From the human T2T-CHM13v2.0 reference genome, Homo sapiens: a stretch of DNA of 64,000 nt. Location of the stretch: assembly GCF_009914755.1 (NCBI RefSeq), contig NC_060930.1; one strand, given 5' to 3'. Position 1 is the stretch's first letter, and every line of letters begins with the position of its first letter. This document shows positions 1 through 64,000 of this stretch, piece after piece. The position numbers and the translations under genes were made by a program. Under the pieces are notes generated by a model that saw only the letters and a program-made list of their open reading frames with translations, was not told the origin of the DNA and made no database searches.

Positions 1-872
1 TGAACACACGAGTGATCAGTCACAATCAGGCACAGATGGAATTCCCAAGACATGTGCTCCCTGCCGTACTTAACCAGCACAACTTTTGCCCTTGTCCTAG
101 GTATGCTACCATTCAAAATGACTGTATCAAAACTGAAGATGGTTAGAAATGAAATGGAAAGAGTCAAAACAGGCTGCTTCCAAATGAAAGCAACCCAAAG
201 CATGGAAATTATGGGTATGGGAAAAATGCTTTCTTGGTTTATTTGATTAACACTTTGCCACTGAGAAGAATTTTCCTTTGAGGTTTTTTATTCTGTGTAG
301 TTTTTAATGTAATTGGTTTAAGTGATACTTTACTTAAATATATCTTAAATCTGCCACTAACTATAAAATTTTCATGTTCAGTCCAATTGACTTCAAAGTT
401 ATCCAAAATGCTTATTCCCAAGTGACTCCTATCAGTATCCAGCTGTGTTCTTGATGGAGACTGACATCTGAAACCAACAATTAAAGTTACCCAATGCCAG
501 GACTCTTTAAAGACTAAAGGGCTTTACAGTACCTATCACAGCAGCTCATAACCAACTTGTACCATTATTGCTTCTATAAGTGTGCTGGGAGGATTAATTT
601 CTTGAAACTTATTTAGTGTTACAGAAATAGTAATTTGCAGAGCCAAAAGGTCATTCTTTGCCAAATCAGTACATTCAAAGTAGTAAATTTCAATGAAAAA
701 CTAAAAGTATCATTGAATATTTGAATATTTTGTATGTATTCTCTAATCATCCTAGCCTCTTCTCTCATCTATGTGACATCAATTAAGAGTTATTAAATTT
801 AAAACTTGAACCGAAGTAGCATAAAAGCCAATTGTTTTATGAATACTGAGCCCTTAATAACTTTCACTTTGT

Positions 873-873
<1 letters not shown>

Positions 874-903
<30 letters not shown>
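874..903. repeat. (CA)n microsatellite
   Basis: Direct reading. Confidence 0.95.
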
Positions 904-906
<3 letters not shown>

Positions 907-2249
907 AGAAAGAACCACCCCCTCCCTCCCTCAAGAAACACTGCTATTCAGATTAAGGTATATCAGAGCAATTCTGTTGTTCCATGATATAGAACTCTCA
1001 AAAGGTATACAATCATGACTGCCCCAAAACATAGGAGCAGTGGCTTCAGGGAAACATAAGGAAGTATCAACACTATCAAGTTCTAAATTTGAGATTGGAT
1101 TAATTTACTTATGTAACAAACATTCACTTGTTTGTTACAAATATTTTTTTTTGTACCTACTATGTACCAGGTCCTGAGCTAGTGTTAAATGACTATGGGT
1201 TATGGTTTCTGTCAAAAGAATTATTGTTAAAAGTGGGAAGTGGATATTCTTAGCTATGACTGCAACTAGAATCAGCATCTAACTACTTTATCTAACCCTA
1301 CCTCCAGCTCCTTCTACCTCCTACTAATTGGGCAGCCCCCTTTCCAACTCCTCTTTCCCTTGATATGAAACCATAAAGATAAATTACCAGGACCACACAT
1401 AATTGATTAGAGAGATTTGAAGATACTTAATAATGAAATTGGGCAATACAATTGTTGGACATAATATATCATCTCTCATTACAAACAGTTAAGGTGCTGA
1501 GTATCTGGCAGATGTCCAATATGATTCCCAATTACTGAAAAGTTTTTTGAGAGGACTCTCAAAATTGTAATACACTTATGAATCTCACTTCCAAATTATA
1601 AACACAAAAATGACATAAATAGCATATAAAATCGCTGGTAAGGTAAATAAATGTTGAAATACAAACTAATGTGGAGAAAGAAACATCCATTTTTATGCTA
1701 TTGCTTTTGCTTTTTATTTGTTTTAGGAGCTAAATTCTTTCTGTATCAAAGATTATATTTTAGATAATAGAACTGAAGGTTTTCTTTTGACATAGATACT
1801 AACTGATATCTAGCTGGAAAACAGAATAGGATAAATGGCACATTTAAGGTTTGGTATCAAACAGTGTACTGGAATAAAGAATAGACATATAATATTTTGA
1901 ATATCTAAAGGGAGAAGTGTTCAATTAAGTATTTAATCTTTTAGGTGATATTAAGCCACTCTACTTTGTAAGATGCCAAGTAAACATTCGGAAGAATGTT
2001 TTAAGGTGTGTGCATGAACAACTCTATGCAGGTGAATTTCAGGACGTAAATTGAAAGGCAGACTTAGCAGAAAGTACCACAAACAATACTTTGGGATGAT
2101 GCCTTCTAAATTATTGGTTACAACCCTGGAGAAATAGCTATTGTAATGAGATGCTTTCCTGAAGACATTGGCCTAAGTGCTGGTGAAACCATCGCAAAGT
2201 ATTTTGCTACTTCTTGACATTGTCAAGAAATACATTAGAAACATAAGAG

Positions 2250-2390
2250 AAATGGTTGCCATAGCCTTGCTCAGAATTATGGTTCACCCGCATCTAGAAT
2301 GTGATAAGAGTTTTGGTGACCATACTTCATGAAAAATCTTAGGGGATTTGGGAAGATCCAAACAAAAGACAATTGTCTTTAAGGAGTTTT
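2250..2390 (+). mobile_element. L3/CR1 LINE fragment
   Basis: ggttcacccgcatctagaatgtg...tttggtgaccatac... resembles the CR1 RT 3' region. Confidence 0.4.
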
Positions 2391-3379
2391 ATGTGTATTC
2401 ATTTCTTAATTTTATACAACAGTGAAGCTCTTCAGTTTCCTCACAAGAAAGTTCTGGAGGCCTTGTAGTAAAAGTTAATCAAGTAATAAAATCATGAGGA
2501 AGCATTTAAGAATATTACAATGAGGGAACAGTCTTTGCAAGAAAGGAAGATTTTTCAAAGTAAAGACTAACTCATATATAAGAATGGGTTATTAATAAAA
2601 AACTAGAATTTGGGGGTCAAATTAATAGGCAGAGAAGGCTGTTCTGTTTATTAGGCCATCTCAAATCTCAGGTTATATAGCAATTTTAAAAACGAGGAAA
2701 TTCACAGATACTCATTTTCAAAATGGTGTGCAATCCTTCAGAATATAAAATTCTCGTAAGTACTAAGTTGAATGATCCCTTATGAGTTTTAACTTGAAAA
2801 TTTACTTATATGTTACCACTACTTTAACAGATAAGCTGATGACATTAAAATAATAGTTTTGACATTGAATGATTTAAGAGATCTAAGTGAAATATGGATT
2901 GAAAAAATAGAGACACAAAATATTATCTTTTTTGTTTGATCAAGAAAGGCACCAAGGTACAATCTGTAGACTTCATAACAAGTAGTAAAGTTAAACTAGG
3001 AATTAATCTAACTAGTTACTCATGGTGTACAGACCAATGATAGCTATGAAAAGCTAACTCTTTCATATAAGCGTACACTTCAAAGTTACAATGAAATGAA
3101 AAAGAAACTGGAGCAAGTTTTTATTTGTTTTGAAATACAACCCTCAATGAGGCATTGTTTGCACATTGAACTAAATGTATAAACAGTGCTGTTGTGGGTT
3201 TAATTTGTGAAATGTGTGTGAGCCTTGATGAGCTGTGATGTTTGCTATTTGGAAATAGAAAACTACTTTTAATTTTACATACTCATCTCAGAATTGACCC
3301 AAACATATAGCCTGTGTAAGAGTAAATGAGACCCAGATTAAGATGGCATTAAAAAGCTTATAGTAAGGAGAAACAAAGC

Positions 3380-3850
3380 ACAGTTTATTGCAGAATTGGA
3401 AACTACTGGTTTTAGCAACTGACTGGATGAACAGGGCCAAGGAATAAATGCACTTATTTCTACTTTTAGTGACTGGCACCCATTAACAGATAAAGGAACT
3501 TAGGGAGAGGAGTATCTTGTCTTGGGGAGGGTGGAGACAGACAACCATTTCTGTTTTTGTTATATTGAATTGTACATCTTCCTAGGCATAAATACTCTTC
3601 ATGATTTCAGGCCAGGTCCAAATGATACCTCCTACATTCCTTCAGCTGGAAGCAAATTCTCTCTGCTCTGAACTAAAATAGCATGTTTGTCAATGTTTCT
3701 CTTTAGGAGCTCAACACTTTCTCCCCAATGTAATGACAATTTTTAAATGTTCAATTTTCTGCTCTAGACCAAAAGTTTCTGGAAGACAGGGACTATGCGT
3801 GGTTCATCTTTGTACTTCCTTATTTCAAATAAGCATCCTTGAATGCTAAG
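3380..3850. mobile_element. L2 fragments
   Basis: Degenerate L2-like motifs (ctggaagacagggactatgc...ttcatctttgtac). Confidence 0.45.
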
Positions 3851-4329
3851 AGCAGAATGCTAAGGAGTATCCACCTTTAAATGGCCAGAGAGGATTTAAG
3901 TGAAAAGACAAAGAAAGAATGGTCAGGACGCTGGAGTTGACTGAGGCCAGAGCAGACCCACAGAAGCCAAAGGAGAAGAAAATTCCAGCATGAGGCTTGT
4001 CAGCAAAGAACTGGTCCTCAAGTAGGAGAACTGAGAAAATGATTTGCCAGGGAAAGAAGAGAGAAATTTGATATCCTGAAACCCAGGATGGAAACTAGGA
4101 AATAAATGCATTGCCACCAGGTCCTCAAGTTCCTCTGGATTGGTGTCCCGGGTGGCTTCCATCCTCACAGTTAAAAACAACTTTTTGGCAATAGGGCCAA
4201 TTTTGGGGAAAAAAGTATTAGATGTTTATGGGTTTCTTTTTTTATAAATTCAAAATTAAAATAGCTTCCTTGACTCTCATGGGGACAAATAATCTATTTT
4301 TGTAATTTAGACTGCCTGCTGATTTGTTT

Positions 4330-4800
4330 TTGTTTTGCTTTTCCTTTTCTCTCAGAGGTTTTATTCCAAGATATGTTAGTTCCAAATAGTCCAAATTCAC
4401 TTGATAGCCCAGATGAGGGAGATTATAAATGTGAAAATTCTCAAGGGATGCTCCTAGTGTAGGTAGATAAAGTAGCCATAGGTGTCAGTTGCTGTTAGTC
4501 CATTGTCTCTACCCTGGGTGGTGGTGCATGGGCTTTGCTGTGCATTATGGGTGCACTGCATGGGTGGTATGCACCATCATGGGTGGTACGATGGTGGCAG
4601 ATGTTGACACTCCATGAGCAGACAGAGCATGGCAATACAGGGACTCAAGGCAGGGAGTTTTCATATTTGGAGTGCCTGGAGTCAGATGGTGGATCTGGCA
4701 TTTGCAGAGGAGTTTTGCATTTCTTCTGTTCTTGTAGACAGAGGGAGGAAGAGGTCTGTAAGGGACTTGTAAACTTATTCTTAGGTGTGCGGCAACTACA
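4330..4800 (-). mobile_element. Probable old solo LTR (family not identified)
   Basis: On the minus strand it begins TGTAGTTG at 4800, with AATAAA near 4360; composition differs from the flanks. Confidence 0.35.
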
Positions 4801-5365
4801 GGGTATATAATCAGAGGAAATTTTAAGCTTTAAAAGTAGGTGTAGAAGGTGAGGCTTTGGAAACCAGGAAACCGCTACTCCAGATGCCAGCAAGTGGAGC
4901 CCTCTAGGGCAGGAGCTCAGACTGGCCCAGTGGCAACACAGTCCCCCTTGGGAAGACTGTCCCCATTCTCTCACTCTTGGATACCTGGGTAGACCACTGC
5001 TTATCTGAACATTAATGAGAAAGAAAAATGCTACACCAGTATAACCACTCTAATACTCAGATGAGGCAGAACTGAGGAGCAATAAAACAATGGCCTCCCT
5101 AAAGTTTCATCTCACATGTGTATATATCACTTTAGAAATTAAAAAGTCTCATTTCATCTTGAAATAGCAGCTTTAGGGATCATCTTCTCATTTCAGATGG
5201 GTAACTATGGCTCACTTTAAGTTAAATCACATTAGCAAGACACTGCAGCTAGGATGAGTTCACTTGGTTCAACACAATAATAATGAGTGCTTATTATGTC
5301 CCCAGCCCTAGGCGAGGCACTGTAAATAGAGAGAGGAATTAAAGGCAGCCAACCCTAATCCTTCC

Positions 5366-7985
<2,620 letters not shown>

Positions 7986-8439
7986 CTTTCCTTTCTGCCT
8001 TTTTCTAATCCAGTTATCTCTCTTTTGTGCATGTAAAGCTTTCTGTCTCAGTGGATTATGCTCAAGCTCCCCTCTGGGCCACACACCCCAATCTTTCCAT
8101 TTTCTCTTTTGAACTTATAAACTGCTTTGGAGATTATATTATGAAGCTAAAATTGCTTATCACAGATCTCAAATTATAGGACACAAGCAGACCACTTCAT
8201 CTCTGCTAATGTGTAATAGTACAAAACAAAACATGGAATTGTAGAATACAAAAGAGAGACAATAAGCTTAGAGGTATAGCAAATTGCCCAAAGGGCTACA
8301 TGAGTTGGCAGTCTCTCAAAACAAATGAAATACCAGAGAAGGTTTCTCATCACACTAAATGTTTGCTGCCGTATTGGCATAGGGTTATAAACTGGAGTAT
8401 TTAGACATCCTTCACTTAAGCAACTATTTTATTTTTCTT

Positions 8440-8579
8440 AAAGAAGGACCAGCAAGAAGGTCCTCACCAGATGCTGGCCCTTGATTTTGTATTTCTCAGC
8501 CCTTGTAATAAATAAATTACTTTATAAATTACCGAGTTTCAAGTATACTTTTATAAGCAACAGAAAATGGACTAAGACA
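8440..8579 (+). mobile_element. MST LTR 3' fragment
   Basis: cctcaccagatgctggcc...ataaataaatt...aaatggactaagaca. Confidence 0.7.
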
Positions 8580-8799
8580 GGTGGAGAGGATGGGGAGTAT
8601 GTTCAGCTTGAGATGCTACCTTGACCCTTTGGTAAAGATAACCAGGATTCTGGGAAGGACATTCATGTTCTTAAGTCACCTATTTAGAGGTGAAAGAAGA
8701 GATTATAGGATGAATCAAAGGAGAGAGCATTGTGAAGAAAGAGAAAAGAACCTGCATCTAGGTCCATTTTTGAGTGTCATTAAGAAAAAAGAGGATAAG

Positions 8800-8987
8800 G
8801 GCATTGGCTCATGCCTGTAATCCCAGCACTTTGGGAGGCCAAGATGGGAGGATTGATTGAGAGCAGCAGTTTGAGACCAGCCTGGGCAGCATAGTGGAAC
8901 CCTGCCTCAGCAAAAAAAAAAAAAAGAAAAAAACAAAAACAGGTGTGGTGGCATGTGCCTGTAATCCCAGCTACTCAGGAGGCTGAG
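8800..8987 (+). mobile_element. Truncated AluJ-like element
   Basis: Left arm, A-rich linker and start of the right arm. Confidence 0.85.
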
Positions 8988-9519
8988 TCCAAGTTAGGAA
9001 CACTGATAAATTGCAACGATCTACTTGTACTGAATATTTCTGAATAAGGATATTATAATATCAATGAAAAGTATAATGAAAGCTTTTCAATGTGTCTTCT
9101 TTCCACCACATTTAATAGTACACTTGGAAACAATTTCTTCAATGGTTTTCTATTTTAAGCATATATTCTCAGCAGCCCCAACACACCTTAAAATGACTTT
9201 TCCTATTCACCTGATTCCTTTATTCCACCACTTTCTCAAAAAAACTGATCAGCCAGTTAACAGAAGACTGCTGTCAATAATACCAAATGCTTCCTGGACA
9301 TAAAAGAGGCTGAAGATTCAGGAATGACTAATAGGAGACCATTGATGATAGCTTAAAGACAGCAGTCTCAGTAAAGGAATAGGAGCAGAAGTAATATTTC
9401 TAGGATTAAGAAGAGTCACAAAGTGGATGCACTGAGGGCTGGTCACTTTTTTTGAGAAAGTGGAATAAAGGAATCAGGTGACTATATGCTAATGAATTCA
9501 AAGGAACAAGAAAGTAATA

Positions 9520-10200
9520 TTGTTCATATTTTGACTATTATTAATATTTTAAAATGTTCATTCAAAGTACTTGGGAGATTGATTAGTATGCCAAGAAAAA
9601 TATTGTGTGAAGTGAAAATAGAAAAAGAAATTACATGTAAGTTGTTAGAATATGAAAATAGCATATGTTGGTAGGAATTCAAAGTGAGGCAAAAATATAA
9701 TGCAACCGAAGAAAAGAAATTCGGACTCATTCTAATATGTTAATGAGACCACACCTGGAACAATGCATTCAATGTGGGATACCTCTAACAAAAATGAACA
9801 TCTAGGAAATTGGAAATAGTTCAGAGACAAGCAATAAGAATGATTATGGGTTTGTAAAGACTGAACTGCCACAAGATTAAAAGGCCTTCTATTTGTTTAA
9901 CGTGGCTAACATGACTTAAAAGTGAGCATGATATCTGTTTATAAACATCTGAGGGCTGAGTGTAAGCATGGAAGAAGGAGTAGAGTTGCCTAATATGCTA
10001 CTAAAATGATTCAACTGGAGAGAATTTTCAAGAGAAAATCTAAAAGTAAATATAATGAAGCTGTCTCCCAGAAAATGTGCATTTCCTTTCTTTCAGAGGC
10101 CCTGCCAAGAATGAGGAAATTTAGCAGGTCCCCTGAAGATTTGATTTCTTCACTTTCACAAACTAGTAGAAACCTTTTTAAGCTTGATCTGTCTGCACAA
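9520..10200 (+). mobile_element. L3/CR1 LINE fragment
   Basis: gagaccacacctggaacaatgcattcaatgtggg...gttcagagacaagcaataagaatgatt resembles the CR1 ORF2 3' end. Confidence 0.6.
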
Positions 10201-11439
10201 AATTACTCAGAAAGTGTGTTTATTTATAGATTTTAGAAAACCGGCAGCATAGGACTCTAGATTCTTGGGCAATCATATTTTATCTTCATTTATTCCTGTG
10301 GTCTGTCATCAGCAGAGAGGTAGATTAAAAGACTGTTCAACCTTGTTCACATTAAGGTTGGTCTTTAAAACTCCATACTTCCAAAGCTCAAATAGTTTGG
10401 CTTAGAATTTACTAAGAAACAACTGAATTATTGTATTTTTGAAAAATTGTGTATATTTCCAGCTAGAGTTCATAGATATACCAAAAGTTGCTCAAGAGAT
10501 TTACTTTGGGATTATTTCTACAAGCATCCAGTTCTCTGCATTCTTTTTCAATAAATGTAGTGTCTTATAGCATTTTTTAGCCTAAAATCTGTTCTTACTA
10601 AAGTGAGGGCCTGGTTTTTCCCTTAAGGTTGCTTTTAAATGAAATTAAAACAAAAATTATGTTTTGGATTATGAGCTCCTAGAGCGCTTTGTTTAATTTG
10701 ACTTATACAAAATCTAATGCCAAGACAGTGCCATGCACGTTTGAAAAATAAACAAATAGTAAATGGTAACTGCAGAGGCATCCCATTCCAGAGGAGTTGG
10801 TTAAGGGAATTGCTAATAAGTGAATCTTATATTTCCACTGATTTACCCTATAAAGTCTTATATTTTTTATCTCCCCACTCCTCCCAAAACACATCCCTTT
10901 TCAGACTGAGTTGAACATGTACAAATATTCTGAGAGCCTGACTCATGTCATGCAGGGCCCACTGGTGTTTTTGAATCACTTCAAGAATCTGGCAGCAGGT
11001 CTCTGACTTCAATTTCCCCCATGTGTCTTTCTAGGCCCTTTGCGTTTCTCCCACTGTTCTACTTTCCCTCTCTTCTTCATTGTCTGTACTGTATTGCACT
11101 ACTGGGCTAATAGATGCTAGGGAAGGGTAATGAGTAACCGGTACAATATTTCAGGAAAGTGATTTGCTTTTTAATTGTGCATTTATGAATTGTTTGCATT
11201 TTACCACAAATAAGATAGTAAGTAAAACAATAAATAATACATGAATTTTAAAAAGACGCCTCAACTTCAGAGACTTCAAGTATATTTTAGACAAGAAAAG
11301 CAATAATTAAATAAGCACAGAATTTAAAAAGTAATACCTCAAAGTAAATTGGACACAACATTTTGTTCCGGTTATGAAAAGGGGAGGCTTGAAAATATCT
11401 CTTGGTGAGCCTGAGGGACATATGGAATGTAATTCTTTA

Positions 11440-11705
11440 AACCAATGTTTCTCAAACTGTATGTGAGATAATTTTAGGTGGTACATGAGAAATAACTTTT
11501 ATTTCTACAATATAGGTTCCTTTGCAAGATCATCTTCTATTCATGGCGGGTTTTATTAGTTTTCCATTTATGGTGACTATAAAAAATGTCCTTTATCAGA
11601 TAAACTTATTTAATAAAAATAGATTATTTAAAGATACATATTAAGTCAATAATATAGGTGATATGGCTATAATTATAAAAGTGATATTCAATGTAAATGC
11701 TGGAA
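11440..11705. mobile_element. hAT-Charlie-like DNA transposon remnant (related remnant at ~19890-20140)
   Basis: Terminus-like caatgtttctcaaactg; shares ttttaggtggtac with 19911. Confidence 0.4.
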
Positions 11706-12364
11706 ATAAGGCCTCATTTAAGCAAACAATACATTTTTGCCTTTATAACCCTAAAATTCTGTTTCCTATGTTAAACTTATTTCAAATGTGTACTGAAAAT
11801 TGACGTTTTATCTGACACCTAGTGGTGTCCATGTTAATATATGTATATTTAAGACAAGTATTAGAAGGTAGTAATATGAAGTCAAATAACTAATATATTA
11901 TCCTGGATTTTAAAAATAATTTCTGTACATGTATTCTTATCTAGATGTACAAAAAACTATGCAGGAGCAAAGTGACCTTGAAAGCAAGGTCAGTGTAACT
12001 GAAAAATCTGACTTTAGAAGGGTACAAAGAAACATGCTAAGAAAACCCACCCTATATTTATGTTAACAATATGCTGAAGTATGAATTTTTATTTTATTCA
12101 AATCATACATCTCCCACCTTTATTTGTAGGTGAAACTAGCACATAATGTTTTATGCCAAAATGAAATTCAAAATGTTGTTGCCTTTTGAGGACAGTATTA
12201 AATTCATCATTGTACTTAATCCTTACATGATATTTGCTATAGCCACAGAACATTCTTAGACACTATGATTCACAAAACATTTAAATTGCATATTTGGCTT
12301 GTAATATATTACATATTTAAAAGAATTACTATTTTTCTGAATACCATTAATACTAATAATAGCA

Positions 12365-12485
12365 TCACAGTGACTAAGAGTGGACTTAATTTAAGGCTGG
12401 CTTGAAACTCAGGTCTGCCATTTATTAGCAAGCTTCTAAAAATTCTGAGCCCTTAGTTTTCTCACATGTGAAATGGAGAAAATAA
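12365..12485 (+). mobile_element. MIR
   Basis: Core-like cttagttttctcacatgtgaaatggag. Confidence 0.6.
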
Positions 12486-13034
12486 ATCTGCAAAATTAAT
12501 TAAATCTGTCCATTCATATTTTTCTCTCCAGTGTATATTAACTGGCATTCCTCGTTAGGCCAGAATGTGCTCTCAACCATGCTCCAAATCCGCTTTGTGC
12601 CAACCCCACTGCCAGAACCCTTTCTACCTTGAGAACCAGAAAAGGAAACATTATGCCTGGCAATGCCTACACCCTCCAAAATAAATCTGCAGGAAAGAAC
12701 ACCCAGTAAGTGATGAGAGCAGCAACGACTGCCTTTATCATTTTAAATTTACAACACCACCTTTTCTAGAGCCTCTTAAGCATTGTAGATAATTCCCCAC
12801 TCATTAAAAAATAAATTGTAACCATAAGTATTCAGGGTTGATACTGCTTTTGAATTAGACAGTGCTCATATCAGTTGCATAAGACCAACCTAAAGTAGAG
12901 GATGAAATCTTTTTTCTGAACCTTTTTCAGAACGTAACTTAGTGAATATATTAAAACTAAACTTTCTTTGAATGGGAGTAATTTCTACGGATTAATCTGT
13001 AATCTCTTAGACCACACCTAAGGTAATGTAGAGG

Positions 13035-13240
13035 TTGTTGTATCATAGGCTTTGTGATTAGAGACCACTGGATTTGTCTTTGGAAAAGTCACTCATGATT
13101 CTTTGGGCTTTGGTTTCCTCATCTTTTATACCGGCTTAATAATGACCACCGTAGAGTTGTCATGGAAGTTAAATGAACTCATGTACCATAAGTGACCAAT
13201 ACAATGATTGACACTCAGTGATTTATCAATAAATTAAAAC
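13035..13240 (+). mobile_element. MIR
   Basis: ggctttggtttcctcatctt...gttgtcatggaagttaaatga. Confidence 0.6.
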
Positions 13241-13385
13241 ATTTATTATCAATATGACAGAGAAGGTGCCGCTAAAATAGACAATAGGTTTTTGGAAGAG
13301 GTGATTAAATGGATGCAAAATTTATGGATTGTTTATTCCGTCTACCTTTGCTGTGTCCCCTGGTTGTGGCATACACACGTGTGGG

Positions 13386-13492
13386 TATAAAATCGTAAAT
13401 CCTATGTAGGCGCGTAGTGCATGCGCAGAAGGCTTAGACACGAAATGTCATTTCAGCAATGTGCCTAGAGAAGCTCTGACGCCGCCTTGGAA
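13386..13492 (+). promoter_or_regulatory. TATA box and candidate upstream alternative first exon (~13416-13492)
   Basis: TATAAAA at 13386-13392, E-box just upstream, NRF1-like TGCATGCGCA at ~13418, donor GAA|GTAAGT at 13493. Confidence 0.6.
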
Positions 13493-14258
13493 GTAAGTCG
13501 TTGCTGCCTGACCTTTGGGCGTCTGGGACGGATGCCTATACCTGCACCCAGCAGCACTGGAAGGGGCCCAGGCCCTTCGCAGCACAGCCTATCCCCAGAC
13601 CGCTTAGTCCTTCATAACATATATCTCCACGGAAAAGGGTATTTCCTCCCGTCAGAAAAAGCGCCCCAGTCTGGTCTGGGTTGGTTTTTATTTCACGTTG
13701 TTGCAAGTAGGCGAAGTCCCTTCTGTCTCCTCCCTTGGGGTAAGTGGAAAGGAGTCCGGCAGGGGGCCCGCAGTGGCCTGCACAGGGGAACTGGGTAGCG
13801 AGAGAGTTCCAGGCAATTCCGGGGGCTGCCCCACAGAAGCAGGTGGGGATCGACAGTGGCTCTCCGGCCCAGGGAGGAGAGCGCGGTCGCGGGTCCCTCC
13901 CCTCAGCCTGGAGGCTGCAGCCGCTCGAGTCGGCCCGGGTGGGGGCGGGGTGGGGGCGGCGCGGAGGGCACGGAGATTACGGCGGCGCCACCCGGGACAT
14001 CCAGGGCCCCGAGGCCCTGGGCGGTCCCCACGCGAGATCGCAAACCATGACAATAGGCAGTCACCCGAGGTCAAATAAAAACGGAGTGGGTCCCCCGCGC
14101 GCCGCCGCCCCCCGCGTCCCTGGCGGCCTCCCCCGAGGCCCCCGGCGGCCTCACGAGCCCGCAGTAGCCGGTGGCGACGTCGCCCCCGCCCCACCTCCCT
14201 GCGCAAGTGCGAGGCTGCCCGCAGCGCGGCGCACGCTCCGGCCGTTCCCGGCTTCCGC

Positions 14259-14651
14259 GCAAAACTTCCATCCTGTCCACGTGAAGTTGTCGCTGCCTTA
14301 GAGAGGGGGAAAGAGCTGCGGGAAAAGCCGGGGAGTGACGACTGCGGCGGCTGGGCGCGCTCTCTCATTTTCTTTTCTTCTCCTTTCCCCCCTGTCGCAG
14401 TCCGGAGTTTTGGCTCCTCTCCTTTCCTCCTCCCCCTCGGAGCCGGCTTCTCCCTCCGCCCCGCTTCTCCCCCGCTTGTGTACGCTATTTGTTGTGGGGT
14501 GGCCGAAGGGGATGTCCTGTTTTCACCAGAGGCACAGCGCGAAGGGGAAACTTCGACACTGGAAGGAACGAGAATAAATACTTAATTACGGACGCACTGA
14601 ACCGCGGCTGGGACAGACACTTCGGGAACCCGAGGCGGACCGGGCGACGAG
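14259..14651 (+). other. EYA4: EYA4 non-coding exon 1 (5' start approximate)
   Basis: Lies in the CpG island and ends at a near-consensus donor GAG|GTGAGT (14652-14657). The 5' end is estimated from recalled mRNA UTR length and cannot be fixed from sequence alone. Confidence 0.8.
14512..14577 (+). other. uORF in exon 1, 21 aa (MSCFHQRHSAKGKLRHWKERE)
   Basis: Only ATG seen in the exon1+exon2 5'UTR; context GGGGATGT (purine at -3); TAA at 14575-14577. Confidence 0.65.
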
Positions 14652-15989
14652 GTGAGTGACCCCTTCTTCCAACCCCCGCCCCAGGGCTCCCGGGGGAGCC
14701 TGAGTTGAGAGAACCCCCAAACTTTCCGGGAAAGTGCGCGAGGCTCCGCCGGGGACGCCGAGCGCTGGGTACTGAGGACGCGCAGCTGGACGGTGCGTGG
14801 GCGCCTGCGTCCCCGGGGGGCGCTTGGAGGCCGGGTGCCCCACGCCTGAGGGCCCGGGCCGCTCGGACCGCAGCGGTGCTCTCTGCCCTAGAAGACGTCC
14901 CCAAGCCCCAAGGGTCCCTTCCGAGCCTGCCTGTCCCTTCCGGGGTCGGCGCGGAGCCTGCGCGTAACGGAGTTCATCCAGCAGTCCAGCGCGCGGCTTC
15001 TACCTGCACCCCGCCTCCACCTGGCAGAGGCGCGAGCATCGGGGTCTCCCCCACATCTTTCTTATGACGTGTATTACTTTCTGATGACCCCCTAGATGGT
15101 CCAGGCGCGAGGATGCTGACCCAGAGTCCTTCGGAGGGTCACAGGCGCCTGGGCTTTCCCGGTGCCGGGTGCGTGTGTACTTTAAAGGCTCGCGTTCTAA
15201 TCTCCAGGCACTGATCGGGCTTTTCAACTGCGGCGATCCCACTTTAATAGTTTTTATGTGGCGTGGACTGAATGTCTCCTGCAGTTTGCCAGGGTCGGTG
15301 AAATTAGAGGCGCCTTGTCAGAGCAGTCGCGTTCATTGGCTCGAGTAGCGGGTGCCATGGAAGGCTTATAACTTCTCCAAAGGAAGGGACCTGGCTGGGT
15401 AGAGCAGGTTTTTCTCTCCTTCCAAGCCTGCTGGGTCTGGGGAGGCAGTGGAACTTGAAATGGCTCGGATTTTTAGCGTGGTGAAGCGAGGTTTGGAAGT
15501 AGACGTGTGTGTGCTTGTTTTACTCTGCGCCGCACAGCAACCCGAACTTTCGTTTGGTAGCACTTGAAAGAGTTTTCTCCCTTTGTTTGCGAGATTCTGA
15601 ACAGCTCGGAGCGATTAGGGAATTTGCGGACCGAGTCCGGTGGCAGAGCTGGGGCGAAAGCAGAGAGCGCAATTTAATTTTTGTCATCTCTTCCCTGCTT
15701 GGGAGGATAGTGTTTCCCTTCACCACCACCCCTCTTTCTCCTTCCTATGAAGACAACGGATTTGCGCCTGGGGTGAGAGTGTGTGCGGGAGAGTGGTGTG
15801 GAGACTGTCCTCTCTCACCGCGTCTCCTGCGCCTCTCCCCGCCATCCCGAGCGGGCCTAGAGAGTCATTCATGAATCTTAACCTGAGGGCAGGGGAGGAA
15901 GGTGCAGGTCCCTCTGCCCTTTCTGCCAAGGTGCAGAATAGCGCCCGGGCGTGTGTTTTGGTTCCAGAGCAGTTCCACGTGGAGCAACT

Positions 15990-15991
<2 letters not shown>

Positions 15992-16037
<46 letters not shown>
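15992..16037. repeat. (GT)23 microsatellite at the CpG island 3' edge
   Basis: Direct reading. Confidence 0.95.
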
Positions 16038-16038
<1 letters not shown>

Positions 16039-19000
16039 GTGTACTTGATCTGTGAGGAGGTAACAGGACTCTGGTGTTCAAACCCAGTGGGCCGTTGGCC
16101 ATTAGTTTGCTTTCCTGGCTGTCATTACAGACACTTCCAAAATCTGATACCTAAGAGAACCAACAGGTTAGGTTTCACATTAAGGGCTCATACTTAACAG
16201 TTTTCTTTCTCCCTTACCCCTTTTGGCTTGGCACCCTGGGATCAACGTAATTGTTGGAGCGAAATACACCTCCTGGAATATGGCATTTTGTTCCTCTTCT
16301 CATCTGTGGCCACTTTGTGAACCCTCGGGTGTTTGTCAGTTTCAGTGCGGGCTCCTGCGGGATTTAGGTGGGAGTCTTAGGAGCGTTTAACAACCGCGGG
16401 CTCCCCATCAGCAGCTTCTGAAGTTTCACTTACACGTAGGTGACTGACAGGATTGAAAGTTGACGATGGTTTTTTTGTTTGTTGCGTTGTTTTTGTTTTT
16501 AAAACCTTAGGGAAGGGATTGTACTTGAATTCCTTTCCCGGGTACGGTTTGGTTTTAAGCAGAATCAGTGCCTTTTTTTTTTTTTTTTTGTCTTTTAAAA
16601 TATTATTGGCAAGCTTAAACCTGAAGAACCAAAAACTAGAGGGGGTGGGGAGAGAATCCCCCCAAAAAATATTTGATACGTGATACGGAGCGTTTTAGGA
16701 GACTGCATTCAAAGACATTTGTGTATTTTTAAAAATAACATTATCCCAAGAAACAAAAAGCAGTAGTAACAAGAGACAGATTGTTTTGTGTGGAGCAAGA
16801 CTGCCAGAATCTGATTTTTATGGCAACAATATCGAAAGCAGACATAACTACACCCACATTTATTGTTATAAACCGTAAAAATAGTTTGTTCCACCTGATT
16901 AAAAGTTGTAAGTCATTCAAAGTTAAACCCGTATTTAGGAATGACTGTACAAGAATGTTAAAACCTTTGACAGCTACAGCTTTGAAAGCAACATAATTAG
17001 ATTTGTTGAAAATGTCTCCTTTCTCTGATTATTAGTGATATGTACTTGTCTTTCATAATAAGTAAAGGTCTACAATCAATATGGTTTTCAAAAGCCTGTT
17101 TTCCTTTGTAAATTTCCTGAAAATAGTATGTTTCAATATTTAAAGACCATTGTAACTACCGGTTGGTTCACAATTATAACTAAAATAAGATTTACTCAGT
17201 TGTTTTCTTTTTATTAGTATTTGTTGAATATTTGAAATTGAATTTCTCATTTCCAAAATAAAACGTCTCACATATATGTATGTACTCACAATTAACACTT
17301 CTTTTAAGTAGTAGGCTTAAGTTTTAAAATTTTTAAAATCTTAAGATTTGTATAAAAAGGAGTGATTGTATAAAAAGGAATAATAATTATTAATTGTTAA
17401 GAAAAATAGATGCTGAATTTCAGAGGGTTTCTAGAAGCTGGAGAAAAAAATTGCATAGAAGTTTCTTTTTTGACGGGTGACTGGCAGATGAGTTACTTGT
17501 CATTTTGCTATAATTTATTTTTTTTCTTTTAATAAGGCTCTTTGGGTTAAAAAAAAAAAAGGAAAAACAAGTACTCCATTTCTAAGAGTTTCCTTTTTAT
17601 TTATGTTGTACTTTGGGGTGTAAATAAATTTTACATAGCCACGGGAAATAGAGTATCCAATTTCATGTTTTCAGTCTCTGTTGCAAGCTCTAAATGACTG
17701 ATGTCGTGTCTAAAAATATATTTATATGGCTTGATATTTCATTTTAACATTTTATGCACTGGAATTAGATTTTTTAGGATTTTTAGAAAGATAGAATGAC
17801 AGAAAGACGATGACTATTGTTATAAAAAGTTAGAATGTTAGGAAGTTCACATTCTAACTTTCAAATAATCAAACTTATTTTGCCCCACAAAAACTCACAG
17901 TTTTTATACAGATTTCAAGAAGAGGGGTGATAATCTTTTTCACTACTTAGTTAAGTGTTAAGTAATTTAAGAATGCAAGTATGTATTATGCTTTCTCATT
18001 ATCATTTTTTTCTGTTAGGTAAATGCAAGAACACTGGACATTCTGTAAAAACAGGCCCCTCTTTATAAGGAGTTTATTCACCATAGTTCTGTATTGCAGC
18101 TGCTGATCATATTTCATGGAGCTGTTAAAGCACTTAAAACCTAAAATTAGGTACTGTCTGGTTGTAAATATTTCAGATCACTTATTTAAGAAATAAATAG
18201 AAAAGTGTGCTATCAAAAGTAGGAGACGTTTTGAATCCTCTCATTGAAGAGCTGAACAAACCTCTATCAAAACACCTTCTTCTTTTTTCAGTGAGAATAT
18301 AATCTTGACAGTTTCTTTTTCTAAATGGATATTATTCTTACATGTACTAAATGCTAAACTCTTATAACGTGCCTCCCTGTAGAGTATCTTAAACTAATTA
18401 TATTCAGAAATACAGTTGGGGGATTTTATTACAATGGTTACTAGGTGAAGGAAATCAACACCAGGGGAATGGGGTGGCATTGCAGTGTACCTGCTTCTCT
18501 CATGAATTTTTCCTGCTAAACTAAGAAATGACATGCTGTTTCAGGCATTTGCCCTGGAGATGGGTGAGATGCAATATGTGTAATGCTGCATCTTATAGTT
18601 AGATGTGTTTTAATGAAGGGGACACTGCATAGTCATTAAATCATTTTTGGAGCCAAACTTGGCGTCATTTAGCTTGAACTTAAGTGGAAGAAAATGAACA
18701 AGAGTTACACATTCAAAAGAAGTACAAGCAACTTTGATTGCTTTTAAGAGGTTTGAAGACTTTGTAAACATTACTGTCACTCAATATTGCTTGTGGAGCT
18801 GTACATTAATATATGCTTTGGTGATATGTCATTTTACGCTTGAAATTTGTCATTCTTAGTGTTTCTCCATCCATCTTTTTATTAGTAAAGAGATACTGAA
18901 AATGAACACTACTATTCTTACTCCCCTAACCCCTTTCACACCTCCAGAAAAAGAGATGAAACTGATTAATTTAAAATAGAAACCATTTTGTGTTATCAAA

Positions 19001-19649
19001 ACCACATTTATATAGTGATTTGAGACAGTTTCAGAGAGTGCACCTCTGAGTCTCACTGTAACCTTTTTTGTCATTGAAAGGTGCTAATTGATCTTAGGGT
19101 ACTGACACAATAGTATAGTTTGATATTTGAAACCTTTCAGAGTTGGTCTGGCCCTTTTCTTACCCTGAGATTTCAGTGCATGGATGATGAAGAAAGACAC
19201 CATTCTAAAATACCAGAAATTCTCATTTTTTTCCAATATGAAATGTTTTAATACAGTATGTTCATATTTTTAAAGCTTTTATTTACATACAGTAAGTAAA
19301 TTTATTTTAACGTACTTTTGGACAGTAGGAGAAAGACCTATATGTTCTATCGTGTTAGAATTTTTTAGTTTTTTTTTTTCTGCACAGGTAGTTTATTTAG
19401 GTTATAATTTTTAGGCAAAGTCTGATTCCTATTATCACATGAATATTTTCAAAGTGAAATTGCGTTAAACCAATGTGGAATAGCTTTTGTATCACCAAGG
19501 CATATATTAATGTAGATGTCAAATATGAGAGCATATTTTCTTGAGTATATTTATATCCTAAAGTGTATTTTTAAATAAAAGTGGTCACTGTAGTCTTTAG
19601 ATAATTACAATTTGGCTGTCATTATTACTATAATATTAATCACTATCAC

Positions 19650-19870
19650 CATCATAACATCATAGCTAGCATTTACTCAGGAATTTCGTGCAAAACACTG
19701 TTTTAAGCATTTATATGGATTAGCTAATTTTAATCTTCTTAACTATGCCGTAAATTAGGTACTTTTGTTATTCCTATTTTACAGATAAGGAAGCTGAGAC
19801 CCAGTCATGCAGCACAGTGGAGCCAGGATCCTAACTCCCCAGTATGAGGCCAGCACCCTTATCCTTAAGC
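19650..19870 (-). mobile_element. MIR
   Basis: ttattcctattttacagataaggaagctgagacccag. Confidence 0.7.
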
Positions 19871-22399
19871 GTGTGCTGGGCTCTTGCTTCCATCAGTCAT
19901 ATACCACCATTTTTAGGTGGTACCTGAACATTTCGTTTTAATAATACTTATATTTTATGTAAGGATAACTAGATATTAGAAAAATTTGTTAAATTTTGTA
20001 TTAAACCTGTAACTTCATGGGCAATATTGTTTGAGACAAGACCAAACAAAGTATTGAAGTCAAAGAAAAAAAATTAAGTATCTGAAGAAACGTATTAAGT
20101 AACAGTGAACAAGAATATGGCCTAAATAACCACAGTCATGAAGGCTGGACAGCAAATGACTGAATTTGGAGAAATGCTGTATTTTGTAATGTTTCCCAAT
20201 TATCAAGAACTTATGACCAGATCTTTTAAATATTTAACTAACATGTGGAATCTTCCTTTGCTCTTCAAGCCTTATCCAAATTGGTTAAATGTTATCAACT
20301 TTGTATTTTCTTTGTTTTTGTTTTTTGTTGTTTTAATGCTGGTTTTGAATCTCAAATCTGCACATTTATGTTGAACCAACTAATAAGGCTTGAAGAGTTA
20401 AAGAGTGCATGATGGACTTCTGGAGGCAGGTTTAAATTATAATGGAGCTGCCCATATTTTGGAAATACATTCAATTTATCTGGTTATCGCATGTGTAAGG
20501 TTTTCTGTAGGTAAATACTTTTGCTGTTAATAACCTGTTTTACAATTTTATAGTATTTTTCCACTGAAGCAGTGGTTTTCATTTTTTTATTTACTTATAT
20601 ACTCAGCCACGGATCCTTTCATTTAAATGGAAACTGATGATATGCCCAGTAGAGAAATGTGCCACTGCTCTAGGTGAAGCAGGATGTAGGTAGCCTGAGA
20701 ATGACTCACCAACAGTACCCTCTCACGGTGGCCGCCGCCTCTGGAGTTCTCTCTAAGTGTCTTCAATGTATGGAAACTGCTGCAAAAAAATTCAAGTCTT
20801 CTGACAAAAGGGGTTAATTCAGAGTACCTGCCCTAACATGTTCATGTGGCATCACTAAAAAACAGACTGTCAGATACGGTAAAATATCTCCCAGTGTGAC
20901 ATATCAGCAGAAAGGTGTGTCTACTCTCCCTTCTATAACTTGAGTATCCGTATTAACCAGTCTTCAAATTCGATTTAGCACTGAGAAAATTAAAACTGAT
21001 CAAAATGTTCCCTGTGTGTAGTTACAGGTCTGAATGAGGCACAAAGGACTTGTACCTGCAAAGGTTGACTTTATTAATTAGAACATCTTTCCTCCTTTAA
21101 AGACTGTAAGAAGAAACACCAGCAGTGGCCTAACTTGACATGACTTTAGATTTTCACGTAAATTATTGCTACTATTTCTGTTATCCTTTCCCCCTTTCTT
21201 TTTAAAATGAAAGGGACATTTCTTGTGAAAGACTACAATTAAATCATAAAAATTTACATTCATGTGCCATTAAGTTTAATTCTACTCACAAAAGCAACAG
21301 TACAGAGTTTGAAATTCTATCCCTAATCAAGTAGGTGTACCACATACCGGGAGGGCTCATTATGCACAAGGTCATATATACAATTCACAGACCTCTGCAT
21401 ATACCCAACGGAGTGATCTATTCATTACATTTCACCTCTGACTTTGAACTCCCTAATGTTAAAAGATTTGAAAAGAACCGAATGTTCTGATTAAGAGATT
21501 GAATATTTCTAACTTAATGTTTTCAGTATGTTGAAAGTGATGATGACTTGGGGGAATCAGCAGATCTCTACATTACCTAATTCTTTTCTCTTACATTTGA
21601 ATGCAAATGTATATTCACGTGCGGTTATGACTCAAGTCATTCTTGCTAAATTTAATGACGTTGTAGGTGAATCACATTCAGATTTCCTTTTGCAGGTTTT
21701 CCAGTAATCTAAAACAATGCTTCTAGTAGGTAACTTAAGCATGCAAACCTCAATAAACCTGTCAAGAACGGCAATTCTACTGTTTTATTTTGTTTTTTTT
21801 TTGTTTGTTTGTTTTTGCATTAACTTTAGTTGATAAGATGATGGTACTGTTATTTTTCTTAGTTGACTCATGAAGAATTTTAATTTAGGTCTAGTTTTTT
21901 CCCTTAATTGTTGACTTTAGTTTTTAAAGGTTTCATTCATGAAAATGGTTAGCAAAGTTGTGGGTACTTGGTAAATGCTTGTTAAATGCTTTTTCCTTAT
22001 CAGTGTTGCTGAAGACTTGCAAAATTAGAGTGGGATGGATAGATTTCTTTTCTACTCTGCATGGCTTTGAAGACTTTGGAGCTTTTATTGTATTCTTATA
22101 TTTTTACATACCATTCCCAGGAATATTTAGAGAGAGAATCATTGTAACCAAGGTCACAGGTCTAATCCTCAGGTATTCAAATTAGCTTTAGGTGGACAAT
22201 TGTCCTATACACACTTGTTCGTATTAATGTTGTCATAACAAATATAGTTATAATATCTTGATGCCTCTCCTGGGGGCCCATTCTGGACTGTGTTGAAGCT
22301 GTCTCTAACACTCTCTCACGTCCCTAAGATATTCAACCACATTTGTTCATGATTTTTATGAGGTCCCTCCTGGACTTAAAATTCCTTAAAAAATTTGCC

Positions 22400-22935
22400 T
22401 GCTGCCTATAGGGCAAATTCCAAAATTCTCTGCAGGGAAGATAACCCTTCATACTGAGAACCTTGCTCAGGTTGCTCTTCTCATCTCTCACTCCCCACTC
22501 ACAACAACTCTCTTTTCCAGCTGTATGGAAAACTGCAGTTCTCAAATACACCTTGGACATTTCCACTTCATTTCTTTGTGCGTGGAATGCTTTTTCTCTG
22601 GAAAACATCGCCCCTCTCCCCCTGCAAATATCTTTTCTACTGCTTTTTCAATACTTAAGGTGCAAAATGTTAGCTCCTCTGATAAGTTCCTCTGACCTCC
22701 AGAGTCTGAGTTGAACGTTTCTTTCTCGTTACTCCCAAAGCATCCAGCTTCTACATTTAACATAGCCCTTGCCACATTGAAATGTAATAGATTACATTAG
22801 TCTAAATCCTGCTTTAAGCTGAGAATTTACTGGAAGGATTAGCTGTATTTGTCATTTCTGTATCGCTAATGCACAGTGCACTGCTGGACATATAGTCAGT
22901 AGGTAGTTGTTATATTCCCATTGAATGAATGAGTA
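22400..22935. mobile_element. L2 3' region
   Basis: Ends gttgttatattcccattgaatgaatgag; L2-type pyrimidine-rich body. Confidence 0.6.
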
Positions 22936-23248
22936 GAGGTACTGGGAATGAGAGCAGAGATTGTGACACTGAACATCCCCTCCTTGAGACTGGGAACAGT
23001 GAGAAGGGCAGTGACTATTACAAGGTGGGACTACCTCAATAACAACCTCAGGGGGTTTTGGTATAAACCCAGTAGAATTGCAGCTGTGAATACAGGCTTA
23101 GGTTATATGTATGTATACGTGAATGTAGAAATGTGTTTATTTCTTACCACTGGGAAGTCAGCGATCTGGTGGATAAGCCAAGGATCCTGAAAATCTCTGG
23201 AGATACGGTAATTTCATAGTACTTGAAATCTGAGAGACTCAGTTCTTA

Positions 23249-23680
<432 letters not shown>

Positions 23681-24521
23681 TCAGTTTCTCATGTGTAACG
23701 GAACATGCCTCATGGGGTTCTGATGAGAATTCAATGAGTAAATGTATGTAAATATATTTAGAGTAGTGCTTGATATGAGTATCAGTTGTTATTACTATGA
23801 TTGGGTATCTTTCATTAGATTACCCCCAAATGTTCCAGAGATATTTAGAGCTGAAGGTCTTTTTTGGGGGGCTATGGATTGGTGACCATAAATGGAGTGT
23901 CCAGTAGTCCAAGTATAAATTAGATACTGTGGGTCATCTTGGCAAATCTGAGGTTGTATTTGGAGCCTTAAGAGAAGACACTATAGGTGCTCAACAGTTG
24001 GCATTGGCCATTTACGTTGTGCAGTAATATTTCTTTTAGTAAATATTTCCGCATACAGTAATCTAGATTGTTTTAGAGCTTTAATCTGTGTGGTTCCTTA
24101 ACTACTTTAAGCAATTATAAGCACGTTGTATAATGGTAGTACTTTATAGCCAATATTTAAGTTTCCTCAGTTGCTTTTTTTTCAGCCATAAGGTACCAAT
24201 TATGAGAATTTGTATAATTTTCAATAGTCAGTGGGCCTGATGAACTCAATGTAAACTTTTTAAAAGGTAGCTTTACATATTGCTATGATTCTTACCTTTA
24301 GAGAGACAGTAGGAGGTAATTAGTACCTCTACTTACAGAATTTATCACTTGGATTCAGATATAATGGCTATGTGGCAGGATGGGGCTGAAGGAAAAAGGA
24401 AAGTTAAAATATTAATTGCCAAGGTCTCATTTTTACAGCTTGTCTGGAACTGCTACCAGGTGTATCTGTATAGTTTTAAAAATGATAACGTTGTACCTGA
24501 ATTCTTCAGTATATTTAAATA

Positions 24522-24713
24522 AGAGTTTTTCAAGCTCTGGTTATTGACATTTTGGGCTGGATAATTTATTCAGGGGATACTGTCCTGTGCCTGGTAGGAT
24601 GCTTAGTGGCATCGCTGGATGCCAGGGACCCTCCCTCCCCTGGTAATGATGGTGTCTCCAGACATTGTCAGGTGATCTCTGGGAGCAAAATTGCCTCTTC
24701 TTGAGAACCCATA
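24522..24713 (-). mobile_element. MER20 (hAT-Charlie MITE)
   Basis: attgacattttgggctggataatt...tctccagacattg...gcaaaattgcc...tgagaaccc. Confidence 0.8.
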
Positions 24714-25857
24714 ACCTAAGCAGATCTTAATATCATTTGATATAGTCAAAAAACTCCCAGGGCTCTGCATAAGAGGATTGTTCTATTTCCAGTCAAGTGT
24801 GGAGAATCCTAATACCTTCCTCCCAAGTTTAAACATGAAGTCAAACAATTCTCATTAGTCTGTGTTGATAGATTAACTTTGCACAGAGGGGATTTACAGA
24901 TACGCTTCACACAGATTGACCATCTCCAGCATATTTTCCTTTTCTGGAAATAATATATGAGTGGGAGTAACAGAATACCTGAGAGAGAGTATGTAGGAAG
25001 TAAATATTTATTTGAATCATCTATGTGTCTTTTCTTCCAGTTATTTGTCAGTAGATAGTTTGGATTTATTTTTAAATAATGACCATTGCCTTTCCATTTC
25101 TGTGGGTAAATATTCAGTAATAAGAAACTTTTATTTTATTTAGTCTGTAGTGTTAGAAAAGGTAAAGTTACTGATAATCACAACTGCTGAAGATTAAAAT
25201 ACTTAGTGAGTTAAATTATTTGTTTGTAATGAGAAATTTTCAAAAGAATTATGTGTAGCTTTCAGTTGTAACCACAAGTTCAAGATCTTGAGTTAATAAC
25301 ATTTGTACAGCTAGAAGAAAGTAAAAATAAATATATTACATGTAAAAACTCTCTTTTGTGAATTCTCAGATCCAAACTTTTAAGTTCTCATTCTATGGGT
25401 TTGATGTTGACCAATACATTTTATCTATGAAATGATATATAATTGATGTAAGTAAATTTGACTGTTGTTTGGGCACCACCCTTACATAATTTAAGCATTT
25501 ATGAAACACATTTCAAAAATCACTTGAACAAAATGGGAACAATAATGTTCACATAAAGTGAGAGAGGATAACTTTTCCCATATGAGTTTTGGGTTGAATT
25601 TCAAAATTATTCTGAAATATGAAACATTAATATTATAAATATATGATTAGACTAATTTTCTTAAGAGTTCTAAACAGTAGATAATTTTTATCTTATTAGA
25701 AATTGCAAAGATACTTGAAATTCCACACTTATGCATTGTCTAATTTAGTGGTTGTACTTTAATTGTATTAGGTAGATAATCATGGAAGCAGTCAGACTAA
25801 CCTGGAGATTTCACATCATTTACTAATTGATGCCTAAGTAGGCAGGGTAGAGGTACT

Positions 25858-25862
<5 letters not shown>

Positions 25863-25909
<47 letters not shown>

Positions 25910-25931
25910 CACTCTCTCTCTCTCTCTCTCA
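25863..25931. repeat. Compound (CA)n(CT)n microsatellite
   Basis: Direct reading. Confidence 0.95.
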
Positions 25932-26529
25932 CTTCCTTTGATTTGTGCTTTAATTTTGAAATGTGTGCTTAGGTGGCAAAGGGCTGCAAATACAGCATAC
26001 TGTGTTTGACCAAAATATTTTTCTGTTTCCTAGGTGGAGAAGGACCCTGCATAGCTCCTTGTTAGCAGAGAGATAAAGTGGGTGCTGGGCAACCCAATGA
26101 CAGGTGGAGGCCGTTCTCGGGGAGTGTTGCGGAGAATTTGAGACAGGGGTTTAAATCACAGATAGTGGAGGAGAGTTCTGCTTCATTCATGGACAGGAAG
26201 TCCAAAGAAGGCACAGCGAACCACAGGTCCATCCAGGCACTTTATGCCAGATATTGAACGGGAAGCCTAGTAGCCCTTTAGTTACTGGAGAACGGCCAAA
26301 AACCCAGAGGTTCTATTTTTCCAAATGAGCACTTCCTGGGTTCATAAATCAAGGAACCCCACAGAGTATTCAAGTCACATATCTCCTTTCTCAGGTTGAT
26401 TCTTTGTATAGTGGGTCCTAATGTGGTAAGACTTACTTATGAACATTTTATTTCTTATAATGCCGTCAGTCACTTCCTTTTTTCTCCCTGGCATATTCTC
26501 ACCACCCTTATCCTCCATGGCCCCAACTC

Positions 26530-26850
26530 CCTTAACCTACTTGCCTAGTGCTCTTTTGCTGCCTACCTGGACAAAATAATAATAATAATAATAATCTACT
26601 CATCTTTCAAGGCTTAGCTCAAATGTCACCTCCTCTGTGAAGCCTTCCTTAAGGCTCAGGCAGAATTAGTTCTTTTCTCTGTGTAATACCATAGCACTTT
26701 TTTTGGACTGTTAATATAACAGCAGATTGTGTTGGGGCTCATTGTATGTGTCTGTCTTCTAGAGAGACTATGAACTCACAGAGGGGAGAGATCATATCTT
26801 TTTCCCTCCGTAACCTCAACACCTGGAGATGTTGATGGAAATTAAGTGAC
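26530..26850. mobile_element. L2 fragment
   Basis: ctcaaatgtcacctcctctgtgaagccttcc. Confidence 0.7.
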
Positions 26851-27849
26851 TGCACTATTCCATGCATATCTTTAAAGGGCATTAGGTCCCAAACCAGACA
26901 TCTGCAAAGGATGAATCCTGTTAACTTTTTGGAAAACTGGTTCTCTTTTGCTTGTGGTCATGAAAGCTGGTTTATTGGTTATTTTCTACTCCAACTTATT
27001 TAAAGCCTCATTTGTACCAAAGTATCACTGATTTTCTAGTGGAAAAACAGGTATGTCCGGCGTACATTGGTATTTTCAATAAACTGACATTTAAAAGACA
27101 GATTTCTCGTTGAGGTTTATGGTCTTCATAATTCTAGTTTTCTCCAGAAACAAACCTTGATCTCTTTGGTTGCCTTCTGCTAAGATCGATTTCATGTTAT
27201 TTTGAAGAATTTTTAACCCTCAGAATTATAGATTTCATTTGAGAGAAAGCATGTTCTGTATTTGTTTGTGTCAGTGTTTCAAAATGTGAGGACCAAAAAT
27301 CCCAGATGTATCTATTAAAAATATACGTGGCCTTTTGCTGAGGGAAATTACATCTGTTTTTTCAGGCACAATTGAGGAAGTAAAAAAATTTTGTTTAGTT
27401 TTTAGTGGTTTGTTTTTAGGCATTTTCCATACAAAGATGAGCAAGACCCTTCAAAAACCACCAATTTGCTTATTTAGGGGGGAAAGTCTTCCTATGTCCA
27501 GAAATAACATTAAATTAAGATTATTGTTTCCAATAGTTTCAAAAATTGTGGTTTTATTTTCTTGTATGAGTCATTTTTTAGCATAGTGCAGTACATGATT
27601 GCACTACATCATGACAAAGCATATTTGCTCTGTGTTTCAGTGGGTCACTTTATTTATCAGAGTCAGATGATCAGATCAGAAGAGAGATCTAGCCTAACCC
27701 TTCCATTTTGCAGATGAGATGTTGTATTATGTGACCTTAAGACCTTAAGTCATTTACTCAGAACAAAACAAAAAAAGAGAACTTCATGCTGGGGACACTT
27801 CATGCTCCCAACTCTACATCTTACCACTTTATTTTTATTTGTTTGTTTC

Positions 27850-28085
27850 TGATGAGGAGTTGAGAATGCTGGAATCAGACTACCTTTGTGTGTATCCAGG
27901 CTCTGCCACTCATCAGCGATGTGACTTTGGTCATGTAATTTTCTGAGTGGCTGTAAGCCATAGTTCCAGCATGTGTACATGGGGAATAATAACAGTACTC
28001 GCCTCATGGAGTTGTAAGGAATAATTGAATTCATGCAGGAAAGACATTTGGTTCAGTGCCTGGCCCACTATAAAAGCTCAGGTTA
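27850..28085 (+). mobile_element. MIR
   Basis: gctctgccactcatcagcgatgtgactttgg...ggggaataataacagtac. Confidence 0.75.
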
Positions 28086-28159
28086 TAGTTTGAATTGATA
28101 TCTTGGAATAAAATGCTGAGTGTATTTGATATTCAGAGAAGGAAATTCATGCTGCTAAA

Positions 28160-28930
28160 GCAAGTTTTTTTTTTTAATCTGTTACTTAAAAAATACAAAT
28201 AAGTCATACTTTGTATAACATATTAAAACAGAGATGATAGAGGTTACTTTTGAGAGGAATGACCAGAGGGAGCAAGAGAGAGGCTTTGGAATGCTGATTA
28301 TGTCTTTTATCTTGGTTTGGTTGCTGGTCATGTGAAAGTGTTTATTCAATAAAAATTCATCAGTGATCAACTTTTGATTTATGTATTTTATTTTACTGTG
28401 CATATGTTATACTTTCTTAAAAAGTTTTAAAAATACGGATATATTTAAAGTAAAAAGTGGATTTACTCATTCTTATTCTCTGCAAATCAGGATAAGTTGT
28501 TATACTTAGATGTGCATCTTTTCAGGCATTTTTTTTTCTATATATGTGTAAATGTAATAACTATGTGAGGATGTAATTTATTTTCATTTTACATTTTTAA
28601 CTCCAATAGGATCATTGATTTCCTTAAAACTTGCTTTTGATCTGCTGAATCTTGAATATTTTTCCACATCAGTACATATAGTTTTGGGTGCTTCTATTTA
28701 ATGTATGCAGATATTTCATAATTTCACTGTTCCCCTCTTGGTGTATGTTTACATTGCTTCCATATTTTTACTATTACTAAGTATGTTGCACTGATGATTT
28801 TTATGTCTCTTCGTACATCTGCCAAAAATATCTGTAGATAAAACTCTAGATGCAATATTAATAGATAAATATGTATGTGCATTTTCCATAGAAAATACCA
28901 AAATGCTTTTTAAAAAGATTTATGAATCTT
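28160..28930. mobile_element. Old L1M 3' fragments
   Basis: L1ME/MC-like 3'UTR motifs (tgtgcatatgttatacttc; attgcttccatatttttactattac). Confidence 0.5.
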
Positions 28931-31900
28931 GCATCTTTAAGGTAATATTCTCATCTTTCTCACAAAAACCAGGTGCAAAAATTTCAACTTAATTGAACCT
29001 TGTAATTATTTGTGCTCTGGTTAAGAAAAATGGTTATAGTAGTAAATTCCTTGAAACTCATATAGTAATCGGAATACTCCACTATGATTAGGATAAATAA
29101 TTCTATTAACGATATATATTTAATATATACATATAATTTATATAATTAGTTTCTCACTTAAGAATATTTAGTATTCATTTTTATGAATGCATATTATATT
29201 TACTTATGGTTCGTAAGCCCAAATGTTAGGAAGAAATAAATCAGTAATATTATATTCACTACATTTTTTTTTACTTAGTACCATCAAATATTTACCAGAA
29301 TTATTAGGAGAAATGGTTCTAACTCTCATGTGATTGGTGAGAACTTATGAGGAATGATATATTGTTATTCTAGTAAGAGCCTACTCTGTGCCAGGCACAG
29401 TTCTAAGCACCTTACATATATTACGATAGCTTTTTAACATAGAGATGAAAGGTATAGACATTGTATAAGTAATAAATGACATTACTCCATTATAAATGTG
29501 TTGATAAATATTATTATACATGTCACAATATCAGTTGTGTCATATCAATGACTAATTTATAAATCTGTTACTTATTATAATCTGTTTAATGTGGAAATAA
29601 AAGTTAATGCATCAAAATCCAGAAAATTGCTACTCAAATGCTGGCTAAAGTAATCTGATAGATACAGTTTTAAAATGAAGTATATTAATCAGTTGATTTT
29701 GTTGTTAGATTTTTATATGTAGAAAATTCTGTCTCCAGAATATTCAGTTCTTGTAGTTTTTGGTTAAGATTTTGATTAATCTTCAATGGTTATCTAGTGC
29801 CTTTAAAAAGTAGTCCAACTCAGAATAGCTAATGTATTCCTCTTGCATTGAATAAATATGGCTATCAATTTTTGTGGGGTTTTTTTTCCTGCAGAATTTC
29901 CTGTTATTCTAAGGGATTCAATAGGACTTACACATATAAAACTGAAAATTATATTACTATGGGGAAGCTGCTTTGTGCCTTTCAGAAGGAACTCTCTTGC
30001 TAACTTAAGTACTGTATGTGTGTAGAATAGCTAATATTTTCCTCCCAAGAAATTTCATGTATGCAGTTAAAACACTCTTAAATTGATTAAGGATTTGTTA
30101 TATATTTCCAGAAGCACTCAAGAGTACTTTTATGGTTATAAGAGTAGAGTGCATTAGAATGCCAGAAACCAATGAATACGCTAGAGGCCTTCAAAACTGT
30201 GCCCAACATTCCTGACTTTACCATATAAACATGTGGGGTAGCCTGGAAAAACAAAACAACTCTCCTTCCCCCAACGTAGGTGAGGCCTGTGATGATAACA
30301 CTTCAACTGGCTTGAATATTAATTTGATACTTTTCTGTTAGAAGTAATTTTTATTACTTAGCAAATGAAATGGAGAGGTAATAAATATGACTGATATTTA
30401 TTTCTTGAGTAAAGTATTATTTTACATCAGATTCGACCAGTTACCTTTATCCTTTTTGGAAAATGTATTATACAAACTACCACAGTATTTTGCCTATTAA
30501 TCAGGGAAGCTAAAAAACGTTTTATAAACGTTGAATCAAAACTCTCACTGCTGTGAGGGAATTAAATTTCAAGCAATATACTCCTTTTATAGGGTGAGAA
30601 ACTGAAGTATGGAGAAATTACAAGGTTTTCCCAAAGCTATACACTGAGTCATGGCAGACATAGAAATCTACAATTCTGTTTGCCTGATTCAATCTGAAAC
30701 TTCATGAAACGTAATTTATCCATTTCCTGACATGTGCTTTAGAAGTATATTTCCTTATTTGCTTATTTATGCTCTCATTCATTCATTCATGCATGCATTT
30801 ATGCACTATTGACTATGCACTCATTCACTCATTCATGCATTTTAAAAGAATCGGTGTTTTTGTATGATACAGTCTTGATTTAGGGACTATGAATATTCTG
30901 AATTTATATATCTTAGATATTTCTTCAAAGAAACTCATTGCATTTTTTTCACGATCATGAAAAAGAAATTAAGACATTAAGAAAACCAAGCTGGATTGTC
31001 CAAGTGTGGGCCATAGCAGTGTCTATGGGCAGCACCTGAAGCTAATTCAGGAGTGAATCTAGTTTGTTCAAGTGCTTGAACAAGAACTTGGCTGAAGCCC
31101 TGGAGGAGATGCCTGGGGCATAGAGTGGGGACGAGGAAAAACCATAGCACTCTTAGAGAGTACTGTAAGGACTAGTATCCACATCTCTACCACCTGATGT
31201 CTTTACATTTGGTTCAGTCAAGAGAGAGGGGGCAAATTATTCTGCTTCTCATTCTGCCATCTTCCTGATTTCAGTTCTCACGCTTTAAATTCTTTTTTAT
31301 TGCGATCTTTTTCTTACTAGTTTAACCAGTATTTTCCCGCGCTTTCTTCACCAAATTCGTTTCTTTCCATCAGCTTGCGGAGTTATATTTTTTGATCGAA
31401 CTGCTGGGGTTACAAGTAATTTGAAATGAGGAAAGTGTCTAGCAACTTCCCTCAGTCCAGTACCCTGTAACAGAGACTTCAGAGTACGTAGTGATGACAC
31501 CTGCCCTCCTCCCCTTCTATAGAGAGTTTAGTGGGCAACTTTTTTGGCTTGTTCTCTTGTTCTTTTCTTGCAGCCCCAAGACTTAGGACTCAGACTTGGT
31601 TTCTGCTTGTATGGCTCTCCATCTCTTCCCTTGGAAGAGTTCTTTCCCGGGGGCTTTTTAGGTCCAAGAGCATTTGGACCCCTGGGAGATGAACTTGTAG
31701 ATTCTACAAAGAACATCCAAGTACCAGGCAAACCACATCTTCCTGTAGCTTAAACGTTAGTCTTTTTTCCCCCTTCAATTTTACTGAAGAATAATTTAGT
31801 CTCCAACAAACAAGCAAACAGAACCCTAGGGTCTTTCTCAAAGGTGCATTCTTGCTGCTTTGAAGATTATCATCATTAATTTCTATTTCAGCTAATTGGT

Positions 31901-33106
31901 TTTCCTTTACATTTTTATTTGGGTATAAATGTGATACTTTGGTATACATTAATGTTGATCTATATTAATACGTCAATTTATAATTGAGTGATTTAAAAAT
32001 AATGATGCACTATGACCTAGTTTATATCTGCCTTCCACTTAATGCATTTCCTAAGCAATTATGCTTTTGTGGCTGACTGAATTCCCTTATAATTCCCTGT
32101 TGGGAAACAAAGATTTTTTTTTAAATTGAAGAAGTGGTCTTGTTAACCAGGGGCACCGTACTTAACTTGAGAGAAAAAGATTAGGAATGACATGAATGAC
32201 AGCATACTCCTAATATCTAACAGCCTGCCATACATGTGAAAGCAGGACACATAGCAGGGAAGCATAACGTTGAGTTGACTCAAAACACCAAATGTATTTG
32301 ATACATTATTTTCTGAATTCTTACAACTTCAGCCCTTTTAAAGGTCTTTGGATTTTTAGAAGCTATAAGGGCAGTTTTTGGTAAAGGTGGCCCTACTTCT
32401 AATTCAGTTACAGAGTCAGTGGAATGATTTTTATATTCAAATGCTACAGGGGAATTTATTGAGAGGAAAAAGGGTACTCAAACTTTCCTGGATGCCTCAA
32501 TTAAAAATCTGGATCAATAAAATTTCCTCAAGTGTCCCAAATTTAAGGAAAGCAAACAGCATCTTATTTAATTACATTCTTAATTAGTATTCACTATAGA
32601 CACAATTCAAATCAGTAACTTGGCATTAGATGAATCAGATTTATTGCCATATTATATAACTCTCATGTTTACTTTGTTGTGTTTGGGACTTCTCCCTCCC
32701 CATAATAAAGAATATGACTCACAGGTGTCACACCTTGATTCCTGAGAAATTAATGTTATAGAAAAGTTGTTTGGAAAGATATAATTGTGATTTTGTTATT
32801 GTTTTTGTTGTCATTATTTTCTTTTATGGGGATGGGCACACACTTCTTGAGATTTACCAGATTTACCTTGTAGTTCATAAATTATTTCTTTAGCTGTATC
32901 TAATTTGCTGTTTAGTTTGTTTCTTGTAAAAAAATTCAGTGAATATATTTTTAAAAACATTTTTATGGTTCTCTTCCAGGTTTGTGTGTATATTTTTTTC
33001 GTGTGTGGCTTTTCAATTTTATTTCTGTTTCTTTTGTGTCTGTTTTAAGTATACCTATCTAGTTTTTTCCACATTGCTCTGTAGTTTCACATTCTTAGAT
33101 TCCTAA

Positions 33107-33456
<350 letters not shown>

Positions 33457-36400
33457 TGTAGTTTATAACTTTTGGTGGATTTCTCTCTTAGAACCCTTTG
33501 TACTCTGTGGAGCAATTTTGCATTCCCCTGGAGTCTAGGGATTTCAAACCTCTAGGTCAGTCTTTATTTTATTTTATTTTTTTGTCTTGAGGTTTCCATA
33601 CCACAGATGCAGTAAACATTTAGAATTTACATCCTGCAAGGCTGAAGTTTTGATTTATCTCACTCAAGAAATTATTTTCTTTTATTCTCTTCCCAAAGGC
33701 TCCATCATAGGACAGGCTTCTTTGCTGAATCTGATGGTGGGCCGAGTTTTTCTATCCCCCCTCCAATAAATGTGACAAACTTTTTAGACTCCTTCCTCTG
33801 TGGATTGCCTCTTGCTTTTGCTTCCTGCCCATCGCCATAAAAGAAGATAATGACAACAAAACAATAACAACACAAATGTAAACGTACCTTTTCCTCTTAA
33901 CTTTTCCATATCATCAATTTCTCATGAATTAAGGTGTGATACCTGAAAGTCACATTTGCCTTATCAGTTATATTCATATAGTTCCTTTGTCTTATTGATG
34001 TATCTCTCATATTATCCCTCATATCCACTTCTCCAGGCCTTTTTCCACCCCATGTCAGTCTAGATTCTCTTGGCTTCTCACTTGGAGCGTCACAGCAGCC
34101 TTTAAGTTGCCACTTAACTCCACTTCTTGTTCATCTTGTTTGTCAGAAATCTGAAGTAGATGTGTTGTTGCAATGATATCACATGTGCCATTCTTTGTTT
34201 TGGGGGTTTTAAGGCTTTTAAGGTTATCAAAATATTGTAATAACCAATTGTCTTAATTGTATTTTGTACTTATTCTCCTGCTTTTGCCAACTTAAAATGT
34301 CTTAACATCCTGTTAATACTGAATGCTGATGCTTTCCTATTCCCTTTTCTTTCACATGTCCGTCTATAATTGTTTATTGATTATATCAGTCTCTCAACAC
34401 TAAAGGCACCAGTCACAACTTTGATGTTATACAGAATGACAACTAAAAGGTGACAAATGCTAATGACTTAATCGAGGAGTTGTTCATTTTTACAAGCTTA
34501 CCTGAGTTCAGAGAATTGGTAAAAGACTGGTGACTTTTGGCTACTATCTAAATATAATTGGTTAATGTAGCTCCTGGAGATCAGTGGTTAGTATAATACT
34601 CTTAGTTGAGCAGGGTTAAAAATAATTACATTTGTTTAAGTTGCAGATACTACTCTACTGTACAGCAAAGAATGTTAAAATGTTTTAATTCAGTATATGA
34701 AGAGCAAAATATAAAAACAGGTTTTCTTCCACTCTCACTAGCAAGCAAAGTGGTCTGTATTTTTGAAATATATTTTTTGTTTAATCATAACAAAATATAA
34801 TACAAATGTTATTAAAAGCCCTATTTTATGGATGAAGACAGTGATATTTAGAGATATTAATTAGCTTTTCCAAGATCATACATTTATCCAGTAGTAAAAG
34901 CAAGTTTTCACAAGCTGATCTATTTTATTCCAGTCTTTATTTGGAATCACTAAACTTACATTCCCTTTAGCAAAACTATCGTTTACATTTCTAGGGTTTC
35001 AAGAGTTCAATGCTAAACTTGGGAGATCTATTCTTAAATTCTCTCAAAGTGCAACACATTTTCCTCAGGATGATCATAAAGTCATCAGATGTGTGTTAAG
35101 CAATATATATAGTCATATACTCTTGATCAAAAAAGGTTTCCAGGTTACACAGAAGAGAGATTTATGGCTGAGAAAAAGGCAGATTGCTTCTAAGAAAGGC
35201 TTCAAATATATTCTCTTCTGACAGGCTACAGGAGAGCCAGCTAGATGAACCATTACAGTGTGTACAAAATGCTCAGCAGAATAATTTCTCAGTACTGGTA
35301 GGGAAGAGCAATAGGAGTAACACAAGAGAAGGAAAGTTGGTCTGCAGAGTCTGCCTTAGTATCCGTAGGGGTGATGAGGTTGCTTGGGCTAAGAATTCTT
35401 TCACATGTCTCCCTGGGACAATTCACTCAGAATTACTTCTGTGTTTTCTAGGCTATCTAGGCAACCATCACCAATTAGCAAACACAGACAAAATAGAACA
35501 CCTTGTTTGGACCTGCTTGTCAAAAATCAAATGATCATAATTTATAATTCCAGGAAGACTTGCCATCAAATGAACTTATGACAAATGACCCAAATGATTC
35601 TCACAAAGTAGAGCTTGTTGTAACTTTTAGCATGAGAAGTATGAACCCCATTACCATTTTTTAAACATTTTGAGTTAAATGGACCGTTTTGCAAAGTCCA
35701 TGTTCTATCTTTATAGACAGCTCAAAAATAGCTCAGCATCTAGTTTGTAGGTTGGCTCCATTTAAGGAGCTTGAAGTCAGGCAAGGTGCTCATTACTATT
35801 CATCCAGATCTGTTTCTTGGACACCTCAGCTGTTTTTCTTTTCTACGGCCAGGGAGGAGAGTCATGTGCATAGTCCAAGAATGTGCATCTCCATGTCTCT
35901 GAACAGTTGGCCATAGAATTGGAGCTAGGTGTTCTTTGTGCCATTGGCTTTCCTCTCTGGCATGCTTCCCGGGTGGTTGGAGCCAGCCAGTGCCTGATCC
36001 AGCTTCACAGACCCAGTAATGAAATTTGGAGGGCAGAGTAGGTAACTAGGTACACAAGAATTGTAAAGCAATGCCCATCTGGACAGTTGATCACAACTAT
36101 AACTTCTCAATAATGTAACAGGAATATAAACTGTTAGACTTCCTATACCATTGCAATATAAAGAAGATAATTGAAGGCCGTGAAGATAGCTCATGAAATG
36201 CAAGGAAGAATTGGACAACTAAGCAACAGGAAGAGCAGAGAAACAGTGAGACTTTGGGAGTCACAAGATCTGGGTGCTTAAATTCTGCCAGGACTTTCTT
36301 GCCATCTTCATTTTTGCTCCTCTTTCTCGGTCAGTTCTCTTCTGTCTTTCCCTACAGACCAGCTTTTTTCCACATGGATATGAAACGTTTCCAAGTTTTA

Positions 36401-37735
36401 TATCCTAGGGGTTTTGCCACTGAAGGAGGACTAGCCTGATATTTTCCCAGACTCATATCCTAAGGAAGATGAATCATTAGATCCAAGTAATTTCGTGCAA
36501 CTGGAGAAGACTTGCAGACCCTACCTAATGGGTTAAGCTGGATATGCATCTGTGGGAGGGAGATATGTTTTGTGGGTATAATACACATGCAAGCAAACCT
36601 TAATATTGTACAAGATACGCTTCTGAAAATTTACTTGCAGTTTGAAAATCTGGAAGCCAAACAGTAGACCAACTGTTGTGAGTGTTAGAATTTAGTGTAA
36701 TGGCACTTTCTGTGACCCAGGCAACTCTGCATAGGCAGAAAGATTCTTGAAAGCCCCACCCAGGTTGGAAAGGGTCTGTGTCAGAGGTCATGAGTGGGAC
36801 TCTTCAGGCACCTGTTTCCCCATCCCAAGGTCTGCACATGGACTGGAACAAAAGTTTTGGCAGCTGCAATTTTTAAATCTTTTCCCAAGGGTATCTAGGG
36901 ATTTAAAGCAGTAGGGAATGTACTCCCCCACTTTCCCTTGTTTTCCTTTTCACTGCAGCAAGAGGCAAGTATAGCCCTCAGCCCTGCTTGTACCCTCACA
37001 GGAGACTCATGTACAGGTCCCGGGCTCTGGCTGCAGGACAGTGTGAGGCTGCTGACAGGGCGAGAGAATGGCGAGAACAATGGAACAGGACTGAGGGAGA
37101 AGGAAGAGGAATCGTCCCCAGAACTACTACTTGGGACGGTGGTCCCAGGGAGCAAAAAACACCCCTGGAGCCCCTTCAAGGGGCCTTTTGGCAGAGCGGT
37201 ACTACCGCTAGACACTGCCATGGCTGCAGGTAGGACTGATTAAAGAATTTCTGATTTCTTCTGAGGACAGGGTAAAGCTCTGAATTGTTTTTAGAGACTG
37301 CATTCAGATCTATATTTCGGAACCATCACTCTGGTTGCACTGTGAACGGTAACGTCCAGGGAGCAGGACTGGAGGGAAGGAGACCATTACGTGGCTGTTG
37401 CTCCTGCCCAAGCAGGGAACAATGATGGCGGAACGCCTGTACTGGCAGAGAGGAGAGAGAGGAGGGATTTGGCGAACTTTTGGAGGTATTGGTAGGACTT
37501 GGTAATATATTGAATGTGGAGAGCAAATGGGCAGGGAGTCAGTGACAAAGCCTAGGTGTTTGGCTTTGATGACTGGCTATGCCTGTGCCGGTTGTGTACA
37601 GAATCCAGAGGTTTAGCGTTTCCATGTGCAGCGTCGGTCCTCATTCCGCGGCAGCCTGGTGTGGAGTTGAGATGTGCCCCCTCCACTCCATGTTCACGTT
37701 TCTTTAGCCAGAGCAAAGCATGCCTGGACAACCTA

Positions 37736-37858
37736 GGTTTCTTTCTTTCTTTCTTTCTTTTCTCTAGAGAGAGAGGGTCTCCGCTCTGTCACCTAGAAGA
37801 AGTGCAGTGTCGTGATCATAGCTCACTGCAGCCTTGAACTCCTGGCCTCAAGTGATCA
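37736..37858 (-). mobile_element. Alu monomer fragment (FLAM/AluJ)
   Basis: gtgatcatagctcactgcagccttgaactcctggcctcaagtgatc. Confidence 0.8.
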
Positions 37859-38172
37859 GAGGATTAGGTGTACTTCTCTACAAACTTCTCAAACCTCCTT
37901 CAGCATCTCATTCCTTAAGGGACCTTACAGTCTCTCCCACCTGGACGGCGCCATGGTGCCTCATTCCATTTCTGAGAATTGTCTTAAAACTTTATATAGA
38001 AACTTGCTATTATGTATTTAAATGAGAAGAAATGTTGAATTTGTAATTCTAATTTTCTAAGACAAGAGTTTGTAGCTCGCTTCTAGCAGAGTTAAAGAAA
38101 AAGATATGATGAATGGTCTATATATTGAAAACTGCAGAAGAAATAATCTAATATGGAATGGGTGAGGTTGCT

Positions 38173-38251
38173 ACAGGTGGTGCAAAAATAATTGCGGTTT
38201 TTGCTATTACTTTCAGTGGCAAAAACCGCAATTGTTTTTGCACAAACCTAA
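38173..38251. mobile_element. MADE1 mariner MITE (palindromic)
   Basis: ggtgcaaaaataattgcggtttttgc...gcaaaaaccgcaattgtttttgcacaaacctaa, ~80 bp. Confidence 0.92.
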
Positions 38252-38975
38252 TAATACTGTTTGAAATTCATATTTTCTGGTGGAACAGTCTTGAGATAGA
38301 GCGGGAACTAGATTATTGGCTCATAAAACAGCATGCAGTTACTGTTATTCCTTAATCTTATATCTTTATTATGAGGTAATGCTTCTCTTACTTGATTTGG
38401 AGAATGTTCTCATCTTTTTCTCATATATTTGTGAAAACTAAATGTTAAAGGAATTAACATAACAACCATTGCTAAATTATGATGTAAAATAATACTGTGT
38501 CTGCAATTAGCCTAGGTAGTTTTACTTGGTTCAATAATATAAAATCACTAGGCTCATAATATTTTAGTACCTTAGTGTGATTGGCCAAGAAAAAAATTCA
38601 CGTTACCATAAAAAGTCAAACCAAGTAACAATTAATCTAAATTTCAAGGAAATATAAAGCAAAGTATTATGTTGTAACATGGAACATTAATGTAAATAAC
38701 TCCCCAACAGTTCATGAAATAGATTCTGAACTGGCAGTTGACAAAGAAAGGCTAGTTTTGGCTTAATTCTCTTATGCTCCAATATCTTTCCTGAAGTCTT
38801 ATTTAATTTCACTTGCGTTAGCAACAGTACTCTGAGATGGTGGTGCATCTGGAAAATTATCACTTCTTTCCTGACAATCAGTATCTTTAATTTAATTCTT
38901 ACATATGCTTTCTGGAAATATTACATTCATACTTTGATGACGTCTTAAAAATAATTTCAATGTAATAATTATACA

Positions 38976-39443
38976 TGTGTGGTGAGTAAATTGTGTTCCG
39001 TAAAAGATACTTTTAAATCCTAATGTCTGTATTTGGGAATGTGACCTCATTTGGAAACAGGGTCTTTGCAGGTATGATCAAGTTAAAATGAGATTTTACT
39101 GGATTAGGATGGGTCCTAATACAATGACTGTTGTACTTAAGAGGAAAATTTGTACAGAGACATACACACACACAAAAGAATGCCATGTAACGTTAGGCAC
39201 GGAGAACATCATGTGACAATGAAGGCAGAGATTGGAGTGATGCATCTATGAGCCAAGGATGGCCAGCAACCCCCAGAAGCTGGGGAGAGACAAAGGATGC
39301 TTCCCTAGGATCTCCAGAGCAAGCATAAATCTGCCAGCACCTTGATTTAGGACTTCTTTCCTCCAGAACTGTGAGAATAGATTTCAGTTCTAAGCCACCC
39401 AGTTTGTGGTACTTTGTTATAGGAGTCCTAGGAAACTAATGCA
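38976..39443 (+). mobile_element. MLT1B/C solo LTR
   Basis: gaatgtgacctcatttggaaacagggtctttgcag...gaaggcagagattggagtgatgc...ctaggaaactaatgca. Confidence 0.85.
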
Positions 39444-40245
39444 ACATGCTATGTTGTAAATAAACAGTAGTTCTAATTGGTATAAATAATAATTTTAAGT
39501 ATATTTTATTATTAGGTCAGGTGAGTAGGAAATTGCCTGGTAGACTAATTATCAATGTTGTATTTTCTGAAAAGTTAAAATATTCCCATTCAGTAAATAA
39601 TACTTGTCTAAAAGTTTCTATCTGTATTGTCCTAAAACAAAGCAAAAATTAAAATGGAGTCAGTTATGTACCTGAAAAATGTGAAAAAGGAAAGAAAAAT
39701 CTTTTAGGAAAGATTTTTCCTAAAATGGCTATACATTTGAGAAAGAATTTTAAAACTTAAATCATCTGGCTGTTTATTCCATTTTTTTGTTTACATTATC
39801 AGATACATTATGTATGATTTCATACATTATGTATGTTACATTCAATCAATATTTATTAAATACCTAAAATTTGCTAGGCCTTGAGCTAGGTATTGTAGAT
39901 AGGTAAATAAGACAAACATTCCCTTCCCCTAAAGAGATTATTTTGGCATGAAATTTAATCTGTAGAAGAAGTGAAAGAGGCCATTTGCAGAGTCTACCAT
40001 GAAAATTCATTTTCACTATCTGCTGTAGTTTTACCTGATCCTGTGAAACCATTTTAGCATCATTTGGTTTTACTTTGTGCTTCTGTATTATATTGGAGAA
40101 AATAAAATTTACTTATTGCACAGACAACATAAAATTAATTAAAGTATGTGAAACCAAAAATGTAATTGTTTATCAAATTTTTTTTAGTGTTTCCCATTCA
40201 TCAGTATCCAAATACATTCTTAGTTGTGCATCCATGTTAGCATAA

Positions 40246-40671
<426 letters not shown>

Positions 40672-41895
40672 TAATCCACTGCAAAGATGAGGCTGTTTCT
40701 AGTTTTCATTGTCATGAATTATTCTGTAGTTTATATTTTACGAGTTTTTTTGGGGAAAGGTTACTTCTTAGGAAAGTTAATACTGGGTAAAAGGGCTTAA
40801 ACATATTTATAGCTTTTAAAGTACAGAGATGGATTGCTTTCTAAAAATATTAGAAAACGACATTGTTACTAGCAAATGGTTGAGGACACCGTGTTCACAG
40901 TGTTTCTGATATTAAGTATTATCAATATATAAATAGTTTGGGCATTGAATATGTATACAATAATCCAAGAAACATGTACTTATTGCTCAGATTTATGTAT
41001 TTCAGTAACTGAAAGTGAACGCTTTTCCATATATTAGTTTATTATTTACATTTTCTTATAATAAATTATGTTCTCCTACTCTTTCCTAATCATTTAGTGG
41101 GCATTTAAACTTCGCCTCACTAATTTTTATGTCCTCAGTAAGTGTATATATAGTCACATTTATTTACTAAAGATATTTTCCATAATCTGTTGTATCCTTT
41201 TACTTTTGGGGCTGTTTTTCTTTATTCAGAAATGCAAAGGTTTTGCTTTGTTTTGTTTATGTAGGCAATGAATTGTATGGTCTCTTTGCAATCCAATGCA
41301 GTATTTTTGCCATTTATGTAATCCATGTATCTATCAGAGTAAGAAGGAACATCAGATTTTCCTTGGAAAGAGAGCACTTGGCTAATTTGTTATCAAGGTA
41401 ATGAGGAGAAAATGGCTCTAAAGGAGATGGCCAGCCACAGTTCAGTCTGGGAGAATAGAGGGATTGACATGAGGTGGGCAGGTGTCAAGTCTTGGGCAGC
41501 TCTGTGCCTGCTGACCAGTGGCCAGCACTTAACTATTTGCGTGCATCATTTCCAAGGTGAACCTGAGCCAGAGTGGTCTTGGTTACTTGGGCCAGGGGAC
41601 AGTTCACAGGACCAAGGATCAATGGGTCAGCTAGGAAAGGATAAGCAAGAAAGGGATTAGCAGGAATCAGGACCAGGCTGAGATACCCAGATTTGAGGGG
41701 AGGAACCAGTGCATCAGGAGGAGAAGAGGGAGAGTGGGAGGAGGAAGGTGGGCGTGTGAGCTAAGAGGCAAAAAGCTGGGCTTTTCCATCACGGTTTCTT
41801 AGCCTCCACACCCCATGCTGTCCCAACACAAAAACACCACCGTAAATCTAGAACTCTCTGCCTACTTATACTCCTGAATTCAAATGTGTACTGCT

Positions 41896-42201
41896 GGCTG
41901 GGCATGGTGGCTCATGCGTGTAATCCCAGCACTTTGAGAGGCTGAGGCAGGCAGATCACCTGAGGCCAGGGGTTCGAGAGCAGCCTGGCCAACATGGTGA
42001 GACCCTGTCTCTACTAAAAATGCAAAAATTAGCCAGGCGTGGTGGCACGCTCCTGTAGTCCCAGCTACTTGGGAGGCTGAGTCACAACAGTCACTTGAAC
42101 CCACGAGGCAGAGGTCGCAGTGAGCTGAGATTATGCCACTGCACTACAACCTGGGCGACAGAGCAGGACTTCATCTCAAAGACACAAAACAAACAAAAAA
42201 A
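41896..42201 (+). mobile_element. AluS
   Basis: Full dimer; TSD aatgtgtactgc. Confidence 0.95.
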
Positions 42202-44121
42202 CCGAATGTGTACTGCATCAACTTTCAGTGTGCTTGATAATCCACCATATCCTATATACCCTCCCTTCCCTTTTCATATGCAGTTTAAAATTGTGCTTTT
42301 CTTCGAAATGATGCTTTCCTAGTTTTGGAGTATTTTAAATCAATATCTCACTGAAACTGTCACATTATATACATGTGTTATTATTATTTTCTGACTTTTA
42401 AGAATGAAAAAAACATACCTTTGATCTGTGTCTCTGTTTATATATGCATAAAACTTTTGCAATTTACATTTTAAATTTCTCTTGTAATTTTTAAAACGTC
42501 TTGTGATCTAATAAGGAAAGTAACATGTACTTTGGAAAATATTGCAAAGCATAAAAGAAATTGAAGAAATTAAGACCATGCCTACTTGGATGCAGTAGGG
42601 AATATATGACTGGATATATGTAAAACTGAGCAAAACATCTACTGATATTGAATATTCAATAAACTGAATTGGCATCTGTATTAGGGTTCTCTAGAGGGAC
42701 AGAACTAATAGGATATATATATATATGGGAGTTTATTAAGTATTAACTTACACTTATTATTAACTTAACTTACCCTTAACAATCACAGGGTCCTCCAATA
42801 GGCTGTCTGCAAGCTGAGGAGCAAGGAGAGCCAGTGCGAGTCCCAAAACTGAAGCACTTGGAGCCTGATGTTCAAGGACAGGAAGTATCCAGCATGGGAG
42901 AAAGATATAGGCTGGAAGGCTAGGCCAGTCTCTCTTTTTCACATTTTTCTACCTGCTTTATATTCACTGGCAGCGGATTAGATTGTACCCACCAGATTAA
43001 GGGTGGATCTGCCTTCTTCAGCCCACTGACTCAAATGTTAATCTGTTTTGGCAACACCCTCACAGACACACCCAGGGTCAATACTTTGTATCCTTCAATC
43101 CAATCAAGTTGACATTCAGTATTAACCATCACAAGTCCACCCCTTGTCAACTTGAACCCATATACATCTCCTGAGATTATACATCATCTTCAAATAAAGA
43201 CAATAATAAGGTCATAATTATACCTAACATAATACAGCTGTCCTTTGTATAACCGGAAATGCACCAATCCCCAACCCAAATACTATTACATAAAGTTAAC
43301 AATATTTAAATGCCGATATGAAGTCAATAAATCTTATGTCACATGATAAAGGAAAAGGAAATAAAGGTATTTTCTTAGTACAAGTGTATACATGCACAAA
43401 CATGTTTTTAACAAAAGAAGGAGGAAATACTCATGACAATTACAGTCCCCGTTTCTGCAGTGGTCTCGTGGTCGTAGATGCTATTGATGACTAACTTCTT
43501 CTACTACCCATTCTGTATTCCCTTTGCCTTCAGCAAGCACCTCAACAGGTCATGTTTTTTTTTCCTTGTGGAGTGACCCAAACCTTCATTCCTGGGGGAT
43601 CTGGGCCATTTCTAGTCCTGCCTGGATTGGGCTGTTGTAGTTTCCCATTGACCTTAATCATAGGGCGTGGTAATACTAAGAGACACCCTAATGGATCTCC
43701 TGTATTCCATGCATACTCTTCCTTACCTCCGTTGTGGAGTAATAGACTGATTTCATCTTGAAAGTCTGGGTCAGTCAGTCACCCCAGCCAACAATGTAAC
43801 TCCCCTCTTAGCCTGTTGACTTAAAGGTAGGAGGAGCCCAAAGTGTCCAGGTGGCAATGTTAACATCCAGTTTAATGGAATCGTTGTTGTCTCTCCTGGT
43901 GGCAGTGTTCCTCCCTCTGGAACTAAGACCTCTAGGCCAGCAGAAGGTAATGTCGTGGGAACATTTTGCTAGTGGAAGGAAAAATTTTGCTAGTGAATCA
44001 CTAGGGGTGATGGTGAGTGGTGCCACTTCCACTTCCACCCTTGATTCGTGAACCCGTGAATCCTGGCTATGGGAGAGACAGTGCCATATATTGGATGCTG
44101 ATTCAGAGCGTACATGGCTTT

Positions 44122-44808
44122 CTAGAGAACTTTGCCCCAGCCCTGCAAAGTATTGTCACCTAGTTGGCATTGTAATTGTGACTTCAAAAGGCCATTCCAC
44201 CATTCTGTCAATCCAGCTGCTTCAGGATGATGGGGTACATGGTGAGACCAGTGAATTCTGTGAGCATGAGCCCATTGTCGCACTTCTTTATCCATAAAGT
44301 GAGTGCCTCGGTCAGAGGCAATGCTGTGTGGAATACCAAGACAGTGGAAAAGGCATTCCGTGAGTCCGTGGATGGTAGTCTTGGCAGAAGCATTGCGTGC
44401 AGAATAGGCAGACCCATATCCACAGTAAGTGTCTATTCCAGTGAGGACAAACCTCTTCCCTTTCCATGATGGAAGAGGTCCAATATAATCAACCTGCCAC
44501 CAGGTAGCTGGCTGATCACCCCGAGGAATGGTGCCACATCGAGGGCTCAGTGTTGCTCTCTGCTGCTGGCAAATTGGGCACTCAGCAGTGGCCGTAGCCA
44601 GTTTAGCCTTGGAGGATGGAAGTCCATGTTGCTGAGCCCATGTGTAACCTCCATCCCTGCCACCATGGCCACTTTGTTCATGGGCCCATTGGGCAATGAC
44701 AGGGGTGGCTGGGGAAAGAGGCTGAGTGGTGTCCACAGAATGGGTCATCCTATCCACTTGATTATTGAAATCCTCCTCTGCTGAAGTAACCCATTTGTGA
44801 GCACTCAT
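44122..44808 (-). pseudogene. HERV-L integrase coding remnant (228 open codons)
   Basis: HHCC zinc finger (HEQSGH...CPIC) and catalytic D (WQVDYIG), D (SDRGTHF), then 35 residues to E (GLTEWWNG). Terminated by TAG, after which the frame continues (KAMYALNQHP). Confidence 0.9.
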
Positions 44809-45729
44809 ATGGAATACAAATACCTTCCTGGTTTTTGATCACTCAGAGAGGTCTATTCACATATCTTTTCCCCAGATTTCTTTGTCACCAGTTTTCCAAT
44901 CCCGCTTCTTCCAAATCTCTGACCATCCAGCCAAAAACCATTGGCTACAGCCCATGAATCAGTACATAATCACACATCTGGGCATTTCTCCTTCATGCAA
45001 AGTGCACAACGAGGTGCACTGCTCAAAGTTCTGCCAACTGGGAAGATTTCCCTTCAGCGCTGTCCTTCAGAGATGTCCCAGAAAGGGGCTGTAGTGCTGC
45101 AGCTGTCCACTTTAGAGGGGTGCCTCCATATCATGCAGAACCATTTGTGAATCAGGCCCTAGTCTTCTCTTCCTCTGTCAACTGATCATAGGGAACTCCC
45201 GATGAGGGCATCGATGCAGCCTTGGGGAGAGAAGGTAGGGTGGCAGGAGTAGAGACCATGGACATTTGAGCCACTTCCTCATGAACTTACTTGTGCCTTC
45301 AGGACCTGCTCAAACCTGATCACATATATGCTACTTTCATTTGATGATAGAATGCTGCTCTGTACGACCTTCTTTATGGCCAGATGGGTCAGAAAGCTCC
45401 CAGTTCATGATAGCCAGTTAAGGTTGCATAGTGACTTGATGACTCGTAGTCAAACCTTCAGTTTCCACCAAAGCCCAGTAATGGGCCAAGAGCTGTCTCT
45501 CAAAAGGAAGGTAGTTATCTGTAGAAGATGGTTGGGCCTTGCTCCAAAATCCTAGAGGCCTTTGCTGTCATTCACCTATGGGGGCCTGGCAAAGGCTCCA
45601 AACAGCATCCCTATCTGCTACTGGCACCTCAAGCACCATTGGATCTGCTGGATCATATGGCCCAAGTGGCAGAACAGCTTGCACAGCAGCCTGGACCTGT
45701 TGCAGAGCCTTCTCCTGTTCTGGACCCCA

Positions 45730-45950
45730 GGCAGTTTTATTTGGTAAAGTGAATGATTAAAGGTCTTGGGGCCAAAATGATCTCAACCTATTTTCAAACT
45801 TTAAATGGGTTAGAAGCCTGGCTCGCTGGCATAGAGCTAGGCGTGGAATATGAGTCCCTAGTGGGCCACTTTTGGTAAGCAGAACTGGCACTGTGGGAGG
45901 AGCCAAACGCTGGGTTAAGGCACCCGATGCTGATGCTCATTAGACACCCC
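45730..45950 (+). pseudogene. 28S (LSU) rRNA-derived fragment, domain II
   Basis: Collinear with recalled human 28S GCAGTTTTATCCGGTAAAGCGAATGATTAGAGGTCTTGGGGCCGAAACGATCTCAACCTATTCTCAAACTTTAAATGGG...GTGGGCCACTTTTGGTAAGCAGAACTGGCG...GGTTAAGGCGCCCGATGCCGACGCTCATCAGAC. Most differences are CpG>TpG/CpA. Confidence 0.93.
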
Positions 45951-46817
45951 ACTCTTGTTACCAAAATCTGTATTAGGGTTCTCTATAGGGACAGAACTAA
46001 TAGGAGATATATATATGTATATATATATATATATATATAAAGGGAAGTTTATTAAATATTAACTCACATGTTCACAAGGTTTCACAATAGGCTGCTTGCA
46101 AGCTGAGGAGCAAGGAGAGCCAGTCCGATTCCCCAAACTGAAGCACTTGGAGTCCAGTGTTTGAGGGCAGGAGGCATCTAGCACGGGAGAAAGATGTAGG
46201 CTGGGAAGCTAGGCCCGTCTCTTTTTTTCACACTTTTCTGCCTGCTTTATATTCGCTGGCAGCTGATTAGATTGTGCCTGCCAGATTAAGGGTGGATCTG
46301 CCTTCTTCAGCCCACTGACTCAAAATGTTAATCTCCTTTGGCAACACCCTCACAGACATACCCAGGATCAATACTTTGTATCCTTCAATCCAATCAAGTT
46401 GACACTCAGTATTAACCACCACAGTGTCCGATTGTTTCTTTAGATTGTAATACTCTTTTCCATTTAAATTGTATTTTCAGAAATATTTAATGTCAGTAGA
46501 TATTTCTTGAAATGTGACTTCAATGATTATGTTCATCTATGATGAACAACTTTTTAAATCTAAATTGTTTTTATTATAATCTTTTAATTTTTCTTTTTTA
46601 GAATTAGAATTTGAACACTAGAAATGTACCATTGCAATTTTAAATTACATTTCATTGTGAATTTGAACACAGTTTTATGATAATTGAACATATTTCTGTA
46701 GGGCATGTGCCTTTCTGTTTGAATTGTAAGAGCTCTTTATATGTTAAGAACATCAGCCCATTGTGTTTGGTATTTGCACAGGTATTTCTAGATTTTTCTG
46801 TGCCTTTTAATTTTCAT

Positions 46818-46880
46818 TGTGTGTGTGTGGGTGTGTGTGTGTGCGTGTATGTGTTTTAAAAGAGAGAGCAAGAGAGAGGA
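46818..46880. repeat. Imperfect (TG)n followed by (AG)n
   Basis: Direct reading. Confidence 0.8.
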
Positions 46881-47637
46881 TTCAGGGTTACTTGGGTTTT
46901 TGGTGTGTCTTCTATTGCTACTATGATAAAATCCTCTATCTGGGGATTTAAAAATATATGCCTATTTTTCTTAGAGTTTTTCAACTTTAATTCATTTGAA
47001 AATATTTTAATGTATGGTATGGAGTAAAGATATTTTTTGAATAGTTAACCAGTTATCTCACCATAGTGTATTACTAATTATCTTTCCCATGTTTATTTGT
47101 AATACATTCTTTAACATATTGTCTTTTTAAGGTTGGTCATGTATTTTATATTTTTAAAAAGTGAAGAGTAATTATTTTTCAGAAGAATAATCATCTGATA
47201 ATTCAAATTTTCCTGTAAGAGAAAGTTGTCATATTAAAATGCACACTTACTTTTTCAAATTATTTTATGTACTTTTGAAAGTAAATGGTTAATTCAAACT
47301 CTTGATTGTTAATCTGTCAATTGCTTGATGACATACCTCCCTCAGTAAAATAGTGTATTAACTGTTTATTGCAGACTGTGTTTAGTGCAGACTATGGATA
47401 TTTTTGTTGATCTGTAGAATTCCTGACTAGCTGTTCACATACCCCACTTTTACCATGACACTATTTTCAAGATCATTAATTGCATCAGATATGGAGACAA
47501 TATTAGTGGATTTTCTTCTTGAGAGAATGCTCCTACAAGTTACTAATTACCATGCTATGTCTTGATATGTTTTTGTAACCTTACAAATGAATATAAAGAT
47601 AACATTTTTCCCCTTTGTTTCCATCTTCTTGTTTTAG

Positions 47638-47735
47638 ATAGTCATTTTTACTTGAAGGAAGCTGCTTCTACTTGGGAGTGGCAGGAGAAGTGAGAAAACC
47701 ACATGGAAGACTCCCAGGATTTAAATGAACAATCA
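47638..47735 (+). other. EYA4: EYA4 exon 2 (65 nt 5'UTR plus 33 nt CDS)
   Basis: Polypyrimidine tract ttttcccctttgtttccatcttcttgttttAG ends at 47637; donor TCA|GTAAGT. Confidence 0.93.
47703..47735 (+). CDS. EYA4: First coding segment (codons 1-11) of Eyes absent homolog 4; CDS continues in exons beyond the window
   Basis: ATGGAAGACTCCCAGGATTTAAATGAACAATCA encodes MEDSQDLNEQS, matching the recalled EYA4 N-terminus (MEDSQDLNEQSVKK...). In-frame TGA at 47691-47693 upstream; phase-0 donor GTAAGT at 47736. Confidence 0.95.
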
Positions 47736-49183
47736 GTAAGTCTTCATTCTCAGTTTTGCTGAAAAAAGTTGCGATAACACTACTGAAAATCATACGTAAA
47801 AGAGATATATTGTAAGAAGTAAGTTTTTCATTAAATATATTTTTAAATGATTTTTGAATTTCCTTTCAAAGACCATGAAACAGACCTTTGGAGATTTATG
47901 CCGTTTCTGCTTAATGATGATGTCACATTTTGATGTCTTCTTTGATTTTCTACTTGGAAAACTAGTGGTGGAAAGACTAAGGCATTGAAATCATGATGCA
48001 TGTTTTAGACGGTCTAAACAATTTTATATACGTCCTTTATTATTTTATTTCAGATATGCTGGATATTGTTGAATATCAGAAGTATAAAAGGAGAAAGTAT
48101 ATTATTAGCATGCTTGTTAGTCATTTTAAGGAGGAAAGAAACCATAGTTCTCAAGCGCTTTTAGTATTTTACTAGATTCATTGCAGGACCAAGAATGCAC
48201 CAGCTTGATGGCAATCCTTTTAAGATTCTGATTTCCCAAGGGAAAGGCTCTTTGCAACCTTTCCTCCTAGCTTGTTAGTGGTGTCTCTGTGACAGTAGTT
48301 CTTTAGTGTGTGGAACTAGAGGCAGTGGGAGGGCTTCCCTCACACCCCCACGCCTTCACACTACTGGAAGCTGTCGTTTGAGCTGTTTTGCATACGGACA
48401 ACTCATGATGTTACAAGTAACAAGACGTGTGCTTACTGAGAGTGTGTTCTGCAGTCTGATGCTGTTCCTTTTTTTTTTTTTTGATGCTGTTCTTTATTAG
48501 CTTATGTGATCATGACTTGATCTTACAGTCAAATGTTTCTCCATCAGGCAACTGAGGAGAAGATACTTATATCTAATAATGTGGTTCTAGAAAAGGTATA
48601 TGTGATGAGTTTAATTTTAAGAGGGATGTATATTCTGGTGCCATTTGAAGTTGATTTGATTTGCTTTCTAGTGGATATTTTATTTAAAAGAAATGATAGC
48701 CATGCCTTTAATTTGGATAGACATGACCATAGTCTAATTTCAATATATATTATATTATGATTTATTTCACATGGCATCATAGGAAAAATGTAACAAAAAA
48801 TTATAAAGTGAAAAAACTATGAAATTTGTCAAATGGTAGAGATATATTCCTCTAGAATTGTGTGACTTCTTTAGTAAGGTAAACAGAAATGGCTATGGGA
48901 AGGCAAGGGCTTTCAAACTTTTAAAAATGCTGGTTATTGACTGTAAATATTCACAGCATGGACTCTAGCAAAATGGAGGTTAGTCATCATGACTGTTGGA
49001 ATCAGAAGTCTGTCTGTGTGACTATGGTGGACTTGAATAGTTAGTAGTAAATGTTGACAACATCTTAGTGGTGATGCTTCATTAAAAGAGTGCTGTTGAT
49101 CTGAACTTTGTTCTGATACACCGAGGGTCACATACAAGTGTGTGTGTATATGCAAATGTTTGTATGTATGTGTGCGTATATGT

Positions 49184-49296
49184 TAGAGTGACCAACGTTT
49201 TTTTGTTGCCAGAGACTGAGGATTTTCTAGGGACATAGAACTTTCAGTGCTAAAGCACACAAAGTTTGGGGGAAAACCAGGATGGTTGATTCTGTT
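49184..49296. mobile_element. MER81-like hAT-Blackjack MITE
   Basis: tagagtgaccaac...gactgagg...actttcagtgctaaa...aaaccaggatggttgattct. Confidence 0.65.
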
Positions 49297-50499
49297 AATT
49301 ACTATAGGGTGTGTATATACTCAAGAAAGAATTTTGTTTTCAATGCAGTTGAGAATATATTTTTATGTTTAACACTAAAGTGATGTGTTACTAAAGATGC
49401 GTCATATCACCGTTCACAAAATGAAGCACAGAACTTGTAAATCAGATATGGTGTCCTTCTAGTGATATTTTAAGGTCATGGAGCTCACTATTTCTTTTTA
49501 AAGTATGTTTTTAAAAGTTTCCAGTGATGCTAGTGAGCAGTCAGGTTTGAGAACAAGAAATCTAGGGAGACCTGCCTACCCTCTCAGCTTGAACCCATTT
49601 GCTGAATTTAAATTTCAAACATGTAGACCAATGTATTCATCTCATAAATGTGCAAAGAGATGCTTAGAACTGTTAAATGACTTGCCCATGTTGGCATAGC
49701 TGATAAGAGGCAGAGTTAGGACTTCACACGGTTCTTCTGACTCCAAGTCCAAAGCTCTCTCCATAACATCGACGTGCCTCATTGCCTTTGGGTTATGCAT
49801 ATTGTGGCATTTATAGAAATGTCAAAAAAAAAAAAGAAAAGAAAAAGAATCAGCCCCTTTACATGGAAATAATTTCTCTTTGAATGAAATCTTTATATGA
49901 TTCTAAATTTTGTGGAGTATATTAATGTCTCAAAATATTTTGAAAAATGATAGCATTTATTAAGATATAGAACAAGTAGGGGTGGAATTAAAATAAAGTT
50001 CATAGTTAGATGAAAGTGAATTTACTCATATCATTGCTATTTTAGTTCAAGAGGGATTCTTTGGGTGTAGACATAGCAGTAGGAGTCATTTGTGGCACAT
50101 GCACACTGCATCTAGCATTTTCCATATACTTGCTCCAATTCTTACCATGTATTCCTTCATTGCAATTTTTAAGGCCACTATTTTATAGATGAAACTGTGA
50201 CCTAGAGAGTGTCAAGGTCAAACAGCTGTTAAGTAGTAGAGATCAGAATTAAACCAACTTCTCTCTGGCCCCAAAACTTTTAATGGATTTTGCATGATAC
50301 AACATAATAGGTAGTTAAGGGCATGAGCTATAAATCAGACTTCCCTGTCACTTAAATGCTTTAAAACCTTTGGGAAATTACTTAAACTCTTCCTCCTCTA
50401 TGGAGTGGAAGGATAATAAAAAGATGTCTTATGAAGTGCTTGCATATGCCTCACTTAGAGTAAATATTCAATAAATGTTAGCTGCTATCACAAATACCT

Positions 50500-51430
50500 G
50501 AGATATTCAGATGCTCTTTAATGAGTATTCATTCATTCTAGCATATCCAGCTACTGACCAGACATCCCTTCTGGGAGTTCACAGGTCCACACACTCAGCA
50601 AATGAAGAATAAATTCACCAGCTCTCCTTCCCTCTCCCAGCTTTTCTTCCTTTGTCCTTTATGCCAGTATTACTCATCTCAGTGAATGGCATCATCAGCT
50701 ACTGAATGGGTTATGGCAGAAAAGAGGTAGTAATCCTCCTTTTCTTCATCCCGCATCTCAAAGCTTTGTCCACTCTTAATGTTTAATGTCATTCAAAGCT
50801 ATTCTTTTTGCTCGAGCTCCCTTAGTTTAGTTGAGATCTTTATTTTATCTCTTGACTTTCTTGTTTTACTTTAAGTTGCTTCTAGAGTTGTCTTCCTAAA
50901 ATACAACCCTGATCACATCACTACCTTCCTTTTTATCCTTCACAAGCCCTTTCTTGCCTTCAAGGGAGAGGCTCAAGTGTGTCATCAAGCATACAGAGCT
51001 TAATGCTTATGTATTTCTTCAGTTTTTTTTTTTCTGGTTTCTGTCAGTTTCTGAATCTCCCAGGTTCTCTGAGGTCTCTATGCATTTGCAAGTGCTTTAA
51101 TATCTTCCCAGAAGGGTCTCTTTCCCACCACCAGGATAACCTGTAATTCTTGAAGACTCAGTTTAGGTTTCCATCCCTCTGAGCAGCCCTCTCAGACTAC
51201 CTCCTTTCTTCTCACCCAATCAGCCCTACCGGTCAGGGCCCTCTGCAGTGTGCTGCCATAACCCTTTGGCATTTACCTCTAGCCCAGCACTTACCCTACA
51301 GGACTGAAACCCTATCTGTTTACTTGCCTATCTCACCACTACATTATAAACTACTTAAGAGTAATGGTGGATCTCGTTCATCTCGTACTCTTACTTCTTA
51401 GCACGATTCTTGCCAGTGTTCAGTAAATGT
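50500..51430. mobile_element. L2 fragment(s), with MIRs at ~50170-50480
   Basis: ctcagtgaatggcatcatc...ctgatcacatcac...cagtaaatgttt. Confidence 0.6.
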
Positions 51431-53315
51431 TTTCTTCAAAAGCCTTTATATACTTTTAGTGAGGTATGTTAATGAGTAGCCTGACAAATTTTAGAAAGCC
51501 AAAATGTTATTCTCAGAGTAGATTACTGACTCATGAATTTATATTCGACTCACTTAAAAAATTGCATAGAAGGTCTAACATGAATTTAACTGCATATGAC
51601 CAAAATAAAGTTCAGTCCTTCATTTTTCCTCTAGTATATCTGGCTCCTATTTGGCATTCTGGCTTAGAGGATGTAGAGAATTTTAAGAGATAAGCAACTA
51701 AAAAGAATATTTAACTGTCATAAATTTATCTGCAGTTCTATTTTAGAGCTTCATAATTCTTTAGAATTGGTTTAAGTTATAGCCAGTTACAGCTTATTAC
51801 AGTTTTTAATGAAATGTTCTTGATAATAGAAATGGCTGTGAATGTAGGTTATACCTAGCAATAGCTCCCTTCATACTGTGAAATATATTGTATTTTTGTA
51901 TTCAAGCAGAGAATGAGCAATATTTATTATTTTTATAGCTTCTATAATATCTTTATAGATTGAGGTGTTTTATAATCCTATTTTGGTGGTCCGGGATATT
52001 ACTTCAGATTTTTTCTCATCCAAAACATTCATATCAACATGAGATGGAGTCTGGCCTAAATTAATGATCAAGCCAGCAGGTTTGAAAAGAAATATATTTT
52101 ATTAATGTTAAGTATTGTATGTTATAAAGTAAAACATTCGTGAATATTAAGTAAAACTAAGTAAAATGAATAAGTTACAGCAGGATTGCTTTCCCTAAAT
52201 GTTATGCATTACGGGCCTGAACATTCATATGTATTTCCACATTGTTACTAAATCAATTCACTTATATTGTTGGTGGCATGATTTTATTAGTGACATCTAA
52301 ATTAACTCACATTCATTGGATTATGTTACATATTGTATGATTCATTAATACTTCTGGAAATTCATTTCTCTGTCCATTTTTAAATATAATACATTTATAT
52401 TTCAAAGCTATTCTATTTGTATTTATGAAACATATTCATAGACATGTTTCAGTAATACTTTTGGAAATTTGTTTCTACATGCATTTGTAGATATGAATTG
52501 TATTTATTTGCCTTCACCAACCATGCTAATTTAATAATGTCTATTAAAATTCTAGAGCTAGTTTAGTAAATTAATTTATTTTTATCTCTCTCTTGTTTTT
52601 CCTTAGAGTACTCATGACTTTGATTAGTCCTCAGATCTTTGTTCCTAGAGATCCTACAGTATTATCTTTGATTATAGCCACTAGCCCATCTTTAAAACGT
52701 GTACTCCTCTCTGTATCAGATTTTTAACTATTGTATAGAATTGAATTTGCCATTAAACTTATCATCTAGACATAGAACTTCAGAACCACCAATTTATGAC
52801 AGTGTTTAAACAGTATGCTAGAATATAATTATTTTGATTAATTTTTGTTTAAATCATTTTTCTATTTTTATAATGTGACATTATCAAAATCCTAAAATTC
52901 TATTATTCTGTTGCTTTATTCTTGGGTACTCTAAACCCATTCGACCAGAAGGCATACTTGTACTGAATATCTTAAATATATTTTACTTAGATCTAAACAA
53001 TGTTGGATTATTCTTTTTCAGGATCCAATTCTGTATCGAAGAACTTGACCTTTAAACTAGTTAAAAGAATCTTGTTTACAACATGTAATTTTTATACTAT
53101 CCAACTGAATAACATACTTCAGAGTTCTGTGGAATTCTGTTCAAAGCCCAGTTTCAGAATTACTGTTAACTCCAAATTGCCAATTACAGCTTGACTTTGC
53201 AGTTATGTAGTAGAGTACCTAAACTGAAGTTACAAAGTAGATGCGTTCAGTATAATTTAATGTTTCATAATCATTAAGGCTTACTCTTCCTTTTTAAGCA
53301 TTTTTAAAATAATAG

Positions 53316-53611
53316 TTTTTCTTTTTTCTTTTTTTTTGTTTGAGATGGAGTCTTGCTCTGTTGAGTACGGTGGTACAATCTCGGCTCACTGCAACCTCCG
53401 ACTCCCGGGTTCAAGTGATTCTTCTGCCTCAGCCTCCTGAGTAGCTGGGACTACAGGCATGTGCCACGGCGCCCAGATAATTTTTTGTATTTTTAGTAGA
53501 GATGGAGTTTCACCCTGTTAGCCAGGATGGTCTCAATCTCCTGACCTCATGATCTGCCTCGTTGGCCTCCCAAAGTGCTGGGATTACAGGTGTGAGCCAC
53601 CGCGCCCGGCC
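53316..53611 (-). mobile_element. AluSc-like
   Basis: gttagccaggatggtctcaatctcctgacctcatgatc; TSD-like aataatagtttt / aatagtagtttt. Confidence 0.92.
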
Positions 53612-55345
53612 AATAGTAGTTTTATTGAGATGTCATTCTCATACAATACAGCTCACCCACTTAAAATGTACAATTCAGTGATTTCTAGGGTATTCATAGA
53701 GTTGTACAATTATTACCACAGTCAATTTTAGAGGATTTTTAATCAGTTGAGAAAGAGATCCCATGCCCATTAGCACACTCCCCATTCCCCCGATGAGCAC
53801 CCCTCAGCCCTAGACAAGCACCAATCCACTTCCTATCTCTATGGATTTGCCTATTCTGGACCTTTCATATAAATTGAGTCATACAATATGAGAACTTTTG
53901 TGGCTTGCTTTTTATACGTGACATAATGTTTGCAAGGTTCATCTATGTTGTAGCATGAATCAGTACTTAGTTCCTTTTTATGGCCAAATAATATTCCATT
54001 GTATGGAGACACTTCTATTTATACTCTTTAAATAGAAAGAATATAAATTTGCCCCTATGTTATAAGGTTACTTCTTTTTTTACAATTATGTTTTAAGAGT
54101 CATTTCTGTATTCTAGATAAAAGTCCTTCACCAGATCTACACTTTTCAAAGGATATCTCCCATTTTGTGGGTTGTCTTTTCACTCTTGATAGTGTCCTTT
54201 GATGCACAGAAGTTTTAAATTTGAGTCCAGTTTATCTATTTTTTTCTTTTGTCACTTGCGCTTTTAGTGTTGTGTATAAGAAATCTTTGCCTAATCCAGG
54301 GTCACAAAGATTTACTCCTATGATTTCATTTCTCTATGATTTCTCATATGTAAGCGAGAACATGTGATATTTGACTTTCTATATCTGAGTTGCTTCAGTT
54401 AAGATAATGGCCTTCACAAATACTTACTCCTATGATTTCTTATATGAATTTTACAGTTTTCTATAGTTTTAGCTCTTACATTTAGGTCTTTAGTTCATTT
54501 TGAGTTAAATTTTATTGAGGAAGATTTTTTTTTAAACTTCAACTTAGTTTAGATTTCAGGGGTACGTGTGCAGGTTTTTGTCATGGGTATATTGTGTGAC
54601 ACTGAGGTTTGGGGTATGATTGATGCCAGCACCTAGGTAGTGAGAATAATACCCAACTGGTAGTTGTTCAGCCCTTGTTCCTCTTCCTCCCTGCCACTTC
54701 CGGTAGTTCCCACTGTCTATTGTTTCTGTCTCTATGTCCATGTTTCCTCACTGCTTAGCTCTCACATCTAAGTGAGAACATGTGGTATTTGTTTTTTTTT
54801 TCCTGTGTTGATTCACTTAGGATGATGGCCTCCAGCTGCATCCATATGGCTGCAAAGGAGATGATTTCATTTTTTTTATGGCTGTATAGTATCCCATGGT
54901 GTATATAAACCACATTTTCTTTATCCATTCCATTGTTGTGGGCACCTAAGTTGGTTCCTTGTCTTTGCTATTGTGAATAATGTCTTTCTGATAGAATGGT
55001 TTCTTTTCCTTTGGGTCTATAACCAGTAGTAGGATTGCTGGGTCAAATGGTAGTTCTGTTTAAAGTTCTTTGAGAAATCTCCAACCTGCTTCATAGTGGC
55101 TGAACTAATTTACATTCCCACCAGCAGTATATAAGTGTTTCCTTTTTTTCTGCAGCCTTGCCAACATCTGTTATGTTTTGACTTGTTAATAATAGCCATT
55201 CTGACTGGTGTGAGATGGTATTTCATTGTGGTTCTGATTTGCACTTCTCTGATCATTAGTGATGTTAAGCATTTGTTCATGTTTGTTGGCCGCTTGTATG
55301 TCCTCTTTTGAGAAATGTCTGTTCATATCCTTTTCCTACTTCTAA
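53612..55345 (-). mobile_element. Nested L1 3' ends (L1M ~53612-54520; L1PA/PB-like ~54525-55345)
   Basis: tctatggatttgcctattctggac; ggattgctgggtcaaatggtagttctg; ccattctgactggtgtgagatggta. Confidence 0.85.
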
Positions 55346-55916
55346 GTATTTTTTAAACTCTGAATTTTTATATTTTTGTGTGAGTTTATGAAGATTCAGC
55401 ACAAGATTTCATTAATTATTATCTTCTATGAACTTCTAAAATTATAATTTGATTTGTTAAAATTTTTTCTCAAATCTTAGAATATATATGACACATATGT
55501 GTGTGTATATATATATATGTATGTATATATGGAGAGCCTCATATTATACAGAATATGGAGTGTGATTCTATGTCATTTGCCAAGATCTGGAGACTAAATA
55601 TTACGTTTTCTTCTGTCAACTGTGATCAGCTGGTAACAGCTGTTTGTGTTAAGAAGGAACCTATGGCTACATCCGAGCTCATTGGAAAAGTAATGTTATC
55701 AATTTGGTGTGATTTGCCATGGACTTGGTAAGGAAGAAGGGTAGCACCAAGCCTCATAACTGCTAATTCTGGTCTGGTGAGTTGTCAAGATCCCTGGGCA
55801 GTTGGTTTGGATAGTATAGATATAAATAAGAGCTATGATATCTTTGGGTACCAAAAGTCTAGTGTCTGAACTTACAATTTACATATTGTTATCTAATAAT
55901 TCTATCTTATAAATTA

Positions 55917-56280
<364 letters not shown>

Positions 56281-56595
56281 TCATGGTTTAATACTCTTGA
56301 GAAATAGAAAACATTAATAAATATAATGCAATTTCTGCTATAAGGTATTTAACAAATGGAAAAATTCACTGATGAAAAAAGTTAATGTTCATCGATAGAG
56401 GTACCATGCCAAGTGCTTTATGCTACTCATCTCACTAAATCTCATAACGGCCCTTTGTGGAGGCTCTGTCATAACCTCAGTCTGAAGAAGAGTACACTGA
56501 AGCAGAGTTTAGGTATCTTATTCAGGGTTGTGCCAGCTTGGAAGCTATGCTGATGGAATATGAACTCACATAGTCTTTATTCCAGAATCCATACT

Positions 56596-56945
56596 GTTTT
56601 TTTAAATATGTAAGTTTAAGGGGTACAAGTGTGGTTTTGTTACGTGGATATATTGCATGGTGATGAAGTCTGGGCTTTCAGTGTAACCATCATTTGAATA
56701 GTGTATATTGTAACCATTAAGTAATTTCTCATCCCTCACTCCCTCCCACCTGCCCACCCTTCTCCAGTGGTCTCCAAAGGTCTCCAGTGACTATTATTCC
56801 TCTCTGTTTCCATATGTACATATTATTTAGCTCCCATTTATAAGTGAAAATATGTGATATTGGACTTTCTGTGTCTGAGTTGTTTCACTTAAGATAATGG
56901 CCTTCAGTTCCATCCATGCTACTGCTAAAGACACGATTTCATGTT
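56596..56945 (-). mobile_element. L1 (L1PB/L1MA) 3' end, adjacent to a MIR at ~56400-56595
   Basis: ggggtacaagtgtggttttgttacgtggatatattgc...gataatggccttcagttccatccatg. Confidence 0.8.
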
Positions 56946-57155
56946 AAACACGTGAACTCACCTGCTTCCATCAACTTACATGATTTTCAGACCCTTCGGT
57001 CAACTTGGTGTCATAGAGTATGTATTAAAACTCAGCTTGATCTTAGATTATTTATATGAAGATCAAACAATTTTAAATATTATGGATTTGAGTGAGAAAT
57101 TTAAATTATTCCACCGTGATTACAGATTAATTGTACAGTCTTCATTAATCACATA

Positions 57156-57451
<296 letters not shown>

Positions 57452-57884
57452 TGATAGTTCAGCAAATTCAATTAAGTAAGCATTTCAAGACTTCTTGCTA
57501 TCCTCTAGAAACTTTGCTATACTAGGGATTAAAAGATGAATATAATAATTCCTTTTCTCCCCCTAAATTTTAGTTTAGCATAAGATTATATGATACTGTG
57601 TAAGTTCTATTCTTAGTTCTTTTAAAACGAGACTTGGATAGCTAGTACTAATTCATTCAGTGAATATTTGTGGAGCACTGCTATATTTGAAGCATGGTTT
57701 TCATTGTTGGAAATACTTGGTGGACAAAATGGACGCATATTACTGTTCTTGTGGAACTTATATTCTTGTGGAGGGGGAGACAAACAGTAAACAAATATAG
57801 TATGTCAGATAGTAATAAGTGCAAGGAGAAAAACCAAATAAAGCAGGGAGGAGGATAGGAAGTGCTTGCGGGCAGGGTAGGTAG

Positions 57885-58178
<294 letters not shown>

Positions 58179-58859
58179 GCTGCGGTTTTTGGAGAGTAGT
58201 TAGGGAGGCCTCACTGAGAAGATGTTGTGCAAAGACTCAAGAGAGGCGAGGAAGTGAGCCATGTGGATATCTGGGGAAAGTGGGTTTTAATTAGAGGGAA
58301 CAGCAACCGTGAGGTGGTAGCATGCAGGGTAGGTTCAAGGAATAGAAAGGATGTCAGCGTTGGTGGTAGTGATGGGCAGAACAAGGCAGAAATAAGGCTA
58401 CAAAGGTAATCAGCATGGGCATGTGAGGGTGGAGGAATACATATTGTGTAGAGGTTTCCAGACCATTGTAAAGCTTAAACTTTTTCTCTTAGTGACATGT
58501 AAAGCAATTGGAGGCTTTTGAGCTTAGGTATTGTGTGATGTGACTAAAGTTTTTAAATAACCCACTCTGGCTTTTATTTTGAAAATAGACTATGATGACA
58601 AGAGCAGAGACTGGCTATTTTAACTATCCAGATGAAAAATCAACAAAGTAGCATTGGAGGTAGTAAGTCGTTGCATTGGGGTTGATCTAAGATGACTTGC
58701 TAATGTATGGGTTATGGATTATGATAGAAAGAAAGGTGTCAGACATAACTTCAAGGTCTTTGTGCAGAGAAATGGGAAGGATGGAGTTGGCATTGACTGA
58801 GATAGGATGACTGGGGAAGAACAGGTTGGGGTTGCAGATCAGGAGGTCAGTTTTAGACA

Positions 58860-59180
58860 TGGTGGCAGAGACATTGCTGTGTTTTCACCAACCCTCTTTC
58901 ATACCCCTCTTTTCTGGTGCATCTCAGTTTCCTTACAGTTCAGCAGGGCCATATAACTAGTGCTGGCCTGTGAAATGTAAGGAGAAGTGATAATGTTGAT
59001 CATTTTGAGAATGAGGCAGTGAGAAGCCCCAGAATGATTCTTTGGTCTCTGTGTTCTCCTAGGGTGATGAAGGAGGAGGAGGCCTCAGGGAAACAATGGG
59101 GATCCCCAGTTATGAAGAACGCTGGATTGCTAGTGCACTGCATGGGGGGCACATTCTGAGGGGAGTGTTAACCAACTAAG
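58860..59180 (+). mobile_element. Old MLT1 LTR fragment
   Basis: gggccatataactagtgctggcctgtgaaatgtaaggagaagtg. Confidence 0.55.
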
Positions 59181-59767
59181 CTAATTAAACGCATGTGAAA
59201 TTTTACTTTCTCTTAGGCATATGCATCAGATGTAACCATTGGGAACTCAGGGAAATGAGTTGAACTTGAAATATAAATTTGGGAGGCTTCAAGATATCAA
59301 TGGTATTTCAAAACATTATATTTGTTGAAATCTCCAAAAGAATAAGTCTAGCTAGGGACAAATTAAAAGGACTAAGCCCTGGGCACCCCAGGTTAGAGAG
59401 CAAGGAGATGCTAGTTTACATAGATAGCTGCTTGATCCTAATACCCATAAGCAATGAGTTATGTCATAGACTGTATGTGGCCACATTCAGTGAATTTTCC
59501 TCCGAGGTGCTTCTTTCCAAATTTCCAAAAACACATATCCAGGTCACTGATTACTGGATTCACCTCTATCATAGCAGAAAGAGCACCATACAGCTATGAA
59601 TAGGTATTGAGACAGTATTCACTTATTTGAGATTTCCATCAAAGTAACCAAAATCATGAAATATTTAGAAGAAAATTCAGTCAACAAATAGTTTTCATTT
59701 TTTCATTGCTTTGTTTGTAGATGTGATGTTTCTAGGCACTTCAGGTTAGGAAAGAATTAATCTAATT

Positions 59768-59985
59768 AGAGTTTTTTAACCTCAGCATTGTTGACATTTT
59801 GGGCCACAAAATTCTTTGTAGTGTTGGGGAGGGGTGCTGTCCTGTACATTGTGTTATTTAGCAGCATCTCTGGTATCTACCCACTAGATGTCAGTAGCAC
59901 CCCCCTTCCTTTGTTGTGACAATAAAAAATGTCTTGAGACATTGCCAAATGTCTTCTCTGTGTGTGTCGGGGGGACCACAGATCT
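59768..59985 (-). mobile_element. MER20
   Basis: aacctcagcattgttgacattttgggcc...ctacccactagatgtcagtagcac...gacattgccaaatgtc. Confidence 0.85.
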
Positions 59986-60763
59986 ACATTACATCTGTTT
60001 CCAATGAGTGTTTTATTTATATACTTACTGCCTGCAAAACATTTGAGAAAGTTTACCTGAACATTTAATATAATATATACTATGCTATGATATATTATTG
60101 AGGGAACTGCAATGAAAAGCCAAAGACATAATATAGAATTTAAGCAAGAAAGCAAAATAATATTGCAAAGGTAACAGTACTATGCTATCAGCATGGAAAA
60201 TGTGTTCAATAAAAGACAAGAAAGGAATTATAGATAGACTAGGTTACACCTTCAATGGGTCTTGAAAGGCAGAATGAATTTGTATGGACAGAAGAGAACC
60301 TATCCTGGCCTGGGGAATATCAGGCATAAAAGCTCAGAGGTACCAAATATAAGGTGTTAAGGCCTGCCTAGGACTGTGGCTAGGTTAGAATTACTGAATC
60401 AGAAGCTCTGTGGGCATGAGGTTGTGAGGCAGTGGGAAATCTGGCTGAGACTAGACTGAAAAGGACTTTGAAGCCAAGCTGAGATGTTTTCGTGTTCTTG
60501 GGTGGCCACCATGATGCTCATTACTGCACAAAAGACAGAGATGTATAAGATAACAGTCCTGTATTTCTGGACTTTCTAACCTGGACATAATGGAAAATTA
60601 CATATAATTTTTCGGCAAGAGATTAATATATTTAAAATGATGTTTTAGGAAAATTAACCAGATGGTAGGGAGATTACTGAAGGTGGGAAATTGAGAGTAC
60701 GAGAGATGGCTTAGGGGATCTTGAAGGAGTTTGCGCATGAACTCAGAAAGGCTTAAACCAAGT

Positions 60764-61055
60764 GGCCGGGCACGGTGGCTCATGCCTGTAATCCCAGCAC
60801 TTTGGGAGGCCGAGGTGGGCGGATCACCTGAGGTCAGGTGACCAGCCTGGCCAACATGGTGAAACCCCATCTCTACTAAAAATACGAAAATTAGCCGGGT
60901 GTGGGGGCACACACCTGTAATCCCAGCTACTCGGGAGGCTGAAGTAGAAGAATCGCTGGAACCCAGGAGTCGGAGGTGGCAGTGAGCCAAGATCATGCCA
61001 CTGCACTGCACTCCAGCCTGGGCGACAGAGTGAGACTCCATTTCAATAAAAAAAA
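60764..61055 (+). mobile_element. AluS with a small internal deletion and a ctgca duplication
   Basis: Alu dimer; TSD-like aaaggcttaa. Confidence 0.93.
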
Positions 61056-61064
61056 GGCTTAAGT

Positions 61065-61200
61065 CAGGGATTGGCAATTTTTTTGAAATGTGAAAACAGC
61101 CGTAGACATTAAGTAAATGAATGGGCATGGTTGTGTTCCAGTAAAATTTTATTTACAAAAGCATGTGGCAGGTGGTGGGCCATACTTTGACAACCCCTGG
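61065..61200 (+). mobile_element. MER58-like hAT MITE
   Basis: cagggattggcaa...gggcatggttgtgttccagtaaaattttatttacaaaa...gacaacccctg. Confidence 0.75.
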
Positions 61201-62959
61201 CCTAAACTTATGACATGATGGTGGAAAGAAAGACATCGAGTAAAGAATCAATAAAAGGAACTTGAAAATAAAGCTTTGCTGAACTTGGTAACTAAACCAA
61301 ATAGAGTTAGTAGGAGGAAGGGCAAGGGGTGGACTTGGAGGAGGAAAAAGATTATCCTGGAGTTTCAAGCCTAGAAGATGTCATTAATAGAGTTTAGGAG
61401 CAGGTATCAATGACTTAAGGAAAGAGAAAGATGTGTTTGAATTGAGGACTTTTGAGAACATGTTAAACTAGCAATTGGTGAAGGCCTGCTGGGCCATGGG
61501 GGAGAAGTCTGGAACTTCTCCATGCTCATGTGTGGAACAGAACAGTATTTTCCTTGAGGTGATGCTTTTAAGGGGAGATGGTATCTGAGGAAGGGCAGAA
61601 GGATGAAGATAAACATAGGAGACCAGCATGTTTATGAAGTGCAAGGAGGAAGATGAACTGTAAGAAACTGAGAAAAGATAGGGAAATGAGAACCAGTAGG
61701 ATAAGAGTGTCTTCAGAGCCATGGCCAAGCTAACTCTCAGGAGGAATTGGTCATTACTGTCTGACGTTCCAAGAGGTCAAGCAGAATGGCACTGAGAAAG
61801 AGATTGTTTCATTTCTTGACCAGAAGGTTACTGGTGGCCCTTCAAAAGGAAGTCCCAAGAGAGTTGTGGTAAGAAAAGGCATCCCAGAGATTCAATTTAG
61901 AGAAGATAATGAGGAATTAAGAGAAAGTTTGTAAGTTTAAAGAAGAGACACAGAACAGCAATTGAATGGAGCACCTTCTTCCAAGAGGAGGCTTGCTTGT
62001 GTTTGATGACAGATTTTGAGAAGGATTCAGTGGAGAATAGACTTCAAGTTGTTGCAGAAGGGATGATGAGGTTAATGGAGAACAGAAAGAAGGTGAACTA
62101 GCTGGAGAGGAGTGATACACTCTGACTCTGGAAATTTAAGAGAACGTGGATATCCTGGAATTTTCCAAAGTGCTCTTCCTTAATGCATTCTTTTTACAGG
62201 AGGCAAATACCTTTGTCCAGGCAAGATCAGGAAGTAGATGGAAGCAGGGTTAGAATTAAGGGCTTAAGTAGTATAAAGAAGATTTGCAGTAGCCATTGTT
62301 ATAAAAAAATAGTAGGTGATCTCCTAGAACTCAATACTTGGATTATTGAGACATACTCAGTTTTCTTTTAGCAAAATATCTCTCATTGACTAGGACTTAA
62401 GGCTATACTGCTAGCATTGAAAATTTATTTTATTTTGTATTGAAACAATTAAGAAGATAAAGGGGAAAAATAAACACTTCTAAGATTAATGAATATGCCT
62501 CTCGTTATCTTTGGAAGAAACTATGTGGCCTGTTTTCCTTGGATATTAGCATCTCCAACAAATAGAAGAGCCTATGTTCATAAATATGATTGGGTCAAAT
62601 TTGACAATAGAGTCAGACTAAAGTTAGCTGACATTGACTTTAAAAGTACTTGCCTCAAAGTACTTGAAATTCGGTGGCTTCATATTTTCTTGGATTAGGG
62701 ATTGATTTCTCTGCTCAGACTTCTTCAGAATACAAATAACTTTGTAAGGGCTAATCTGTTAAAAAGTTTGTGTTAGCTCTCTTGGCAAGAGCTAGGATAG
62801 CAGGGTAGAAGGAGAACTGCGAAAACAAACAAACAAAGGAGAGTTAAAAATGAAAGGGCAAACACTCCCTACTTACTTTGCTTTGCTTTCATTATTTTGC
62901 CTAAACTGTTGTGGTTGACACACGTGGACAGTAGATTATAACTAGATTCTGAGCCCCAG

Positions 62960-63190
62960 ATGCCCACAGCTAACACTTATGTAATGCTCATTGTGTGCCA
63001 TGGGCTAAGTGCTATAAATGAATGTATATATAATATAAATGCATTAACTCATTTAATTCTCATGACGATTTGATGAGGTGAGCTCTATCTCCCAGTTTCT
63101 AGATGAGGGATTGACCAACTTGTGGGTAGGGGAGCAGAATCTTACCCCGGGAAGTGTGGCTTGAGAGTTGGCAATTGTAACTGCTGGACA
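62960..63190 (-). mobile_element. MIR
   Basis: ctcatttaattctcatgacg...cccagtttctagatgagg. Confidence 0.7.
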
Positions 63191-64000
63191 GATTTGTTAG
63201 AAAAATACCTTATTTATTTTTCAGTCCTCCACCCTGACTTGTGCCTTCATCAAAAAAGTTTGAAATGTTTTCAGTTCATACATAAGAAGAAAAAAATTTG
63301 ATATGGGTTTATTTTCCCCTATTAACATTTTCTTTGATTTACAATCTGTTGTATCAGACATGATGTGAAAGGGGTAGACAACAACCTAGACTATATTTAT
63401 TTTTCAATCTGCTAATGTGAAGAAAAAAGGGGAGGAGTTAGGTGAGATTTGGAGTCTGTAATGGTTTTTCTACACCAGGGTTTTTAGGGAGATTCTAAAT
63501 AGAGCACACTCTCATTTGTTTCAATTAAATGCCTTGCCCACTTAATCTCCTTTTCGTATTGCCATGCCTGATACAGAGGGCTCCAGGACTAGTTTACTAG
63601 GTGGTAGGACCTTTAGAGATTATGCTGTCCAAATCCTTTACGTTAGTTTAACAGATGCAAAAATGGAGACTGAAAGGGTTTAAGCAGAGTGAGAACATTA
63701 ACAACAACACTTTGTTTTGAAATGAGGTTTTTTGATTCGTTCCAACCTTCACACAAATTTGAAAGCATACTTTTGTGTAAGTTTCTTAATATTTGGAAAT
63801 TAACATCAGCCCCAGCCTCCCTGAAAACTGTGGTGAGTTATTACTATATATAAAGATTAATGAAATAATTGCTTTTGAGTTTCTACTACAATTGGTGGAT
63901 CAGGGTCATCTAAAAAAACTCAAGCAAAGGTGTGAAAACTTTATTTTGCATGTTTGTTTTTCTCCTAGTTATTATTTACTGCTCAATCAGCATTAACAGA

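What the first reader, a model, noticed from the sequence alone, without database searches (positions are those of the whole stretch)
45720..45968. HERV-L provirus whose gag-pro-RT is replaced by an antisense 28S rRNA fragment
Seen: pol sequence stops at ...ctggacccca (~45729). About 220 bp of 28S rRNA-like sequence follows and joins directly to the ~20 nt PBS remnant and 5' LTR. There is no poly(A) tail and no TSD, both junctions fall on short CCCA/CCA stretches, and the insert is heavily CpG-decayed, so it is old. Known: HERV-L has gag-pro-RT here (several kb missing), and L1-mobilised rRNA copies normally show TSDs. Inference: this is a replacement via microhomology, not an ordinary retrocopy. 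The rRNA is antisense to the proviral RNA, so a simple minus-strand switch onto co-packaged 28S does not explain it. Options are DNA break repair capturing rDNA/rRNA cDNA, or a non-autonomous HERV-L lineage that propagated with the insert. An LTR-driven transcript would carry antisense-28S near its 5' end, while EYA4 pre-mRNA carries it in sense.
Basis: partly seen in the sequence, partly recalled or inferred. Interest (0 to 1): 0.8.

Follow-up and report, generated by a model that had tools for sequence, protein, structure and literature searches.

The report
Ribosomal RNA piece captured by HERV-L
An ancient, dead retrovirus copy in an EYA4 intron carries a 222-base piece of 28S ribosomal RNA right after its primer-binding site, most likely picked up by a copying error during reverse transcription; it is a molecular fossil with no sign of a function.

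Summary
A minus-strand HERV-L provirus (42677-46423) has two LTRs and a CpG-decayed 5-bp target duplication. It lacks about 3.0 kb (leader, gag, pro, RT polymerase). A 222-nt 28S rRNA segment sits on the plus strand at 45727-45948, between a complete 18-nt tRNA-Leu PBS and pol. It matches rDNA at 87% (Rfam E 2e-33).

New here: the PBS-to-pol deletion is not special to this locus. At least 10 other genomic HERV-L copies have the same fusion without rRNA, against 583 matches to the intact pol-site 21-mer. They do not form a clade. The pol breakpoint carries GAGTGGGGT, identical to the 3' end that plus-strand strong-stop DNA acquires by copying tRNA-Leu(UAA). HERV-L's own PBS matches that tRNA at only 15 of 18 positions.

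The 28S piece is bounded by ACCCCA and CCAC, both complementary to that 9-mer. Both rRNA junctions are single copy.

Best reading (0.6): a plus-strand transfer error. The strong-stop DNA was extended on 28S rRNA and then landed on the pol/PBS motif. This explains the antisense orientation. HIV-1 proviruses with tRNA inserts are the closest precedent.

No lineage propagated with the insert. Later break repair is much less likely. Interest is moderate.

The parts
42672..42676 (.). Target-site duplication copy GCATC, flanking the 3' LTR
   Evidence: Read. It pairs with GTGTC at 46424-46428. The two differ only as the two CpG-decay products of one GCGTC (inference).
42677..43133 (-). 3' LTR of the HERV-L provirus
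   Evidence: Direct repeats with the 5' LTR at 87-96% identity. Global alignment gives K2P 0.157, inflated by a misaligned TA repeat.
43134..45729 (-). Retained internal region: end of RT (connection), RNase H-like, integrase, dUTPase and 3' untranslated part. All frames are broken by stops.
   Evidence: Pfam: rve in 44125-44838, dUTPase in 43774-43968, RT_RNaseH (weak) in 45421-45567. 28 stops in one full-length frame. 83-87% identity to the deleted copies over the whole internal region.
45724..45729 (.). ACCCCA (TGGGGT in proviral sense): the last pol bases at the breakpoint and the left copy of the 6-nt repeat flanking the insert
   Evidence: Intact copies read ...TTTTGAG-TGGGGT-CCAGAA at this place.
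45730..45945 (+). 28S rRNA-derived segment, sense on the + strand and antisense to the provirus. With shared bases, BLAST gives 45727-45948.
45946..45963 (-). Complete 18-nt primer-binding site complementary to the tRNA-Leu(UAA) 3' end, with 2 substitutions. Its last 6 nt are the right copy of the repeat.
   Evidence: tRNA-Leu(TAA) gene found by ARAGORN in L091; its 3' end was read.
45964..45968 (-). 5-nt spacer between U5 and the PBS (GATTT in proviral sense)
   Evidence: The same spacer is present in 9 of 9 intact 5' ends. All 10 deleted copies have the same or a one-base variant.
45969..46423 (-). 5' LTR
46424..46428 (.). Target-site duplication copy GTGTC
   Evidence: Read.

Best explanation
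This is a fossil of an error in the second (plus-strand) transfer of HERV-L reverse transcription.

Plus-strand strong-stop DNA (U3-R-U5-PBS) ends with the 18 nt copied from the tRNA-Leu(UAA) primer, ...GAGTGGGGT-3'. Instead of pairing with the PBS complement on minus-strand DNA, this free 3' end paired with ACCCCA in a 28S rRNA molecule present in the capsid. It was then extended on that rRNA for about 216-222 nt. This writes the complement of 28S into the proviral sense strand, which is why the insert is antisense.

The new 3' end (...GCGTGG) then landed on the complement of GAGTGG|GGT on minus-strand DNA. That motif exists at the pol breakpoint of full-length HERV-L and at the PBS/pol fusion of already-deleted HERV-L RNAs. 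Synthesis went on from there.

The product was integrated normally, with two LTRs and a 5-bp duplication, roughly 35 million years ago on a rough LTR clock.

The 3-kb gag-pro-RT deletion is a recurrent hot-spot product of the same mis-transfer. The tRNA-copied 3' end matches the pol site at 9 of 9 positions but HERV-L's own PBS at only 15 of 18.

Shown: anatomy, breakpoints, microhomologies, recurrence of the deletion, single-copy status of the insert. Inferred: the order of template switches, whether the parent RNA was full-length or already deleted, and presence of 28S rRNA in the particle.
For: 1. Orientation. 28S is sense on the + strand and the provirus is on the - strand. Only DNA of plus-strand polarity copied from rRNA gives this.

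2. Position. The insert begins immediately after nucleotide 18 of the PBS, which is the natural 3' end of plus-strand strong-stop DNA.

3. PBS sequence. The tRNA-Leu(TAA) gene 3' end is ...GAACCCCACTCCTGGTA. The tRNA-templated end is therefore ...GAGTGGGGT. The window's PBS has this GGGGT form. Intact HERV-L 5' ends read GAGTGG|TTCTAGAGG in 9 of 9 loci. That 21-mer has 515 genomic matches at up to 2 mismatches, against a control of 4.

4. Pol site. It reads TTTTGAG-TGGGGT-CCAGAA in 18 of 20 intact loci (the other two read TAAG), with 583 genomic matches against a control of 7.

5. Recurrent deletion. The same PBS-to-pol fusion without rRNA occurs at 10 loci, and 7 of the 10 are complete two-LTR elements. 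One search adds 2 probable further loci.

6. No clade. The deleted copies do not cluster in a 1.4-kb pol tree: 8 changes for 10 rows, shuffled mean 8.4. One deleted and one full copy are starred sisters. The deleted copies also carry two LTR-tail types, 6 and 4 of 10.

7. Microhomology. In rDNA the 28S segment is bounded by ...CAGACCCCAG and ...GCCACGCAG, giving 6-nt and 4-nt identities with the 9-mer.

8. Age. Non-CpG divergence of the insert is 10 of 174 (5.7%). The provirus's own terminal branches are 0.073 for pol and 0.057-0.071 for the LTRs. The insert is therefore about as old as the integration.

9. Precedent. HIV-1 proviruses with LTR-PBS-tRNA(Lys3) complement (7-54 nt) followed by a large deletion are attributed to deferred second-strand transfer, 44 sequences (PMC12657518, passages read). 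Host-RNA 'patch repair' by microhomology is reviewed in PMC4997597 (passages read).

10. A fossil of tRNA read-through exists in this genome. L092 has an LTR end, the PBS, and the rest of a 42-nt run (starting within the PBS) that matches the tRNA-Leu(TAA) complement at 38 of 42 positions.
Against: - No direct evidence exists that the event happened before integration. Orthologous loci in other primates could not be examined.
- The PBS-side junction is not a clean overlap. There are 2 extra nucleotides (AC at 45944-45945). At 45730 the window has G where both candidate parents have C. Both need a later mutation or a transfer-associated error.
- The GGT of the PBS could equally come from the tRNA copy, from 28S, or from an already-deleted parent.
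- Microhomology at both junctions is also what break repair would use.
- 28S rRNA in ERV-L particles is assumed. The review read names 5S rRNA, 7SL, tRNAs, U6 and Y RNAs as packaged, not 28S.
- I looked for a structural reason for copying to stop at the 28S 5' boundary and found none. The upstream 100 nt are 59% GC and fold no more strongly than the fragment.
- The product would start as a heteroduplex whose resolution is unknown.
Confidence: 0.6

Rival explanations
1. Insertion after integration. An already-deleted HERV-L provirus suffered a nick or double-strand break exactly at the PBS/pol fusion. A 28S cDNA or rDNA fragment was captured there by microhomology-mediated repair or by endonuclease-independent L1 reverse transcription. 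This would leave the 6-nt ACCCCA duplication.
For: The insert is flanked by a 6-nt direct repeat, as a staggered insertion into a deleted element would be. Microhomology is present at both junctions. Deleted elements without the insert exist as possible targets.
Against: - The break would have to fall by chance on the single position that is the end of the 18-nt PBS, out of about 3.4 kb of provirus.
- There is no poly(A). The nicked-strand sequence GGGGT/CCAGAA is unlike the L1 endonuclease site TTTT/AA (site recalled, not from a call).
- Insert divergence is that of the provirus itself.
Confidence: 0.12
2. Capture during minus-strand synthesis ('patch repair'). An antisense rDNA transcript, or a 28S cDNA made in the particle, served as a tertiary template bridging the pol site and the PBS.
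For: Sequence-compatible. A nascent minus strand ending ...ACCCCAC could pair with GUGG of an antisense 28S RNA and re-enter at UGG(GGU) of the PBS (junctions). Tertiary-template insertions by microhomology are documented for retroviruses (PMC4997597, passages).
Against: It needs an antisense 28S RNA, which is far rarer than 28S rRNA (general knowledge). Re-entry exactly at the PBS end would be a coincidence. With HERV-L's own PBS (GAGTGG|TTC) the re-entry homology is only 3 nt.
Confidence: 0.1
3. A 28S rRNA fragment ending in ...ACCCCA-3' served as the minus-strand primer in place of tRNA-Leu, on a deleted HERV-L RNA. Plus-strand strong-stop synthesis then copied the whole RNA primer.
For: In minus-strand polarity the window reads 28S sense, then PBS complement, then U5 complement. 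This is the layout of a primer-cDNA chimera. A deleted RNA offers UGGGGU for 6 bp of pairing.
Against: It needs a 28S cleavage product with exactly that 3' end and priming from only 6 bp. The retained 12 nt of tRNA-type PBS upstream would then be template-derived, which is possible but adds nothing. The extra AC is unexplained.
Confidence: 0.05
4. A non-autonomous HERV-L subfamily that multiplied carrying the 28S insert.
For: None found. Only the deletion, without the insert, is shared with other copies.
Against: - 65-mer across the pol/28S junction: 99 candidates, 40 scored, only the window spans it.
- 71-mer across the 28S/PBS junction: 18 of 18 candidates scored, only the window spans it.
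- 21-mer across the 28S/PBS junction, up to 3 mismatches: 32 matches against a control of 31.
- 21-mer across the pol/28S junction: only the window at 0-1 mismatch. In total 101 matches against a control of 24; the listed ones are at places other than the deleted copies.
Confidence: 0.01

Closest known systems
HIV-1 defective proviruses from aberrant (deferred) second-strand transfer, with a tRNA(Lys3) insert after the PBS (Commun Biol 2025, PMC12657518; passages read)
   Same: The 5' LTR and full PBS are kept. A host-RNA complement starts right after the PBS. A large internal deletion follows, landing downstream on minus-strand DNA.
   Different: Here the copied RNA is 28S rRNA, not the attached primer tRNA. 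An intermolecular jump at 6-nt homology is therefore needed. The insert is 222 nt rather than 7-54 nt. It is a germline fossil tens of millions of years old.
Retroviral 'patch repair' or tertiary-template insertion of host RNA at non-homologous recombination junctions (reviewed in PMC4997597; the primary papers cited there were not read, and PMC2168973 is not held)
   Same: A piece of host RNA is spliced in by reverse transcriptase, using fortuitous microhomology at both ends, together with a deletion.
   Different: The classical cases arise in minus-strand synthesis. Copying the host RNA itself would then leave the patch in sense (my inference). Here the patch is antisense and sits at the strong-stop terminus.
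L1-mobilised rRNA or small-RNA retrocopies and L1 template-switch chimeras (recalled; no call)
   Same: A genomic copy of a fragment of an abundant non-coding RNA, CpG-decayed.
   Different: There is no poly(A) and no L1 endonuclease site. The flanking repeat is 6 nt and coincides with the PBS/pol motif. The insert lies inside a provirus exactly at the PBS end.
HERV-L (ERV-L, class III) proviruses with MLT2A-type LTRs (family names recalled)
   Same: Paired LTRs, tRNA-Leu PBS, pol with dUTPase after integrase, 5-bp target duplication, 83-87% identity to other genomic copies.
   Different: It lacks about 3.0 kb (leader, gag, pro, RT) and carries the 28S segment.

Membership tests
HERV-L / ERV-L provirus | Two LTRs in direct orientation flanked by a short target duplication | tested here: met
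   LTRs at 42677-43133 and 45969-46423. Flanks are GCATC / GTGTC, 3 of 5 identical; both differences are CpG-type transitions.
HERV-L / ERV-L provirus | PBS complementary to tRNA-Leu | tested here: met
   16 of 18 match to the complement of the tRNA-Leu(TAA) 3' end plus CCA.
HERV-L / ERV-L provirus | pol with integrase followed by dUTPase; homology to other genomic HERV-L copies | tested here: met
   rve 4.4e-15 and dUTPase 5.5e-7. 82-88% identity over 1.4 kb to the full-length-aligning loci.
HERV-L / ERV-L provirus | gag, protease and RT polymerase domain present | tested here: not met
   pol homology ends at 45729. About 3.0 kb is absent.
Aberrant second-strand-transfer provirus (HIV-1 type, PMC12657518) | Intact 5' LTR and complete PBS, with the non-viral insert beginning directly after the PBS | tested here: met
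   The 18-nt PBS is at 45946-45963 and 28S-derived bases run up to 45945.
Aberrant second-strand-transfer provirus (HIV-1 type, PMC12657518) | Insert is the complement of a host RNA in proviral sense orientation | tested here: met
   28S is sense on + and the provirus is on -.
Aberrant second-strand-transfer provirus (HIV-1 type, PMC12657518) | Large deletion from the PBS to a downstream viral position | tested here: met
   About 3.0 kb is missing. The landing site is the GAGTGGGGT motif in pol.
Aberrant second-strand-transfer provirus (HIV-1 type, PMC12657518) | Insert derives from read-through of the primer tRNA | tested here: not met
   After the PBS the window reads GTCTAATGAGC... (28S complement), not TCGAAC... 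(tRNA complement).
L1-mediated retrocopy of rRNA | 3' poly(A) and a target duplication of about 7-20 bp at a TTTT/AA-like site (features recalled) | tested here: not met
   There is no A-run at either end. The flanking repeat is 6 nt (ACCCCA). The site sequence is GGGGT/CCAGAA.
Propagated non-autonomous subfamily carrying the insert | Several loci share the insert junctions | tested here: not met
   Only the window spans either junction. These searches score only the best candidates, so very diverged copies could be missed.
Recurrent PBS-pol deleted HERV-L form | LTR, spacer and TGGTACCAGGAG-TGGGGT-CCAGAA fusion | tested here: met
   The window has both halves of this fusion, separated by the 28S piece. 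10 other loci have the uninterrupted fusion.

The most novel reading that the evidence does not exclude
HERV-L may have carried a built-in hot spot for plus-strand transfer errors. The 3' end copied from tRNA-Leu(UAA) fits a 9-mer in pol better than the family's own 15/18 PBS. This hot spot would have spawned about 2% deleted proviruses again and again. This locus would be the one germline fossil in which strong-stop DNA was extended on 28S rRNA. If so, strand-transfer errors and the RNA content of the particles of a retrovirus extinct for tens of millions of years can be read from genome sequence. Antisense host-RNA inserts directly after ERV PBSs would then be a searchable class.
Probability: 0.35. 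Interest if true: 0.55.

Novelty: new variant of a known kind. Interest (0 to 1): 0.4.

Why it matters
This is a clean natural record of a rare step in retroviral replication. It shows a plus-strand strong-stop DNA using a non-primer host RNA as template, preserved in the human germline.

It also exposed two things about HERV-L that I did not find in print with the six literature searches on these topics. Most subscription-journal papers are not in that library.
- A recurrent 3-kb PBS-to-pol deletion, in about 2% of copies.
- A 15/18 PBS whose mismatch with the tRNA-copied end may drive that deletion.

It suggests a simple genome-wide screen: host-RNA complements starting at PBS nucleotide 19.

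Nothing points to a function for EYA4 or for the cell. The element is intronic, decayed and single copy.

Tried and rejected
- GC-rich block in 28S. I tested whether copying of 28S stopped at a GC-rich or strongly folded block. The 100 nt upstream of the fragment are 59% GC. The 150 nt upstream fold at -45.4 kcal/mol, against -50.8 and -59.6 for stretches inside the fragment. No support; idea dropped.
- Are the deleted copies one lineage? The pol tree (27 rows) is star-like with no clustering of deleted copies. Before building it I dropped 4 of the 20 intact-type loci (L061, L068, L071, L073) for short alignments, and cut 6 rows to their aligned part. The LTR tree (21 rows) is unresolved, has no starred branch, and is disturbed by simple repeats and long branches. 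One origin is therefore neither shown nor strictly excluded.
- Whole-region three-frame Pfam scan. Six open frames were scanned instead, so small remnants in short frames could be missed.
- Non-rDNA genomic 28S copies closer to the insert than rDNA. The search is saturated by rDNA: 2112 candidates, 40 scored, and apart from the window itself all 39 are chr13 rDNA at 87%. This was not resolved.
- Literature on HERV-L with 28S, LSU-rRNA with ERVL, and patch repair with 28S gave nothing relevant. The primary paper on tertiary-template insertions (PMC2168973) is not held. Supplements of PMC12657518, which may list non-tRNA inserts, were not opened.
Full report
**What is there**

The window is T2T chr6:134416001-134480000. 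A provirus lies on the minus strand in the EYA4 intron between exons 14259-14651 and 47638-47735 (hub annotation).

- The two LTRs are at 42677-43133 (3') and 45969-46423 (5'). They pair at 87-96% identity in blocks, with K2P 0.157 overall. That value is inflated by a misaligned TA repeat. It gives roughly 36 My at 2.2e-9 per site per year, a rough figure.
- The flanks read GCATC (42672-42676) and GTGTC (46424-46428). These are the two CpG-decay products of one 5-bp duplication (inference).
- The retained internal part (43134-45729) encodes broken remains of the RNase H-like region, the integrase core (Pfam rve, 4.4e-15) and dUTPase (5.5e-7). One full-length frame alone has 28 stops.

**The insert**

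- Rfam's eukaryotic LSU rRNA model matches the plus strand at 136 bits, E 2.1e-33.
- BLAST against the same genome's rDNA aligns window 45727-45948 (222 nt) at 87% identity.
- 17 of 40 CpG positions and 10 of 174 non-CpG positions are changed.
- The non-CpG figure (5.7%) is close to the provirus's own terminal branch lengths: 0.073 in pol and 0.057-0.071 in the LTRs. The insert is therefore about as old as the integration.

**The breakpoints**

- HERV-L homology ends exactly at 45729. All 39 non-self hits scored match only query bases 1-32.
- Eight of the nine loci read continue ...GGACCCCA|CTCAAAAC.... In proviral sense the site is TTTTGAG-TGGGGT-CCAGAA.
- On the other side, PBS plus LTR homology resumes at 45946-45949.
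- The PBS (45946-45963) is a complete 18-mer, TGGTAACAAGAGTGGGGT in proviral sense. It differs at 2 positions from the complement of the tRNA-Leu(TAA) 3' end plus CCA. That tRNA gene was found at L091 by ARAGORN and its 3' end was read.
- In rDNA the captured segment is bounded by ...GCCAC|GCAG... and ...CAG|ACCCCA|G.
- The insert is thus flanked by ACCCCA on both sides (45724-45729 and 45946-45951). The pol-side junction shares CCAC.
- Two blemishes remain. There is an extra AC at 45944-45945. Position 45730 is G where both 28S and pol have C.

**The deletion is recurrent**

- One of the loci fetched for the pol side (L034) showed pol fused directly to the PBS and LTR.
- A search with that fusion found 10 loci that span it: 527 candidates, 40 scored. 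All ten read LTR-spacer-PBS-TGGGGT (or a one- to two-base variant of it) followed by pol sequence (CCAGAA, with point variants).
- After fetching 5 kb around each, 7 of the 10 are complete two-LTR elements of about 3.4 kb. The other 3 have further truncations.
- A 21-mer for the fusion has 14 matches at up to 2 mismatches (control 4). Seven are known loci and two are probable new ones.
- The intact pol-site 21-mer has 583 matches (control 7). The deleted form is therefore about 2% of copies.
- In intact copies the PBS and the pol site lie 3,006-3,049 bp apart (seven same-locus pairs I compared from the lists).
- In a 1.4-kb pol tree of 27 rows the deleted copies do not cluster: 8 changes for 10 rows, shuffled mean 8.4. 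The window groups (95/83) with one deleted and one full-length copy, which are themselves starred sisters.
- Deleted copies carry two LTR-tail types, 6 and 4 of 10.
- Recurrent origin is the simpler reading. A short-lived trans-mobilised lineage is not excluded.

**Why this site**

- HERV-L's own 5' end reads TGGTACCAGGAGTGG|TTCTAGAGG in 9 of 9 loci. That 21-mer has 515 genomic matches (control 4). It matches the tRNA at only 15 of 18 positions.
- Plus-strand strong-stop DNA copies the tRNA itself and so ends ...GAGTGGGGT-3'. This is identical over 9 nt to the pol site.
- A 3' end that is mismatched at its proper acceptor but perfectly matched 3 kb downstream is a plausible cause of the hot spot. 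This is inference, not a test.

**Mechanism proposed**

The same free 3' end (TGGGGT) can pair with ACCCCA in 28S rRNA. Extension on the rRNA writes its complement into the plus strand. This explains both the antisense orientation and the start of the insert at PBS nucleotide 19.

After about 216-222 nt, the new end (...GCGTGG) resembles GAGTGG. It landed on the complement of the 9-mer, either in pol of a full-length template or at the fusion of an already-deleted template. The sequence cannot tell which.

Close precedents:
- HIV-1 proviruses with LTR, PBS and a tRNA(Lys3) complement of 7-54 nt followed by a large deletion. There are 44 sequences, attributed to deferred second-strand transfer (PMC12657518, passages).
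- Host-RNA 'patch repair' by microhomology (PMC4997597, passages).
- A fossil of tRNA read-through in this same genome. L092 has an LTR end, the PBS, and the rest of a 42-nt run (starting within the PBS) that matches the tRNA-Leu(TAA) complement at 38 of 42 positions.

**Rivals**

- Later break repair or endonuclease-independent L1 insertion into a deleted provirus would need the break to fall on the one position that ends the PBS. There is no poly(A) and no L1-like site.
- Minus-strand patch repair needs an antisense 28S RNA and a coincidental re-entry point.
- Priming by a 28S fragment needs a specific cleavage end and only 6 bp of pairing.
- A lineage that spread with the insert is excluded at the sensitivity used. 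Only the window spans either junction. The 28S/PBS junction 21-mer is at control level, 32 against 31. For the pol/28S junction 21-mer only the window matches at 0-1 mismatch; in total it has 101 matches against a control of 24, and the listed ones are at places other than the deleted copies.

**Limits**

- No other primate genome could be searched, so the order of integration and insertion is inferred from position and divergence only.
- Genome searches score only the best candidates, so copy counts are lower bounds.
- Family names (MLT2A, MaLR) and the L1 site are recalled, not tested.

**Verdict**

The best reading is a plus-strand transfer error that captured 28S rRNA (confidence 0.6). It is a new variant of a known kind, of moderate interest, with no sign of function.

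Noticed in passing
L092 (G000:C2:121592860-121593040), bases 48-116: An LTR end (...GAATGGATTAATACA) and an 18-nt tRNA-Leu PBS are followed by further tRNA-Leu(TAA) complement; the 42-nt run, which starts within the PBS, matches at 38 of 42 positions. ARAGORN finds no tRNA gene there. It looks like a fossil of primer-tRNA read-through during plus-strand strong-stop synthesis, as described for HIV-1.
   Followed up: partly
Genome-wide: The exact 15-mer TACCAGGAGTGGGGT occurs 276 times (control 10). Most of the 100 listed copies continue with GYTGCTGWAAAGATACC, which is not HERV-L. A different, abundant tRNA-Leu-primed LTR family (probably MaLR-type; name recalled) keeps the full 18/18 PBS.
   Followed up: no
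L042-L050 and 515 genomic matches: HERV-L's own PBS region, TGGTACCAGGAGTGG-TTC..., equals the tRNA-Leu(TAA) complement with two G's missing (the tRNA complement reads ...GAGTGGGGTTCGAA). The family's PBS is thus 15/18, with a further TTC in register after a 2-nt gap.
   Followed up: partly
G000:C11:82485540 and G000:C12:14371732: Two further probable PBS-pol fusion copies that the BLAST search did not list. Their sequences were not fetched.
   Followed up: no
window 42713-42727 and 45999-46039: A (TA)n microsatellite inside U5 of both LTRs, longer in the 5' LTR. It disturbs the LTR-LTR alignment and so the age estimate.
   Followed up: no
window 40316-40600 (-) and 41897-42179 (+): Two Alu elements in opposite orientation about 1.3 kb apart, just beyond the 3' LTR. 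They appear as sub-threshold Metazoa_SRP and mir-1268/mir-3135 hits in Rfam.
   Followed up: no
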